Positions 1-64,000 of a stretch of 64,000 bases of DNA are shown piece by piece. The stretch spans positions 54,374,001 through 54,438,000 of the forward strand of contig NC_043000.1 of assembly GCF_006345805.1 (NCBI RefSeq), given 5' to 3'. The notes under the pieces were generated by a model that ran no database searches, was not told the DNA's origin, and was given only the letters and a program-made list of their open reading frames with translations. Both the position numbers and the translations under genes were made by a program. The stretch comes from Octopus sinensis (taxonomy: Eukaryota). Position 1 is the first letter of the stretch; each line of letters begins with the position of its first letter.

Positions 1-367
1 CTGCTGTATACAGCAAGAGTGATTTAGGAAGTTAAAACTTAGTGCACATGCACAGCAGAGCTCAAGGGGAAGCGTGCTTTAGTCTATTGTATCATTAATA
101 CAATATCTGAGTTGAATTGAGGGAAACTGCTTAAAAGGTCATGAGATGAATCATGTCTGTGATTCAAAAGTTCACTTTCGGAACAGAGGCTCACATTGAT
201 TTATTCAGATAATTATGTTAAGAGTACATGCTTCTGTGGAATGCTCAGTTACTTCAGGCTTTAATTCTGAGTAGGTTATTCATTTGATCAAACAAATAAT
301 ATACATTGTTAATATCAACAGAGGATTTATATGAATAGATAAACATATGTAAACATGCATATATATG

Positions 368-371
<4 letters not shown>

Positions 372-420
<49 letters not shown>
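372..420. repeat. (TA)n microsatellite
   Basis: Uninterrupted TA dinucleotide run; one of many in the window. Confidence 0.98.
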
Positions 421-421
<1 letters not shown>

Positions 422-425
<4 letters not shown>

Positions 426-648
426 GCTGGCAGAAATGTTAGCACACCAGGCGAAATGCGTAGCCGTATTTCGTCTGCCGTTACGTTCTGAGTTCAAATA
501 CCACCGAGGTCGACTTTGCCTTTCATCCTTTCGGGGTCAATAAATTAAGGACCAGTTACACATTGGGGTCGATGAAATCGACTTGATCCCTTTGTCTGTC
601 CTTGTTTATCCTCTCTGAGTTTAGCCCCTTATGGGTAGTAAAGAAATA
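422..648 (+). mobile_element. tRNA-derived SINE, family A (near full length)
   Basis: A-box-like GAGCTGGCAGAAATG, B-box GAGTTCAAATACC and GTCGAC-rich body ending AAAGAAATA; colinear with copies at 13003 and 48536. Confidence 0.9.
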
Positions 649-664
649 TATATATATAAGTATG

Positions 665-701
<37 letters not shown>

Positions 702-3371
702 ATGTTGTACATAAGTGTGCATGTGTCTGTGTGAATATGTGTGTGTGTACACACACACACACACACGCACATAAATACATATATGTATGCGCATCTTTTA
801 TTTTTCATTAAATACATTTATTCATATATTGAGATATATTCACTTTGTTGTTCTGCCAAACCCAAACACACATATACATAGACACATGTATGTGTACACA
901 CACATGTGTATGTAAATGTATCTGCATATATAAATATGAGAGTAGTAATGTTTATGTGTGTGGATATGTGGTGGTAGCCATATTAGTTTTTTTGGCAAGA
1001 AGGTAGTGGCACACTGGTTGAAAACTGTATTTAAAAAATGATCAGAAATAAGACCTATTTTGCATGTGAAGACAGATGAAGTGAAATAAAATTGTATATA
1101 ATCATTTCTCTGTTGAAATAAACAAATATTGTATGTTCTTGCTTGTTTGCTTTTTTCTTTTACAAAAATCCCCCCAAAACAGACATCTTGTTGTCAAAAG
1201 ATGATTTATCATCACTTTTGACAAAATTGATAAAATTTTCCTGATCATAAATTTGGAAGATAACTGTAAATAACAATTATAGTGTTTTGCAAAACGTTAC
1301 AGCCTAGGTAACTTTTACCTTCTTTTTTCTTTTAGCTATTTGAATGTGATTCAACATAACCCTATGAAATGCAGAACAATGATTTTAAAGTCTTTATTTG
1401 ATATTTTAGAATTATTTGAGTATATATATATTTAGTTATGAAAGTCAGACTGAAGTTGGATCTGGATAACTTGAATTAAAACAAACTTAAAGTAAAATTA
1501 TGTGAGAAACAATCATTTCTTGTATTGACAGTGGGGCATATAACTTTGAAAAATGCTTATTTGAGTTAATTTTCTACAGCCGCCAGTGCAAATGCATAGT
1601 TTGGCAACCTTTATTGGAAAAAGATGTACTGGCCTGCAACTCTGTTGTTATTTAGCTTCAGCATATTTCTAATTGATCAAACAGCCCCTAGATCAGAGCA
1701 TTCTGCCCATTGCCACCATACTCTTTTTCTGAGACCAAGTAGCTAAAATTATATTATCCAGCAGTTATTTCGTTTTTCGTGTTGGTAAGGTGTGATTCAA
1801 GGGAAATTTGGCTGTTATTATAGAACTTTGACAGACTAAGTAGAACCTTCCTAACTGGCTCGTCTTAATATCTGAGACTGGATGTTTAGGTTTGGATACA
1901 CAAGTATGTTTCATCTGATGTCTATATATTTCATCTGTTGCACATTTTGAATTTATCCAGATAAATTCAAAATGTAATATCTTTAATGAATTTACACCAT
2001 ATTGTTAGATGTTGCAACCATTTCTACTTCTGATAGCTTCAAAATATTTAATTTGAATGCATCTGTTTTTGAAAGCCCCCAATTTGGCTTATTTTAATAT
2101 ATTAAATGTATAGTTATACAGAGTATGTATATATTAGTGAATGGGATTTATAGAATCAAATTAACACATGTACAATAATAGGACTGAGAACAATAAAATT
2201 AGGCACAACTTTATTATGGATTAGTTTATAAGAAGAAAATGAGATACAAGCAAACTTGGTGGAAAGAGATTTAGGTAAGTATATGTTTGTTAGTTAGCTG
2301 CACTTAACCAGAAAAGTGCGTTGGCTTGGAAGCTCTAGAAATAGTGTGTCTAAGTGGATGTAGTTTAAGAGTCAAGGGTTATTGAATGTATCATACACAT
2401 TGTGTTGCTTTAATGAGTCAGTTGAAATTTAGTATCTTTGTTTCCCATTATAAATTTGGTTTATAATTCCAGAGTCTAATTTTATCACTTAGATATATCC
2501 CGCTGCATTGTTGGTTGGATTTCTAACATGATAAGTATTTAAAATCAATTTTGCATGTTGATAAAATTGGACTTCTTTTAATGTTCCTCATTGTGAACCT
2601 ACATTGTTTATGCTATTTATGCATCATCAACATAAAGCTTCAACTCATTGCTTATGATTATTTAATATATAAGTTTCATTACTAAACAGATAGCAAAATT
2701 ATTCCAATTAATGAAAATTTGAATTGGCTGAATATACTCTAGAGAGAATATTTGATGTTTAGATAATTCACAACTTAAAAAAAAAATCTAGTATTTATCA
2801 ATTTGTTTCAAATGTCAAGTGATCTAAGATATTTGTATAATTAATTCATAAGGGATATGAATATAGATATATAGACTAATATTTCACTTTATTGTCAATT
2901 AACATGGTAAAAAGTTTTAAAGATTTTGGTTATGATAATTGAAACACAATAACTCTCTAGTACTATTAATGTTTGATGTTTTCTTATTTGTAACATAACA
3001 CCTTAACACAATCATTGATATATTTCACTATGACTGCTTAATCATATGTAGCATTAATGTTGTAGTCATTTAAATTAGAGTGAATCAGTTTTGCTTACTA
3101 TAATTTATATAAGGTTCGTAGAATATTATTTATATATTTAATAAACAAATAAATAGTCTGGAGTCCAAACCTACATTTAGGTCAAAGATTTTAGTATCGA
3201 GTTTGATTGGCAATGGAGAGATGAACATTTGAACGAAGGGAAAAAAGGATGAAGGAAATATTTCGAGTTCTTTTTAATATAAACATCTTAAAAGTGGAAT
3301 TCATCATCAACATCGTTTTCCCATGTTCACCACATAGGGCAGATGGTTTCATAGGATCTGACATGCTGTAA

Positions 3372-3485
3372 GGCCACATCGGGCTCTAATGTCAACATTG
3401 ACACGGTTTCTATAGCTGGATGCCTTTTCTAGTGTCAACGACACGACAGTGTTTACTGGGCGCTTTATTCTTATTCCACTGGCAA
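3372..3485 (-). mobile_element. Degenerate SINE fragment with GGAAGGGCATCC-type central domain
   Basis: TATAGCTGGATGCCTTTTCTAGTGTCAAC resembles the reverse complement of the GGTTGGCGTTAGGAAGGGCATCCAGCCGTA domain of invertebrate SINEs (recalled, not searched). Confidence 0.45.
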
Positions 3486-4046
3486 GATTGCCAAATAATT
3501 TGCTCGAAAAGAAAGGAACAGGAGAGAAAATAAAGGAGGAAAGAAAAGTAAAAGGGAAAGGCAATTTGATTATATGGGGATTAGTATTTGAGAGGTAGAG
3601 AAGGGCGACAGTTTTATGGCAGGCGTTGTGATGATAGATATAAAATCTTTGTTAAGAACAAATCTTTTGACTAAGCACATGATATATAAATTATTCTTTG
3701 AACATCGACATATTACTGATACTCATCAACCTTGGGAATATGGAAAAATAGGATTTCGATTCAAAATTGTGAACTAATGAATGACTTATCATCAATCAAT
3801 TGAGATGGCTTTCTTCTGTTTGAACATCTCACCACGTAAAGTGTCAATAAAATAATGGCAGTTTCCTCTAGTTTCAAAATTTGCTTAACATCTAACTTGG
3901 ATATTTCCATTTTCAACAATTTTCATATTGATTTTAATGCATACATTTTTACTGCCAGTCTTCCTATTTAATTCAAATTTAGTTTGCCTTAGAGAAAATG
4001 ACCCGAGCAGTTGTTGCATCAGCCTTTTCAAAGTAATTCTTAAACT

Positions 4047-4140
4047 CTATGCAAATATTCTCTCACTGATTGTAAAGAGGGCAGCTTCACTGTTAACAGC
4101 AAAACTTGCATTGATCATCTTTTCATTCTGATTTGAAAAA
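4047..4140 (-). other. Candidate terminal coding exon (xFSNQNEKMINASFAVNSEAALFTISERIFA*)
   Basis: Minus-strand acceptor gtaactttttcag at 4141, then a phase-2 frame open for 30 codons to TAG. No upstream exon proven. Confidence 0.25.
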
Positions 4141-5420
4141 CTGAAAAAGTTACAAATGTTTAGGAATTATAAATACGTTTAGTAACCATATAGGAAAATG
4201 GAAACTCAGAATAGCAGCTAATGCTTTATATCGATATTCATATTAATGTTAATACTTCTTAGCGTATGAAAGAAAAGAAAAATATCTTGTAATAAAGGAT
4301 TAAAAAAAGGAAAGAATAAACGATTTAAATGCTGCGTATTACACACATGTGTTGTAGATGCATTTACATTTCAGAAGAGATTAAGTGCTTACACACACAC
4401 ACACACACACACACACGCGGATACAAAATTTACTGTAAAAACCAAAATATAGAGTGATAGCATATATAAACATATGTGTAAAAGTATATGGTATCAAATC
4501 AAATTTAAGAATATTGAATTTATACCACAGAACAGGAAACTACACCTCACAAACGGAAATAATATTTATACATAAGATTATGAAAAAAATATCTATATAA
4601 AATAAGTGAAGAAAAGCCGGTAAGTTGATTGAAAAAGGAAAGAAACCGATCTATGATGTGATCTCATGTATGGTGTATAAAGCTTGAACTTATATTAAAA
4701 GCACTGCAAGTTATAACGTCTGAATGTAAAATAATTATAGGTTACAATAATTGTAAGAAGCACATACAAAAATAAAACACCCTTTCATCTATGACCTATG
4801 TAAGGGATATTGAAATATTCAGGTTATTTAAAACTGATTTGACACACATATACATCCCGTTGACTTCCTCATTCAGAATACATAGCGCCAGTAATAAATT
4901 ACTAAATAAGTTTGTTGTAACAAATAAACACGAAGAAAAAAAATGATGTTAAGGCAGAAAGCTTGAGAAGAAAAAAAAAACTGTTGAAAGAAACAAATAA
5001 AATTATATTTTTTCATATATGTTTAAATGAATTTACACAGAATACCAACAAGTCTTTCAGGCAGAATTCATAACTTATTAATTTTGAACTATCTGCGAAA
5101 TAGTTTAATTTTCCGTATTTTGTATATAAAAAACCTGTACCTTTATTACATTTAGCAGGAATTGAACTTCTTTGTTTATGTACAGGTGTGTATGTGTGTG
5201 TGTCCATCTGTGTATATATTAGCATGTCGTATGTTTATATGTGTGTATATAAATATATATATATGTATATATGTATGTGTTTGTGTTTGTATATTACATG
5301 TTACCGGGTGCATCAGTATTTTTGAGGTTATTTACATGAAAATAGAAAATGATGCATAACTCATCAAAGAAACGGTGTATTTGAAAACAAATTATCTTGT
5401 GAATCCTTTTATCACGTCTA

Positions 5421-6343
5421 TTGTTTATCATCCCATGAATAATGCGATTTTTCATACTTCTTTTATTTTTCAAAATTAAGATAAACAAAGTACTGTTATA
5501 ATCTAAAATATACTCTCCTTCTTTTTCTACAATGCTCTTCCATCTATCTAGTAGAATTCCGAGGATTCTCTTCCAAAGATCACTTGTTCGTGACGAAAAA
5601 TATTCCTCCAGTACTGTTCTGACCTCGTCTACAGATTTCATATTTTCTCCGTCCAAATGATTTCGAAGACTGCGGGATAAATGATAATCAGATGGGGCAA
5701 TGTCCGGTGAATATAGTGCGTGGGGCATCGTTTCCCATTCAAGCTGCTCCAGCCTTCGGAATGTCATCCTCACTGTATGTGGCCGAGCATTATCGTAAAA
5801 GAAGAATACCTTTCGTCTTGAAACCAAAGGTGGTCGTTCTTCTAGCGCTGTTGTCGATGAATGGTTGAATGACCAAATCTAAGCTTCTCTGCTAGTTCCT
5901 CAACAGTTACGATGGAATTTTGTTTCACCAGGGTTTGCAGGACGTTCTCGTCGTCCCTTACAGATCTTCCAGGACGAGGTTTGTTTTCTACGCTGTAGTG
6001 TCCGGCTCGGAATTTCTGGAACCACCTTTGACATTGGCTTACACTTATTAGCCGATCCCTATGTACTGCATTAATATTCCTAGCACTTACCGTTGCGTTG
6101 TTGCCTTTATTGAACTAATAAAGCAAAATAAGCCGAATATGCTCCTTTGTCACTTCCATTACAGCTTTGGAAAAATAACTTAAAATCGAACTGCACTTTT
6201 CAAAACTTGCTGTAAGAATAAGGAAAATGTAAAATTACTCCCTACTTTTAAAGCAAGTTGATGCAGGTAGTTTTATCCCGTCTACCTCCGATTTTTAGTT
6301 CATGCAATTGAAAAAAACCCGCATTATTGACAGGATGACCCAA
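5421..6343 (-). mobile_element. Mariner (DD34D), internally deleted, both TIRs present
   Basis: Imperfect ~30-bp TIRs with TA flanks. N-terminal MEVTKEHIR/WFQKFRAG/PRPGR is joined directly to C-terminal DNARPH...YSPDIAPSDYHL (ORF 5294-5827); the WVPHEL and first catalytic D region is missing. Confidence 0.92.
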
Positions 6344-6354
6344 TATTTTATGAT

Positions 6355-6985
6355 TCTACCGTTAGCGTCAGTTACGTGGTCGGAAGAGTTGACATGCTCG
6401 AAGCAGATGAGCTTTATCAATTTTGGATAGTGCTGGTTGTGGCGAACTTGATAGAGTGTATGGTATTTTGGAGTGTTTATTGACTGCTCTCTCCACTACG
6501 CCCCGTGCGTAATAGTCTAGTAGAATGAGGTCTGGTAAACTAGCAGGCTATGTGTCTGGGAGGATATGACCATTGAGATTGGAACGCATTGGTGCTTGTG
6601 TTGTAGCTTTATATGACGAGACAAAGTCTTGTTGGAAGACGTACGGTCATCTGCTGCATATTCAGTCTATCCAGATCCTCACCACTCTCTGTAACACCTG
6701 CGTGTATATAGCGGCATTGACTCTTAAGACCTGTAAAGAAAAGTGAGGCATGACATCTACCTCGTTGCTGATGCCTCCCAGAACCATCACAGTTGCTACG
6801 AACTTGGAATGCATGACCGTTGAAAACTCGTTTGTGTCTATAAAAAGTTGTCGTTCCTTCGGTTTATCTTTGTGTCCTAACCGAAGTTTTTCACATCGGA
6901 GAAAAGTAAAGCATTCAAAATCTCTGGGTGTTTTAACTTGTTTAGTTAGCACTAAGTGCAGGATCGATCTATTTGATGAAACACT
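6355..6985 (-). mobile_element. DD37D/maT-type Tc1-mariner transposase fragment (decayed)
   Basis: FSDVKNF, VMVLGGISNEVDVMPHF, LRVNAAIYTQVLQRVVRIWID and the downstream RPYVFQQD-like and KAHLLRACQLF motifs. Confidence 0.8.
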
Positions 6986-7954
6986 TGATAGTTGCGGTCT
7001 AGCACGGCCGAAGTCCAGTGACTGAAACAAGTATATGATAAAAGATAATTGTGTTATATGAACAACTATTTAAGTGGAAAAGTATGATATTTTACCTTAC
7101 AAACAGCAGAATTGACGGCTTTACTAACTGAAGTTTTCCTCACTTCAACAATAAGTAGTTTCAAGTAGTACAAGGTATTACATTAAAAACATCCAAATAG
7201 ATTTACAACAGAAATAACTGTTTTACTGATTGTAAATCTGTCGCTATTTTTATCAGCTTGTCTTTTCTTCTTGCAGTCTTCCCAACATTATCTTCTTACT
7301 TTTTCCTCACTATTTGAGAGTAACACACTCATAGTGATATTTTTCAATGGCGTGTGAGACAAATTACACTTTGAACAGAAAAATGCAACACTTATTTTTC
7401 TCAGTGTTGCTCATCTATATTCAATTTTAAAAATTGATTGCTTTCATTATTATATTTTCGTCCCTTCAAATATATTAATTGAAAACATCGGCGTGTATTT
7501 ATAAGGAAAATTGGTAAATTATGACATCGCAATAAAAGTCGACGAAATTTTCGAAAGAAATATAAATCAAAGGAAAAAGAAATATCAGACCTCCACTTGA
7601 ATTTATATCGAAAATTCATAATTGTAATGACGTCATATTAGAACATTTTCCAAATGCTACAAATTATCTTGTTTTATGAAATTACTTTAAAAAATGCTTG
7701 CGGCGGACTGAAAAAGACGGTCGCACAGAGTGACGCTAATGATTTTCGGGATTTGCGTCTATTCATTTCAGAAACAGCTTGACGTATTGGTGAGAAGTTA
7801 GCGGCGTTGGAGAGCATAAATATTAAAGCTGTGGATGACAAAAATTTAGCTGATATAGAGGATTGGAAGTCATTGAATATTGAAAATGCTGCATCGGGAC
7901 TTCCGCTGAATGCTCTGAGAATACTGTAAATGCTACAAGGCATGGCATGCATTT

Positions 7955-8140
7955 CATGAAAACCAAATTTCCCTAAACATGGTGTCTTTGGGTGCGTCTC
8001 GAGTGAGGGTGACGTCACGCTACCCCACATCTTTGAACAAAGTGTAAATTGCTCCTCCTCAGGTGTTTGTTTCCAAAATTTCTTCGTTAGATCCACTCGC
8101 CACTTCAGTCAGTTCGATAATGCCCACCCAGAGTGATATA
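7955..8140 (+). mobile_element. DD37D/maT transposase fragment
   Basis: Forward frame FPKHGVFGCVSSEGDVTLPHIFEQ matches the same motif as the 6355-6985 copy. Confidence 0.65.
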
Positions 8141-8278
8141 TCATTCCCAACAGTTTGCAAACACAAATGTAGCCATATATATTGTGATAGCCAAGATACA
8201 ATTACAAAATACATAAAAAAAACAAAGAAAAGAAAAGGATCAGCTTAAAGAGCTCTGATATTAAATTCACTGCATTTT

Positions 8279-8335
<57 letters not shown>

Positions 8336-8599
8336 ATATTACATATTTTGTTTTCTTTAGGAAAATATGAAATTGATTTAATTTCCGTTTAGTCAATCAA
8401 TGGGTGCCGAACTCTTTTTTACTCTTCAACTCGGTTTCGCTATTACCATTTCTCAGCTGGAATTAACTTTGACTATCACTCACATTAATTGTACCTACCT
8501 CGAAGAATCTCTAAAACTCATGGACATAGTAATTTTCACTCTGATTAATTTTAACACACACAACTTTTTGTAACCTAAGGCAGCGCGCTTGTAGAATTG

Positions 8600-8770
8600 T
8601 TATTGCGCTGAGGAAATTGCTTTATTGGCATTTCTTTGGGCTCTTTACGTCCTGAGTTGACATTCCACCAAGATCGACTTCATCTTTTACCCTTTTGGAT
8701 TTGAGAAAATAAGTACTATTAGTGCAATGTGACGGATATAATCGGTTAGTACTCCTCTCCCCTAAAATTT
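8600..8770 (+). mobile_element. Old SINE family A copy
   Basis: Colinear degenerate match (tttacgtcctgagtt...gatcgactt...aaataagtact...ctcccctaaaatttt). Confidence 0.6.
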
Positions 8771-9102
8771 TAAATAGAATTAATTATCGTTAAATGAGCT
8801 AATATATTCTGCATGAGAAATTTCATAGGACAGGTATATTCACAAATCAGGAGTAAGTCCTAATTTGTATTCTAGCATCCAGATTTTGAATTTATGGATG
8901 AAGTGTAACTATCGGAGAATATTCCATTTCCCTATTATATCTAGAGGTTTTGGTTATAACAACGTTTTGTGAGGCTGTTAGGCTCAGTTATCTGCATACT
9001 CATTTAGGATCGAAATTTATTTTGTGATCTCTTTGTTGTGCATCTTTTCTGCAATTCAACTGCTATTCCCATTTCAAACCATTGCATTATATTTCCTAAA
9101 TA

Positions 9103-9305
9103 AGGCGGCGATCTGGCAGAAGCGTTTACACGCCGGACAAAACATTTAGTGACTTTTCGTTCTGAGTCTAAATTTTGCTGAGGTCGACTTTAGCTTTTTA
9201 TCCTTCCGGGTTTGATAAGATAAGTATCATCTGAGCGCTAAGGTTGATGTAATCGACCAGCCTTCTCTCCCGAAATTTTAGACCATTGTCTATTGTAGAA
9301 ATGAT
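9103..9305 (+). mobile_element. SINE family A, variant 3' tail
   Basis: GGCGGCGATCTGGCAGAAGCG head, gaggtcgacttt body, tail ccgaaattttagaccattgtctattgtagaa. Confidence 0.8.
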
Positions 9306-10915
9306 TTTATATTCTAAATTTTACGATTGAAATACGCGGTCGGAACTGTTCGCGAAATTTCGACATCTGTGTTATGTGGAATTATTACACATTGTTTCGC
9401 CTGACTGTTACCATCAAGATTATTGTATTTTTGAATACTCTATTTGCTTTCAAATTTTTCCTTATCCTTTCCATAAATTTTTAAAGAGTTATGATTTAAC
9501 AAATTTGTAATTGTATTTTTGTCTATCAATAATTTTAAAACAGTAAAAATTGTAATAAATTTTACGAAATAAATATTCCCATCAGGAATGAATATAATTA
9601 GTTTTTAATCAATTGATCATTTTTGATTAATAAAAACATGAAAATACATAAATATTTATTTCAAATATTTGATATTCAATAATTCCGAAAAGAGTTACTA
9701 GACTTATAAATAAATGCTTATAGATAAACGTTTCATGTGTATAATTTTTGATTGATGAATTAAAATATTTTCTTGTAATATACCCTAATAAATAAATTAA
9801 TTTTCCTCTCATTTCAAATTACATATAATTATACTGAATTATTATTGATTATTAAAATAATATTTTTTAAATATAAATATAATGAGTTGAATAATTAAAC
9901 ATTTGCATCATAGTTTAAAATATTATGAACGTTACGATAATGTGTATATTAATTAATACAATCCCGATACCTAAAATTTTCATTTCAAGACAGGTTAGAT
10001 TGTACAACAAATGTATTTTATAACGATAACAGTCACATCCTTTAGGAACAAATATAAATGTTATCCAGATATGGGATCCCATTAAAACAGACACTTGAAT
10101 GGAAAATGGTGGTAGGATGGGGTCTAACGTAAAAACAAGGTGTGATATCGGTCTCATCATAGTTGTTCGGATTAGTTAAAATAACACACATTGGTGTGAC
10201 TGCGAAGTTCTCTTCAGAACTGCTTATTCTGGATTCAGTTCCGTGACCTGGAGCCACGTGCATTTGTATTTTTAAGCGTAGCCTCTAGTTGGTGATCAAT
10301 GCCCTTTGATTGAAGTTTGGGAAAAGAGAATTCCCGTATCCGTACCTGTGATTTCACTTGGAGTAAAAGAAGTTTCTAAACCCATCGTAAACATTAATTA
10401 ACGTTTGTAATATTTTCTCAGATGCATCCTCAAGATGTCATGTATTGATGATTTTCGATATTTTTCTCCCTATAAATACATTTATGTGCTATAAAAAAAG
10501 AAAATCTGAAAAATTATGATTCTTTTGCAACCCCACTCTGCGACTCTGATTGTTTCTGTTTATAATTTAAAATATTAGAGAATCTGAGACGATCATTGTT
10601 GACATTTATCTACTGTTATTTTTTTAAATGAGTTACGTAAACGATAATTCATTTTTAATACCATACTTTTCACTTATAAAATGTTATTTTTTTCTTACAC
10701 ACACACACGGCTTCGCTTGATTGAGGTGGGGGTAAAAATTTAGATTACAATTTTTTTTGTTGCTTATATACCACCAATGAACCACGCGTAAGTTACTTCG
10801 GCATCATCATTCCATAAAATATTTTTAATGGGAGAAAAATATTGAAAATATCAATACATGTGAGAGTGAAAACGAAGGGTGGTTTGGGTTGTGCTAGAAA
10901 CAACAGCCAAATATC

Positions 10916-11345
10916 CCTTGAATTGTTCACCTTTTCCTCTGAAAATATCTGCAACTTTGTTTTTCCCTGAAAGGAATTCCTCCCATGGTTTTTAAGTTTA
11001 AAAAAGTAGTCAATATCGGTCCGGATATTCATTATTTTAAGTCTTATAGCGTTCCAAACAGCCACAACAATAAAATCACTTCTTAATTTTTTAAACAAAA
11101 TTCATACTGGTATATTAAAAAAAACAGCTAAACCTCACTTGAATTGTTCACTTCGGAAAATATTTACATTTATTTATTTATTATTTTTTTCCCGTAAAGG
11201 GTCCCTCATGGTTTTTAAGTTTTAAAAAATGGCCAAAATCGATCTGGATAGTTATTATTGTAACGCTTATAAGCCTCCCAAACAGTCATAACGACAAAAT
11301 CACTTAATTCTTTTACAAAAATTGTTCTGGTATATTAAAAAAAAA
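10916..11345 (+). repeat. Degenerate tandem duplication, ~220-bp unit
   Basis: Colinear anchors cttgaattgttcac, catggtttttaagttt, ccaaacag, aaaatcactt and ctggtatattaaaaaaaa occur in both units. Confidence 0.8.
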
Positions 11346-11347
11346 TT

Positions 11348-11760
11348 CCATGTTAAGCTACTTCACATTTGTCCACAAGGTTTGAGAATTAATGCACCTG
11401 GATACATTGAGATGCTGAAGAGACTTATAAAGCTTAGCATCGATGAAGTATTCAGTTGAAGGCCATACATATTTCAGCAAGCCTTAGTACCCCCTTACAA
11501 AGCCTACATATTTTAAGAATGTATGTTTGATAATCTTTACGATTATGTAACGCCAAGCTTGTGGTCTTCGAACTCGCCACATTTTAATCTCAATGACTGC
11601 ACCATTTGAAGCGAAGTTAAAAGGGAGGCTGATCGACATCCTCACAACGACAGTTTCACTGAAGTTCTCCACTGCCCAGTTGATGACTAAAATAAATAAG
11701 GACCATTTATTACAGGTATGTCGACGATTCTAGTTCCGCACTGACGCTCAGGATTGATTA
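11348..11760 (+). mobile_element. DD37D/maT transposase C-terminal fragment
   Basis: PQGLRINAPGYIEML, RPYIFQQ, LWSSNSPHFN and NKDHLLQVCRRF motifs, with stops. Confidence 0.75.
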
Positions 11761-12589
11761 ATAGAATAATCTTATGAGAAAGCTTATTGCGAACATGTGC
11801 ACACATTTCTATCTATTGAAATGCATTTGTTTTTTGTTCGATTAGATTTTATATATTGTTAAATTGCCAAATATGTCCCCAATACCTCTTGCACCTTGTA
11901 TATATTATATATGTATGTGTGTGGGAATGAGTATATATTTTGATGCTGTATATCGCCAAAAGATGTAAACATGGAAGAGAAAAGTAATACATTAGTGTGA
12001 ATAAAATATATCATGCATTTCTTTCTTCTGCTTGAATTGAGAAGACCCACACTTATCGTCTTCTGCGTCTTAAGTACAACGAAACATTGATCGGTCATCT
12101 AGAAAACTGCACTCATCGACCTGACTGCCCACAAATTGTAATATAAAATTAAATGTAAGAAAACGTCTCTGCCAAAGTATAACCTGTTATCATAAGTAAG
12201 GAAAGTTACGTTATATGATGGAGAATTCAATCTGCTATAGCTTAAACCCTCGCCTCTCAAAATAAAATAAAATAAAAAATTAAAAAACGTTTTTTCTCGG
12301 CTGGAATATGTTTGATCATGTCTGCATGATTAAGCATAGCCTGGAGCCAGATAACAATAACGGAGACAACAGCAAAACATCATAAACAACTACATTAAAA
12401 GAAATATCTTAAATATTTTCGTGAATTGCTGCTTATTAAAAAAAATATTTTTATTGTATAGCGATACCATGACGGGAAGTTAACTTCGATACGTTCAAAA
12501 TCTATATGCAGAGATATAACTTGTAGTCAAAGAAATAATTCTTTCGAAAATTGGTTGAAGACCAGCGATTCAGACGCAAAACCTTGTTG

Positions 12590-12665
12590 CCCCATAACGT
12601 CTCTGGTTAAGACTTGGATGCAACTCATAAATTAAAGCAAAACCAAAACATATCATAATAATAAT
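12590..12665 (+). mobile_element. Degenerate 3' tail of an R4/Dong-like LINE
   Basis: ctctggttaagacttggatgcaact...aaagcaaaa...ataataataat matches the tail at 57855-57912. Confidence 0.5.
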
Positions 12666-12799
12666 ACAAGCTATAATACATGCATTAACGAAGAATACAA
12701 TTAGCAATGCAAACATTACAATAATTAATTAATTACATAATGAAATAAACTGTTAATAAAATGTTTGATTGTTTCCGATGTAAATACAGTCATAATAAA

Positions 12800-12955
12800 T
12801 TTGAGGGGATGGGTTACTCGATACAGTCGACTAGAGGACGTCACTATACTTTACTTACTCTTGAAATGACAATGTTGATCTTGTAGTAATTTGAGATCAG
12901 AAAGTTAGGGGCCAGAATAAAAAACTGCTATGTCGCTCAAACGTTTCTGCCAATT
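12800..12955 (-). mobile_element. SINE family A, degenerate, reverse
   Basis: Reverse-complement match to the family A body and tail (gatacagtcgact, aatttgagatcagaaagtt). Confidence 0.55.
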
Positions 12956-13002
12956 TGTCTCCCTTTTCAATGAAAACAGTTAAGTGATAATATTAGTAAT
13001 TA

Positions 13003-13233
13003 GGGCGGCGAGCTGGCAGAAACGTTAGCACGCCAGGTGAAATGCCTAGCGTTATTTCGTCTGCCGTTACGTTCTGAGTTCAAATTCCGCCGAGGTCAAG
13101 TTTGCCTTTCATCCTTTCGGAGTCGATTAAATAAGTACCAGTTACACACTGGAGTTGATGTAATCGACTTAATCCCTTTGTCTGTCCTTGTTTGTCTTCT
13201 CTATGTTTAGCCCCCAGTGGGCATTAAAGAAAT
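13003..13233 (+). mobile_element. SINE family A, full length, young
   Basis: GGGCGGCGAGCTGGCAGAAACGTTAG, B-box GAGTTCAAATTCC, AAAGAAATA tail. Confidence 0.92.
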
Positions 13234-13477
13234 AAATAATACAAATAATTCGCTAATTTTAATCAAGCATATCACATAACATAGGTTTTCATTGAATTAG
13301 TTGAAATAGCGCGCGCACGAACACAAACATACGCATAGGTCTGCGTTTAAAAAGCTTCTCTCGCGCACACGTCATTTTGGCTTCAATCTCACGGCGTGTC
13401 TTTTATTTTTATCTTGGTCCAATCAATGCTGCCTGAATGAATTTGGTAGATGGAAGACCATCTTGTGTGTGTGCGTG

Positions 13478-13532
<55 letters not shown>

Positions 13533-13559
13533 ATGTGAGTGTTCGCTCCCCGCTAGCCC

Positions 13560-13873
13560 CCACTTTGTAAGCCCAGTACTTATTCTATCAGTCAGTTTTG
13601 CCGAACCGCTAAGTGACGGGGACATAAACACACCAGCATCGGTTGTCAAGCAATGCTAGGGGGACAAACACAGACACACAACACACACACACATATATAT
13701 ATACATATACATATATACATATATACGACGGGATTCTTTCAGTTTCCGTTTACCAAATCCACTCACAAGGCTTTGGTCGGCCCGAGGCTATAGTAGAAGA
13801 CACTTGCCCAAGGTGCCACGCAGTGGGACTGAACCCAGAACCATGTGGTTGGTAAACAAGCTACTTACCACAC
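13560..13873 (-). mobile_element. CORE-like tRNA-derived SINE, family B (OR2-like)
   Basis: The reverse strand gives a tRNA-like head, CORE-like ACCTTGGGCAAGTGTCTTCT, an internal CA/TA tract and a 3' module; colinear with 40300-40710. Confidence 0.88.
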
Positions 13874-16096
13874 GTTGTTTTCTGTTCTTAATTATCTAAA
13901 TTCTTCCTTCGAAAAACGTGCTGGTTTCTAACAAAGATACAAAGCTTCATCGTTGGATTGTAGATAGCCAAAGAATGTCACATTTTAAACCTGAAACGTA
14001 TCTTGCATAGTTTTATTATTCTGCTTACAGACTGTATTTATAATGTGCGGCTCAGTTGATTTCTTTTCCTAAAAATCCAAGCAGCTGATTTGTGTGTATA
14101 TGCATGTATAAAATATAAACCTAAATGAAGTTGCTCTGTTTATGAAGGTGTTAATACAAACTGCGCGACCGAGCGAATTCGATTCTTAGTGGTTCAGGTA
14201 TGCTTTTAAATGCTATGACATAATCTATACACATCAATACACTCGTATACAGAATAAAATATACTTTTAAGGTGCACACAAATTTACATACACCCTAACA
14301 TCCATACACAAGCAAGCAAATTCGTGTATATGTATGTGTGTGAATGTATGTACGTAGATATGTATGCATGTATGAATACACGTATATATACATACACACA
14401 TATCAAACCATTTTTATCAAAGACTGCTTTGTGAAGAATATATCGGAGAAACTTCGAAGTAAATTTGCCATCATTGATAAAATTATTTTGACGCCACACC
14501 AAGGCTGGGTACTTTAATCAGTCCTGTTTTAGGAGCCAGGGGTGATTCATCGAAGTAAATAGACACCACTGATAACAACTACTTATACATTTATACATAC
14601 GTGCATATACATATTCATACATCTATACACATACATATTCATACACACTTAGAGAAATACATGCGTACTCACATTTTTAGAAACTGCTTTTACCATTCAG
14701 TATGGAAACTTCGAAGGGAAAATAAGACATTGATAACATTTACGCACACACACAGACACACTCACACACACACAAACACACACACACATATATAAACACG
14801 CACACCCGCACAAACACACATATATACATGAAAGGAATTCTTTTCCTTTTTCAATATAATCGAAAAATACATATGTATGTTCATACACGTGTGTATGGGT
14901 TTTTAGAACGAAATGAAAAATCTTAAGAATTTCTTTAAAATTTTCTATATATCTTCAGCCGGTTCCATTGCGTGATTAACAATATGTAAAGCATGTGTAA
15001 ATTGAGACAGTTACTTAGTATTTTATTTTTCTTTCCCTAACATCAGTTGTTTTGGTGGAATAGCCTTAGAAAGCAACTTCCATTTAATTGCTGTTTGTAT
15101 TTCTTAATAAACGCACATATTTTTCATGTTTTTATTTGACCGGTACTATTATAAGTAGAGAAATACAGTGGAGACCTTGATATTCCGGAATTTAATTGAC
15201 GCACTTGACTCCAAATGTTGTTTCACTGGTATTGTCAGGTACTGGGGTCTTATATTCGGATATGATGAAGATTACCTAGTCCAAAGAGGATTAATTTCCT
15301 CAAAATCAATTCTGTTTGCCATATGTAATAAGCAATTATATTCCAGTAGATTATTTATTTGTCCCTGATTTTGTTGACAAAGAATCGCATTAAATGTTAA
15401 TCTCCCTTGTTTCCCTTCTCACTGGTATAAAATTATTTTTTTGTTTTTTTTTAAGCTATTCTAAGTTTAGTATCTGAAACATTTTTGGATTTATTCCATG
15501 TGAAAAATCATTATTTGCCATATTGTGTGCAGTGGTATCCGAATTATGCTTTGCACATTTATTCTTAATACGTTCCTAAAAATGCAAACACAAATATGCT
15601 AGACAATGTAGTGTACGTTACAAGAAGACAGTTCCCTTTCACAACAATAATGTGTTTATAACGCAATCGACTCATTGGCGCAAGAGATTCTGAGACGCCG
15701 GTGTTTTGACATATTGTGTCTCGTCAGTTGGAAATACTTGGACATTTGAATCTAAAAAGCCACTGGATTTGCTTATAAGCTGAGCGAACAAACTGTTCCT
15801 TGATTAGTGCTTATACCTACCAACCGATAAAAAAAACTTATTTGCGCTGTAAACAGTGAGATCTGGAATAAATATTTGCCTATTTTTCTTAATACATTTC
15901 AGCACACCCGAACGCAAATATGCTGGTCGCTGTTGAGAAGTTACAGGTTAACAATTTCCCCGTTTTACGACGACAATATGCTCATAAAGAAATCGGCTCA
16001 TTGACACAAGGGAATGCGTATATGTGTGTGAACGTATGTGGGCTAGTGTGCGCGCGTGCCTAGATTTATTTATGATTTGTGTTCTTATTTATAGTA

Positions 16097-17361
16097 TTAG
16101 GTTGTTCCGAAAATAATAGCCTCTCTAAGTGTTGTGCTTTGGAACGCAATTTTATCATAGTATTTTAATTATATTTTAGGTGAATTTCGACATACTTAAT
16201 AATTGATGTATGCACTTTAATAATGTTCTATTTATTTCAGATAGAAAACATTCTTGAAACATAGGCGCCCTTAATTATGGACATGATAAAAACGACTTTC
16301 GCTTACTTTTCTTTTATGAGTTCAAGCTTGGGCACAATACCTCCCAAACTGCTGCCAATATCAGTAGAGCATTGGGAGAGGGGTCCACAAGTGACCGCAC
16401 AATATGAAGGTGGTTTCAGAATTTCCGAAGTGGTGATGAGAGCCTTGAAGTAGCTAGAGGACAGTCATGCAGTCTTGACAATGAGCAATTGAAAGCAATT
16501 GTTGAATAAAAATCCACATCAAATTGTCAGAGAAATGTCTCAGGCCCTGGATGTCAGTATTGCAACGGTCTCACGCAATCTGCAGAAAATTGGTAAGGTG
16601 AAAAAGCTCGATAATTCAATACAGCATGAGCTCAATGAAAATTAAAAAGTTCGGCGTTTTGAAGTATGTTCTATGCTCTTTCTGCGAAACATCAATTATC
16701 CTTTTCTTGACTGAATATTCACTTGTAATGAAAAGTGGATCCGTTATGATAACCGTAAACGATCGGGTCAATGGCTTGATTGTAATGAGCCCCCGAACAT
16801 TTCCCAAAGCCAAATTTGCATCAGCAAAAGATTATGGTGGCTGTCTGGTGGTCTGCAACTAGTGTTGTTCATTACAGCCAATCAGAGTATTACAGCAGAA
16901 GTTTACTGCAATCAACTCGCTGAAATGCATGCTCACTTGCCAAAAATGTGACCTGCATTAGCGAATCGGAGTGGCCCAATTCTGCTCGACGATAATGCAA
17001 AGCCACATGTTTCAAGAATCATGCTGCAAAAAATCACAAACGTGGGATACGAGACTTTACCACACCCTCCATATTCTCCTGATCTTTCACCCACCGACTA
17101 CAACCTTTTAAAGCATTTAAACACGTTTTAAGTGATGAAACATTCAGGTCCAAACTGGAGGTGAAATCAGCTTTCACGGATTTCTTAGCATCAAAGCCAA
17201 TAAGTTTTGATGAACGTAGTATAATTATTTTCTTTGATCGATGGCAGAGATGCATAGATGTTCGCGGCTCATACATTGACTAATCACAACATTTCAATTG
17301 TTAATTTTTCCAGAACAAAATTATGTTTTTGAAATCGGCCATTATTTTCGGAACAACCTAA
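16097..17361 (+). mobile_element. Full-length mariner (DD34D) with disrupted transposase
   Basis: TIRs TTAGGTTGTTCCGAAAATAAT / ATTATTTTCGGAACAACCTAA with TA flanks; 1265 bp; DNAKPH and YSPDLSPTDY motifs; stops and frameshifts. Confidence 0.95.
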
Positions 17362-18151
17362 TAGTAATTCTACATAACCTTCGGGGAATATTCATTCATC
17401 AATAGTAATGAAATATTGAAGCCACGATGTTTACTGTTCGTGTTTTCCACTGTGTTTATAACTCAAATATATTTAACCACATCCTTTTTTATTTGGTTTA
17501 CGAAAATAACTAAGTTAATTCTTTGCGAAAATAACTAAGTTCCAGAAATTGAGCAGTAAAATGTATTTTATTTGAATATATAAATGCATCATACACATAC
17601 TTTGATTGAATCCATTTGTTGAGTATGTACTGTAAGAAGTTGTTTCTAAGACTACTTTTTCGAGCACCATGGAACGTTCGTATTTTTGGCAATGCATTCC
17701 TGTTACATTTTGAAAAATATATTACATGCACTGCATAAAGATAAACAATTATTGTGACTCTCTGGCGATAATTTTATGTAGAAATGGGGAAAATGTCAAC
17801 CTCTGATATTTTAATCCAATGTTCACATCACTCGCTTTATACATTTATGCTTTCGGCACATACAATTTAGATAAATTCGAAATTTTTATCAAATATCCGC
17901 CTGAAAATGTACGTCTTGATTAAATATGAACTTAAACGCAATATAGTGAACGTGAAGATTATCGTAATATACACACGCACGTGCACACGCACACATACAC
18001 GCACACACACACACACATACAAACATGCACAGACACATACACATGCGTGTGCATTCACGAAAAAGCGCATACATATACATAAATACACATACGCAAATAT
18101 CTATTTATTTGTGAATGTGTGTGTTTCGGCGTGTGTGTATGCAATGATATT

Positions 18152-18305
18152 CTGCACTCTTTCCGTTTGTCATATTCTCTCACAGAGCTTTATTCGACCC
18201 GAACCTTTAATAGAAAATACTTGCCTAAGGTGCTGCTCATTCAAATTGAATTTGAATGTACTTGGCAGCGAAGCGTAGTTCTTTATTACACAACCACTCA
18301 TACTG
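18152..18305 (-). mobile_element. Old family B SINE head and CORE
   Basis: atacttgcctaaggtgc corresponds to the reverse CORE motif. Confidence 0.6.
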
Positions 18306-18434
18306 TACATATATGTATATACTGTATATATAGGCGCTCATACAGACACTGAAATACGCACACTCGCATATATATATGTGTGTGCTTGTGTGTGTGTGTG
18401 TGTGTGTGTGCGCGTCTGTGTGTATGTATAAATG

Positions 18435-18474
<40 letters not shown>

Positions 18475-18549
18475 TCATCAAGCCGTTGTCCCTGCATGGA
18501 TGCAAACAAATTATTGAAACAAGGAAAAAGTAAAAGATATATACATACA

Positions 18550-18970
18550 TATCTTTTTCATTTTCCTTGTTTCAGTAATTGTTTGCGGCCATGCAGGGGC
18601 AACACCTAGAAGAATTTCAGTCGTATGAATTGGCCCCAATGCTTATCTTTTAAACCTTGCTATCAGACCCTTTTCACTGAACCGCTGGATTATGCTCACG
18701 TAAACAAACCAGAACTGGTTGAAAAGCGGTGGTGGTCGACAAACACACACTAAATCACACACACATACACATACATGCGCACACACACGCACAAAGACAC
18801 ACACACATATGCAGTTGACTAAATTCAGTTTCCGCCAACCAAATCCACTTACAAACTTTGGCCCACCCTAAGCTATATTCGGTGACACTCGCCAGAGGTG
18901 CCACGCTGTAAGACTGAACCAGGAACACTGTGGTTGGTAAGCAAACCTTTTACTACACCGCCACGCCTGC
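18550..18970 (-). mobile_element. Family B SINE, full length, diverged
   Basis: Tail, CA tract, CORE and head all present in reverse order. Confidence 0.8.
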
Positions 18971-19554
18971 AGTCATATGCATCTATATACACATTCATAT
19001 ATACCTACACCCCCCCACACACATACACACACACACTCTCTCTCTCACAAAACAATGATAAAAAGAAATCCAGACAATTTTTGAGAAGTGACATTTTGCC
19101 CCCTTCTAAAAGACAACAATAATTTACTATTGAAAGACTGACCAGCTGGATTTGTCATTTCTAAAACCAAGAATCATTTACTATTGAAAGACTGACGAGT
19201 TACAAAAATGTAAACACATTTTTTTCTTCTTTCTCTCTTCCTTCTTTTATTCCCTTTTCCATTTGACACATCCTTTCAGATACACATACACACACACGCT
19301 GTCTCAGTTTCTTCCCATTCCTCACCCTCTTGTACTATCTTATATCTTTCTTCACCCCTACACGCTCAATAATACAATAAAAAGAGACAAAATTCCTGCA
19401 AAAGTTCAATTTGACAACTCCACTAGAGTGGACGAAAGTGTTAATATATGATATATGATATATAAAAACATGTAACATACTAATAAATATCTGTAAATAT
19501 AAAACCATTCATATTACTGAGTACCTCATTTCTTCTAATATATATATATACGAT

Positions 19555-20605
19555 GATGAGGGATTCTCTTGTGAACGACGCACGAGGGTTCAATAAAATG
19601 AAGCGTTAATCATATTCTCTGGACACGAATATGTCTTCTGAGGCTTTCTGGTGCCTTGCAAACCTTTTGCTAAACAGAACAAGTTGATGACTCAGTTTGT
19701 CTGATTGCTTGTGGAACATTAACTAATATGCTTTCTTGAACGGGCGGCATGTTAATCTTCCTTCGTGCCACAAAACAAAATGACAAGTAAGGTTTCCATT
19801 TAGAGGAGCAGTGCTTTGCCAGCATGCCTTCATGCTTACATGAAGTTGCTCCCATGCTTGCATGAAGTCGACTTTGCTCAAAGCGTTGATCTTAGGAGAA
19901 GTAGAATTTGCGTTAGGTCCTATGTTCTGATCTTTTGTTTTCTTAGGAAGAAAAGGTAATATTTCATCGCTTCAGATTGTCTTTTAGTTTGCCTTTGAAG
20001 CCCAGAGTGGCCTTCCAATGAACTTTCTGTTAGGAATTGACCAAAGAGAAGTTGCTTCAAAATTCTGATATCACTCATACGTGAGAGATGACAGGTATTT
20101 TGATGACGAACGCTTCATTTTGTTAGTACCTCACTGTTATGAAAATGGTCACTCAGTTTTGTGTTGGAGATAGTATGCAAGTATTGCACATGAAAAGTGT
20201 CAAGCTGGTTGATGTGCGTTCGGTACAGAGTTCAAGTTTCAGCATCATGAAGCAATGTAATCAAGATCACCGGCATACATACATCAAATTTTATCATTAA
20301 TGATACGTTGTGGTCGTTCCAAAGCCTGTGATAAAGCTTACCGAAAGCGGAGCTGGTGTTTCTGATTCTGGATTCTATTTCTTTATCCATCTTAGCATCA
20401 TAGGGCACAATGGGACCAAGATAAGCGAAGAGGAAGCAGTTTTTAATGCTTTCTCATCAACATATACTATAGGGTCAACAGCGGGAAGATGGTTACGAAT
20501 GTGCTGATAGACAAGCTCAGTTTGTTTGATGCTGATGGTCAGACAAAAAGCCTTCCATGCACGCGATATGTAGTTTAGAATAAATTGCTTGTCTTCGAGA
20601 CTGTG
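19555..20605 (-). mobile_element. RTE-clade (BovB-like) LINE, 3' fragment, decayed
   Basis: FCLTISIKQTE, MDKEIESRIRNTSSAFGKLYHRLW, LLHDAET*TLYR and HLSRMSDIRILKQLLFG are RT C-terminal motifs of RTE elements. Confidence 0.85.
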
Positions 20606-21274
20606 TGTTACAATTTCACATACACAAACACACACTCATGCATACGCACACACACCACACACACACACACACTTTTACGCACATAAAAGGATGTTATAAT
20701 TGCTTTCTATTGGCGCGTTATAACATTACTACTGCTCAATAGTCGTATATACATAGTTGAAATCCCTTGAGTGCGTATATATGTGGTTTGTCAATATTAA
20801 CGGCAGGGAGTTTATGGGATAGTTTAGAATGCTTGAACCATGGTAGTCAATTCCGTCACAGGTGTCAGGTCTACAATAAATAAAACTACAATGTGGAAGA
20901 ATGGTGCATTGATGTTTTGACAGGTGAGAATGTGACAAAAGAGACAGAGTTGATTAACTCAGCTCACCGTAATAACCTCATATTCTCTCGAATTGTCCAA
21001 ATACCGAGGTGGACTCTTAAGTGACTTCATAATGCGATGTGTGTGTGTATCTGTGTATATTTGTTTGTGTGTGTGTGTGTGTGTACTGGGTGTGTTATGA
21101 TTTCCTTAATTTTCTTGCTTTGTTTTTGGGAATGAAATATATTTGTATGTATGTGTGTGTGTGTATGTCCGTGTGTGAGTGTACTTATAGATATATATGC
21201 TATTTCTAAAAAGCTCGGTGTGTGGTAAAGTAAATTATTTTACTTTACCCTATCTTTATAAAGTAATATTTCAA

Positions 21275-21333
<59 letters not shown>

Positions 21334-21673
21334 TTATATGTATATATGTGTATACGTGATTCTAGGTGAACAGCCCCACGAGTAATTGCCCGATGGACAC
21401 TGGCGTGCGGAAAATGCCTGATATATATCTGCCCGATAGGAGCAACTGCCCGGTAGATATCTTCGCGACACTTTCACTTTATCTTTATCTGTTCATTTAT
21501 TTCACTTTATCTATCATTTTTCACCCTAAATCTTATTTTGTATGTACTACCAGGTGGTATCTCTCTCCTAATTTTTCACCTATATATATATGTGTGCTTT
21601 TGTGTGAGAGTGTGTATCCGTCTGCCTGTCTGTCTATCTATCTATTTATCTCTCTCTCTCTCTCTCTCTCTCC

Positions 21674-21704
<31 letters not shown>

Positions 21705-22627
21705 TTCACCTATATGTCTATCTATCTATATGTAGCATATCTTATACGTATACGTTGAGAAATAGGTACGTTTGATTTTGGGTGAAATTTTCTAGGATTG
21801 TTCAAGTGTGGAATATTTTGAAGCATACAGCATGGGATAACTATTGACTAATATTTCTATATTACTAGAATTATTGCCTCTACTAAAATTTTCATTGCGA
21901 GATATGCGCTATTTTCTGTACAATACTTTCAGTCTTTGATATGAAAGAATATCATATTTTATGGATATATATGTGTTTGCTTATGGTAATAAAATATACA
22001 TTGCTTTTGTGCTGTATCTTTCTTCAATGATTTCTGATTGCTTAGGTTCTTTGAAAGTGAAAATCTTAAGGCAGATGCATTTCTGAAGCTTTTCACATTA
22101 AAAAGATCACAGCCTATATGAAAATATGCGCTTAGGTTACATCTAGTCATTTAAAGATTTTGTCATCTAAAATTTCATTGTCAATAAGCTTTTCTGTACA
22201 TAGGTAATTGTCCTATAATATACCAGTTTCTAACTTTTAGTTAAGAGTCTTTTCCGTATCTACTGAATTCCGGTATATTAGTGTTTCTATATTATCACTC
22301 ATTAGAATATGAGAAACTATGAGTAGAATATGAATACACACACACACAAACATGTTTATATATATGTATATATATGTGTGTATGTAAATGTGTATGTATG
22401 TATATTTATATATATGTATGTATATATTATGTATATATCTGTATATATATATATATATATATCTGTATATATATATATATATATGCAAGTATATATATGT
22501 ATATTGATATAATATATATATATGTATATATACATATACGAATATATATGTATGTATATAATATGTATATGTATACATGTATGTATATATGTATGCATAT
22601 GTATATTTATATGTACATATATATATA

Positions 22628-22677
<50 letters not shown>

Positions 22678-22799
22678 ACAAGCATGAGTCAAAAACATGT
22701 ATGGGATTTCCAGTGATGAGTTTGGCAAATTGTATCTCCATGTTGTATCATTAATTTTATATAAATTGTTGTCCAATTGTTGTTGTATCGCTTATCGTT

Positions 22800-23915
22800 T
22801 ACTTTTATATATAACACATATTGTTTACTCTTCATTTTACAGCTTGGGTAATAAGTGGTGGAAAAGTTGCAATTAAGGCTGTTTTGCGCTATAATGGAAG
22901 AGAAAGTCTGAGTGGTAAAAGAAATTGATGAAATGGAAGCTCAGGAACTCTTAGCAAGCGTGGCACAAAATTGGTTCAGACTTTTCAAGAAGGTGGCACC
23001 AGCCTCGAGGACAAACTAAGGTCAGGGAGACCTACTGTTGTGGAACGTAAGGCCTTGCTTGAAGTAGTCGAAAAACCGCCAAACACAACCACTTACATAT
23101 TGTTGTCAGAACTTCGTCTTTCACAAAGCACCATCAGGTGACACTCCCCATCAACTCGGTCTAATGAACAGACGTCATCGAGAAGCTTCTCTTGAACTGA
23201 CCAATGACCAAGCTCAATGATGTGTGAACATTTGCGAACAACTGCTGCCAAATCCTCGAGTAGCTCTGTTTTGGTATCGATTTGTAACTGGGATTGAAAA
23301 ATGAATACTTTTTGGTAATCTCAATAGGAGAAACTAGTGGGTTCATTCTGTCCAAGCTTCAGAATCAGTCGTCGTACAAGGGTGGTCTGCACATGAGATC
23401 ATGTTGTGTTAGAATTTCAAGGGGACGTTGTACTTTTGAGTATGTTCTATATGGTCATGCTGTGAATGCTACCCTTTATACTAAACAACTGCATCTAATA
23501 TATTATGCCTGGAAAACCCACTGCCCGGAACTGGACAATCGAAGAAGTGCACTCTTACAGTGTGACAATACCCCAGCACACACTACTAATGTAACCATGT
23601 GCAAAATTTGAAGAGATTGATGAACTGGAAGTGCTACGACATCCTGCCTACAGCGTACACCTTGCACCATCAGATCATCATGTTCTCCTAGCCATGGCAC
23701 TTTTCTTGTAGGGACGGAATTTCAACAACGTGGATAAGGTTAAAAATGGGTGCAGCAAGTTTCTTGTCTCTGAGCCAAATGTTATAAGTGTGGTACTGAG
23801 CACCTGGCATAAAGATTGCAGCAGCCAATAAAATATGAAGGGTATATATTTTGATGACTAAACTCTTTCCGTACGTAATTTGTTTGAACTATTAAAGCTG
23901 GAAATACTAAAAAAC
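22800..23915 (+). mobile_element. Decayed mariner, copy 1 within the duplication
   Basis: WFRLFK-like HTH, RSGRP, CDNTPAH and HPAYSVHLAPSDHH motifs with many stops; TIRs not recognisable. Confidence 0.85.
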
Positions 23916-23961
23916 TGTCACAGCCTAGTGTCTCCCTCCCGCTCCCCCTCTCACTCAGTAT

Positions 23962-23994
<33 letters not shown>

Positions 23995-24119
23995 CTACAA
24001 GCATGAGTCAAAAACATGTATGGGATTTCCAGTGATGAGTTTGGCAAATTGTATCTCCATGTTGTATCATTAATTTTATATAAATTGTTGTCCAATTGTT
24101 GTTGTATCGCTTATCGTTT

Positions 24120-25235
24120 ACTTTTATATATAACACATATTGTTTACTCTTCATTTTACAGCTTGGGTAATAAGTGGTGGAAAAGTTGCAATTAAGGCTG
24201 TTTTGCGCTATAAATGGAAGAGAAAGTCTGAGTGGTAAAAGAAATTGATGAAATGGAAGCTCAGGAACTCTTAGCAAGCGTGGCACAAAATTGGTTCAGA
24301 CTTTTCAAGAAGGTGGCACCAGCCTCGAGGACAAACTAAGGTCAGGGAGACCTACTGTTGTGGAACGTAAGGCCTTGCTTGAAGTAGTCGAAAAACCGCC
24401 AAACACAACCACTTACATATTGTTGTCAGAACTTCGTCTTTCACAAAGCACCATCAGGTGACACTCCCCATCAACTCGGTCTAATGAACAGACGTCATCG
24501 AGAAGCTTCTCTTGAACTGACCAATGACCAAGCTCAATGATGTGTGAACATTTGCGAACAACTGCTGCCAAATCCTCGAGTAGCTCTGTTTTGGTATCGA
24601 TTTGTAACTGGGATTGAAAAATGAATACTTTTTGGTAATCTCAATAGGAGAAACTAGTGGGTTCATTCTGTCCAAGCTTCAGAATCAGTCGTCGTACAAG
24701 GGTGGTCTGCACATGAGATCATGTTGTGTTAGAATTTCAAGGGGACGTTGTACTTTTGAGTATGTTCTATATGGTCATGCTGTGAATGCTACCCTTTATA
24801 CTAAACAACTGCATCTAATATATTATGCCTGGAAAACCCACTGCCCGGAACTGGACAATCGAAGAAGTGCACTCTTACAGTGTGACAATACCCCAGCACA
24901 CACTACTAATGTAACCATGTGCAAAATTTGAAGAGATTGATGAACTGGAAGTGCTACGACATCCTGCCTACAGCGTACACCTTGCACCATCAGATCATCA
25001 TGTTCTCCTAGCCATGGCACTTTTCTTGTAGGGACGGAATTTCAACAACGTGGATAAGGTTAAAAATGGGTGCAGCAAGTTTCTTGTCTCTGAGGCAAAT
25101 GTAATAAGTGTGGTACTGAGCACCTGGCATAAAGATTGCAGCAGCCAATAAAATATGAAGGGTATATATTTTGATGACTAAACTCTTTCCGTACGTAATT
25201 TGTTTGAACTATTAAAGCTGGAAATACTAAAAAAC
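24120..25235 (+). mobile_element. Decayed mariner, copy 2 within the duplication
   Basis: Same inactivating mutations as copy 1. Confidence 0.85.
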
Positions 25236-25278
25236 TGTCACAGCCTAGTGTCTCCCTCCCGCTCCCCCTCTCACTCAG

Positions 25279-25312
<34 letters not shown>

Positions 25313-25514
25313 TTGTCGCTCTCATGATAAACGTGATCGTAGTTTCAGGGCTGGACCGGGTAGTGAGGTGTGTTCGTGAACAAAACACTTCGACTCATGG
25401 GGCTCTGCGATAACTTTTACACCTGACGTGTTGTACATGTATATGTGTGTGTGTGTGTGGATGTCTATATATATATACATATATATATACACATAAATAT
25501 ATACATATATATAT

Positions 25515-26245
25515 TTTTTTGCTCTAGTTTCAGCTCAGAGCTGTGGGCATGCTGATGCACCGCCGTTTTGCTACACTGCTATTACTAAGAGCCTCCTGTA
25601 ATATGTGGCATTTGGTGAAGCATGGAGTTTGATATAGCTACCCTCATTTGCACCTCTTGCCATGAGGTAGGTTCATCTTGGACTCTCGACAGGAAGAGGT
25701 CCAGCTTGGATTTAAAAAGCCCTACATCTACTTTGTGCAAGTTCCTCAGACTCTTAGGGAGAATATTAAAAAGCTGTGGGCCCTTGAAACCCAGGCTGTT
25801 GCAGCAACTGGTCCTGAAGCGTGATGGCATTGCTGGGACCTATATATGCAGTGTCGTCCCGTTCTGGCATTGTAGCTTTCAATGCCAAAATTTGGCAAAA
25901 TCTCTTCCACGATCTTCCAGATATATATTACTGCATACCTCTCTCGTCTTCTCTCCAGGGAGTAGAGACTTAACTGTTTCAATCTTTCTCAGCAGCTGAG
26001 CTGTTGCAAAGAGACGATCTTCTTTGTGAATGTTCTCTGGATTGCTTCAAGATCTGCTGTTAACTTCACACTGGTGGGTGACCATAGCTGTGAGCAGTAA
26101 TCCAGGCGGCTGAGGACGAATGTCCGCCAGAGGACCATCATGGTTTCCTTATCTCTGGTTCTGAATGTTCTTCGGATCCTTCCAGTCAATCGTCCGCACC
26201 CTGTCGCCGTCCTGTTAATGTGCACTTGGAAAGAGGTATCATCAT
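25515..26245 (-). mobile_element. CR1/L2-group LINE 3' end with 3' UTR and A tail
   Basis: RTFRTRDKETMMVLWRTFVLSRLDYCSQLWSP, LYSLERRRERY, GPQLFNILP and FKSKLDLFL; 5'-truncated at a CA tract. Confidence 0.9.
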
Positions 26246-26281
<36 letters not shown>

Positions 26282-26469
26282 TAATGTTCATTTCGTGTGA
26301 AGTATTATATAAAAAAATATCACCAAACTGAAGAATTACTCACTACTTTTTAGTTGACTACATATTAACTTTTACAAATAAAATGTTGACACTAGCTTTG
26401 AAGTTTTGGCTTGATTGCATTCATTAAATTATCAGATGAAGGTGACCAACTTACAGGAAGTAATTCTTG

Positions 26470-28045
26470 TAACGATAAACGCGTTCTTTGAACCTGTTTA
26501 CAAGAGAATTCTCCGAGAACAGAACGAGATACTGTTCTTCGTTACAGAGCGGACAAAAGGATTTACCTTTATCATATGGAAAAGATCTAGATAGAATATT
26601 CCATTCCAAATCGAATTATTTATTATGTTCTTTAAGAGGCCAAATTAATTTATTTACTAAGCACAGTATTGTTGCGTTTATTGATATGTCTAGATGTAGA
26701 GCAATGTTTAGATATTCGTTTGGACAGTTGAGATGAAGAACTACGTATGTAAAAAAATACATCAGAACAGGAAGTAATTTTACATTGATAGACAGAGTTT
26801 CTAGTCTTAGAGTTACTGCTAAAGAAACGAATACGATTCGAATTTATATCAGAAATACTAATATTGTTTTTATTATTGACCAAAGAATGGTTAATGTTAA
26901 TAATATCAATGTTATTTTCATTAAGTGGATTTGCATTTAACAAGTTATTGTTATGCGAAGAGATGATTTGTGAAAGGTTTTTGGTGTTTGAAAACCCTAT
27001 TCTATCAGTGTGAATTGATAATGTAATTGTATTTGAATTTCGGGGGAAATTCTTATCTACAGCTTCACGAAACTGGTAAGGGAGGTTGAATTTGATCTAC
27101 TTACCCTATGAAATTATCAACTAAACAGTTTTACTGAGGCATACCTTGTTATTAGGGTAATTATCTTTCAAAGTCCTAAATTTACATTTGTAACGTAGAA
27201 AGGGTCTTAAAGAACAGTTATCTCCCTTATGCTGCAATATTACATTTTTCGATTTAGTGTTGTTATTCGAATTAAAATTTATATTGTTATTACTGTTATG
27301 ATGTGATTTCATGTCCTGTCTAATAGGGATAGAATTAATGTCAATATGGTTAATATAGTTAATTTTGTCTTTAAGCCTGCTTTAAGTAATACAGTGTTAT
27401 AATATTCGGCTTTATCGTTGAAGATATCAGCATTGGCAGATAATCTAGAAAGTCTAAGTGAAATATTTCTAATTAAATTCCTAATAATAACATTTGGATG
27501 ATTACTGAAGGAGCTAATATATTTTTAGTTAGTTGAGGGTTTATGGTATGGGAAATATGAATCATTACGTAAGTTAAAGGTAATATCCAAAAAGTTGACT
27601 TTAGTTATATCATCAACGAAAACAATGTTTAAGACAATGTTCCGGAAAAATTTAACCAACCTACTTTTAACCCTTTGTAATTTTTGGCTAGAAACATTTT
27701 GAAGGTAGCTTAGACATTCGTTACGATATAGACCTCCATTGATGTTTGGGAATTGGTCAAGCATCTCAGAAAGGAAATATATATTCCGACCATATCAGCC
27801 AATTGTTTTGAGTCTAAACGTCCCAATCGTGACATCAAAACTGTCAGGCGTATCTTTACAGACCCACAGCTTGTTTTCAAATTTAATGATTGATTTTCTG
27901 GCAGCTAACACCACATTAATTTCAACCCGGGTGAGACCTGCTTTGTTGTGTGCGAACCAGAGTGCGTTGTTGAGTACAATAGGGTTAATAGAGAGTGGTA
28001 ACTAGAAATGTCGAACTGGACATACGCGGTAATCGCATTCGGTTA
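26470..28045 (-). mobile_element. Penelope-like element fragment (RT + GIY-YIG endonuclease), decayed
   Basis: VQFDIS, FDVTIG, GLYRNE (GLYRDD), KVNFLDITFNL, YHKP, then VYQCKIT...FYI...SKH...LSK and CPLCNEEQ. Confidence 0.85.
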
Positions 28046-28117
28046 AAATGGCTCATTGATGTATTTTGTTTCTCTTTGCTCCCTGGTTAGATGAGTATAT
28101 TGTTTTACATCATTTTA

Positions 28118-28164
28118 TTCCCTCAGGAATAATACCAATGTTTTCTTCGAAACATATGTCGGAA
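28118..28164 (+). ncRNA. Degenerate minimal hammerhead ribozyme motif
   Basis: Stem I TTCC/GGAA, GAA, palindromic ACATATGT and a GUC cleavage triplet; core CTCAGGA (G5 mutated) and stem II poor. Confidence 0.45.
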
Positions 28165-28659
28165 GTATAAAGATTTGAATAACACTTGTGTTTAACTCCA
28201 TTTATTAATTTATACACACACACACACGCACAAGCACACACTCACTGTTATGTCTATTTAAGCGATTAACTTTCCATATTATATGTGTTTCTCTTGGATA
28301 TCGTAAATGAGAACCAAATGCCCCTCTGCTCATTTACTTACTTTCATGTGATATTAACTCATTAAGTACTATCTAAAATTGAATGCCAAATCGGTGTTTG
28401 AATATCATGGTGTCAACTTTGTACATATTGTGCATGTTTTTAAGACAGATATTGAAGCTTTTAAGTTTTTTTTATGCACGATGCAGTGATATCCATTTCG
28501 GAATACTTACAATGTTTTCAACTGTAATTTAGTATCTGTTCTTCTAACCCATTTTGATGAAAATGTTTCAGTTTTTTTACACAAGAGTATTGAACGAAAG
28601 CTTTCATCATCTCTCAGAATTTCTTTGATATGCACACAAGGATAAATACACGCACATGC

Positions 28660-28980
<321 letters not shown>

Positions 28981-29289
28981 AGTGCGCGCGCGCTTGTAGA
29001 ACCCTAGCTAGAGGCAAAATGAAGATGATTGAAAAGAAGCACTTAATTTTGTTGTTTTATATATATCCCACCTAAACCTCCGGCCAAGCATTTGTATACT
29101 ATCTCTATTTTATCTTGTGAAACGTAAGAAAATTATTACCTTTGGTATTGTAGCACCATTATATTTTCCGATGACAATTGATTTTAAAATAACACTCTCT
29201 CTCTTTCTCTCTCTCCCCCTCTTTAACTCTCATATATATTTTTTGTGTGTGTTTGTATGTGTGTGTATATGGCTGTATACACACACATG

Positions 29290-29325
<36 letters not shown>

Positions 29326-29574
29326 GATGCATATATATATACATATATATATATACATGTATATATATATATAATGTACATGTGTGAATAGATGTGTACG
29401 TACATACACACACAGGTACAGTCTATAATGATTGGATGTTATGAGCGCTAGAAATATGGATGCGGCAATCGAAATGAAATGGGGTGCTCTCCAGTCTTTA
29501 ATTTGTTCTATTCTGTTAATCATTTTCAGGCTCCACTTGTGTTTTCTTTGATATATATATATATATATATATCT

Positions 29575-29650
29575 GTATGTATGTATGTATGTATGTATGT
29601 ATGTATGTATGTATGTATGTATGTATGTATGTATGTATGTGTATGTATGT
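29575..29650. repeat. (TATG)n microsatellite
   Basis: Direct observation. Confidence 0.95.
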
Positions 29651-29784
29651 ATTGTGGCTTTTGAGTTGTTTTAACTCTTACTTTTAGCAATGGCGATGTC
29701 AGTCAATATCCCCTGTCACTTTTGTGACGTCTAGTAATTTTGCCTTTAGGTTCTACTAGCTAATAAGCCCCCCTTTTTAATTTA

Positions 29785-29818
<34 letters not shown>

Positions 29819-30809
29819 AAATGAGAAAATGGAGAAATACACCTTAATCAATAATCAACTACCAGATAATACCCATTCACATAATTTATTAACCAACTAC
29901 ATATGAGCATCAAGGTCAAACATAATAGTACAGAACAAAACAGTGCCCATCAATGAGTAATATGATACAATAAGTACAATATGTATAAATAAATATAAAT
30001 AAATATAAATATAAACTACATCTTACAGCTGTTTCAGCCATGTAGATATGAGCATCTCATTATGCTCATATTAGCCAGGTGTGATAAGTTAATATGTGGT
30101 TATAAATGAGACACTTACAAATATATCCCAAGGCCTCTTCAGAGATTATAAAGTACAATCCAGATATGAATATCAGAGAAGGTACATCTATACAAGAATG
30201 AGTACATACACATAATATATAATATACACATACATATACGTGTATATACACATGCACCTATATATATATACGTATATACATAATAATATATAATAATATA
30301 CATACATATATATAAGGTTACAGTTAGTCAAATCAACATATTATAATATTAGAATATACAAACATACACATATCCACATGAAAATGTACATATACAAAGT
30401 CAAGAGTTCATTATATTAAGTTACAAAATGCCATTAATATTATTATTATTATTATAATTATTATTACTATTATTAATAATAATAATACTAGTAAAATAAT
30501 ATGTGCATCACGCCATTCACAGTACATATTAGGTGGAAAAAACGCCATAGAATACATCAGCATCATAATATAGTGAAATAGTAACATAATAATAAAAATA
30601 CAATACAATACAAAACATTATAGATCCACAAACACATGTGAAATGAAAAATATTGATTTACATCATAGAAAAATCCAGAAGTGTACATGCATATAAACGC
30701 ATACAAATCAGTGTTGACGTGATGGATATTTAGTAGTAGGTTTAAAAATAAATTAAGATTGAAAGCTCAATACGATTGTCTGGCACATTGAAATTTCAAT
30801 CACAACCCC

Positions 30810-30990
30810 TATCTCAATATATATATATATAGTTCAAATTTACTGAAGACAGGTGTAGGAACAACAAGCAGGTGTATTAATTTAACGCTCGGGAAGAATG
30901 GAAATGTCTTTTACATTTCGAGCCTACGCTCTTCAACAAAAAGGATGAAGACGAAAAAACAGAGAGTATGAAAAAGACGGAGAGATTATG
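30810..30990 (-). mobile_element. Short Penelope-associated-type repeat with decayed hammerhead (30908-30943)
   Basis: Reverse strand CTTT-TTGTTGA-A-GAGC gtag GCTC-GAA-ATGT-A-AAAG; downstream ttcccgagcgt...cttgtt...aactata is shared with 59500-59675. Confidence 0.6.
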
Positions 30991-31989
30991 AAAAAAGAAA
31001 CGAAGAGAGGTGCGCGTTTGTGTTTGCTTAAATCGATGTTGTATAGCAAGTAATATCTACTTCCTCAGAATTTTAGGGCCTTTTCTAAATGGACCGAATT
31101 TTATTCTGTTGTATGTACCAAATATAACGAAAGAATGAAATACTGCCCAGCTCAGTCGAGAATACATTGTAATATCAATAGGATAAAAAGGCTATATAGT
31201 TGGGATATATAAAATCATTGTTGAAAATATTTTTCCCTAAGCAGAAAATATGCCTTGAAAAGCCAAAATTCCCACAAGAATTTCAAAACGTTCATAATTA
31301 ATTTGAACTGGACACTTCCTAAACATCAAGGACCACAGTACCAAAATATTGTGACCAACATTGTAGTAGACACAACTACATAAAAGTTTCCTCACTTAAA
31401 GAATAAATGCTGGAAATATTGCATAACTGGATGATGTTGGTTGAAGCAGTACGTTAGACGCTACTTAAGGCTTAAAGAAAATTCCCTCAAGGGTCATACT
31501 AATATAAACTCGTTATACAGATGCTAAATGGAATGTAAAGCGACACATTGAAATCAGAAACATATGCCAAAATTTTCAAACTCATTGTGTTTACTTACAA
31601 AATAACTACCACAGTAAACTAGTCTTCCTAAATATCTGAATCATAATTATGTCTAATAACAGGAAAACCTCATCCTTGAAGAAAACTGAATATTAGAAAG
31701 ATAATCGAAGAACTGACATAAATTATTCAGAAAAACAGTATTCAACGAAAACTTGACGTTGAATTATGTATCTTCCACAGAAGGAGAGTGCAAAGAAAAG
31801 TGAGAATCCATAGCCAACGCTGCACAGACGAAACACGAAGCGAAATTCCTACAATAAAAATCATAAGCGGGTGTCTCTGTATGGGTCGTTTCAAGTTTGT
31901 TCTTTGTTGACCCCCTTAAACTATGTTTTTATGTATGTATGTACGCATATATGTATGAATGCTTGCATGTATGTATATATATATGTATA

Positions 31990-32076
<87 letters not shown>

Positions 32077-32082
32077 TGTATC

Positions 32083-32129
<47 letters not shown>

Positions 32130-32133
<4 letters not shown>

Positions 32134-32664
32134 CCCAAAACGCCCCCCGTCCAATAGACGGTGCTGAATCAAATCTGCTGAATAAAAAGCAATCAGTGTT
32201 TTCTTTTCATTAGAAAATAATTAAGCATACCTTTATTTCAATAAAAATTTGAGTTTTGGTAAATAAATTTAAGGCAAAAAATCTTGAGAAACCAAATAGT
32301 CTTTCCGTCCGTCGTGCCAAGTTTGAAGAAAATATTTCTTTTGCATCTTACTTTTTTGGTCTCTTAAATATATTGCATTTTGTGGCATTATTTCAAGCCA
32401 GGTGCTTTTTTGCTCAAACTGCACGTGCATTCTTCTCGCGTACGCGTAGTATCGGTCGCAACAGCTGATGTATTTGCGCGTACAAATGCACGTTCTCACG
32501 GATTTATCGATCCCATTCTCACCTGGAATCGATTTATGTAATTTTTTCATGACGTATACACTCCCTGATATCGTCGTCGGTATCTACATATCAAATTTGA
32601 GCGCAATCGGATAGAGGATGCCCGAGGTGTTAGAAGACACCACACAGGCAAAGAGAACGGATTT

Positions 32665-32675
<11 letters not shown>
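32130..32675 (+). mobile_element. Putative non-autonomous Helitron/HINE-like element
   Basis: 5' hairpin CCGTC caata GACGG; 3' ATCAAATTTGAGCGCAATCGG...ACACAGGCAAA...ATTTTATTTTATATATA resembles invertebrate Helitron-N ends; inserted in (TA)n. Confidence 0.4.
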
Positions 32676-32710
<35 letters not shown>

Positions 32711-32712
32711 TA

Positions 32713-32805
<93 letters not shown>

Positions 32806-33419
32806 GTATTTACACATATGTATGTATAGATGGATGGATGGATGTTAACTATCTTTTACAAAAAGAATGAAGTAAAGTTATTCCACTAACAAATAAGCGT
32901 ATAGGAAGTACCTGCGATTAGTTTTACATAATCTTCCCTTGTAATAGGAAGATATTCTTATTAGGTCTTAACATAAGGCACGGCGATATCGAATAAATAT
33001 TTGCGTATGTGTGCTAGAATGTATGCTTAAAATAATACTATTTTTTTCCGTATATGTGCCTCAGTATAAATTGAATATGCTATTTTCTTGCATGAAATCG
33101 TTTATTCTAAGTTGTAGTAATTTTAGAATATGAGAAATCCCTAGTAGCTTTTTACGTATAGATTACGTTTTTCAGATTCATTTCAAATACAAGATGTAAT
33201 TTCTGAAGCCTGTTTTTATAACATTAGATCGATAAAATAATACATTTGTTGTGATTCATGGCGCGCTTATTATGGTGTAATTATGATATTAGTTACTGTG
33301 CAGGTTTTGAAGATTTGGTGTCGATATCATATTAATTATATTATTGTAGTTTAGATCTAAACTACCGTTAATGAAGGAAATATATGTTTCAAGCCTTGCT
33401 CGCTCCGACGTTTACATTT

Positions 33420-34598
33420 TGCATCTTTTTGCATGAGATTAGAAACCACATTATCTGGTTCAAACACTACGTTACATCTTTGTTACACTCATTTGAAATG
33501 GAATTGTCAATGTGCGATATTCGAGCAATTTTGCTATTCAACTTGAGAAAAGGACATAAAGAAGCTGAAACTCGTGATAACAACGAAACGTTTGGTGAAG
33601 AAATGACCAGTAAGTGATCAACTCGAAAATGGTTTAAAAGATTTCGCTGTGGAAACCTGAGCCTTGAAGATCATGAGCATAGTGGAAGCCATCTGTCATT
33701 GATGACGGTCAATTAAAGACAGTCATTGGTAAAGATCCACAAAAACATCACTCAAGAACTGGCTAAAGATTTTCAAGTTAGCCAGAAAACAGCCTGCAGC
33801 CATTTGCTTGCAGTCGGAAAATAAAAAAAAGCTCGACAAATGGGTACCACATGATTTGAATGAAAAAAAGAAAATGTACTGATATGAAATATGCTCGTCG
33901 CTTCTTCTGCTTAACCAGACCGATCCATTTCTCGACTGTACTATAACTTGCGATGAAAAGTGGATTCTTTACAATAATAAAAAACGTTCTTCGCATTGGT
34001 TTAACCGAAATGAAGGACCAAAAACTTTCCTTAAACCTGAGCTCTTCAAAAAGATTATGGTGACTGTTTCGTGATGTACTACTGGACTCATCCACTATAA
34101 CGACTTAAAACCCGAAAAAGCCATTACTTCAGAAACATATTGCCATGAACTTGCCAAAATGAACGAAAAGCTGCTCCTCCTCCGTCCCAGACAGGTCAAC
34201 AGTAGAGGGCCAATTATTCTTCATGACAATGCTCCACCACAGGTTTCATTAATGACGCTCCAGTAGTTGAGAAAACTTGGCTATGAAGATCTTTCTAACC
34301 CAGCTTATTTCCCAGACCTTTCTACTACCGACAACCGCTTTTAACATGTACCTTGATAGTCTCCTGCGAGAGAAGGAATTCAAAAGTCAAACCGATGCTG
34401 AAAGTGCGTTTAAAGTGTTCATCAGCTCCAGAACACCAGATTTTTATGTTGCCGGAATAAACTAACCTGTAACTTTTTGGCAAAAATGTGTTGATTGTAA
34501 TGATACTTACTTTCATGAATAACATTTCCGCTTTGTTGAAATATATTGTTATGAATATGGTGTTTCGAAAATTTGCTTACTTTTTACTCAGCCTGACA
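33420..34598 (+). mobile_element. Decayed mariner (DD34D)
   Basis: DIRAILLFNLRKG, KWVPHDL, TCDEKWILY and LHDNAPP motifs; right TIR-like end; left end not resolved. Confidence 0.9.
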
Positions 34599-35599
34599 TA
34601 TATTGATCCACTTCAGTTGTAACACCAATTGTCTTAAAAAGGAAGGATATATATATATATATATTATATATATATATATATATGAATATGTATATATATA
34701 TCCGCAGAAAAATGTTTTCCTCGCTACATTACACACGAAGAAGCGAAAAAAACATAGATAGATGGTCGCAACTGGAACAATATTTATCATAAGTTTGCTT
34801 AATTAGGTTTGAACTGGGCTAAAAAAATTACTTCATGGAAACTATATGTTAGCTAGCTTGGTGTATGACACTGAATCCAGATCTTCAGTTCTTGAAACTA
34901 TCTCCTTCAATTTTCGCACAGTACAATAGAAAAAAATATTACATTATTCCATTGAAAGTTATATAACGATTTATGGCATGTAAGAAATAAAATCATATTT
35001 AATGAGAGTTTCATTTAATATCTAAATTACTATATGGCAGTGAATTTATAGCGTAAATTTTAATGTCATTTTGTGACTGATGTGTATTTTATACAGTGAA
35101 ATAATAAAATAAAACCCTTGAAATGTGAGGTATGACTAAATATAGTCTATACATTATTATATTATGAACGCAAAAAAAATTATATATGAATAGTTGCCTG
35201 TAACACTAACCTCTCTAGTCATAAACTGAAAATGTTTCTTTTTCTGTTATGTCATTGCAAAAACCTCTTCTGCCATTGCATGCTGACAATAATAAGAGTT
35301 ATGAATGCAAATACATTTGGGACACGAGAGGGGAAAGTTATTTAACGGAATTGAATTATTCTCAGTTAGGACAAGCATTGAAATAAGCTTCAGGAAATAA
35401 TGCGTAAAGATGAAAAATCCATTCTCTTGAAACCTCCATTAAGGTTAACATTTCTTTATAAGTATAGTAACTCTCTGTAAATAAGTAAGTAAAGAGATTA
35501 ATCGTACTCGAAGCAAAAGAGGTTTGCGAAAATTGTAAGGATTCAAAAACTTTCTTATAAAAAGCATATGGTATATATGCAAATATACATACACGCACA

Positions 35600-35662
35600 T
35601 GATGTTTTTTGATTTTTCCAGTTTCAGCTCATGAGCTGTGGCCATGCTGGGACACCGCCATT
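35600..35662 (-). mobile_element. Isolated 3' tail of the CR1-like LINE
   Basis: Sense GGCGGTGTCCCAGCATGGCCACAGCTCATGAGCTGAAACT matches 25521-25566. Confidence 0.75.
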
Positions 35663-35665
35663 TGT

Positions 35666-35790
<125 letters not shown>

Positions 35791-38199
35791 ATATATATGT
35801 ATGTATATATGTATGTATGTATGTATAGATGTAATGTGCTGATCGATGAGGTGATAATGGGAAAGTATCAGACTTTTAAAAACTATGCTGGTAGCCTCTG
35901 TTCAACTGAGAATTCATGGCCCAAAAGATGTCAAATCCATTTATTGTTGAACGTAGGCCAAAAACCTCATGCGCAGATTGAGAATGTGATCGGGTTGGAA
36001 GAATGTCAGCATCCTGGTGTACACGGGGCTTATACATGTTGCATCGTGTTACGTCTTTGTAAATTGTCTTTATTTGTAGTTATCTTTTGTACCAAAAATA
36101 AAAATGCAGAAGCAAGAAAAAATAATATCGTCTCATTCTGAATATCACCAGCACCAGGCCTGGTCATATTCGGCTGCGCAGAAAATGAGTGGCGTTCTTT
36201 GGCAGAGGACCTGCTAGAGTCTATAAGTAACGCTTCTATTAATCTGCTTTCGTCAATGGGTGACAAAGAGGAAAAATGTAGGTGTGCAAGTAATGTGACT
36301 GGGCAAAGTAAGTGGATTGAAGTCTCATAAACACGGACAACAGTTACATAGGATCACCTGAATATGTTATTATTATAAAAGAGTACCTTATTAAAAATAT
36401 GAGTCACTGGATAGAGAAGGAGAGAAATATGAAAGTAATCCATACCTGATTTTCTCATAGAGCTTGATTATATCGAAACCATTAAGTCTTCCTTAAAGAC
36501 CAGAACACAATTTATAAACCCGACAAAGGAGCCCCTACAAGAAATAGGCAATGACACAGCCTCGCGGGTACATTCAGAAGTTTCAGTCTGAGGAATATGG
36601 TCGGAATCACGAGGAATTATGTTCATATGTAAGCATTGGTTTATCACTGTTCTGTGGTTAATCTACCCCTATATATGTTTTCAGTGAGAAAATCTTAAAC
36701 ATATTAACCTGTTGTAATATATGATGTTAGCTTCAATCAGTCAGTGAATGAATTACTCACTCAATTGATCAATCAATATACATATATGTATGTATGTATG
36801 CATTAATGTATGTATGTATGTATGTATGTATATTTGTATGTATGTATGTATGTATGTATGTATATATATGTGTGTATCTAATTACATATATGTAAATACA
36901 TTTACGCATATATGCAGAAAGAGAGAGAGAGAGAGATGCCAATATGTATAATCACACATATTCTCAATTGTCTTTAACCCTTTCCCTTTTACAAGGCCTG
37001 TTTTCTGTTCTGCATATGAGCCCTGATGGCGAATGAAGAGAATGTTATGATTATCATCATTATCATTATCATGATCGCCAATATTAATGTCTATTTGTGT
37101 TGGTAGCACATTCAGTTTTCACTGATAATTCAAAATCTAGGAAGAAAGCAAAAGATTTTGGCAATGGTATGTCATAAACCTTCAGGTCAAAATAATGCAT
37201 AGATTTTCTGAATATTATTTTATATTCACAGAAAGAGATGCAAATGCCAATACTCTATTAGTTTCCATTTTCTAGATGTCTATGAAATGTCTATTGATTA
37301 GTGCTAAATTTGTTAGGTATATTGAATAGTTCAGTTAGATGGACTGATACTTTTATTCTTTAAGTTGCCGAGAACTTCCTTTCAAAGTTAAGAAACCAGA
37401 AATGCAAAAGAAAATGTTAAATAAAATAAGTTATCTTCAGACAATCTTTAAGGTTGACAGAAAATCCATATTTCTAATACTTTCTTTTAGTCATTCATCA
37501 TACAATTCAAGAGAAGAGATATCAGTGAATGTCATATATTGCCCAACATTATATACTGTATTGTTACATTGTTAATATAAATCTCTCACTACTTCTCATC
37601 AATAAAATAAATAAATACACAAACGTAAACCACACATCTAATAAAAAATAAATAAATATGTCCAGATAACATCTTGATTTCCTTTTAATGAAACTGAACA
37701 AATGATAGAGGGCAAAATTAATACGCAAACCTATATATGATATACAAACAAACAGAAAAATAAAATTTATAGAATATGTTATGCGGAAAAATGAATGACT
37801 ACCTTTGAGCAATCAAATATTTCATCTTGAGAGTTATGAATGGCAATAGTATTGTGAAAAATCAACTAGTAATTTATCACAAAATAAGGGCAGGGAGCTA
37901 ATAGGGAGGGTAAGTTTTTCTTTCTTAAATCAATAAACTTAATGTCAGCATATGCATTACATACACACACGTGTATAGAAAATATATATGGCTAAATATA
38001 TATATATTTATATATACACACATATTTATAAATATATATATACTAAAATATATATAAATTTAATTATACAAATATGTGCATGTATGTTGCCATATATAAG
38101 TATCCAATCAACTGTATGAATAGACACACATACACACATAGACATATTTATCTAGATATACATGTATTTGTAGGACTTATATGCATATATATATATATT

Positions 38200-38232
<33 letters not shown>

Positions 38233-38430
38233 GTATGTACGTATGTATACGAATATATTTGTGTGAAAAATAAAACACATGAACTCTCTTAATTGGGTAT
38301 AATTCAATGCTAATTTACGAACGATTACAAATGTTGTCGGTTTGCGATATACGAGTCTGATAGGGAAGAAACTGAAATAAAATTACGATATTTATCAAGT
38401 AGAATGAGACTATTATCAAAGGCCAAAATA

Positions 38431-38522
38431 TATTTGATAAACTTATTCACATATATATATGCAGTAATCCCCCGACTATCACGCGCGTTACATTCCAAAA
38501 CTCGCGATAGTCGGGGGATTAC

Positions 38523-38582
<60 letters not shown>

Positions 38583-38597
38583 TAAGTTTATCAAATA
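38431..38597. repeat. Nested fold-back: 19-bp IR / (TA)n / 19-bp Tigger-like TIR pair
   Basis: 38431-38449 vs 38579-38597 and 38462-38480 vs 38506-38524 are perfect inverted repeats. Confidence 0.9.
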
Positions 38598-39531
38598 CTC
38601 TATAGGGTTCATATCTGGTGGTTGGCTTGCTTGGCTATGGAAGCTTTCTAATGCCATTGTTTTCCAACAAATCTTGGGTAATTTTAACCGTGTGACAAGG
38701 AATCTCATCTTCCAAAAATAGAGAGTCTTCTTTAATCATTTCACCACTGGAGAAGTTTGGAAGGAGTCCCTTCTGGAGTATGGATACATATGTATTTGAG
38801 TTTATCGTTCCCTCACACTCCACCAGCTTTGATCAATCACTGCTTCAAATTGTTCCTCAGGCCGTCACAGAATAGCTGCTGTGTTTCATTGCTGGTTTCG
38901 ATCTTTTCACATAAAATTATTGATCACATATTCTCCAGACCCACACTCGACCACTATCAAGAAATACAGCGAATCTGAACTCATCAGAGAATATGACAGT
39001 GTCCCAAAATGCTAATGGTCTCACCCCCATCTCACTGAACCAATCTTTTCTCTGCTGCATATTGGCTTCTTTCTTCCTGCTCTACTATAGTAACAAAGTT
39101 TTTGGAGATACCTGACAGCTGTTCTGGGACTGACATCAACTTGCTCTGCTATGTCAGAGGTCTTGCAAAGCGGATTATCCTCCACACTCTCTTAGCAAAG
39201 AGAAGGGTTCTGTCAGAAGGCTCTGGTTGATCTGGACAGGGTGATGTGGACACTTTCCCCTCTCTGGTGAATTGCACAGTCACTCTATTAACTGTAGAAA
39301 GCGGGATCCCAAGGTTTTCTGGTATTTTACGCTGACTATACCCACCTTCAGAATACGACCACTTTGAAATTCAGACAGTGCCGAGGCTTTTTTGTACATG
39401 GCATGATCAAACAGTCACATATAGAATCTGAAACAAAAATGTCAATTAATAAGAAATATAAACCATTACAAGTTAGAATAAACTGAAAACAATGTTTTAT
39501 GGGATGTCTATTTACTTCTAACATCTGTGTG
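38598..39531 (-). mobile_element. Tc1-family (DD34E) element, 3'-truncated
   Basis: WDTVIFSDE, EGTINSNTYVSILQ, FLEDEIPCHT and PDMNPIE motifs; 5' end TA-CACACAG. Confidence 0.88.
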
Positions 39532-40224
39532 TATATATACATACATACATACATACAATTCCAAACCAAAACTGTCCGACGAACGATTCTGTAAAAAGTC
39601 AACACTAAATAACATTTAAAAAGAGCAAGAATATAAACTAGAAAATCGACACTTCGGCATTGTTTGCAGCTCCTGGACACACCCTATCAATGGGTTCGAA
39701 GAGTTGGTAATATACTATTTGGCGTCATATTGAGTGTACTGGAAACTTTATTAAGCACAACGATCGATTCGGCTTACTTCTGCACTGCTTCGTAGTGAGG
39801 CGAGCGGCATAACAGAATTGAATGCACTCCAAAGGGAAGAAGAAATCTCCTCGGGTTACCAGTGTTATAAGATGCATATTTCGCTAATATGTGTGGCAGG
39901 ATGGTGTTGGTAGCATACGTATGTTTTAAGTTGCTCCCAAATACTTTAATGACGCAGGTTGTCTGGTGTATATTCGAGGAGAGTTTGATAAAGAATACAA
40001 AAATTCAACGTAAAGAATGAAAGGGGAAGTTAGAATGAAAGGACTCTAAAGATTGTGGTGGCAACGTGGTCAAGAATTTGGTGGGAGTGTGGTTTAGTTC
40101 TTTATAAATTGGTGGTAGGAGTGTGGCAATATTCTAACGTACACCAAAACAACGTTTGAACATTACAATTTGAAGCCCTCTAACTCAACTTTGATTGTGT
40201 ATATAGAGTAATAGCTCGGAACAT

Positions 40225-40256
40225 GGCGATTCACCTATCGCGGGGAGGTTTGGAAC

Positions 40257-40259
<3 letters not shown>
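40225..40259 (-). mobile_element. Tigger/pogo-like MITE subterminal fragment
   Basis: Reverse TACGTTCCAAACCTCCCCGCGATAGG matches the spacer of the 38462-38524 mini-element. Confidence 0.55.
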
Positions 40260-40299
<40 letters not shown>

Positions 40300-40300
<1 letters not shown>

Positions 40301-40710
40301 GCACAGGGGCAGCTCTGTGGTAAGAAGCTTGCTTTTCAACCACATGATTCCGAGTTTAGTCCCACTGTGTGGCACCCTAAGCAAATGTTTTCTACTGTAG
40401 CATCGGGCTGATTAAGGCCTTCTGAGTGGATTTAGGAGACGGAAACTGAAAGAAGCCCGTCGCATATATGAGTGTGTGTGACCGCGTGTGTGTGACCGCA
40501 TGTTTGTCCCCACATCATCGCTTGACCATCGGTGGCCGTGTGTTTACGTCCCTGTAACCTAGTGGTTCGGTCAGAGACCGATAGAATAAATGATAAAATT
40601 TTAAAATAAATTCTGGAGTCGATTTGTTCGACTAAAACCATTCAAGGCGCCGCTTCAGCATGGTAGCAGCCAAATGACAGACAGAATGAGAATAATAAAA
40701 GATAAAAAGA
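40300..40710 (+). mobile_element. Family B CORE-like SINE, full length
   Basis: Head GTGGTAAGAAGCTT...GAGTTTAGTCCC, CORE-like GGCACCCTAAGCAAATG, TG tract and 3' module. Confidence 0.88.
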
Positions 40711-40746
40711 GTATATATAAGTGTATATATATGTATATATATATAC

Positions 40747-40821
<75 letters not shown>

Positions 40822-41344
40822 ATATATATAATATATATATATATATATAATCAATATAGGGTGGCAAAAAATTTTGTAGAATTTTTTTGCCACCAGCGGC
40901 CTAGTGGGAAAAAATTAAATAGTCATAGACCATTTTTAAGTTCAACATCACCATCAAGGAACGGCCATAATAGAAATAACAGCCACTAGAAATAACAGCC
41001 AAAAGCTTCAACCGCAAAATAACATCAATTCCGTAAACCAGGAGAAAATTAAAAAACATTTACCCTGTAATTTCTTATACGATGCACCGTTTCATCTACT
41101 GTTTAATGGTAAACTAACCTGATTAAATTAAATCAAGCCAATCTACCATAGGCCCTTAGAATCATCAGTAAGAAATAGCCAAGTCGGAACAGATATTTTT
41201 CACGAGGCATTTCGTCCCTGCCTCGGCAATATCTGACCTAAAATTTTCAAATCATCGCACTCGCGCCAAATTTATCGGCAGCAAATAAATATAAGCCGCC
41301 GATTCCATTACGGAATTAACCAGAAAATTCATAATTAATCAAGC

Positions 41345-41417
<73 letters not shown>

Positions 41418-41687
41418 TATATACATATATATATATGAAATCAGAACTACACCTCCCTTCTGACGCATGCACCCCTGTGAGTGAAACTGGTATGGTTTCA
41501 TGTGTGTGTGTGTGTGTATATGTGTGTGTGCGTGTGTGCGTGTGTTTGTGTTAAAATAAAATGACATTGTTCACCGTTGGATTTAATTTCATCCATGAAC
41601 TGCTTCATCTGTTCACGTGGCGCGAAACAACAGCAGCAGTAGCCATCTTAGCAGGAAGACTAGACGTGTTGACAAGTATAACAACTA

Positions 41688-41711
41688 TTATTATTACTAT
41701 TATTATTATTA

Positions 41712-41781
<70 letters not shown>

Positions 41782-41790
41782 CATTATTAA

Positions 41791-41824
<34 letters not shown>

Positions 41825-41825
41825 T
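41688..41825. repeat. (ATT)n microsatellite
   Basis: Direct observation; source of the poly-Ile ORFs. Confidence 0.98.
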
Positions 41826-41827
41826 TA

Positions 41828-41985
41828 AGGCGTCGAGGTGGCAGGGTCGCTATCACGCTGGACGAAATGCTTAGCGGTATTTTGCCCACTGCTACGCTGA
41901 AGACGCTGAAGTACCAGTAAATTTTGGTTTCGATATAATTGACTAGTTCCCTCACCCAAAGTTTCAGGCCCTGTGCCTATAATTC
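41828..41985 (+). mobile_element. SINE family A, internally deleted
   Basis: Head ggcgtcgaggtggcagg...gaaatgcttagcggtatt joined to tail ccaaagtttcaggccctgtgcctata. Confidence 0.7.
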
Positions 41986-42144
41986 ATTCATTTATTCGGT
42001 TCTCATTCTGTTTGTGGGACTTGAGGCGACAACACTGACAACTTATAACACTGAAAGCGTCCTTGACAGCTTGTTCCATTGTTAACCCTCTGCTTTTAAG
42101 ATCTTTTGTTATTGTTTTCCGGCATGGTTTCTTTGGTCGGCTAT

Positions 42145-42292
42145 GTCTTCCAAACAATCTTTAATCGCCCAGAGCCCATAATCTCTACCGAAATAAAAGA
42201 AGCGGATAAGGACTTGAAAATCAACACTGGAGAGATTACGTTAAATGAAGTTGTAAAAGTTATCCGTGAACTGAAAAATGGAAAGTCATCGG
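42145..42292 (+). mobile_element. RTE-type LINE fragment (linker before RT)
   Basis: FQTIFNRPEP...EADKDLKINTGEITLNEVVKVIRELKNGKSSG is the typical pre-RT LKNGKAPG segment. Confidence 0.75.
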
Positions 42293-42675
42293 GATTTACG
42301 TTTGGAGTTCAAATTCTGCCGACATCGACTTTGCTTTTCACCCTTTTGGTGTCGATTGAATAAGTTATGCACTGGGGTCGATGTAATCGACTTAATCCTT
42401 TCTCCCAAATTTAAGGCCTTATGCTTCCAGTAGAAAGGTTCATCCTCCCCCATTATTATATAATGCCGCCAGCTGTAAGAATACTAAGCATTTCGGCCTA
42501 AATTCTTAGTGACGTTTCATTCAGCTCTACGTTCTGATTACGCATAACGTCGAGTTTGACGTGCATCTCATCCTTTTGGGATCGATGCTAAGCCCTATTG
42601 TCATTGTAATCGAGTAGCCCGACCCCAACAATAAAAGAAAAATTTCAGGCCTTGTGCAGATAGTAGCAAGGACTA
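42293..42675 (+). mobile_element. Two adjacent SINE family A fragments
   Basis: 42293-42440 (body and tail) and 42465-42675 (more diverged). Confidence 0.7.
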
Positions 42676-42978
42676 TTTCATGAATATTTCTCACAATGAT
42701 ATCAACGATTATTGTAAGCTCCGTTTAGAAATAGCTATTATATAATTTGAAACTAGATAAACTCGTTGTAATATTTTTTAAGAATAAAATCTCCTGAAAA
42801 TGTTTGTATTGTAATTTCTATTCAAATTTGGCTTTTAAAATAGCATTTTTAAAACCAATCTAAGCAGATGCTTTTGTACAATTTGCAAGTTGACAGACAT
42901 AAGTGCATTTATGAAATGTATATAATATATCTTCATAATTTGTTTATATTACGCTATTAGGATATGTAATTCACTTAG

Positions 42979-43248
42979 GTAATGTTGATCGAGATTTAAA
43001 TGACGTAATGAAATGCATTGAAGCCACATATCTGTGGACATACGTCTGCTTTAGCCAATACTTTCTTCCAAAGATGATGGAAGCTGATTTGAAGACATTT
43101 CGAATTTATTTCTTGTACGAAGTGAAACCATACGGTAGCAATCTCATTGGTTCATCTTAACTGTTCAAAATAAATGCAATAAGTTTTGCATCCATCTTAA
43201 TTTTTTTCTTTTTCAGATAAAATTTCTATCAACATTTACAAATTATAA
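42979..43248 (+). other. Candidate penultimate and terminal exons (42979-43134, 43217-43248)
   Basis: A 156-nt phase 1-1 open exon, an 82-nt intron with a strong polypyrimidine acceptor, then DKISINIYKL*. The donor gtagca is weak and the product is not recognised. Confidence 0.25.
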
Positions 43249-44663
43249 AACTTTGAGAATATATAAATTAAAGTTAAAATATATTCATATATGAAACCCA
43301 TGATTTCAATGCGACACACATTTTTAAATGTATCTTTAAAATAAGGATATTGACGAACAAATGGCGGTATCGCCAAGTATTTGAATCATATATGAGAAAG
43401 ATATAATTGTTAATACATGTGTTAGTGTTAGATTTATGCTATTGTTTGCTTGCTTCTATTTCACAAATATAAATTATTAATGGGTATTATATATCTTCCA
43501 TTTTTTCTCGTGTGTGTTATTGTATCAGAAGCAGATGTTTAATATCGAATAAATTCATTGCAAATGGTTCCCAAAAGAGAAAACAATAAAGTCAGTAATA
43601 GTTTTTGTACTGTCTTTTAATTATAAAGAAAAATGAAAACATATGAAAGGAGAGACATAGAACGTCATTGATATAGATTTGCAAAAGTTTCTTTGATAAA
43701 GAAAATGTTAGTCCTCTAGGGAAAATCTTTTCGAAAAATAGAAATATATCTCTCGATCTTGTAATATACATGTTACACATACGTTAAGTGACTATTGATT
43801 TTCTTATTAATTATAATCCCACGTGTTATACCACCTATTATACAGTATCATAGATTATGAGAAGGAAAACTGAATTACTTTTTGGGAACTAGCTAAATTA
43901 ATTTGTTTTAGTTGTACTCGTCTTGTTATGGTACTATGCAGATGTGTCTGTGGAATATATAAATATCAGGAAGCATATAGCCAAATTGCATTCAGGTTAT
44001 AACATACAGTCAATTTTAACCAGGTTTATATTACGATAGAAATTAGCTTTCAGTATTTCTACCACTCTGATTCTCACAGCAATTTCCAATGAAGAATTCA
44101 CTGTGTGTAAATTCATATAATGAAATCCACATATAAGCATCTTAAATTATTGGGCTACACCTTCAGGTTTACGAGTTACCATTTTACTTTAAAAGGAAAT
44201 AAAAAGAAAAGCAATAACATTCTTATTGCAAATAGCGTAGATCTTAATGCATTCACGTAGGATTTGCTAGAATAATGAGCTAATATACGTTTTTGGTTAA
44301 TATTTGTAACTGATAGACTACTTCTATCAGTGAATATATAATATATCCAGAAGTTTGAATTGTTACAATAAATAATATCAGTTTCTTGTCAATATTGGCG
44401 AATAATGATGTTTTTCTGAAAATTAATATTACAATCATTCAAACGGATTATCTAACCGGGAAGTTCACACTAAGTAATCTCACCTTTTGTAATTTTATAC
44501 TTAAAAAGTAGTCTGCATGAACGCCATAATTCCGAAGGATCTCATTAGCTGTAGCACATCTATATACAAGTTCAAAAGTTTGATATGCCATGTTTCAAAA
44601 TGCAATCTCAGCCACCATTTTAGCTGTGATATAATTCTTTGTAATGAAAACAACCATAGATTC

Positions 44664-45239
44664 TCATAAATCTTCTTCACCGTCAATATTTAATTGTACT
44701 TGGAAGAAAATTTTTATTCTTCTGAAAACTGAACCTTTTCTTTTCTGTGCTGCCTTTTCGGTCACTTCTCTGTGTTTTTGAGGCATCAGTAAATTAAATG
44801 GGTCACAAATAGCATTTCGGCGAAAATGAAAACGCTTGCATTTGAATACTTCAGGATTTGGAATATTACCCATTGATCGAAACAACAACCAACTTTTTTT
44901 TCGGACAACATCGTTTAATTCTGAAATTTGTTCAATGTCTACAGCTTCATTTCCATCACTGACACAGTCTTTTTCATCTCTGTTTTTTATGTAAAAAATG
45001 CCAAAACGACGCTGCTTCTTTGATGGCTTATTTTTATAATCAATATTATCCAATGTATTTGTATTAATTTCTAATGTACTGGTGTCTGAAATACGCAAAT
45101 TCTCATTCGAAGAAGTTTGGTTTTTATCCATATTCGTAGAATAGTTCCATTCATCTTCATCAATATCACATAGCTTTAGAATTTCTGGTTCTGAATTTGT
45201 ACCTTCATCTGTCTTAACGATTTCTTGTATCCTATCCAT
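44664..45239 (-). CDS. Uncharacterised 191-aa charged, probably disordered protein with a PKI-like pseudosubstrate motif
   Basis: Longest non-repeat ORF; ATG in TCAACATGG context; acceptor ttaattcag at 45331; GTGAGT (45853) and GTAAGT (45785) donors upstream. The frame is open back to the acceptor, so an N-terminal extension is possible. Confidence 0.65.
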   Translation of the reverse strand: MDRIQEIVKTDEGTNSEPEILKLCDIDEDEWNYSTNMDKNQTSSNENLRISDTSTLEINTNTLDNIDYKNKPSKKQRRFGIFYIKNRDEKDCVSDGNEAVDIEQISELNDVVRKKSWLLFRSMGNIPNPEVFKCKRFHFRRNAICDPFNLLMPQKHREVTEKAAQKRKGSVFRRIKIFFQVQLNIDGEEDL

Positions 45240-47299
45240 GTTGAACAATTCAGTTAGAAAATAATGTTTGATCTTCACTAAATAAATTTGCTTGGTAGTG
45301 TTCAACCATGTGTAATTGATTTGGTTCTCCCTGAATTAATTTGCATTGAAGAAATGAAAATATTTGCAATTAATCAGGCATATTTTCAGTTTTTGTTTTC
45401 TGAGAACACACGTAATCAAATATTTTTTCCTTTCTTTTTAAATGAACACACCGTACACTAACGACATTTTGTTGTTAGTCACTTGATACTATTAATATTT
45501 ATGAATGGCATTAAAATAACATCCCTTTTATTAATGCCTGATGATGCCGATATTTTGATCGTGATTATCTGAAAAAGAAGAAGGGAAATAGTAAACTCCG
45601 AACAAAAGAGTAACGAGAACACTAGGAAAGCGTTATTTCTGAAGCATATATATATATGTATATATATACACGCATACAGATTTATAAACACAGATACACA
45701 TATGTATGTATATGGTTAACATAGAAATATTGTTAATTCGAAGCCGTTTGTAGCCTTAATCTATTGAAGAACTTGCAGTACTTACTATTTGAGTCAGTCG
45801 ATATTTTAAATTTTAACCGTTTGGAAAGCCTAACACGAATATTACTAACTCACTCGCATTCTAATCGAATTCTATTCTTTCCCAGATATACATTTGTAAT
45901 TTAAACTAGATACATTCATTTAAATACATTAGATAATTGTGAATATTTTCTATATTTATATGAATACCATCAGTCAGTATTACCTTAAGCTCTCGAAGAT
46001 TCGTGCTGTGATTCTTTGTAATATATTACAGTATTCACTTTATTGCAAACCTAGAAAATGGGTACAATTTATACATTCTTATATTCTGTCTCTTTCACAA
46101 CGATAAAAGATAAAGTCGGCTCAGCAGTATCAGAAAATATAGCGGTGTAAGAAGTAACTATTTATTGCAAGACGTTTATCCTGTGTCTTACTGTTTCTTG
46201 AGAAATATTTGCGTATAAAAGAAAAGAAAAATGTAATATATATCACTTAAGTGTTGCTATAATACATTGTTACTTATAAATTATGTAGCATGTAAAGGTG
46301 TTCATATTCGAAGTATCTGAAGAAACCAATATTTCTTCATTTAGATATTTGTCGATAATTTTACTTATCTACTATAGCAGGAATTCATATAAGTCACATG
46401 TATAAAAAATTACCTGTATGGAGGTATTCCTTCGGTAAATCTTTACAGCAACGTTTTTTTCCTCAAGAACATAAATAATAGGTGTATGTGAATATCTTTG
46501 TATACGCATATATATAAATTATATATTTGTATGTTTACGAGTGTCTGATTGAAATCGCATATTTGTGTTATTTTTTCCCATAGATAGAAATCTACTTTTT
46601 GTTTTGAAACCATTGTCAGGTACAGGTGTCTTTTTTGAAAACTTCCTCGCTAATTTAATATCTTATCGGCTATTTAAATGTCACATCCCTTATATGAGAA
46701 GTTTAATGCCACACTATCCCAATAAAGTATGGACTGGTATGCCATTCTGATACACCTATTCACTCTGAACAAATAAAGCCTGTAAGCCGACGTTATATAA
46801 AATACGTACTCTATCAGGTTCCGTCTATTATATGTTCAGTGATATATCTTGCATGGTTGCTTCTGTACGCTAAATGCTTGATTGTTCTTATTTCTAGTAA
46901 AGTATAGTAACAACACTAGTTCCATGTCATTAAAGTATTACCCACAGGTGTCAATAATACTTAGTAACCATTTACCAAATGCAGCTAAAAATATTTCAAG
47001 TTGTCATAATCTTTGGGTTTCTCTATCTCCGTTGATCTCTCATAAAATCATACATAAATAACATTGCTAAAACCAAATCACAAAGAGTAAATTCCTAACG
47101 AAGATAAGAAAATTCTCCTGTGATGACCAGAAAAAAACACAGAATATTATCGCCGCATTTTCTAATACAGCTGCAATAGGCTATGCTTTTTAAACTATTT
47201 AAACGCAAATTTTGTCAACACATTTCGGCGCTCAAATAAAATGCCCCACATTAAACAGATATTTAGAACATAAATATCGTGTCTAATTTAATATTCAAA

Positions 47300-47365
47300 A
47301 TATGAAAGAGTCACTGTTTTTTGAGAACGTCAGCGCTAATCTAGTCGCTTATTGGCTAGTTATAT
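47300..47365 (-). promoter_or_regulatory. Possible promoter (CCAAT box + CRE-like TGACGT) for the minus-strand gene
   Basis: Minus strand reads ctagCCAATaagcgactagattagcgcTGACGTtctc in a repeat-free, locally GC-richer block. Motif match only. Confidence 0.2.
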
Positions 47366-48535
47366 CTCGTGTCTCTTGGACGAGAAGTTTCCTTTCACAC
47401 GGACTGTGTCAGATGCATGGATACGTTATACCTTCTGAGAATTCGACAACATTGTTGATGTAAAATTATTTTTACTAGGGAAGAACAGCTACTCCGGGCA
47501 TTTTCGTGTGTGTGTAGAGAGAGAGAGAGGGGGGGAAGAGAGAGATTTTAATATGCAAGCATACTGTGTTCAATGTTTTCCTGTCTTATCCTTAAATTTG
47601 CACAGTAAAGTACGATTTGTGCAAAATTTACTTGCTATTTCAAGCAGCCAAAACGGAACGTGAACTTTGTTCTTTGTGGAATACGGAGACCTCCACAGAC
47701 TGGAATCAATTATTAGTTTCATATGAAGCCAATTCTCTCTCTCTCTCTCTCTCTCTTTGAGTCACTCACTCACATACTACTACACTCCCTTACTCCCCTC
47801 TCTCTCTTTCTCTCCCTCTAGCTCTCTTACACTTTTCTGTTTTATACCGAAGATTAGTACAAGAAGCAATATTGTTATTATAGGTAGTTGTAATAAATGA
47901 AGAGTGGACAAGTTATACGGAAGTTAAACACATACACATCTGAAGTCATTTATAGTTACATATATACATGCATGTATGTATGTATATATGTATGTATGTG
48001 TGTACGTATGGGTGTGTGTGCATGTATGTATATATACATATGTATATATACATATGTATATATAGAAAGATAGACAGATAGATAGACAGGCAGACATACA
48101 GATAGATTGATAGATAGATAGATAGATAGGTTGAGAGGAAGAAAGATATTCTTACATAAACATCATTATATTAGGGACTAAATGTATAAAAACTGTAAAA
48201 TTCTAATAAATGGCTCCACATATATGGAAAAAAATGAGCATCTTCATAGGTATAAAGCATAATTATTCCATACGTATTTGAAGAGCCAATACAACCCTCA
48301 TCAAAAGAAGCGCCATAATAACATTTGAGAGAAAACCACCACTGTGATCCACGATCGATTTATTTTCAGATATCACATCATACAGTTAAGCAATGTTGAG
48401 ATGTCACTCAACATTCTAAACAGAGTAGCCAAATACCCATCATTTCAAACACTAACCTATTCAGTAATAAAGTACACATTGTATACATTATGTGAAAGCA
48501 ATTCAGGTGGTAAAGGCTACAATGTCGGTCGCTTA

Positions 48536-48757
48536 AGGCAGCGAGCTGGCAGGCACCTTAACGCGCCGGGCGGAATGCTTAACGGTATTTCGTCTGTCGT
48601 TATGTTCTGAGTTCAAATTCCGCCGAGGTCGACTTTGCCTTTCATCCTTTCGGGTCGATAAATAAAAGTACCAGTTTCGCACTGGGGTCGGTGTAATCGA
48701 CTTAATCCCTTTGTTTGTCCTCTCTATGTGTAGCCCCTTGTGGGCAATAAAGAAATA
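48536..48757 (+). mobile_element. SINE family A, full length, with ~17-18-bp target-site duplication
   Basis: TACAATGTCGGTCGCTTA (48518-48535) and TACAATGTTGGTCGTTA (48758-48774) flank the element. Confidence 0.93.
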
Positions 48758-49044
48758 TACAATGTTGGTCGTTATTCTTGATTAGTTCTGATTTAAGTTC
48801 GAATAACAATAGCAGTAGCATATTTGCAACAGCTAAATCTCTGTCATTTCATACATTAGTGTAGTCGTTATTGAAGCACGCATTGTATACATTTTATAAA
48901 AGTATAAAAATAGCAAAAAGGAACAGCGTGCAAATGCATCATTGATTAGTTCTGGTATTCTTGATTAGTTCCGATTAGTTCAAATAACAAGAACAGGACC
49001 ATACGTATATGTATTGAAGAAGGATGTAAGTACTATATTTATTT

Positions 49045-49330
49045 CTTTATTGCTCAAAGAGGGCTAAAAATAGAGGGGACAAACAAGGACAGGCAAAGGA
49101 ATTAAGCCGCTTGCATCGACCCCAGTGCGTAACTGTTACTTATTTAATCGACCCCGAAAGGATGAAAGGCAAAGTCGATCTCGGCTGAATTCAAACGTAA
49201 CGGCAGACGAAATACCTATTTCTTTACTATCCACAAGTTGCTAAACACAGAAGGGACAAACAAGGACAGACAAACGGATTAAGTTGATTATATCGACCCC
49301 AGTGCGTAACTGGTACTTTATTTAATCGAC
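49045..49330 (-). mobile_element. Two tandem SINE family A copies (reverse, 5'-truncated)
   Basis: 49045-49215 and 49218-49330 each begin with the tatttcttta tail and match the body in reverse. Confidence 0.88.
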
Positions 49331-49792
49331 CTTAGAGTGCATCGAAAATGTGATTAATACCAACGCATTAAACAATCGATAACGATTTAGTTATAATATC
49401 AATGATAGACTTTATATCAATTGCAAAATATAAGATAAATCTACCTGATTTCCAGAGGAAACATGCTGACTATGTTGAAAGACAAAAATTTTGTTCAGTA
49501 ACTGCTGCAGCATTACCGTGATACTCGAACTCAATAACATGGCAACAAAATAAGGGGTATGTATTATCCTAAATAAAATTCGTAGAATTAATAAAACAGG
49601 AAGTGTCCTTCATAAGATACAAGAACGAAAGAGCAGTGGCATGCATATAGACTCCCGTGCGTACAATATCCATACATACATCCATGTATATATATGCGCA
49701 CACATGAAATACATCTATATTTATTCACACTAACATAAATATATATGTACATACATGTGTGTTTGTCTATGCACGTTTGTGAGCATAGGTCA

Positions 49793-49825
<33 letters not shown>

Positions 49826-49829
49826 ATAT

Positions 49830-49860
<31 letters not shown>

Positions 49861-52836
49861 ATATAAGCATATATAATTTCAATATATAGATTCTTATTTT
49901 TCAACGTAGAACATTGAAAGAAAGAAAACAAGGTAAAGATATTTTCTCTCTCACTCGTATATATATTTGTATATGTGTGTGTGTATGTTTGGCTGTGTGC
50001 GTTCGTGCGCATGTGTGTGTGTGCATAAGCACCTATATATGTATACGTATATATATATACATGCACAGACAGACAGATGCACACACACACATGTATATAT
50101 AATATATATATATTTGACAGATGCACTTATTGCTCAGAATTCGAATATGATTAAATTGCTTTTGAGTTGACTAAGCTTTGATTTAACATGCGGAAATAAG
50201 TGTTTCTAAATACTATGTTTGTTTTCTGTTTATAATGCAAATCTATTTTATGAAAAATTGAAATTGTATCGTTAAATTAATTAGTTTCTCCATGGATGAT
50301 TTAAACTTACAAAACTTTACGTGACTTCAGTATCTAAATTTAGCTTTGTTGTATCTATTTTTCTGTTTCTCTTTTTTTTTTGTTGAAAGCTATTTAGTCT
50401 AGAATATATAGAATAGCATTATATGTGAAAGTTAACACTGAATATTTCTAATATAACTTACCTTCATATAGATGTATTACTGTTCATTATTCCATTTTTT
50501 GTTGATGTAACACTAAAATATTATTCATATCATCTTCGAATCACATTTATGAATTATTTTCCTGAGCACAAATTTCTTGAAGAAAATTAAAATAATAACG
50601 TCACTACTGTTGATAATTGATGCGAATACATTTGAAATTTTTTCAATTTAACACAGAACAAGCAAATAATATTATTTGACATGTAGTGCACTGTTAGCAC
50701 GAGATCTCATATTTCCTTGAAAGTATCCAAGATTTTAGTACATTTAGGAATTGTATATAATATGATGATCAGCTCTGTAAATTCCTAATTTAAAATTCTT
50801 CTCTTGACAGTTTCAATAGTGTGAACGTGAATACTGTGTTCATCATTGTATGATATTGCAGTATTCCATGTTTATAGGTTCATGAGTCAATTTCGTATTC
50901 TTACTTCATAAAATATAACATGGCAGAGAGTGTGAAATTGTTAATAAATTCTTTTTTATTCGAAATTATTTCCATGTTTTAGTTTGATATTTGAGATTAT
51001 TTCCAAGCTTTATTTCAAAATTTTTTATTTTAATATATCCGAAACGGAATATTTTCAGATTGCTTACTATTTTCAGATTTAAGCTTGATTTATATTTTCT
51101 TACTTATATAGAATTCGTGTTACATATGTTTTATTTTCTAATTAATAATTTTCGTTTCAATTGTGAAGCTTGAATATATCAAAAACTCCGAATGTATCTC
51201 AAATGGCTGGTGTTATTTTTTTTTAGTACAATTTGGGAAAAACAGGCGATCGTCGTTGGTAAATTAATTCATGACAAATAGAAGAAAATACATGTGGTAT
51301 GATGAGATAGAAATGTCAGTCCGTTAATTTTTGGTACTCCAGTACATTGAACAACTCATGGTAATGTATGATACAGAATTTTTAATATTTTGTATCTAAT
51401 TCTTCTTGAGTTCATTCTAAAGTTTCTGACATTTTCGAAAAAGTATATAAAAATGATATTTTGTATTATATTTGAGTAATAATGCTGGTATTCGATGTTA
51501 AGTTTTACATTTCCTTTGTATCCAGACTTGATTAAAAGAATAATGTCAAGGCTACACAATCTAGATTTACGCATTTAGAAGAAATCTTTATAATCCGACC
51601 TAGTCTCGAAATACGGTAATAAGTAATGACATATATTGGCAGATAAAGAAGGAGACAATGAATACATTTTCGGTTTGTATTGTAATCTACGAACATTATG
51701 TTAATAACGACGATCTCTATATACTGGAAAGTAATTTAGCTGAATTAGAGCAGGATTACATAAAACTGATCTGTTTGAACTATAGAGAGACGTATGATAT
51801 AAATACTGCTTTGATTCTCTTGATAAAAATCAATGCATGTATCTGTTTGTTTTTCAAACAATGTATTTGACTGTCGTCTTGTTTGCAGGCCAGTCTGTAT
51901 AAGTGTGGGAAGTAAAATTATGTGCGTGCTTAAAGAAAAGGACAAAAAAAAAACATTCGAATTTATTCCGAACGAAGAACAAAGATGCGCAGATAAATGC
52001 AAGAAAAAAATAAAACAGTGAGAGGTGGGCGTCTTTTTGGTTTGAGAATTCATTCATAAGCCAAGTTTGTTTAAATGCTAAACGTCAATATAATTGCCTT
52101 CTATTTACACAATAAAGAATAGTCCATTATAACTATGAAATGGAACTAATTATTCCATTAGTACAACTTAGATTATTATATTTATACAAAACCTCCTCGA
52201 TCCTATTTTTCCTTTATGTTTCGCATTATTCATAAGATAGATTAGCTCATCCACTTTATTACAACTTTTGTTCTCCATCCAGTCTATTTGTTCTTCTAAA
52301 CCAACTTTACTTTATCTTCTTCGGCTATTGCTAATCTTTTTTAACCGCGTATTGACTTTTCTATACTTGATAAATGTCTCTTCTTTGTACTTTACATACT
52401 ATGAATTGCATGCACATACTTTTGGCTTGGAAAATCATATGTGCAACTGCAAATGAAAAAACAAATCTATGAGGAATAAGATATGTTAAATTCAATTTCC
52501 TATTCTTGTTTCACCTTCATACGCATTTAATAAACCGCGTTATATTGGTGGAACCACTGGAGCATCGGGTAACGACCCTTTATGTTCTAAGTTAATCTTC
52601 ACACCAATCAACTGTGTATTTAACTCCTCACAGGCTGATTCAATAAAGCAGTTAAAAGTTGGAAGCGATTTATATATTTATAATGCATTGCACATGTGGA
52701 TGAATTTATGTTAAAACGGGAAACGACATTTAAAATATGATCATTCAATGTCTCACTATGATCTTTAAGTCAAATTATTACAGGCGTAGATGCTAAAAAC
52801 AAGAGTTTTATATATGTTCGTCTGTTGTGGAATATA

Positions 52837-53530
52837 CACTGAACCGCAAAAGAAACGCGAAACGTGTATAACTGTAAAATATGTTTTAACTTTTATTATG
52901 TCAGAGATAGATTTTGATAAATCTGATAAAGTCAAATTTTAGATTCACTGAGCACAGGTTATCGGTCGTCGTCATGTGTTCCGGTAGTGGGCCTATCCTG
53001 CACATCGAGATTATAGGCCGTGATATGTTCAATACCATGCATGCCCTCCCTGGGTGTTCAAAACGGTCATGCACAGTCGGTACATGGAGCACATAAGGCG
53101 GTTCACAAAGACCATTGGCATCTGTGCTCACACCCTGAGGAAAGCTGCATCCACTTCCATATGAGTTGTCAGGCTTGAGACCACCTGGTTAAGCCGTTTC
53201 TGGATTTCATCCCACAGGTGTTCAATTGGGTCATGATCTGAGGCCTTAGGATCTGGTCAACGTAGCGCTGTGCTGTGATGCCATTCCCTCTGCTTGCACC
53301 AACATTTTGGAACACACGGGCCCAGTTCTCTGATTCAGGCCTAGAGCACAGTAAACTATTATGCTTTGGCCACCACACGCGTCTCTCTCCATGACGCATG
53401 CGTCTCTGTAGTATTCACCCCTTCAACGCCACACCCTCACTCTGCCATCCGAGGTGGAAACGCAGTACGGCTCTCGTCAGAGAAGACTATTAGGACTGAT
53501 GCGCTTAAGAAGCACACTATATTAACGAGC
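52837..53530 (-). mobile_element. Tc1 (DD34E) 3' half with internal deletion
   Basis: DGRVRVWR...GGQSI, QRYVDQILRP fused to a PIEHLWDE-like segment; terminus TA-CACTGAACCGCAAAAGAAACG. Confidence 0.85.
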
Positions 53531-53892
53531 CATTTATTCTCCCACTCGGGATATGGTCTGCATGTTGGTAATAAAAGTATCAAACTGCCAGATCATAGTG
53601 AAAATAAGAAGACATTATTATAACACCCGAAACCAGGTTTCTGCATCATTAGCTATTCAATCTCGCTCATAAAGAATGAAACAATCAGAGCTTTCAGAAG
53701 AAAACCGTTTCCAAATTTGGTAGGTGACGAGACTCAAACCAGAAATACGTTTTGGCAAGGTGAATATTTTAATAATTTTGATTTATACATTGATTATCTG
53801 GGCTGAAATTTTAAATGAAAAATAATGCTTCAATTTTCAGTGTAGCAACTAATAAGTAGAGATCTGGAAAGCACTATTATTTACATTATTTG

Positions 53893-54033
53893 CATTATTT
53901 ACATTTGACGGATATTTGTCCTTATCTCGTTTGTTGTTAACACAACGTTTTGACTGATATACCCCCCAGCCTTCATCAGGTGTCTTGCGGAAATTTTGAA
54001 CCTGGGTTCTCATTCCTAAGGTATTTTTCGATA

Positions 54034-54106
<73 letters not shown>

Positions 54107-54389
54107 TAGTTTTATTTTTTATAGCGTGCATTCACTTCACTACCGATCGAAGCTCTGTGTGCCTTGGGTATGTGCTGTGATTTGTTGTGATGCTCTGATG
54201 GTTATTGTATGGAAAGTGTTCTGCGTAGGATGTTTGCAGTGCCTAGTAGTGCAATTTTCTGTATGTTATATGTGTTTCTAAGTCCTGGTGTTTTTGTTAT
54301 GTATTTGTCTAAATATTTTTTTATCATGCCTAATGCACCTACTATGATAGGAATTGTTTCTGTTTTTAGATTCCACAATATTATTATTA

Positions 54390-54432
<43 letters not shown>

Positions 54433-54463
54433 AATATTATTATTATCATTATTATTATTATTA

Positions 54464-54506
<43 letters not shown>

Positions 54507-54547
54507 CATTATTATTATCATTATTAACCTCTACGCCATATGCCCCC
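53893..54547 (-). mobile_element. tRNA-head/(AAT)n/hammerhead SINE, left copy (interrupted by a LINE tail)
   Basis: 53893-54032 is the reverse complement of 54662-54802; 54528-54545 is the reverse complement of the head start; hammerhead at 53939-53984. Confidence 0.75.
54104..54377 (-). mobile_element. R4/Dong-like (restriction-like endonuclease) LINE 3' end inserted in (AAT)n
   Basis: WNLKTETIPIIVGALGMIKK...IQKIALLGTANILRRTLSIQ* plus 3' UTR; AAT tracts on both sides. Confidence 0.8.
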
Positions 54548-54830
54548 GGGCATATGGCGAAGAGGTTCAGAGCGCGGGCTACTAACCCCAAGATTCCGAG
54601 TTCGATTCCAGGCAGTGACCTGAATAATAATAATAATAATAAGAAGAAGAAGAAGAAGAACATCGAAAAATACATTAGGAATGAGAGCCCAGGTTCAAAA
54701 TTTTCTCCAAGACCCCTGATGAAGGCTAGAGGGTATATCAGCCGAAATGTTGTGTTAACAACAAACAAGATGAGGACAAATATCCGTCAAATGTAAATAA
54801 TGTACATAATTCCTCATCTCTTGAATATAG
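54548..54830 (+). mobile_element. tRNA-head/(AAT)n/hammerhead SINE, right copy
   Basis: A-box TGGCGAAGAGG, B-box GAGTTCGATTCC, (AAT)n(AAG)n spacer, hammerhead motif at 54711-54756. Confidence 0.8.
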
Positions 54831-55031
54831 AACTGTATGAGGGCACTATATTATTAACATGCCATACTCATTGTCATCAATAAATATTAAGGTGTTCAAA
54901 GAAAATTAATCAAATGCATAGAGAAGTATTAGTAAATTGAAAACGAATCCCTTTCACGTGAGTCGAACCGCAGTTGTGTCCTGTAGATACAACTGCATGC
55001 TTAGATTTCTTTTTCGAGAATGGTATCATAA

Positions 55032-55180
55032 ATATTAATAGTTATCGCAAAGTTAATATGGCAGTCTATAAATATATGACTAAATCTGCCTCCAAGAGGC
55101 CATCGCCTCTAGCTAATCAACGGCAGCTTTAGTCGTATATTTATAGACTGCCATATTAACTTGGCAATAACTGTTAATAT
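55032..55180. repeat. 149-bp inverted repeat (59-bp arms)
   Basis: 55032-55090 vs 55122-55180, five differences by eye; inner hairpin AGAGGC catc GCCTCT. Confidence 0.93.
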
Positions 55181-55286
55181 CTAGTGCGGCTGCCGTAGTC
55201 TCCTTTAGAGCGACTTAGAAATAATGGTATCATAAATGTCCTGTATATAATTCATTTAAAAATCTTAATATTCAGATTGTAGCTAA

Positions 55287-55385
55287 TACCTACCTACCTG
55301 GCTACCTACCTACCTACCTACCTACCTACCTACCTACCTACCTACCTACCTACCTACCTACCTACCTACCTAACTATCTACCTAA
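55287..55385. repeat. (TACC)n microsatellite
   Basis: Direct observation. Confidence 0.95.
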
Positions 55386-56779
55386 TTACCTGTATACATG
55401 CACACATATACACGCGTATAAATGTTTATAAATTTCTACTATAGCAGACACCATTAGGAAGAATTTTCTTTCTCTTGTCATTTTTGTCCCTGGATATGCC
55501 ACTGGAGAATTTCAAAGAATTAGATTCCATTAAGCAAATGGAAAGACGCACTGTTACACACACATGAAAGAAAACAATATATTACTTGCTAGAAAGTCGT
55601 ATATGAAGCAGCTCATTGAGGAGAAAGAGATGGTGGTTATTTGTATGTATTGGGAAATTATTTTTCAATAATTGTTTACTAAATTTATCTATTGATAGAA
55701 ATCTCGGTTTCAAAGCAAAAAGAATCTTCCCGAGAGACAGATTTGATGATCCTCCTAAAGAAATGGAAATCCATCAAATGCACGAGCACTTTTCTGATTG
55801 AGTTCAAGATGAAATTTCTCCAGTTTAGAATACCAGGTAATATATTTGTAAAGGAGAAAAAAGATCCACAAATATAAACTTGACAAAAAAAACAAAAAAC
55901 GTGTATGATGCTCTTTTAGTGAGCTAAATCGCTAAAATGTACGAAAATAAAAAATAAAAACAAAAACAAAGCAAAAAAACAACACTTACAATTAAAGTTG
56001 CTGTGTAGCACACTTAAAAATTCACACAAATTCTACTTTTTGCTTAAGGAGCGCAATCACTTTTTGATTTGTAGGTAAGCCTAAATATAGATTAATTAAA
56101 CAAGTATTTTAATTAGTGTTCCATGAATGTAGGATAATGAGGTTTAGGTAGTAAAAGCAGATTACAGAGCAATGGAATGTTTTTAGCTCCAGCACCACGT
56201 GATTTAATAAAATTGACAACTATAGATTAGTATGGTTTAAAAGAGTTTAAACCTGTTAAAGGAAAAGTGTTCAGTTAGTCTCTAGAAGTTTTTAAAGTAT
56301 ATGAAACCAAAAGCGACGATTGCGTTAGTATTTTTTTTTTCTGATTGCAATGAAGATTCTTCGGGGACAGGAGCAGAGAAACGATCTCTTCAAACCGAAT
56401 AATGTCCAGTAAACTGGCAAGCAAGCAATTGTTAGTTCAACTTCTTTATGTTTCGTCTATCCCACTTCTTCCACAATTCCCATCTTCCTCACAAATTCGT
56501 CTTAACTCCAGCAGAGTGTTCTTGCTTACTATTATTTCTGAGAGCTTTCAGAGTCGCAGATGTATAACCCTACCTTCCTTATTGGCAGCTAATAAAGGAG
56601 CAGACGAAACAGGACAACCGGGGGAGACAAAAGCGGATACGTTCTGCATTGGTTCTATTTCATGGAGAACATTACCCTGTGCAGATTATTTCATGTGAAT
56701 TATGTATGCGTATTGTTCTATGCTAATTACCCTATGTGGATTCATCTATGACAGTTGCTTTAAAACGTTAATATCATTT

Positions 56780-57169
56780 TACCTTTGTTTCAATCATTAG
56801 ACTGCAGCCATGCTTACGCACCACCTTGAAGAATTTTTAATCGAATGAATCGATCTTAATACTTGTTTTAAAGCTTAATACTTATACTATCGATTTCTTT
56901 TACCGAACCGGTAAGTTACCTGGACGTAAACACACCAGCACAAGTTGTCAAGCAGTAGTGAGGGACGAACAGACAAACTCAGACACACATACACACATGC
57001 ACCCCCCATATATATATATATATACACGACAGGCTTCTTACAGCTTCCGTCTACCAAGACCACTCACAATGTTTTAGTCGGCCCAACAGTATAGCAGAAG
57101 GCATTTGAAACCAAACACGGAACCATTTGGTTAGGAAACAAGCTTCTTACCACACAGCCACGCCTACGC
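56780..57169 (-). mobile_element. Family B SINE, full length, diverged
   Basis: Colinear reverse match to 40300-40710. Confidence 0.85.
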
Positions 57170-57559
57170 TTAATGTAGATAAGTCTAATTTACAGCCAGC
57201 ATGGATGACGTACTGAACTATACAGATCATTTTGGTAAAGGTACTTGTCACAATAGTATGACACTAAAAGTCTTGAGGAGTTTTGTACAATTTCGCTTAG
57301 TTTGACCTATCACGTGAGATTTGCGGATTGCTTGAGATCATGGATTTCTATATACTCTAATTTTGGGTCTTTTTTGTTGCGTTCTCCTCATTCGAATTGT
57401 AATCAATGAGCGTTGCAGTCATTGGGCAATACAACTTGCGTAAATTATTCGTAATCCTGAACAATGCAGTTACTAAAATATGCTGATCATATTTGCCGTC
57501 TGCTTTGCACATTTCGCTATTGATATTGTTAATGCTAATTTCTTATTCACCACAATCAT

Positions 57560-57745
57560 TGTTGTTGTTGTTATTGTTGTTGTCGTTGTTGTTCTTCTTC
57601 TTCTTCTTCTTCGTCTTCTTCTTCTTCTTCTTCTTCTTCTTCTTCTTTTAGTATTTGTTGTAATTTAACATTATTCTTCTTGCAAATAATGTTAATAATA
57701 ATAATAATAATAATGATAATAATTATAATAATAATAATAATGATA
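57560..57745. repeat. (GTT)n(CTT)n and (AAT)n trinucleotide tracts
   Basis: Direct observation. Confidence 0.95.
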
Positions 57746-57908
57746 AAATACTTTCTATGTAATCTCAAGTTTTGAGAAATTCACTAGTACAAAACCAAAT
57801 ATATGGCATCCTAAGCATAACACCAACATGAACTTCCAACTTCTTGTCCCTTGAGATCTCTGGGTTAGACTTGGAGCCAACTTGTACAAATACAAAGCAA
57901 AAGCAAAA

Positions 57909-57912
<4 letters not shown>
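57744..57912 (+). mobile_element. R4/Dong-like LINE extreme 3' end (KILSM* + UTR) in (AAT)n
   Basis: aaaatactttctatgtaa stop context, flanked by AAT tracts; tail shared with 12590-12665. Family assignment is recalled, not searched. Confidence 0.55.
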
Positions 57913-57962
<50 letters not shown>

Positions 57963-57967
<5 letters not shown>

Positions 57968-58455
57968 GCCCTGACGCAGTACCAGACAATGGCTCTCGTG
58001 GCTTCTGATCTTAACTGACTGGAAGTGTTATCATGTACATTGATTTGTCTTGGTATAAAAGATGGCTACAGCAAATATTCTGCTCAATACCACATATTTG
58101 CTTGTCAATTGTTTGACCTTAACCAGTTGAGCATGTCCCTTAGTGGCTGACGATATGTGCAGAAGTTGTGGGGGAGCATCATAGCTATGTGTTGAGAGGG
58201 ATTCTTTGTGGTTTGAATAATGCACCTCTGGAAACATGGGTGTTTCGTTCAACATCCTTAAACAACCCTTATTCAGGGACCTTTTGAGCGGGATGGGTTA
58301 CTCGAACAGTAGAAAATTCTAACTGGGACCCACCTGCAAGGTCGTGTGCTGTTTATCTTGATATGAGATCACCATGTTGCGCACATATGGTTGTGATGCA
58401 TGTGCCTAGTGTACGCTTATCAGACGCGTAGTCATGATGGGTATAGTGGGCTTTT
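57963..58455. repeat. GC-richer non-coding block abutting (AAT)n, probable interspersed repeat
   Basis: Sharp compositional boundary, no credible ORF, no second full copy in the window. Confidence 0.45.
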
Positions 58456-58844
58456 TTAATAAAATTATATATTCTTTAGATAAACACAGGGCTACTCACT
58501 GTCTATCATTGGTTGTATTAGTATACGCTCAACTAATGAGACTGGTGTTCGAACTGACGGTGATATGGTAAACAATGTATGTTTTTCTTATTAAAATATT
58601 CCTTTTCTAATGCATAAAATTACGTTGCAAAGTCTATAATGAGAATATTCAAATAGTTCCGATATTCAAATAGCTCCGATATTGATGAAATTTAAATCAT
58701 AGAACTATTCCATCATTTTATCAGATCTTTACCATATGTTTCACCCCTCTGCTTGGCCTGCTGAATGTTGAAAATATAGATTAATTCATCCTACTACAAT
58801 GCCTCCGAAAAATATTACATGTGGACTACCTAAGCAATCACGCG

Positions 58845-59300
58845 TACGAAAAGAGAAAGAGCTGAAGAGACTATCAGTGGAACAAGAGACTGAGTGTAGA
58901 TGCTGAAAAGCATGCAGCCTTACGAGCCTCAGGAAGAGGCGGCTCACAAGAAGAAGCAGAGGAAGAAGAAGATGAAATGCCCAACGAACTGCAGCAGCAA
59001 GATAGTCTGAATCTGAAGTACAGGCTGAAACAAGACGAAAATTAGGTGCTCAACGGACTGCAGCAGTAAGACAGTCTGAAACTCCAGAAGTAAGGGGGCG
59101 GAGAATGAGAATGAATACTCGACAGACTGCAGCAGCCAGGCAACTTATAACTCAGGACGAGCTCAACACTTGGAGGATAACAGACAGATTCAGGTATCAA
59201 GAATTTAGACTGCGTCCTTTTACTACTGAAGATTAGAAAATAGCTGCATTCGGTTATAATCCTAATTATGCATTTAATTCGCAAGATATTTTTAATATAG
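58845..59300 (+). mobile_element. Helitron Rep/Hel N-terminal fragment (decayed)
   Basis: Repeats NAQRTAAAR*SES / GAQRTAAVRQSETPE / NTRQTAAARQ followed by IAAFGYNP, typical of the start of invertebrate Helitron RepHel. Confidence 0.6.
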
Positions 59301-59410
59301 TATCCATGTCATTATTATGTGATTACTGTGATTACTGCGGTACAATAATGCATTCATGATGTCATATATATATATATATATATATATATGCCAGCTATTC
59401 AGTAGCCATG

Positions 59411-59453
59411 ATAAAACTCCGAGTTTCGGATGTCGGGGCATCTCTTCAGTTAC
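59411..59453 (-). ncRNA. Minimal type I hammerhead motif (one extra C)
   Basis: GTAA-CTGAAGA-GATG ccccga CATC-C-GAA-ACTCGGAGT-T-TTAT. Confidence 0.6.
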
Positions 59454-59551
59454 TGGGCCATCAAAAGGTGCTATGAAAAGAAATTATATATATATATATA
59501 TGTGACCGTGTGTGTACCGTCTACCCTTCCTTGGATCTTGCCTTTTCCTAT

Positions 59552-59586
59552 GTTTCTGACGAAGAGCTCTACTCGAAACGTTAAAT
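59552..59586 (+). ncRNA. Minimal type I hammerhead motif, intact core
   Basis: GTTT-CTGACGA-A-GAG ctcta CTC-GAA-ACGT-T-AAAT. Confidence 0.7.
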
Positions 59587-59674
59587 CCTTCTTGTTTCCT
59601 TTCCTGAGCGTCCAATAACACTATACTTGTTCCACATCCTCGCGTTGTTGTGTTTTCATGTTTGGATTAACTAT

Positions 59675-59757
<83 letters not shown>

Positions 59758-60556
59758 ATTTTATTTCTTCCATTCTTTCAAACTCAAATCAAAACAAGTT
59801 ATGGGACATGCAGGAAACGCCTGATGTTTTTTTTTCAAGCTTATTGCTACTCTGCTAATCTTCTTGATGAATAGTCATAAATCGAACGATAAACTGAAAA
59901 TACTGTTGAGTAATCTTTCTGCCACATTTTATTTGATGATAGATTTTAACTTACACGCATAGTACTTTCAAAAACTTATAATGTAGAAATTGTTTCTCAG
60001 AATGAGTATTGTTTCATGCCTAAGTTTAATTAACATATTTTTGTATACATTTTCGAAAAAATTTACAATAGTAGTTAGCCTTAATGCATCCATTATCGGG
60101 TAAAACTATTCTCAGTAAGCACAAAATTAAAACAGGACGAATATCTTTAGGCAATTACAACAGTGACTCTTCGGGCACTGCTTTTCTACATATCGCTGGT
60201 GGAGAGATGAGTTTCTGCTATCTCTAGCAGTCGAGCGTCTATCACCGATGTGACCAAAAAAGGTCAAAATCATGTGATCTGGTGAACTCGGCGCTAGAGT
60301 TGATGGAGATTTATCTATCCGCTAGCGATATACACAAGCTGGTATTTTGTATATGAAAGTTTCTCTTATAGTATCAACTCCAGTAAAGTGTGTTTTGACA
60401 GAATATCCACGTTTAACGGGGAATATACTTTTAGGCAAATAATGGTTTATACATAGATGCATAAATACACACAATTACATACACACATATGACCATATTC
60501 TTCTTAAAGATAAATTTAGATCATACTAAAGCAACAACGAAACAGTATATATATAT

Positions 60557-60600
<44 letters not shown>

Positions 60601-61699
60601 ATATATATTATATATATATATATGTATGTATGTATATAATTATATATGGATATATATATATATATACATGCATTTCAAGATCATTGTCAGCAGTGAAAAG
60701 TACAGGAACAATTGTTATGAGTATCCAAATACCACCGCTAAATTACAGCGACTATCATTGTTTCTCTGCTAAGAGTGAAATAGCATATAAACAAACTCAT
60801 CAGCCAGCTTTGTGAGCTCGTTTTTTAATATTCATTCATGCTCTGGCGTGTTTATACTCGTATCTGTATGGCTATGGAATTCTATTGTTTCCTATCATTT
60901 TCTCTTGTCTTCCATCATATCATTGAAATATTATAGGTTGTTGTTCTTTATTCCTTGGCGGTTTTGAATGGCTAGCCGTAAGTTCACCAGACCACCATGT
61001 CTTTTCCTATGTTAGGCACTGAATAACAAACCCTTCCGTTTTCAAGATGACAGGGTGCCGTTTAACAGACTTTAGCTTTTATTTTTAACATGTCAAACAA
61101 AACATGTCGGTTTTATAATTTACTCTGATAATGTTTTATTTATATTACTGTTTATGCAATTTCTACAGAGCATTTTATTTTTATTAAATAAAAATAAAAA
61201 TATAGAACCATGTGAGATTTGCAAATCGATCGCTTTGAAATTAATGATAATCAAATTAGAATGAAATGATACTGAGTGACTTATCGTGCATAGATCTATC
61301 AATTAATCTATCGATCCGAAATAATTACTAATTTGATATATTAAGGAGATTCACCCCAATTAATATGTTTCGCCTCTGATATAATAAATAACAGGTAATA
61401 GCGAGTTCAAAGACTGGAGTAAATAAAAGACGCAAACAGTATGACATAGATTTCGAATACACACCCACACATATATACACACACAAAAGTACATATATGC
61501 ATGTGTGTATATATGTATGTATGTCATTGTTCTGTTTTATTTCAAGATTTCTTGAAAATAGAGAAAGTGTCCGTTTCTAAACTAGATTCAAAGCTCCTTC
61601 GTTTTAATTTCAACCTCAACAACAGGGTATTATTGTTTGTATATATGTATGTCTTCTATTTTTTTAATTATTATAAATTTTCCACTGATGAGGGACCAT

Positions 61700-62135
61700 T
61701 TTCCAACAAAATTACAAGGCCCCATCTTTGGGATGTAGTTAATACGAACAACTTCACATTTGGAATTTGAGAAAAGTCTTGCATATTTTCACTGTTCCAC
61801 TCACAGATTGGAATGTACGAATCAGCCGGTCAATTTCTCTTTCTGAAAATCCCAGTTTATCCAGATTCTCCTTTAAGCGTTACCTAACAAAACCTAGTGC
61901 TCCGATTATTATTGGTATGAATATGAGTTTATAGTCTGGATGTAGAAGCTGGAAGTTTCGAAGCAGTTGTCCACAGATATCCTCTTTTTCTATGTTGGTG
62001 CATACCTTATGGAAATATTCCACCAGTATTCCTTGAGTTTGTGTTTATGAATGTATTCTATAACACAGGGATTTTCTAACTTTATTTCAGGACAGTCTTT
62101 TTTGTGGATGACAATAAAAATTGTTTTAGCAACAT
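61700..62135 (-). mobile_element. R2-superfamily (restriction-like endonuclease) LINE 3' fragment A
   Basis: EYWWNI...KEDICGQLLRNFQLLHPDYKLIFIPIIIGALGF...SGTVKICKTFLKFQM*. Confidence 0.75.
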
Positions 62136-62159
62136 CGTGCCGCACATTTTAGTCAGCTG

Positions 62160-62745
62160 CTAATCACATGCGTAATGTTTTAGAGATTTTTACAGTTCCG
62201 GTGATGGACTGAATCTATAGTCTTCGAATCAGCTTTCATTTTCTTTCTGGTTTTGAGAAGCCTAATTTCTCAAGATTGATGTTTAGGCAGTGTGTTACAT
62301 ATCCCAGGGATCCATTAATTATATGTATAAATTTGAACTTGTAATTTGGATAGGGTAACTGCAGATTTCTCAATAGTCCAGCGTAGGTATTCTCTTTTTC
62401 ATTGTACTTCAACTTTAAGGGCATCTAATTTCCACAACCGTACACAGATACTTTTCTCAATCCAAAATCATTATATCAGGTCAATTGTGCTTACATTTTA
62501 TTGAGGCCTTCACTCAGACATTCCACCAGTACTCCTTTTCTACCAGGCTGTGGGTTATTATTTTTGGTCCTCGGTTTTATCCTTCCAACTGATTTCATTA
62601 TAGAGTGTCCTAGCTACATCAATTCTCATCTGTAGATAATATCGTGATAACATTTTTGGACAACTGCTGATGATGTGGGTGATATCTTCGGCGTTAATTC
62701 TACAAAGTCTTCATCGGTTGTCACATTTTACTGCTTTTCCTGCAG
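62160..62745 (-). mobile_element. R2-superfamily LINE 3' fragment B with CCHC knuckle and PD-(D/E)xK-type endonuclease
   Basis: [37 protein letters not shown]...KENTY, ITGTVKI. Confidence 0.8.
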
Positions 62746-62789
62746 TGTATGAGTGTATGTATAGATATGTGTATATATGGATGTATACA

Positions 62790-62837
<48 letters not shown>

Positions 62838-62973
62838 CGTATGTATGTATATATGTATATACACATATATACATATATATGTTATATGTGTGTATACATG
62901 CATATATACACATATCTATACATACACTCATACACTCACATGTATATATATATACGTATATGTGTACGTATAT

Positions 62974-63009
<36 letters not shown>

Positions 63010-63814
63010 CATCTTACACATACACATACATATATACATATACACACACATGTGTGTAGTGTTAAAAATATGTAGACAATTATTTCTAGAGTAGAAATAT
63101 TTATATGCATTTTAGAAACAAATTTGCAAATTTAGTCGTTGGTGTCTTCAATTATTAACGTCAGCTGTCAAAATTATATCGCAAAAAAGTAACTACTTTT
63201 TCAAATTACACACATAAATTAAGTAGCCAAGTGATTATAATTTAACGTTGTTCGCACATCCATTTCATCTCCACGTATGCTCAACTGTTTTTTGTACTAA
63301 TTAGCAACAATATTTTACTCATATTTCCCTTAAGTGTATTTAATCACACTGCCGTTGTATTCTGTTTATATTATTAGTTATTATTATTAGGGAAGTATCA
63401 GATGCGATACTGCCGAATCGTAACTTCCTATACAATATAAAAGATTCTTTTTACCAAAAGAAAAAAGAAGTAAAAATGTAAAAAAAAACCTCACATTTTT
63501 TTTCATTGAATTTTAACTGTAGGTAAATATATTAATGAAGGTAGCTTTCTCTATTGCTCAACTAACGGGTGAAGATATATGGAGATATATATTCCTTGAA
63601 TGTTAGCTGTAGGTAAACGTATTTCATGGTTAATTATAGACGTATATATTACCCGAAGCTTAATTCTTAATACATGTGTCATTTGACCTTCAGCTGAAGA
63701 GAAATATATTATCTTGCTTTTAATTGTAGATAAATGTATTATTTATCTTCTACTTGTAAATGTATGCTATTTGGATCTCATACTTTGATAATTCTTTTAT
63801 CCTTTTATTCTTTT

Positions 63815-64000
63815 ACCTACTTCAGTCATCCGACCTCGGCCATGCTGGAGCATCACCTTGAAGGGTTTTAGTAAAAAAATCGACTCCAGGACGTGTGATT
63901 TTTTAAAGCCTAGTACTTATTCTATGAGTTTGTTTTGCCGAATCACTAATTTACGGGAACGTAAACACACCAACACCGATTGTAAAAAAGTTTATGAGGG
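63815..64000 (-). mobile_element. Family B SINE 3' module, cut by the window end
   Basis: ttcagtcatccgacctcggccatgctggagcatcacc...aagcctagtacttattctat...gtaaacacaccaacaccg. Confidence 0.85.

What the first reader, a model, noticed from the sequence alone, without database searches (positions are those of the whole stretch)
44802..44846. Orphan 191-aa ORF carrying a PKI-type PKA pseudosubstrate (F-x7-RRNAI-x-D)
Seen: EVFKCKRFHFRRNAICD. Established: PKI(5-24) is [20 protein letters not shown], with Phe at P-11, RR at P-3/P-2, Ala at P0, Ile at P+1 and Asp at P+3. All seven positions match with identical spacing, and Cys at P+2 parallels the PKA RII site RRVSVC. The protein also has PKA-consensus sites RKKS and RKGS, a basic KKQRR patch and a loose C-terminal NES-like IKIFFQVQLNI (PKI has an NES). 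Inference: a lineage-specific cAMP/PKA inhibitor or regulator. PKI's P-6 Arg is shifted to P-7.
Basis: partly seen in the sequence, partly recalled or inferred. Interest (0 to 1): 0.75.

Follow-up and report, generated by a model that had tools for sequence, protein, structure and literature searches.

The report
Conserved mollusc protein with PKA-inhibitor-like motif
The ORF is a real octopus gene under strong purifying selection, not an orphan: it belongs to an unnamed protein family found across molluscs, whose most conserved element has the form of a decoy substrate that blocks protein kinase A, though no binding to the kinase has been tested.

Summary
A 191-codon ORF lies on the minus strand (ATG 45239, stop 44664-44666). 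FKCKRFHFRRNAICD is encoded at exactly 44802-44846.

The ORF is not an orphan. It has single-exon orthologues in O. bimaculoides (97%), another octopod (88%), Argonauta (60%) and two 269-272-aa proteins that are probably decapod (41-44%).

Purifying selection is strong. dN/dS is 0.02-0.03 over codons 113-191. The motif codons show 0 nonsynonymous against 11 synonymous changes versus Argonauta.

A profile search found 67 proteins of 71-1216 aa that share only a C-terminal module of about 65 aa. Every named one is a mollusc "hypothetical protein". There is no Pfam family, no PDB sequence hit and no Foldseek hit.

Across 74 distinct complete domains:
- R-R-x-A-[L/I/V] is invariant, and the one variable position is P-1. 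This is the published PKA-C pseudosubstrate consensus.
- Arg at P-7 is present in 70 of the 71 anchored domains, with a hydrophobic residue at P-6.
- An RKxS site sits in a confidently predicted basic helix downstream.

The protein is not a PKI family member. A PKA-type pseudosubstrate function is the best reading (about 0.4) but is untested. Expression could not be checked.

The parts
44664..45239 (-). Complete single-exon coding sequence, 191 codons plus the stop at 44664-44666
   Evidence: ORF list. It is 97/88/60% identical to 191-aa proteins of O. bimaculoides, another octopod and Argonauta hians. Overall dN/dS is 0.21-0.22. Argonauta DNA aligns to the window only over 44661-45256.
44904..45239 (-). 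Fast-evolving N-terminal half (aa 1-112), predicted disordered
   Evidence: dN/dS is 0.41-0.45. AlphaFold2 pLDDT is 46-56 with no secondary structure for aa 1-100.
44997..45011 (-). RRFGI (aa 77-81): a basic motif invariant in cephalopods, of the form R-R-x-G-hydrophobic
   Evidence: R77, R78, F79 and G80 are invariant in the six cephalopod sequences. Bivalve-type relatives carry RR[HF]STG.F at a similar distance (56-66 aa) upstream of the core motif. That these two motifs are equivalent is my inference.
44667..44864 (-). C-terminal family module (aa 126-191), the only part shared with all 67 profile hits
   Evidence: Profile hits match query positions of about 126-191 and always at the extreme C-terminus of the hit. 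The distance from P0 to the C-terminus is 50 aa, or 49 in cephalopods. dN/dS is 0.017-0.028 for aa 113-191.
44802..44846 (-). The reported motif FKCKRFHFRRNAICD (aa 132-146)
   Evidence: Regex on the six-frame translation and direct translation.
44808..44822 (-). Core RRNAI (aa 140-144), positions P-3 to P+1 of the putative pseudosubstrate
   Evidence: R140, R141 and A143 are invariant in the 46-sequence alignment A2. In 71 distinct anchored domains, R, R and A are each 71/71, P+1 is L65/I5/V1, and P-1 is N49/D6/C5/F5/G3/K/Y/S.
44832..44834 (-). Arg136 at P-7, followed by a hydrophobic or aromatic residue at P-6
   Evidence: R is present at P-7 in 70/71 domains. P-6 is L23/F19/W14/Y6. R136 is invariant in A2.
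44691..44780 (-). Basic amphipathic helix (aa 154-183), the only confidently ordered element
   Evidence: AlphaFold2 predicts helices 154-169 and 171-183 at pLDDT 88-93. The equivalent helices in a bivalve-type member have pLDDT of about 90.
44730..44741 (-). RKGS (aa 167-170), the family-invariant R-K-x-S basophilic-kinase consensus site inside the helix
   Evidence: R167 and S170 are invariant in A2.
44667..44678 (-). Acidic C-terminal tail EEDL (EEDLI or EVDLI in most relatives)
   Evidence: E188, E189, D190 and L191 are invariant in cephalopods. The family consensus is EEDLI.
45240..45499 (-). Conserved 5' flank, probably the 5' UTR or proximal promoter; it contains a short out-of-frame upstream ORF
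   Evidence: It is 90.4% identical, without gaps, to the other octopod (L003), against 72-80% in the surrounding non-coding DNA. Sequence read. The function is inferred.

Best explanation
This is a functional single-exon gene encoding a largely disordered 191-aa protein. It is the octopus orthologue of an unannotated protein family present across molluscs. The family is defined by a C-terminal module of about 65 aa.

The invariant core of that module is R(P-7)-hydrophobic-x-x-R-R-x-A-[L/I]-x-D-P. I read it as a protein-kinase pseudosubstrate of the PKA type. In this reading the two arginines dock onto the acidic residues of the catalytic-subunit cleft, and the hydrophobic P+1 residue fills the P+1 pocket. 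The invariant Ala at the phospho-acceptor position prevents phosphotransfer. The protein would therefore bind and block, or sequester, free PKA catalytic subunit independently of cAMP, as PKI, ARHGAP36 and Smoothened do.

The adjoining basic amphipathic helix carries an invariant RKxS site. It probably adds a second function such as localisation, export or phospho-regulation.

Shown: the gene is real and constrained, the family exists, and the conservation pattern is as described. Inferred: that the partner is PKA-C, and that the effect is inhibition.
For: Orthologues and wider family.

Purifying selection is concentrated on the module: dN/dS is 0.017-0.028, with 0 nonsynonymous against 11 synonymous changes in the motif codons versus Argonauta. 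Argonauta DNA similarity is confined to the ORF.

Position-specific conservation over 71 distinct anchored domains: P-3 R, P-2 R and P0 A are each 71/71, P+1 is L/I/V in 71/71, and P-1 is freely variable. The three domains my regex did not anchor also read RRxAL. No Ser or Thr ever occupies P0. The independent alignment A2 gives the same invariants.

This matches the experimentally defined PKA-C motif R-R-X-S/(A/G)-hydrophobic (PMC5059767) and the hallmarks used to identify the Smoothened PKI motif.

The cephalopod version matches PKI(5-24) at seven positions with identical spacing. The PKI sequence was verified against PDB 1APM/1ATP.

The motif region has no stable predicted fold. It is helical at pLDDT 64-71 in one model and extended, flanked by short helices, in another. 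That is what a motif that folds on binding would give.
Against: No binding or inhibition data exist, and no complex prediction was possible with these tools.

R-R-x-[S/T]-hydrophobic is also preferred by other basophilic kinases such as PKG and Aurora (my own knowledge), so the partner is not uniquely specified.

The conserved Arg is at P-7, not at PKI's P-6. Phe at P-11 is only cephalopod-wide.

Conservation continues for about 45 residues past the motif (DPxxMxMPQxTRE... plus the helix). A simple pseudosubstrate does not need this, and it could mean a different partner or a folded unit in which Ala and Leu are packing residues.

No sequence homology to PKI or to R subunits was found. Expression in octopus was not checked.
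Confidence: 0.4

Rival explanations
1. The module is a folded or partner-induced helical interaction domain for something other than a kinase, for example calmodulin, an importin or exportin, a membrane or nucleic acid. In this reading RRxAL is conserved for structural or electrostatic reasons, and the resemblance to PKI is convergent and functionally irrelevant.
For: Strong conservation extends well past the motif (D at P+3, P at P+4, M at P+7, then Q154, R157, E158, R167, S170). The only confidently predicted element is the basic amphipathic helix at aa 154-183. One model makes the motif itself helical. RR.A[ILVM] is common by chance, averaging 2.5 per simulated window. There is no homology to any PKA regulator.
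Against: A structural helix would show i/i+3/i+4 periodic conservation. What is seen is five consecutive positions with only P-1 free. Ala at P0 is never replaced by Ser, Gly or another small residue in 74 distinct domains. No fold match was found in the PDB, and pLDDT over the motif is low to moderate.
Confidence: 0.33
2. The motif is a pseudosubstrate or docking site for a different basophilic Ser/Thr kinase with an R-R-x-S/T-hydrophobic preference (PKG, PRKX-type, Aurora, ROCK or PAK family), not PKA.
For: The conservation pattern is the same as for the best explanation. Arg at P-7 with a hydrophobic residue at P-6 differs from PKI's Arg at P-6, so the upstream determinants are not those known to give PKI its PKA selectivity. 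The overlap in kinase specificities comes from my own knowledge, not from a test here.
Against: The RRNA[IL]xD string is identical to the PKI inhibitory core. All precedents found for free-standing RRxA-hydrophobic inhibitors act on PKA-C: PKI, RI, ARHGAP36 and SMO.
Confidence: 0.15
3. The ORF is a chance open frame, a transposon fragment or a dead pseudogene with no function.
For: The window is repeat-rich animal DNA with mariner-like and SINE-like fragments. No expression data were available.
Against: It is the longest stop-free run in the window and exceeds all 100 simulations. It is single-copy in the window. No terminal repeats flank it. The frame is intact in five cephalopod lineages, with dN/dS 0.2 overall and 0.02 in the module.
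Confidence: 0.02

Closest known systems
PKI alpha/beta/gamma (heat-stable cAMP-dependent protein kinase inhibitors, Pfam PF02827)
   Same: The core string RRNA[I/L]-x-D is identical. In cephalopods Phe is at P-11 with the same spacing as PKI(5-24). A hydrophobic pattern resembling a leucine-rich export signal lies downstream: I175-xx-F178-xx-V181-x-L183, read.
   Different: No detectable sequence homology. The motif lies 50 aa from the C-terminus of proteins of 71-1216 aa, not near the N-terminus of a protein of about 75 aa. The conserved Arg is at P-7, not P-6. About 45 further conserved residues and an RKxS-bearing basic helix follow the motif.
ARHGAP36 pseudosubstrate motif (RRGAV)
   Same: An R-R-x-A-hydrophobic motif embedded in an otherwise unrelated protein. 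In ARHGAP36 it binds and inhibits PKA-C (PMC5059767). An arginine-rich context surrounds it.
   Different: ARHGAP36 is a vertebrate RhoGAP-domain protein that also drives PKA-C degradation. The present family has no recognisable domain, and nothing is known of its effect on PKA-C.
Smoothened 'PKI motif'
   Same: It was recognised by the same hallmarks: Ala at P, RR at P-2/P-3, a hydrophobic residue at P+1, an upstream bulky hydrophobic residue, and a predicted helix N-terminal to the motif. Sequences outside the motif add affinity.
   Different: It is part of a GPCR tail, has low affinity (about 0.8 uM) and depends on avidity and GRK phosphorylation. The family here consists of soluble-looking proteins with the motif in a fixed C-terminal module.
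PKA regulatory subunit inhibitor sites (RI: RRxA/G; RII: RRxS followed by V-C)
   Same: The R-R-x-A core is that of RI (PMC12608923).
   Different: No cAMP-binding or dimerisation/docking domains were found in any member (Pfam scans), so any inhibition would be cAMP-independent.

Membership tests
PKI family (Pfam PF02827) | Sequence homology to the PKI profile or to PKI chains | tested here: not met
   No PKI hit at E<=10 for the window protein or the cephalopod set, or at E<=1 for 64 family members. No PKI chain was found by profile or single-sequence search of the PDB at E<=10, although PKI(5-24) chains are in that library.
PKI family (Pfam PF02827) | Small protein (about 75 aa) with the inhibitory domain near the N-terminus, followed by an NES | tested here: not met
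   The motif sits at a fixed 49-50 aa from the C-terminus in proteins of 71-1216 aa. The PKI architecture is as described in PMC7723848.
PKI family (Pfam PF02827) | Arg at P-6 and Phe at P-11 in an N-terminal amphipathic helix | tested here: inconclusive
   Arg is at P-7 (70/71), not P-6. P-11 is Phe in cephalopods only and L/I/V/F in about half of the family. A short helix at P-14..P-11 appears in one AlphaFold2 model only.
PKA-C pseudosubstrate motif class (RI, PKI, ARHGAP36, SMO) | R-R-x-(A/G)-hydrophobic with a non-phosphorylatable P-site | tested here: met
   RRNAI is at aa 140-144. RR, A and L/I/V are invariant in 71 anchored domains, and in the three unanchored ones by inspection. A2 gives the same invariants. 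The consensus is from PMC5059767 and bioRxiv 2021.07.05.451193.
PKA-C pseudosubstrate motif class (RI, PKI, ARHGAP36, SMO) | [quoted passage not shown] | not testable with these tools
   This needs biochemistry or a complex prediction.
PKA regulatory subunits | Cyclic-nucleotide-binding domains and a dimerisation/docking domain | tested here: not met
   No Pfam domain of any kind reached threshold in 64 members.
Unnamed mollusc C-terminal 'RRNALCDP' module family (defined here) | C-terminal module of about 65 aa: CxR-hydrophobic-xxRRxA[LI]xDPxxMxMPQxTRE...RKxS...EEDL(I)-COOH | tested here: met
   The window protein is the query or top member. There are 67 hits at E<=1e-3 and 19 at E<=1e-10. 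Alignments A2 and A3.

The most novel reading that the evidence does not exclude
Molluscs, and possibly other invertebrates behind the unnamed assemblies, possess a previously unrecognised family of cAMP-independent PKA catalytic-subunit inhibitors that is not homologous to PKI. These proteins would have converged on the same RRNA[I/L]xD pseudosubstrate and couple it to a phospho-regulatable basic helix. That would add a new layer of PKA control in animals in which PKA-dependent neuronal plasticity has been studied in detail (Aplysia, octopus).
Probability: 0.35. Interest if true: 0.78.

Novelty: new variant of a known kind. Interest (0 to 1): 0.6.

Why it matters
Only a handful of proteins are known to inhibit PKA catalytic subunits through a pseudosubstrate: the R subunits, the three PKIs, ARHGAP36 and Smoothened. 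Each discovery changed how a pathway was understood.

This is a conserved, entirely unannotated family whose single most constrained element is a canonical R-R-x-A-hydrophobic motif. It is a concrete candidate that can be tested cheaply with a peptide kinase assay. It occurs in molluscs, where PKA signalling in learning and memory has been dissected in detail.

If the motif turns out to serve another partner, the family still defines a new conserved domain with no Pfam or PDB counterpart.

Tried and rejected
Approaches that gave nothing:
- Pfam scans of the window protein, the six cephalopod proteins and 64 family members: nothing reached threshold and PKI never appeared.
- PDB sequence searches with the profile and with the 75-aa module: only noise at E 0.56 and 1.3.
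- Foldseek of the AlphaFold2 model against the PDB: 0 hits.
- A second exon encoding the N-terminal extension seen in the 269-272-aa proteins: tblastn found none in the window.
- Naming the taxa of two subgroups (one with S-T-I-T-R-G-L-L-S-T-S-G-F-V-W, one with C-x-H-G...C-L-L-C-Q): cluster look-ups, a third homology search and contig look-ups gave no names.
- Literature searches for an existing description of the family: they returned only PKI, SMO and ARHGAP36 work.

Ideas rejected:
- Transposon origin: the ORF is single-copy in the window, and no terminal repeats flank it. The nearest SINE-like copies are 2.3 and 3.3 kb away.
- Chance ORF: rejected by simulations and dN/dS.
- The Logan contigs as transcripts: L003 is colinear genomic DNA and L004 ends in a (CA)n repeat. 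They give no evidence of expression.

Rejected by inspection (my own reasoning, not a tool result):
- A KDEL-like ER signal from the C-terminal EEDL: relatives end in EEDLI and there is no signal peptide.
- A PP1 RVxF motif: KIFF fits only in cephalopods, and the family has KVSQF.
- A B56 LxxIxE motif: absent.

Full report
**1. The observation**

The window is AT-rich (30-38% GC), microsatellite-laden animal DNA. On the minus strand an ORF runs from 45305 (TTG) to 44664. From the first ATG (45239) it encodes 191 aa. The motif is there: translation of 44796-44852 gives EVFKCKRFHFRRNAICDPF. A regex on the six-frame translation places F-x7-RRNAI-x-D at exactly 44802-44846.

The seven-position match with identical spacing is therefore real, with Arg at P-7 rather than P-6.

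Chance is a poor explanation:
- The full pattern never occurred in 200 Markov simulations of the window, and RRNAI occurred 0.045 times per simulation.
- The 223-codon stop-free run containing the ORF is the longest in the window and longer than any in 100 simulations (mean 128, maximum 183).

**2. A real gene, not an orphan**

A search of about 5.8 billion proteins found five relatives:
- a 191-aa O. bimaculoides protein, A0A0L8G9M8 (97% identity);
- a 191-aa protein from another octopod (88%);
- a 191-aa 'hypothetical predicted protein' of Argonauta hians (60%);
- two proteins of 269 and 272 aa (41-44%), which I take to be from decapod cephalopods. No source names their organism.

In every locus fetched, the coding sequence is one uninterrupted ORF. 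In the 272-aa homologue's contig a polypyrimidine-AG acceptor lies 20 nt before the ATG. That suggests a 5'-UTR intron followed by a single coding exon.

The other octopod's contig is colinear with the window from 42770 to 47399. Identity along it is as follows:

| Region | Identity |
|---|---|
| C-terminal 79 codons | 94.5% |
| N-terminal 112 codons | 89.3% |
| 260 nt upstream of the ATG | 90.4% |
| Other non-coding DNA | 72-80% |

Argonauta DNA aligns to the window only across the ORF, 44661-45256.

Nei-Gojobori dN/dS:

| Comparison | Overall | N-terminal half | Codons 113-191 |
|---|---|---|---|
| vs other octopod | 0.21 | 0.41 | 0.017 |
| vs Argonauta | 0.22 | 0.45 | 0.028 |

For codons 129-152 there are 0 nonsynonymous against 11 synonymous differences versus Argonauta.

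The ORF is single-copy in the window, and no terminal repeats flank it. A transposon origin is unlikely.

**3. A wider, unannotated family**

A profile of the six cephalopod proteins was searched against 1.84 billion representative proteins. It gave 67 hits at E<=1e-3 and 19 at E<=1e-10. Outside the cephalopods, the hits match only query positions of about 126-191, and always at the very C-terminus of proteins ranging from 71 to 1216 aa.

Every member that carries a name is a mollusc 'hypothetical' or uncharacterised protein, apart from an automatic 'serine-rich adhesin for platelets' label on the Biomphalaria proteins. The genera are Mactra, Dreissena, Sinanodonta, Lottia, Patella, Biomphalaria, Bradybaena, Pomacea and Littorina. 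Many others come from unnamed ENA or Logan assemblies. Their taxa I could not establish.

No Pfam family reaches threshold in any of 64 members. No PDB sequence matches. The AlphaFold2 model has no Foldseek match in the PDB.

**4. Anatomy of the module**

The family consensus is EAxxCxR-h-xxRRNALCDPxxMxMPQxTRERxExxVxxRKxSVxRKxSxFFxxxLxxxxEEDLI-COOH, where h is a hydrophobic residue.

I anchored 71 distinct domains on the motif:

| Position | Residues |
|---|---|
| P-13 | E 31 |
| P-12 | A 41 |
| P-11 | L/I/V/F in about half |
| P-9 | C 50 |
| P-7 | R 70/71 |
| P-6 | L/F/W/Y |
| P-3 | R 71/71 |
| P-2 | R 71/71 |
| P-1 | N 49, D 6, C 5, F 5, G 3, K, Y, S |
| P0 | A 71/71 |
| P+1 | L 65, I 5, V 1 |
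| P+2 | C 37, A 26 |
| P+3 | D 62 |
| P+4 | P 64 |

- Three further domains that my regex did not anchor also read RRxAL.
- The one apparent exception (P0092) is simply truncated at P-3 by the contig end.
- The regex required two basic residues and a hydrophobic P+1, so those columns are partly selected. The regex-independent alignment A2 nevertheless lists R136, R140, R141, A143, Q154, R157, E158, R167, S170 and L191 as invariant in 46 sequences.
- P0 lies a constant 50 residues from the C-terminus, or 49 in cephalopods.

AlphaFold2 with the family alignment gives these results:
- a disordered N-terminal 100 residues;
- a confidently predicted basic helix at aa 154-183 (pLDDT 88-93);
- only moderate, model-dependent structure over the motif. 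It is helical at pLDDT 64-71 in the octopus model. In a bivalve-type member it is extended and flanked by short helices at P-14..P-11 and P-6..P-3.

**5. How it most likely works**

The conservation pattern has four fixed positions with one free position between them, and Ala is never replaced by Ser or Thr. [quoted passage not shown]

It also fits the hallmarks used to recognise the Smoothened PKI motif (bioRxiv 2021.07.05.451193):
- Ala at P;
- RR at P-2 and P-3;
- a hydrophobic residue at P+1;
- an upstream bulky hydrophobic residue;
- an N-terminal helix.

My best reading (confidence about 0.4) is that the module is a cAMP-independent pseudosubstrate for PKA-C.

The downstream helix carries the invariant RKxS site (RKGS in octopus). 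In most non-cephalopod members it carries a second RK[VI]S site, which cephalopods have lost (RRIK). A hydrophobic pattern compatible with an export signal is present in the octopus protein (I175-xx-F178-xx-V181-x-L183). The same spacing occurs in most other members. Such patterns are common in amphipathic helices, so this point is weak.

These steps are inferred, not shown.

**6. Rivals**

- The module binds something else, and RRxAL is structural (about 0.33). In favour: about 45 further conserved residues follow the motif, and one model makes the motif helical. Against: the conservation is non-periodic and Ala at P0 is absolutely invariant.
- The partner is another basophilic kinase such as PKG, Aurora, ROCK or PAK (about 0.15). 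In favour: the Arg at P-7 and hydrophobic residue at P-6 are unlike PKI's selectivity determinants.
- A chance or dead ORF (about 0.02 or less). Sections 1 and 2 exclude this.

**7. Comparison with what is known**

Functionally the closest precedents are PKI, the RI inhibitor site, ARHGAP36 and the Smoothened PKI motif.

As to membership, it is not a PKI family member:
- there is no profile or sequence similarity;
- the architecture is the opposite, a C-terminal module in proteins of 71-1216 aa against an N-terminal motif in a protein of about 75 aa;
- the Arg is at P-7, not P-6.

It is not an R subunit, because it has no cyclic-nucleotide-binding domains.

It meets the sequence definition of the pseudosubstrate motif class. 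The functional definition, ATP-dependent binding in the cleft, cannot be tested here.

**8.

- RKKS (aa 113-116) is octopod-only. The longer cephalopod proteins have RNNG or RRNG there.
- RKGS is the family-invariant site.
- The KKQRR patch is part of a cephalopod-invariant RRFG[I/L] motif. This is itself R-R-x-G-hydrophobic. Bivalve-type relatives have RR[H/F]STG.F, an RRxS site, at a similar distance upstream. Whether these two are equivalent is unproven.
- 'Lineage-specific' should read 'mollusc-wide at least'.

**9. Verdict**

The motif is the most constrained part of a novel conserved domain. The PKA-pseudosubstrate reading is the best available hypothesis and is cheap to test, but it is unproven. 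Expression could not be checked with these tools.

I rate it a new variant of a known kind, a pseudosubstrate-bearing protein family not homologous to PKI, with interest 0.6.

Noticed in passing
window 22654-25292: A tandem duplication with a unit of about 1.32 kb and two almost identical copies. Exact matches at offset 1319/1320 run for 241, 882 and 189 nt. It begins inside the (TA)n array at 22357-22675. It is either a very recent duplication or an assembly artefact.
   Followed up: partly
window 42277-42401 and 48581-48711: Two copies (75-90% identical) of a short interspersed repeat containing GAGTTCAAATTC.GCCGA..TCGACTTTGC. It looks like a SINE. The copies lie 2.3 kb downstream and 3.3 kb upstream of the gene and are not part of it.
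   Followed up: no
window 5294-5827 (-), 6662-7030 (-), 38325-38708 (-): ORF fragments that look like mariner/Tc1 transposase remnants by eye (DNARPH...YSPDIAPSDYHL; PPDMNPIEYL). Pfam gave no hit at E<=0.01, so this rests on inspection only.
   Followed up: partly
window 54202-54796: Overlapping ORFs on both strands run through an (ATT/AAT)n array at 54379-54526, encoding poly-N and poly-L. The minus-strand ORF ends in ...IPIIVGALGMIKK...LLGTANILRRTLS, which resembles the C-terminal tail of a retroelement ORF. Only a sub-threshold DUF4834 hit was found.
   Followed up: partly
window 45240-45499 (-): The 260 nt upstream of the ATG are 90% identical, without gaps, to the other octopod, as conserved as the coding sequence. 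They contain a short out-of-frame upstream ORF (ATG at 45309, stop just before the main ATG). This is a possible 5' UTR or translational control element.
   Followed up: partly
window 44997-45011 (-); relatives P0010, P0013, P0017, P0020, P0022: A second conserved basic motif lies 56-66 aa upstream of the core. It is RRFG[I/L] in cephalopods (non-phosphorylatable) and RR[H/F]STG.F in bivalve-type members (an RRxS consensus site). Most other members also carry at least one RRxS or RxxS site upstream.
   Followed up: partly
relatives P0025, P0028, P0035, P0037, P0057, P0068, P0090, P0092 (taxa unknown): One subfamily carries an extra, strongly conserved hydrophobic motif, S-T-[IV]-T-[RK]-G-[IL]-L-[SA]-T-[SA]-G-F-[IV]-W, 46-52 aa upstream of the core. 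Another (P0049, P0052, P0053) has C-x-H-G...C-L-L-C-Q. Neither motif has a Pfam match.
   Followed up: partly
relative P0064 cluster, loci L009-L014: One 161-aa family member occurs on contigs from more than 80 sequencing runs of a single accession series (SRR148649xx-SRR148651xx). The organism is presumably heavily resequenced, and I could not identify it.
   Followed up: no
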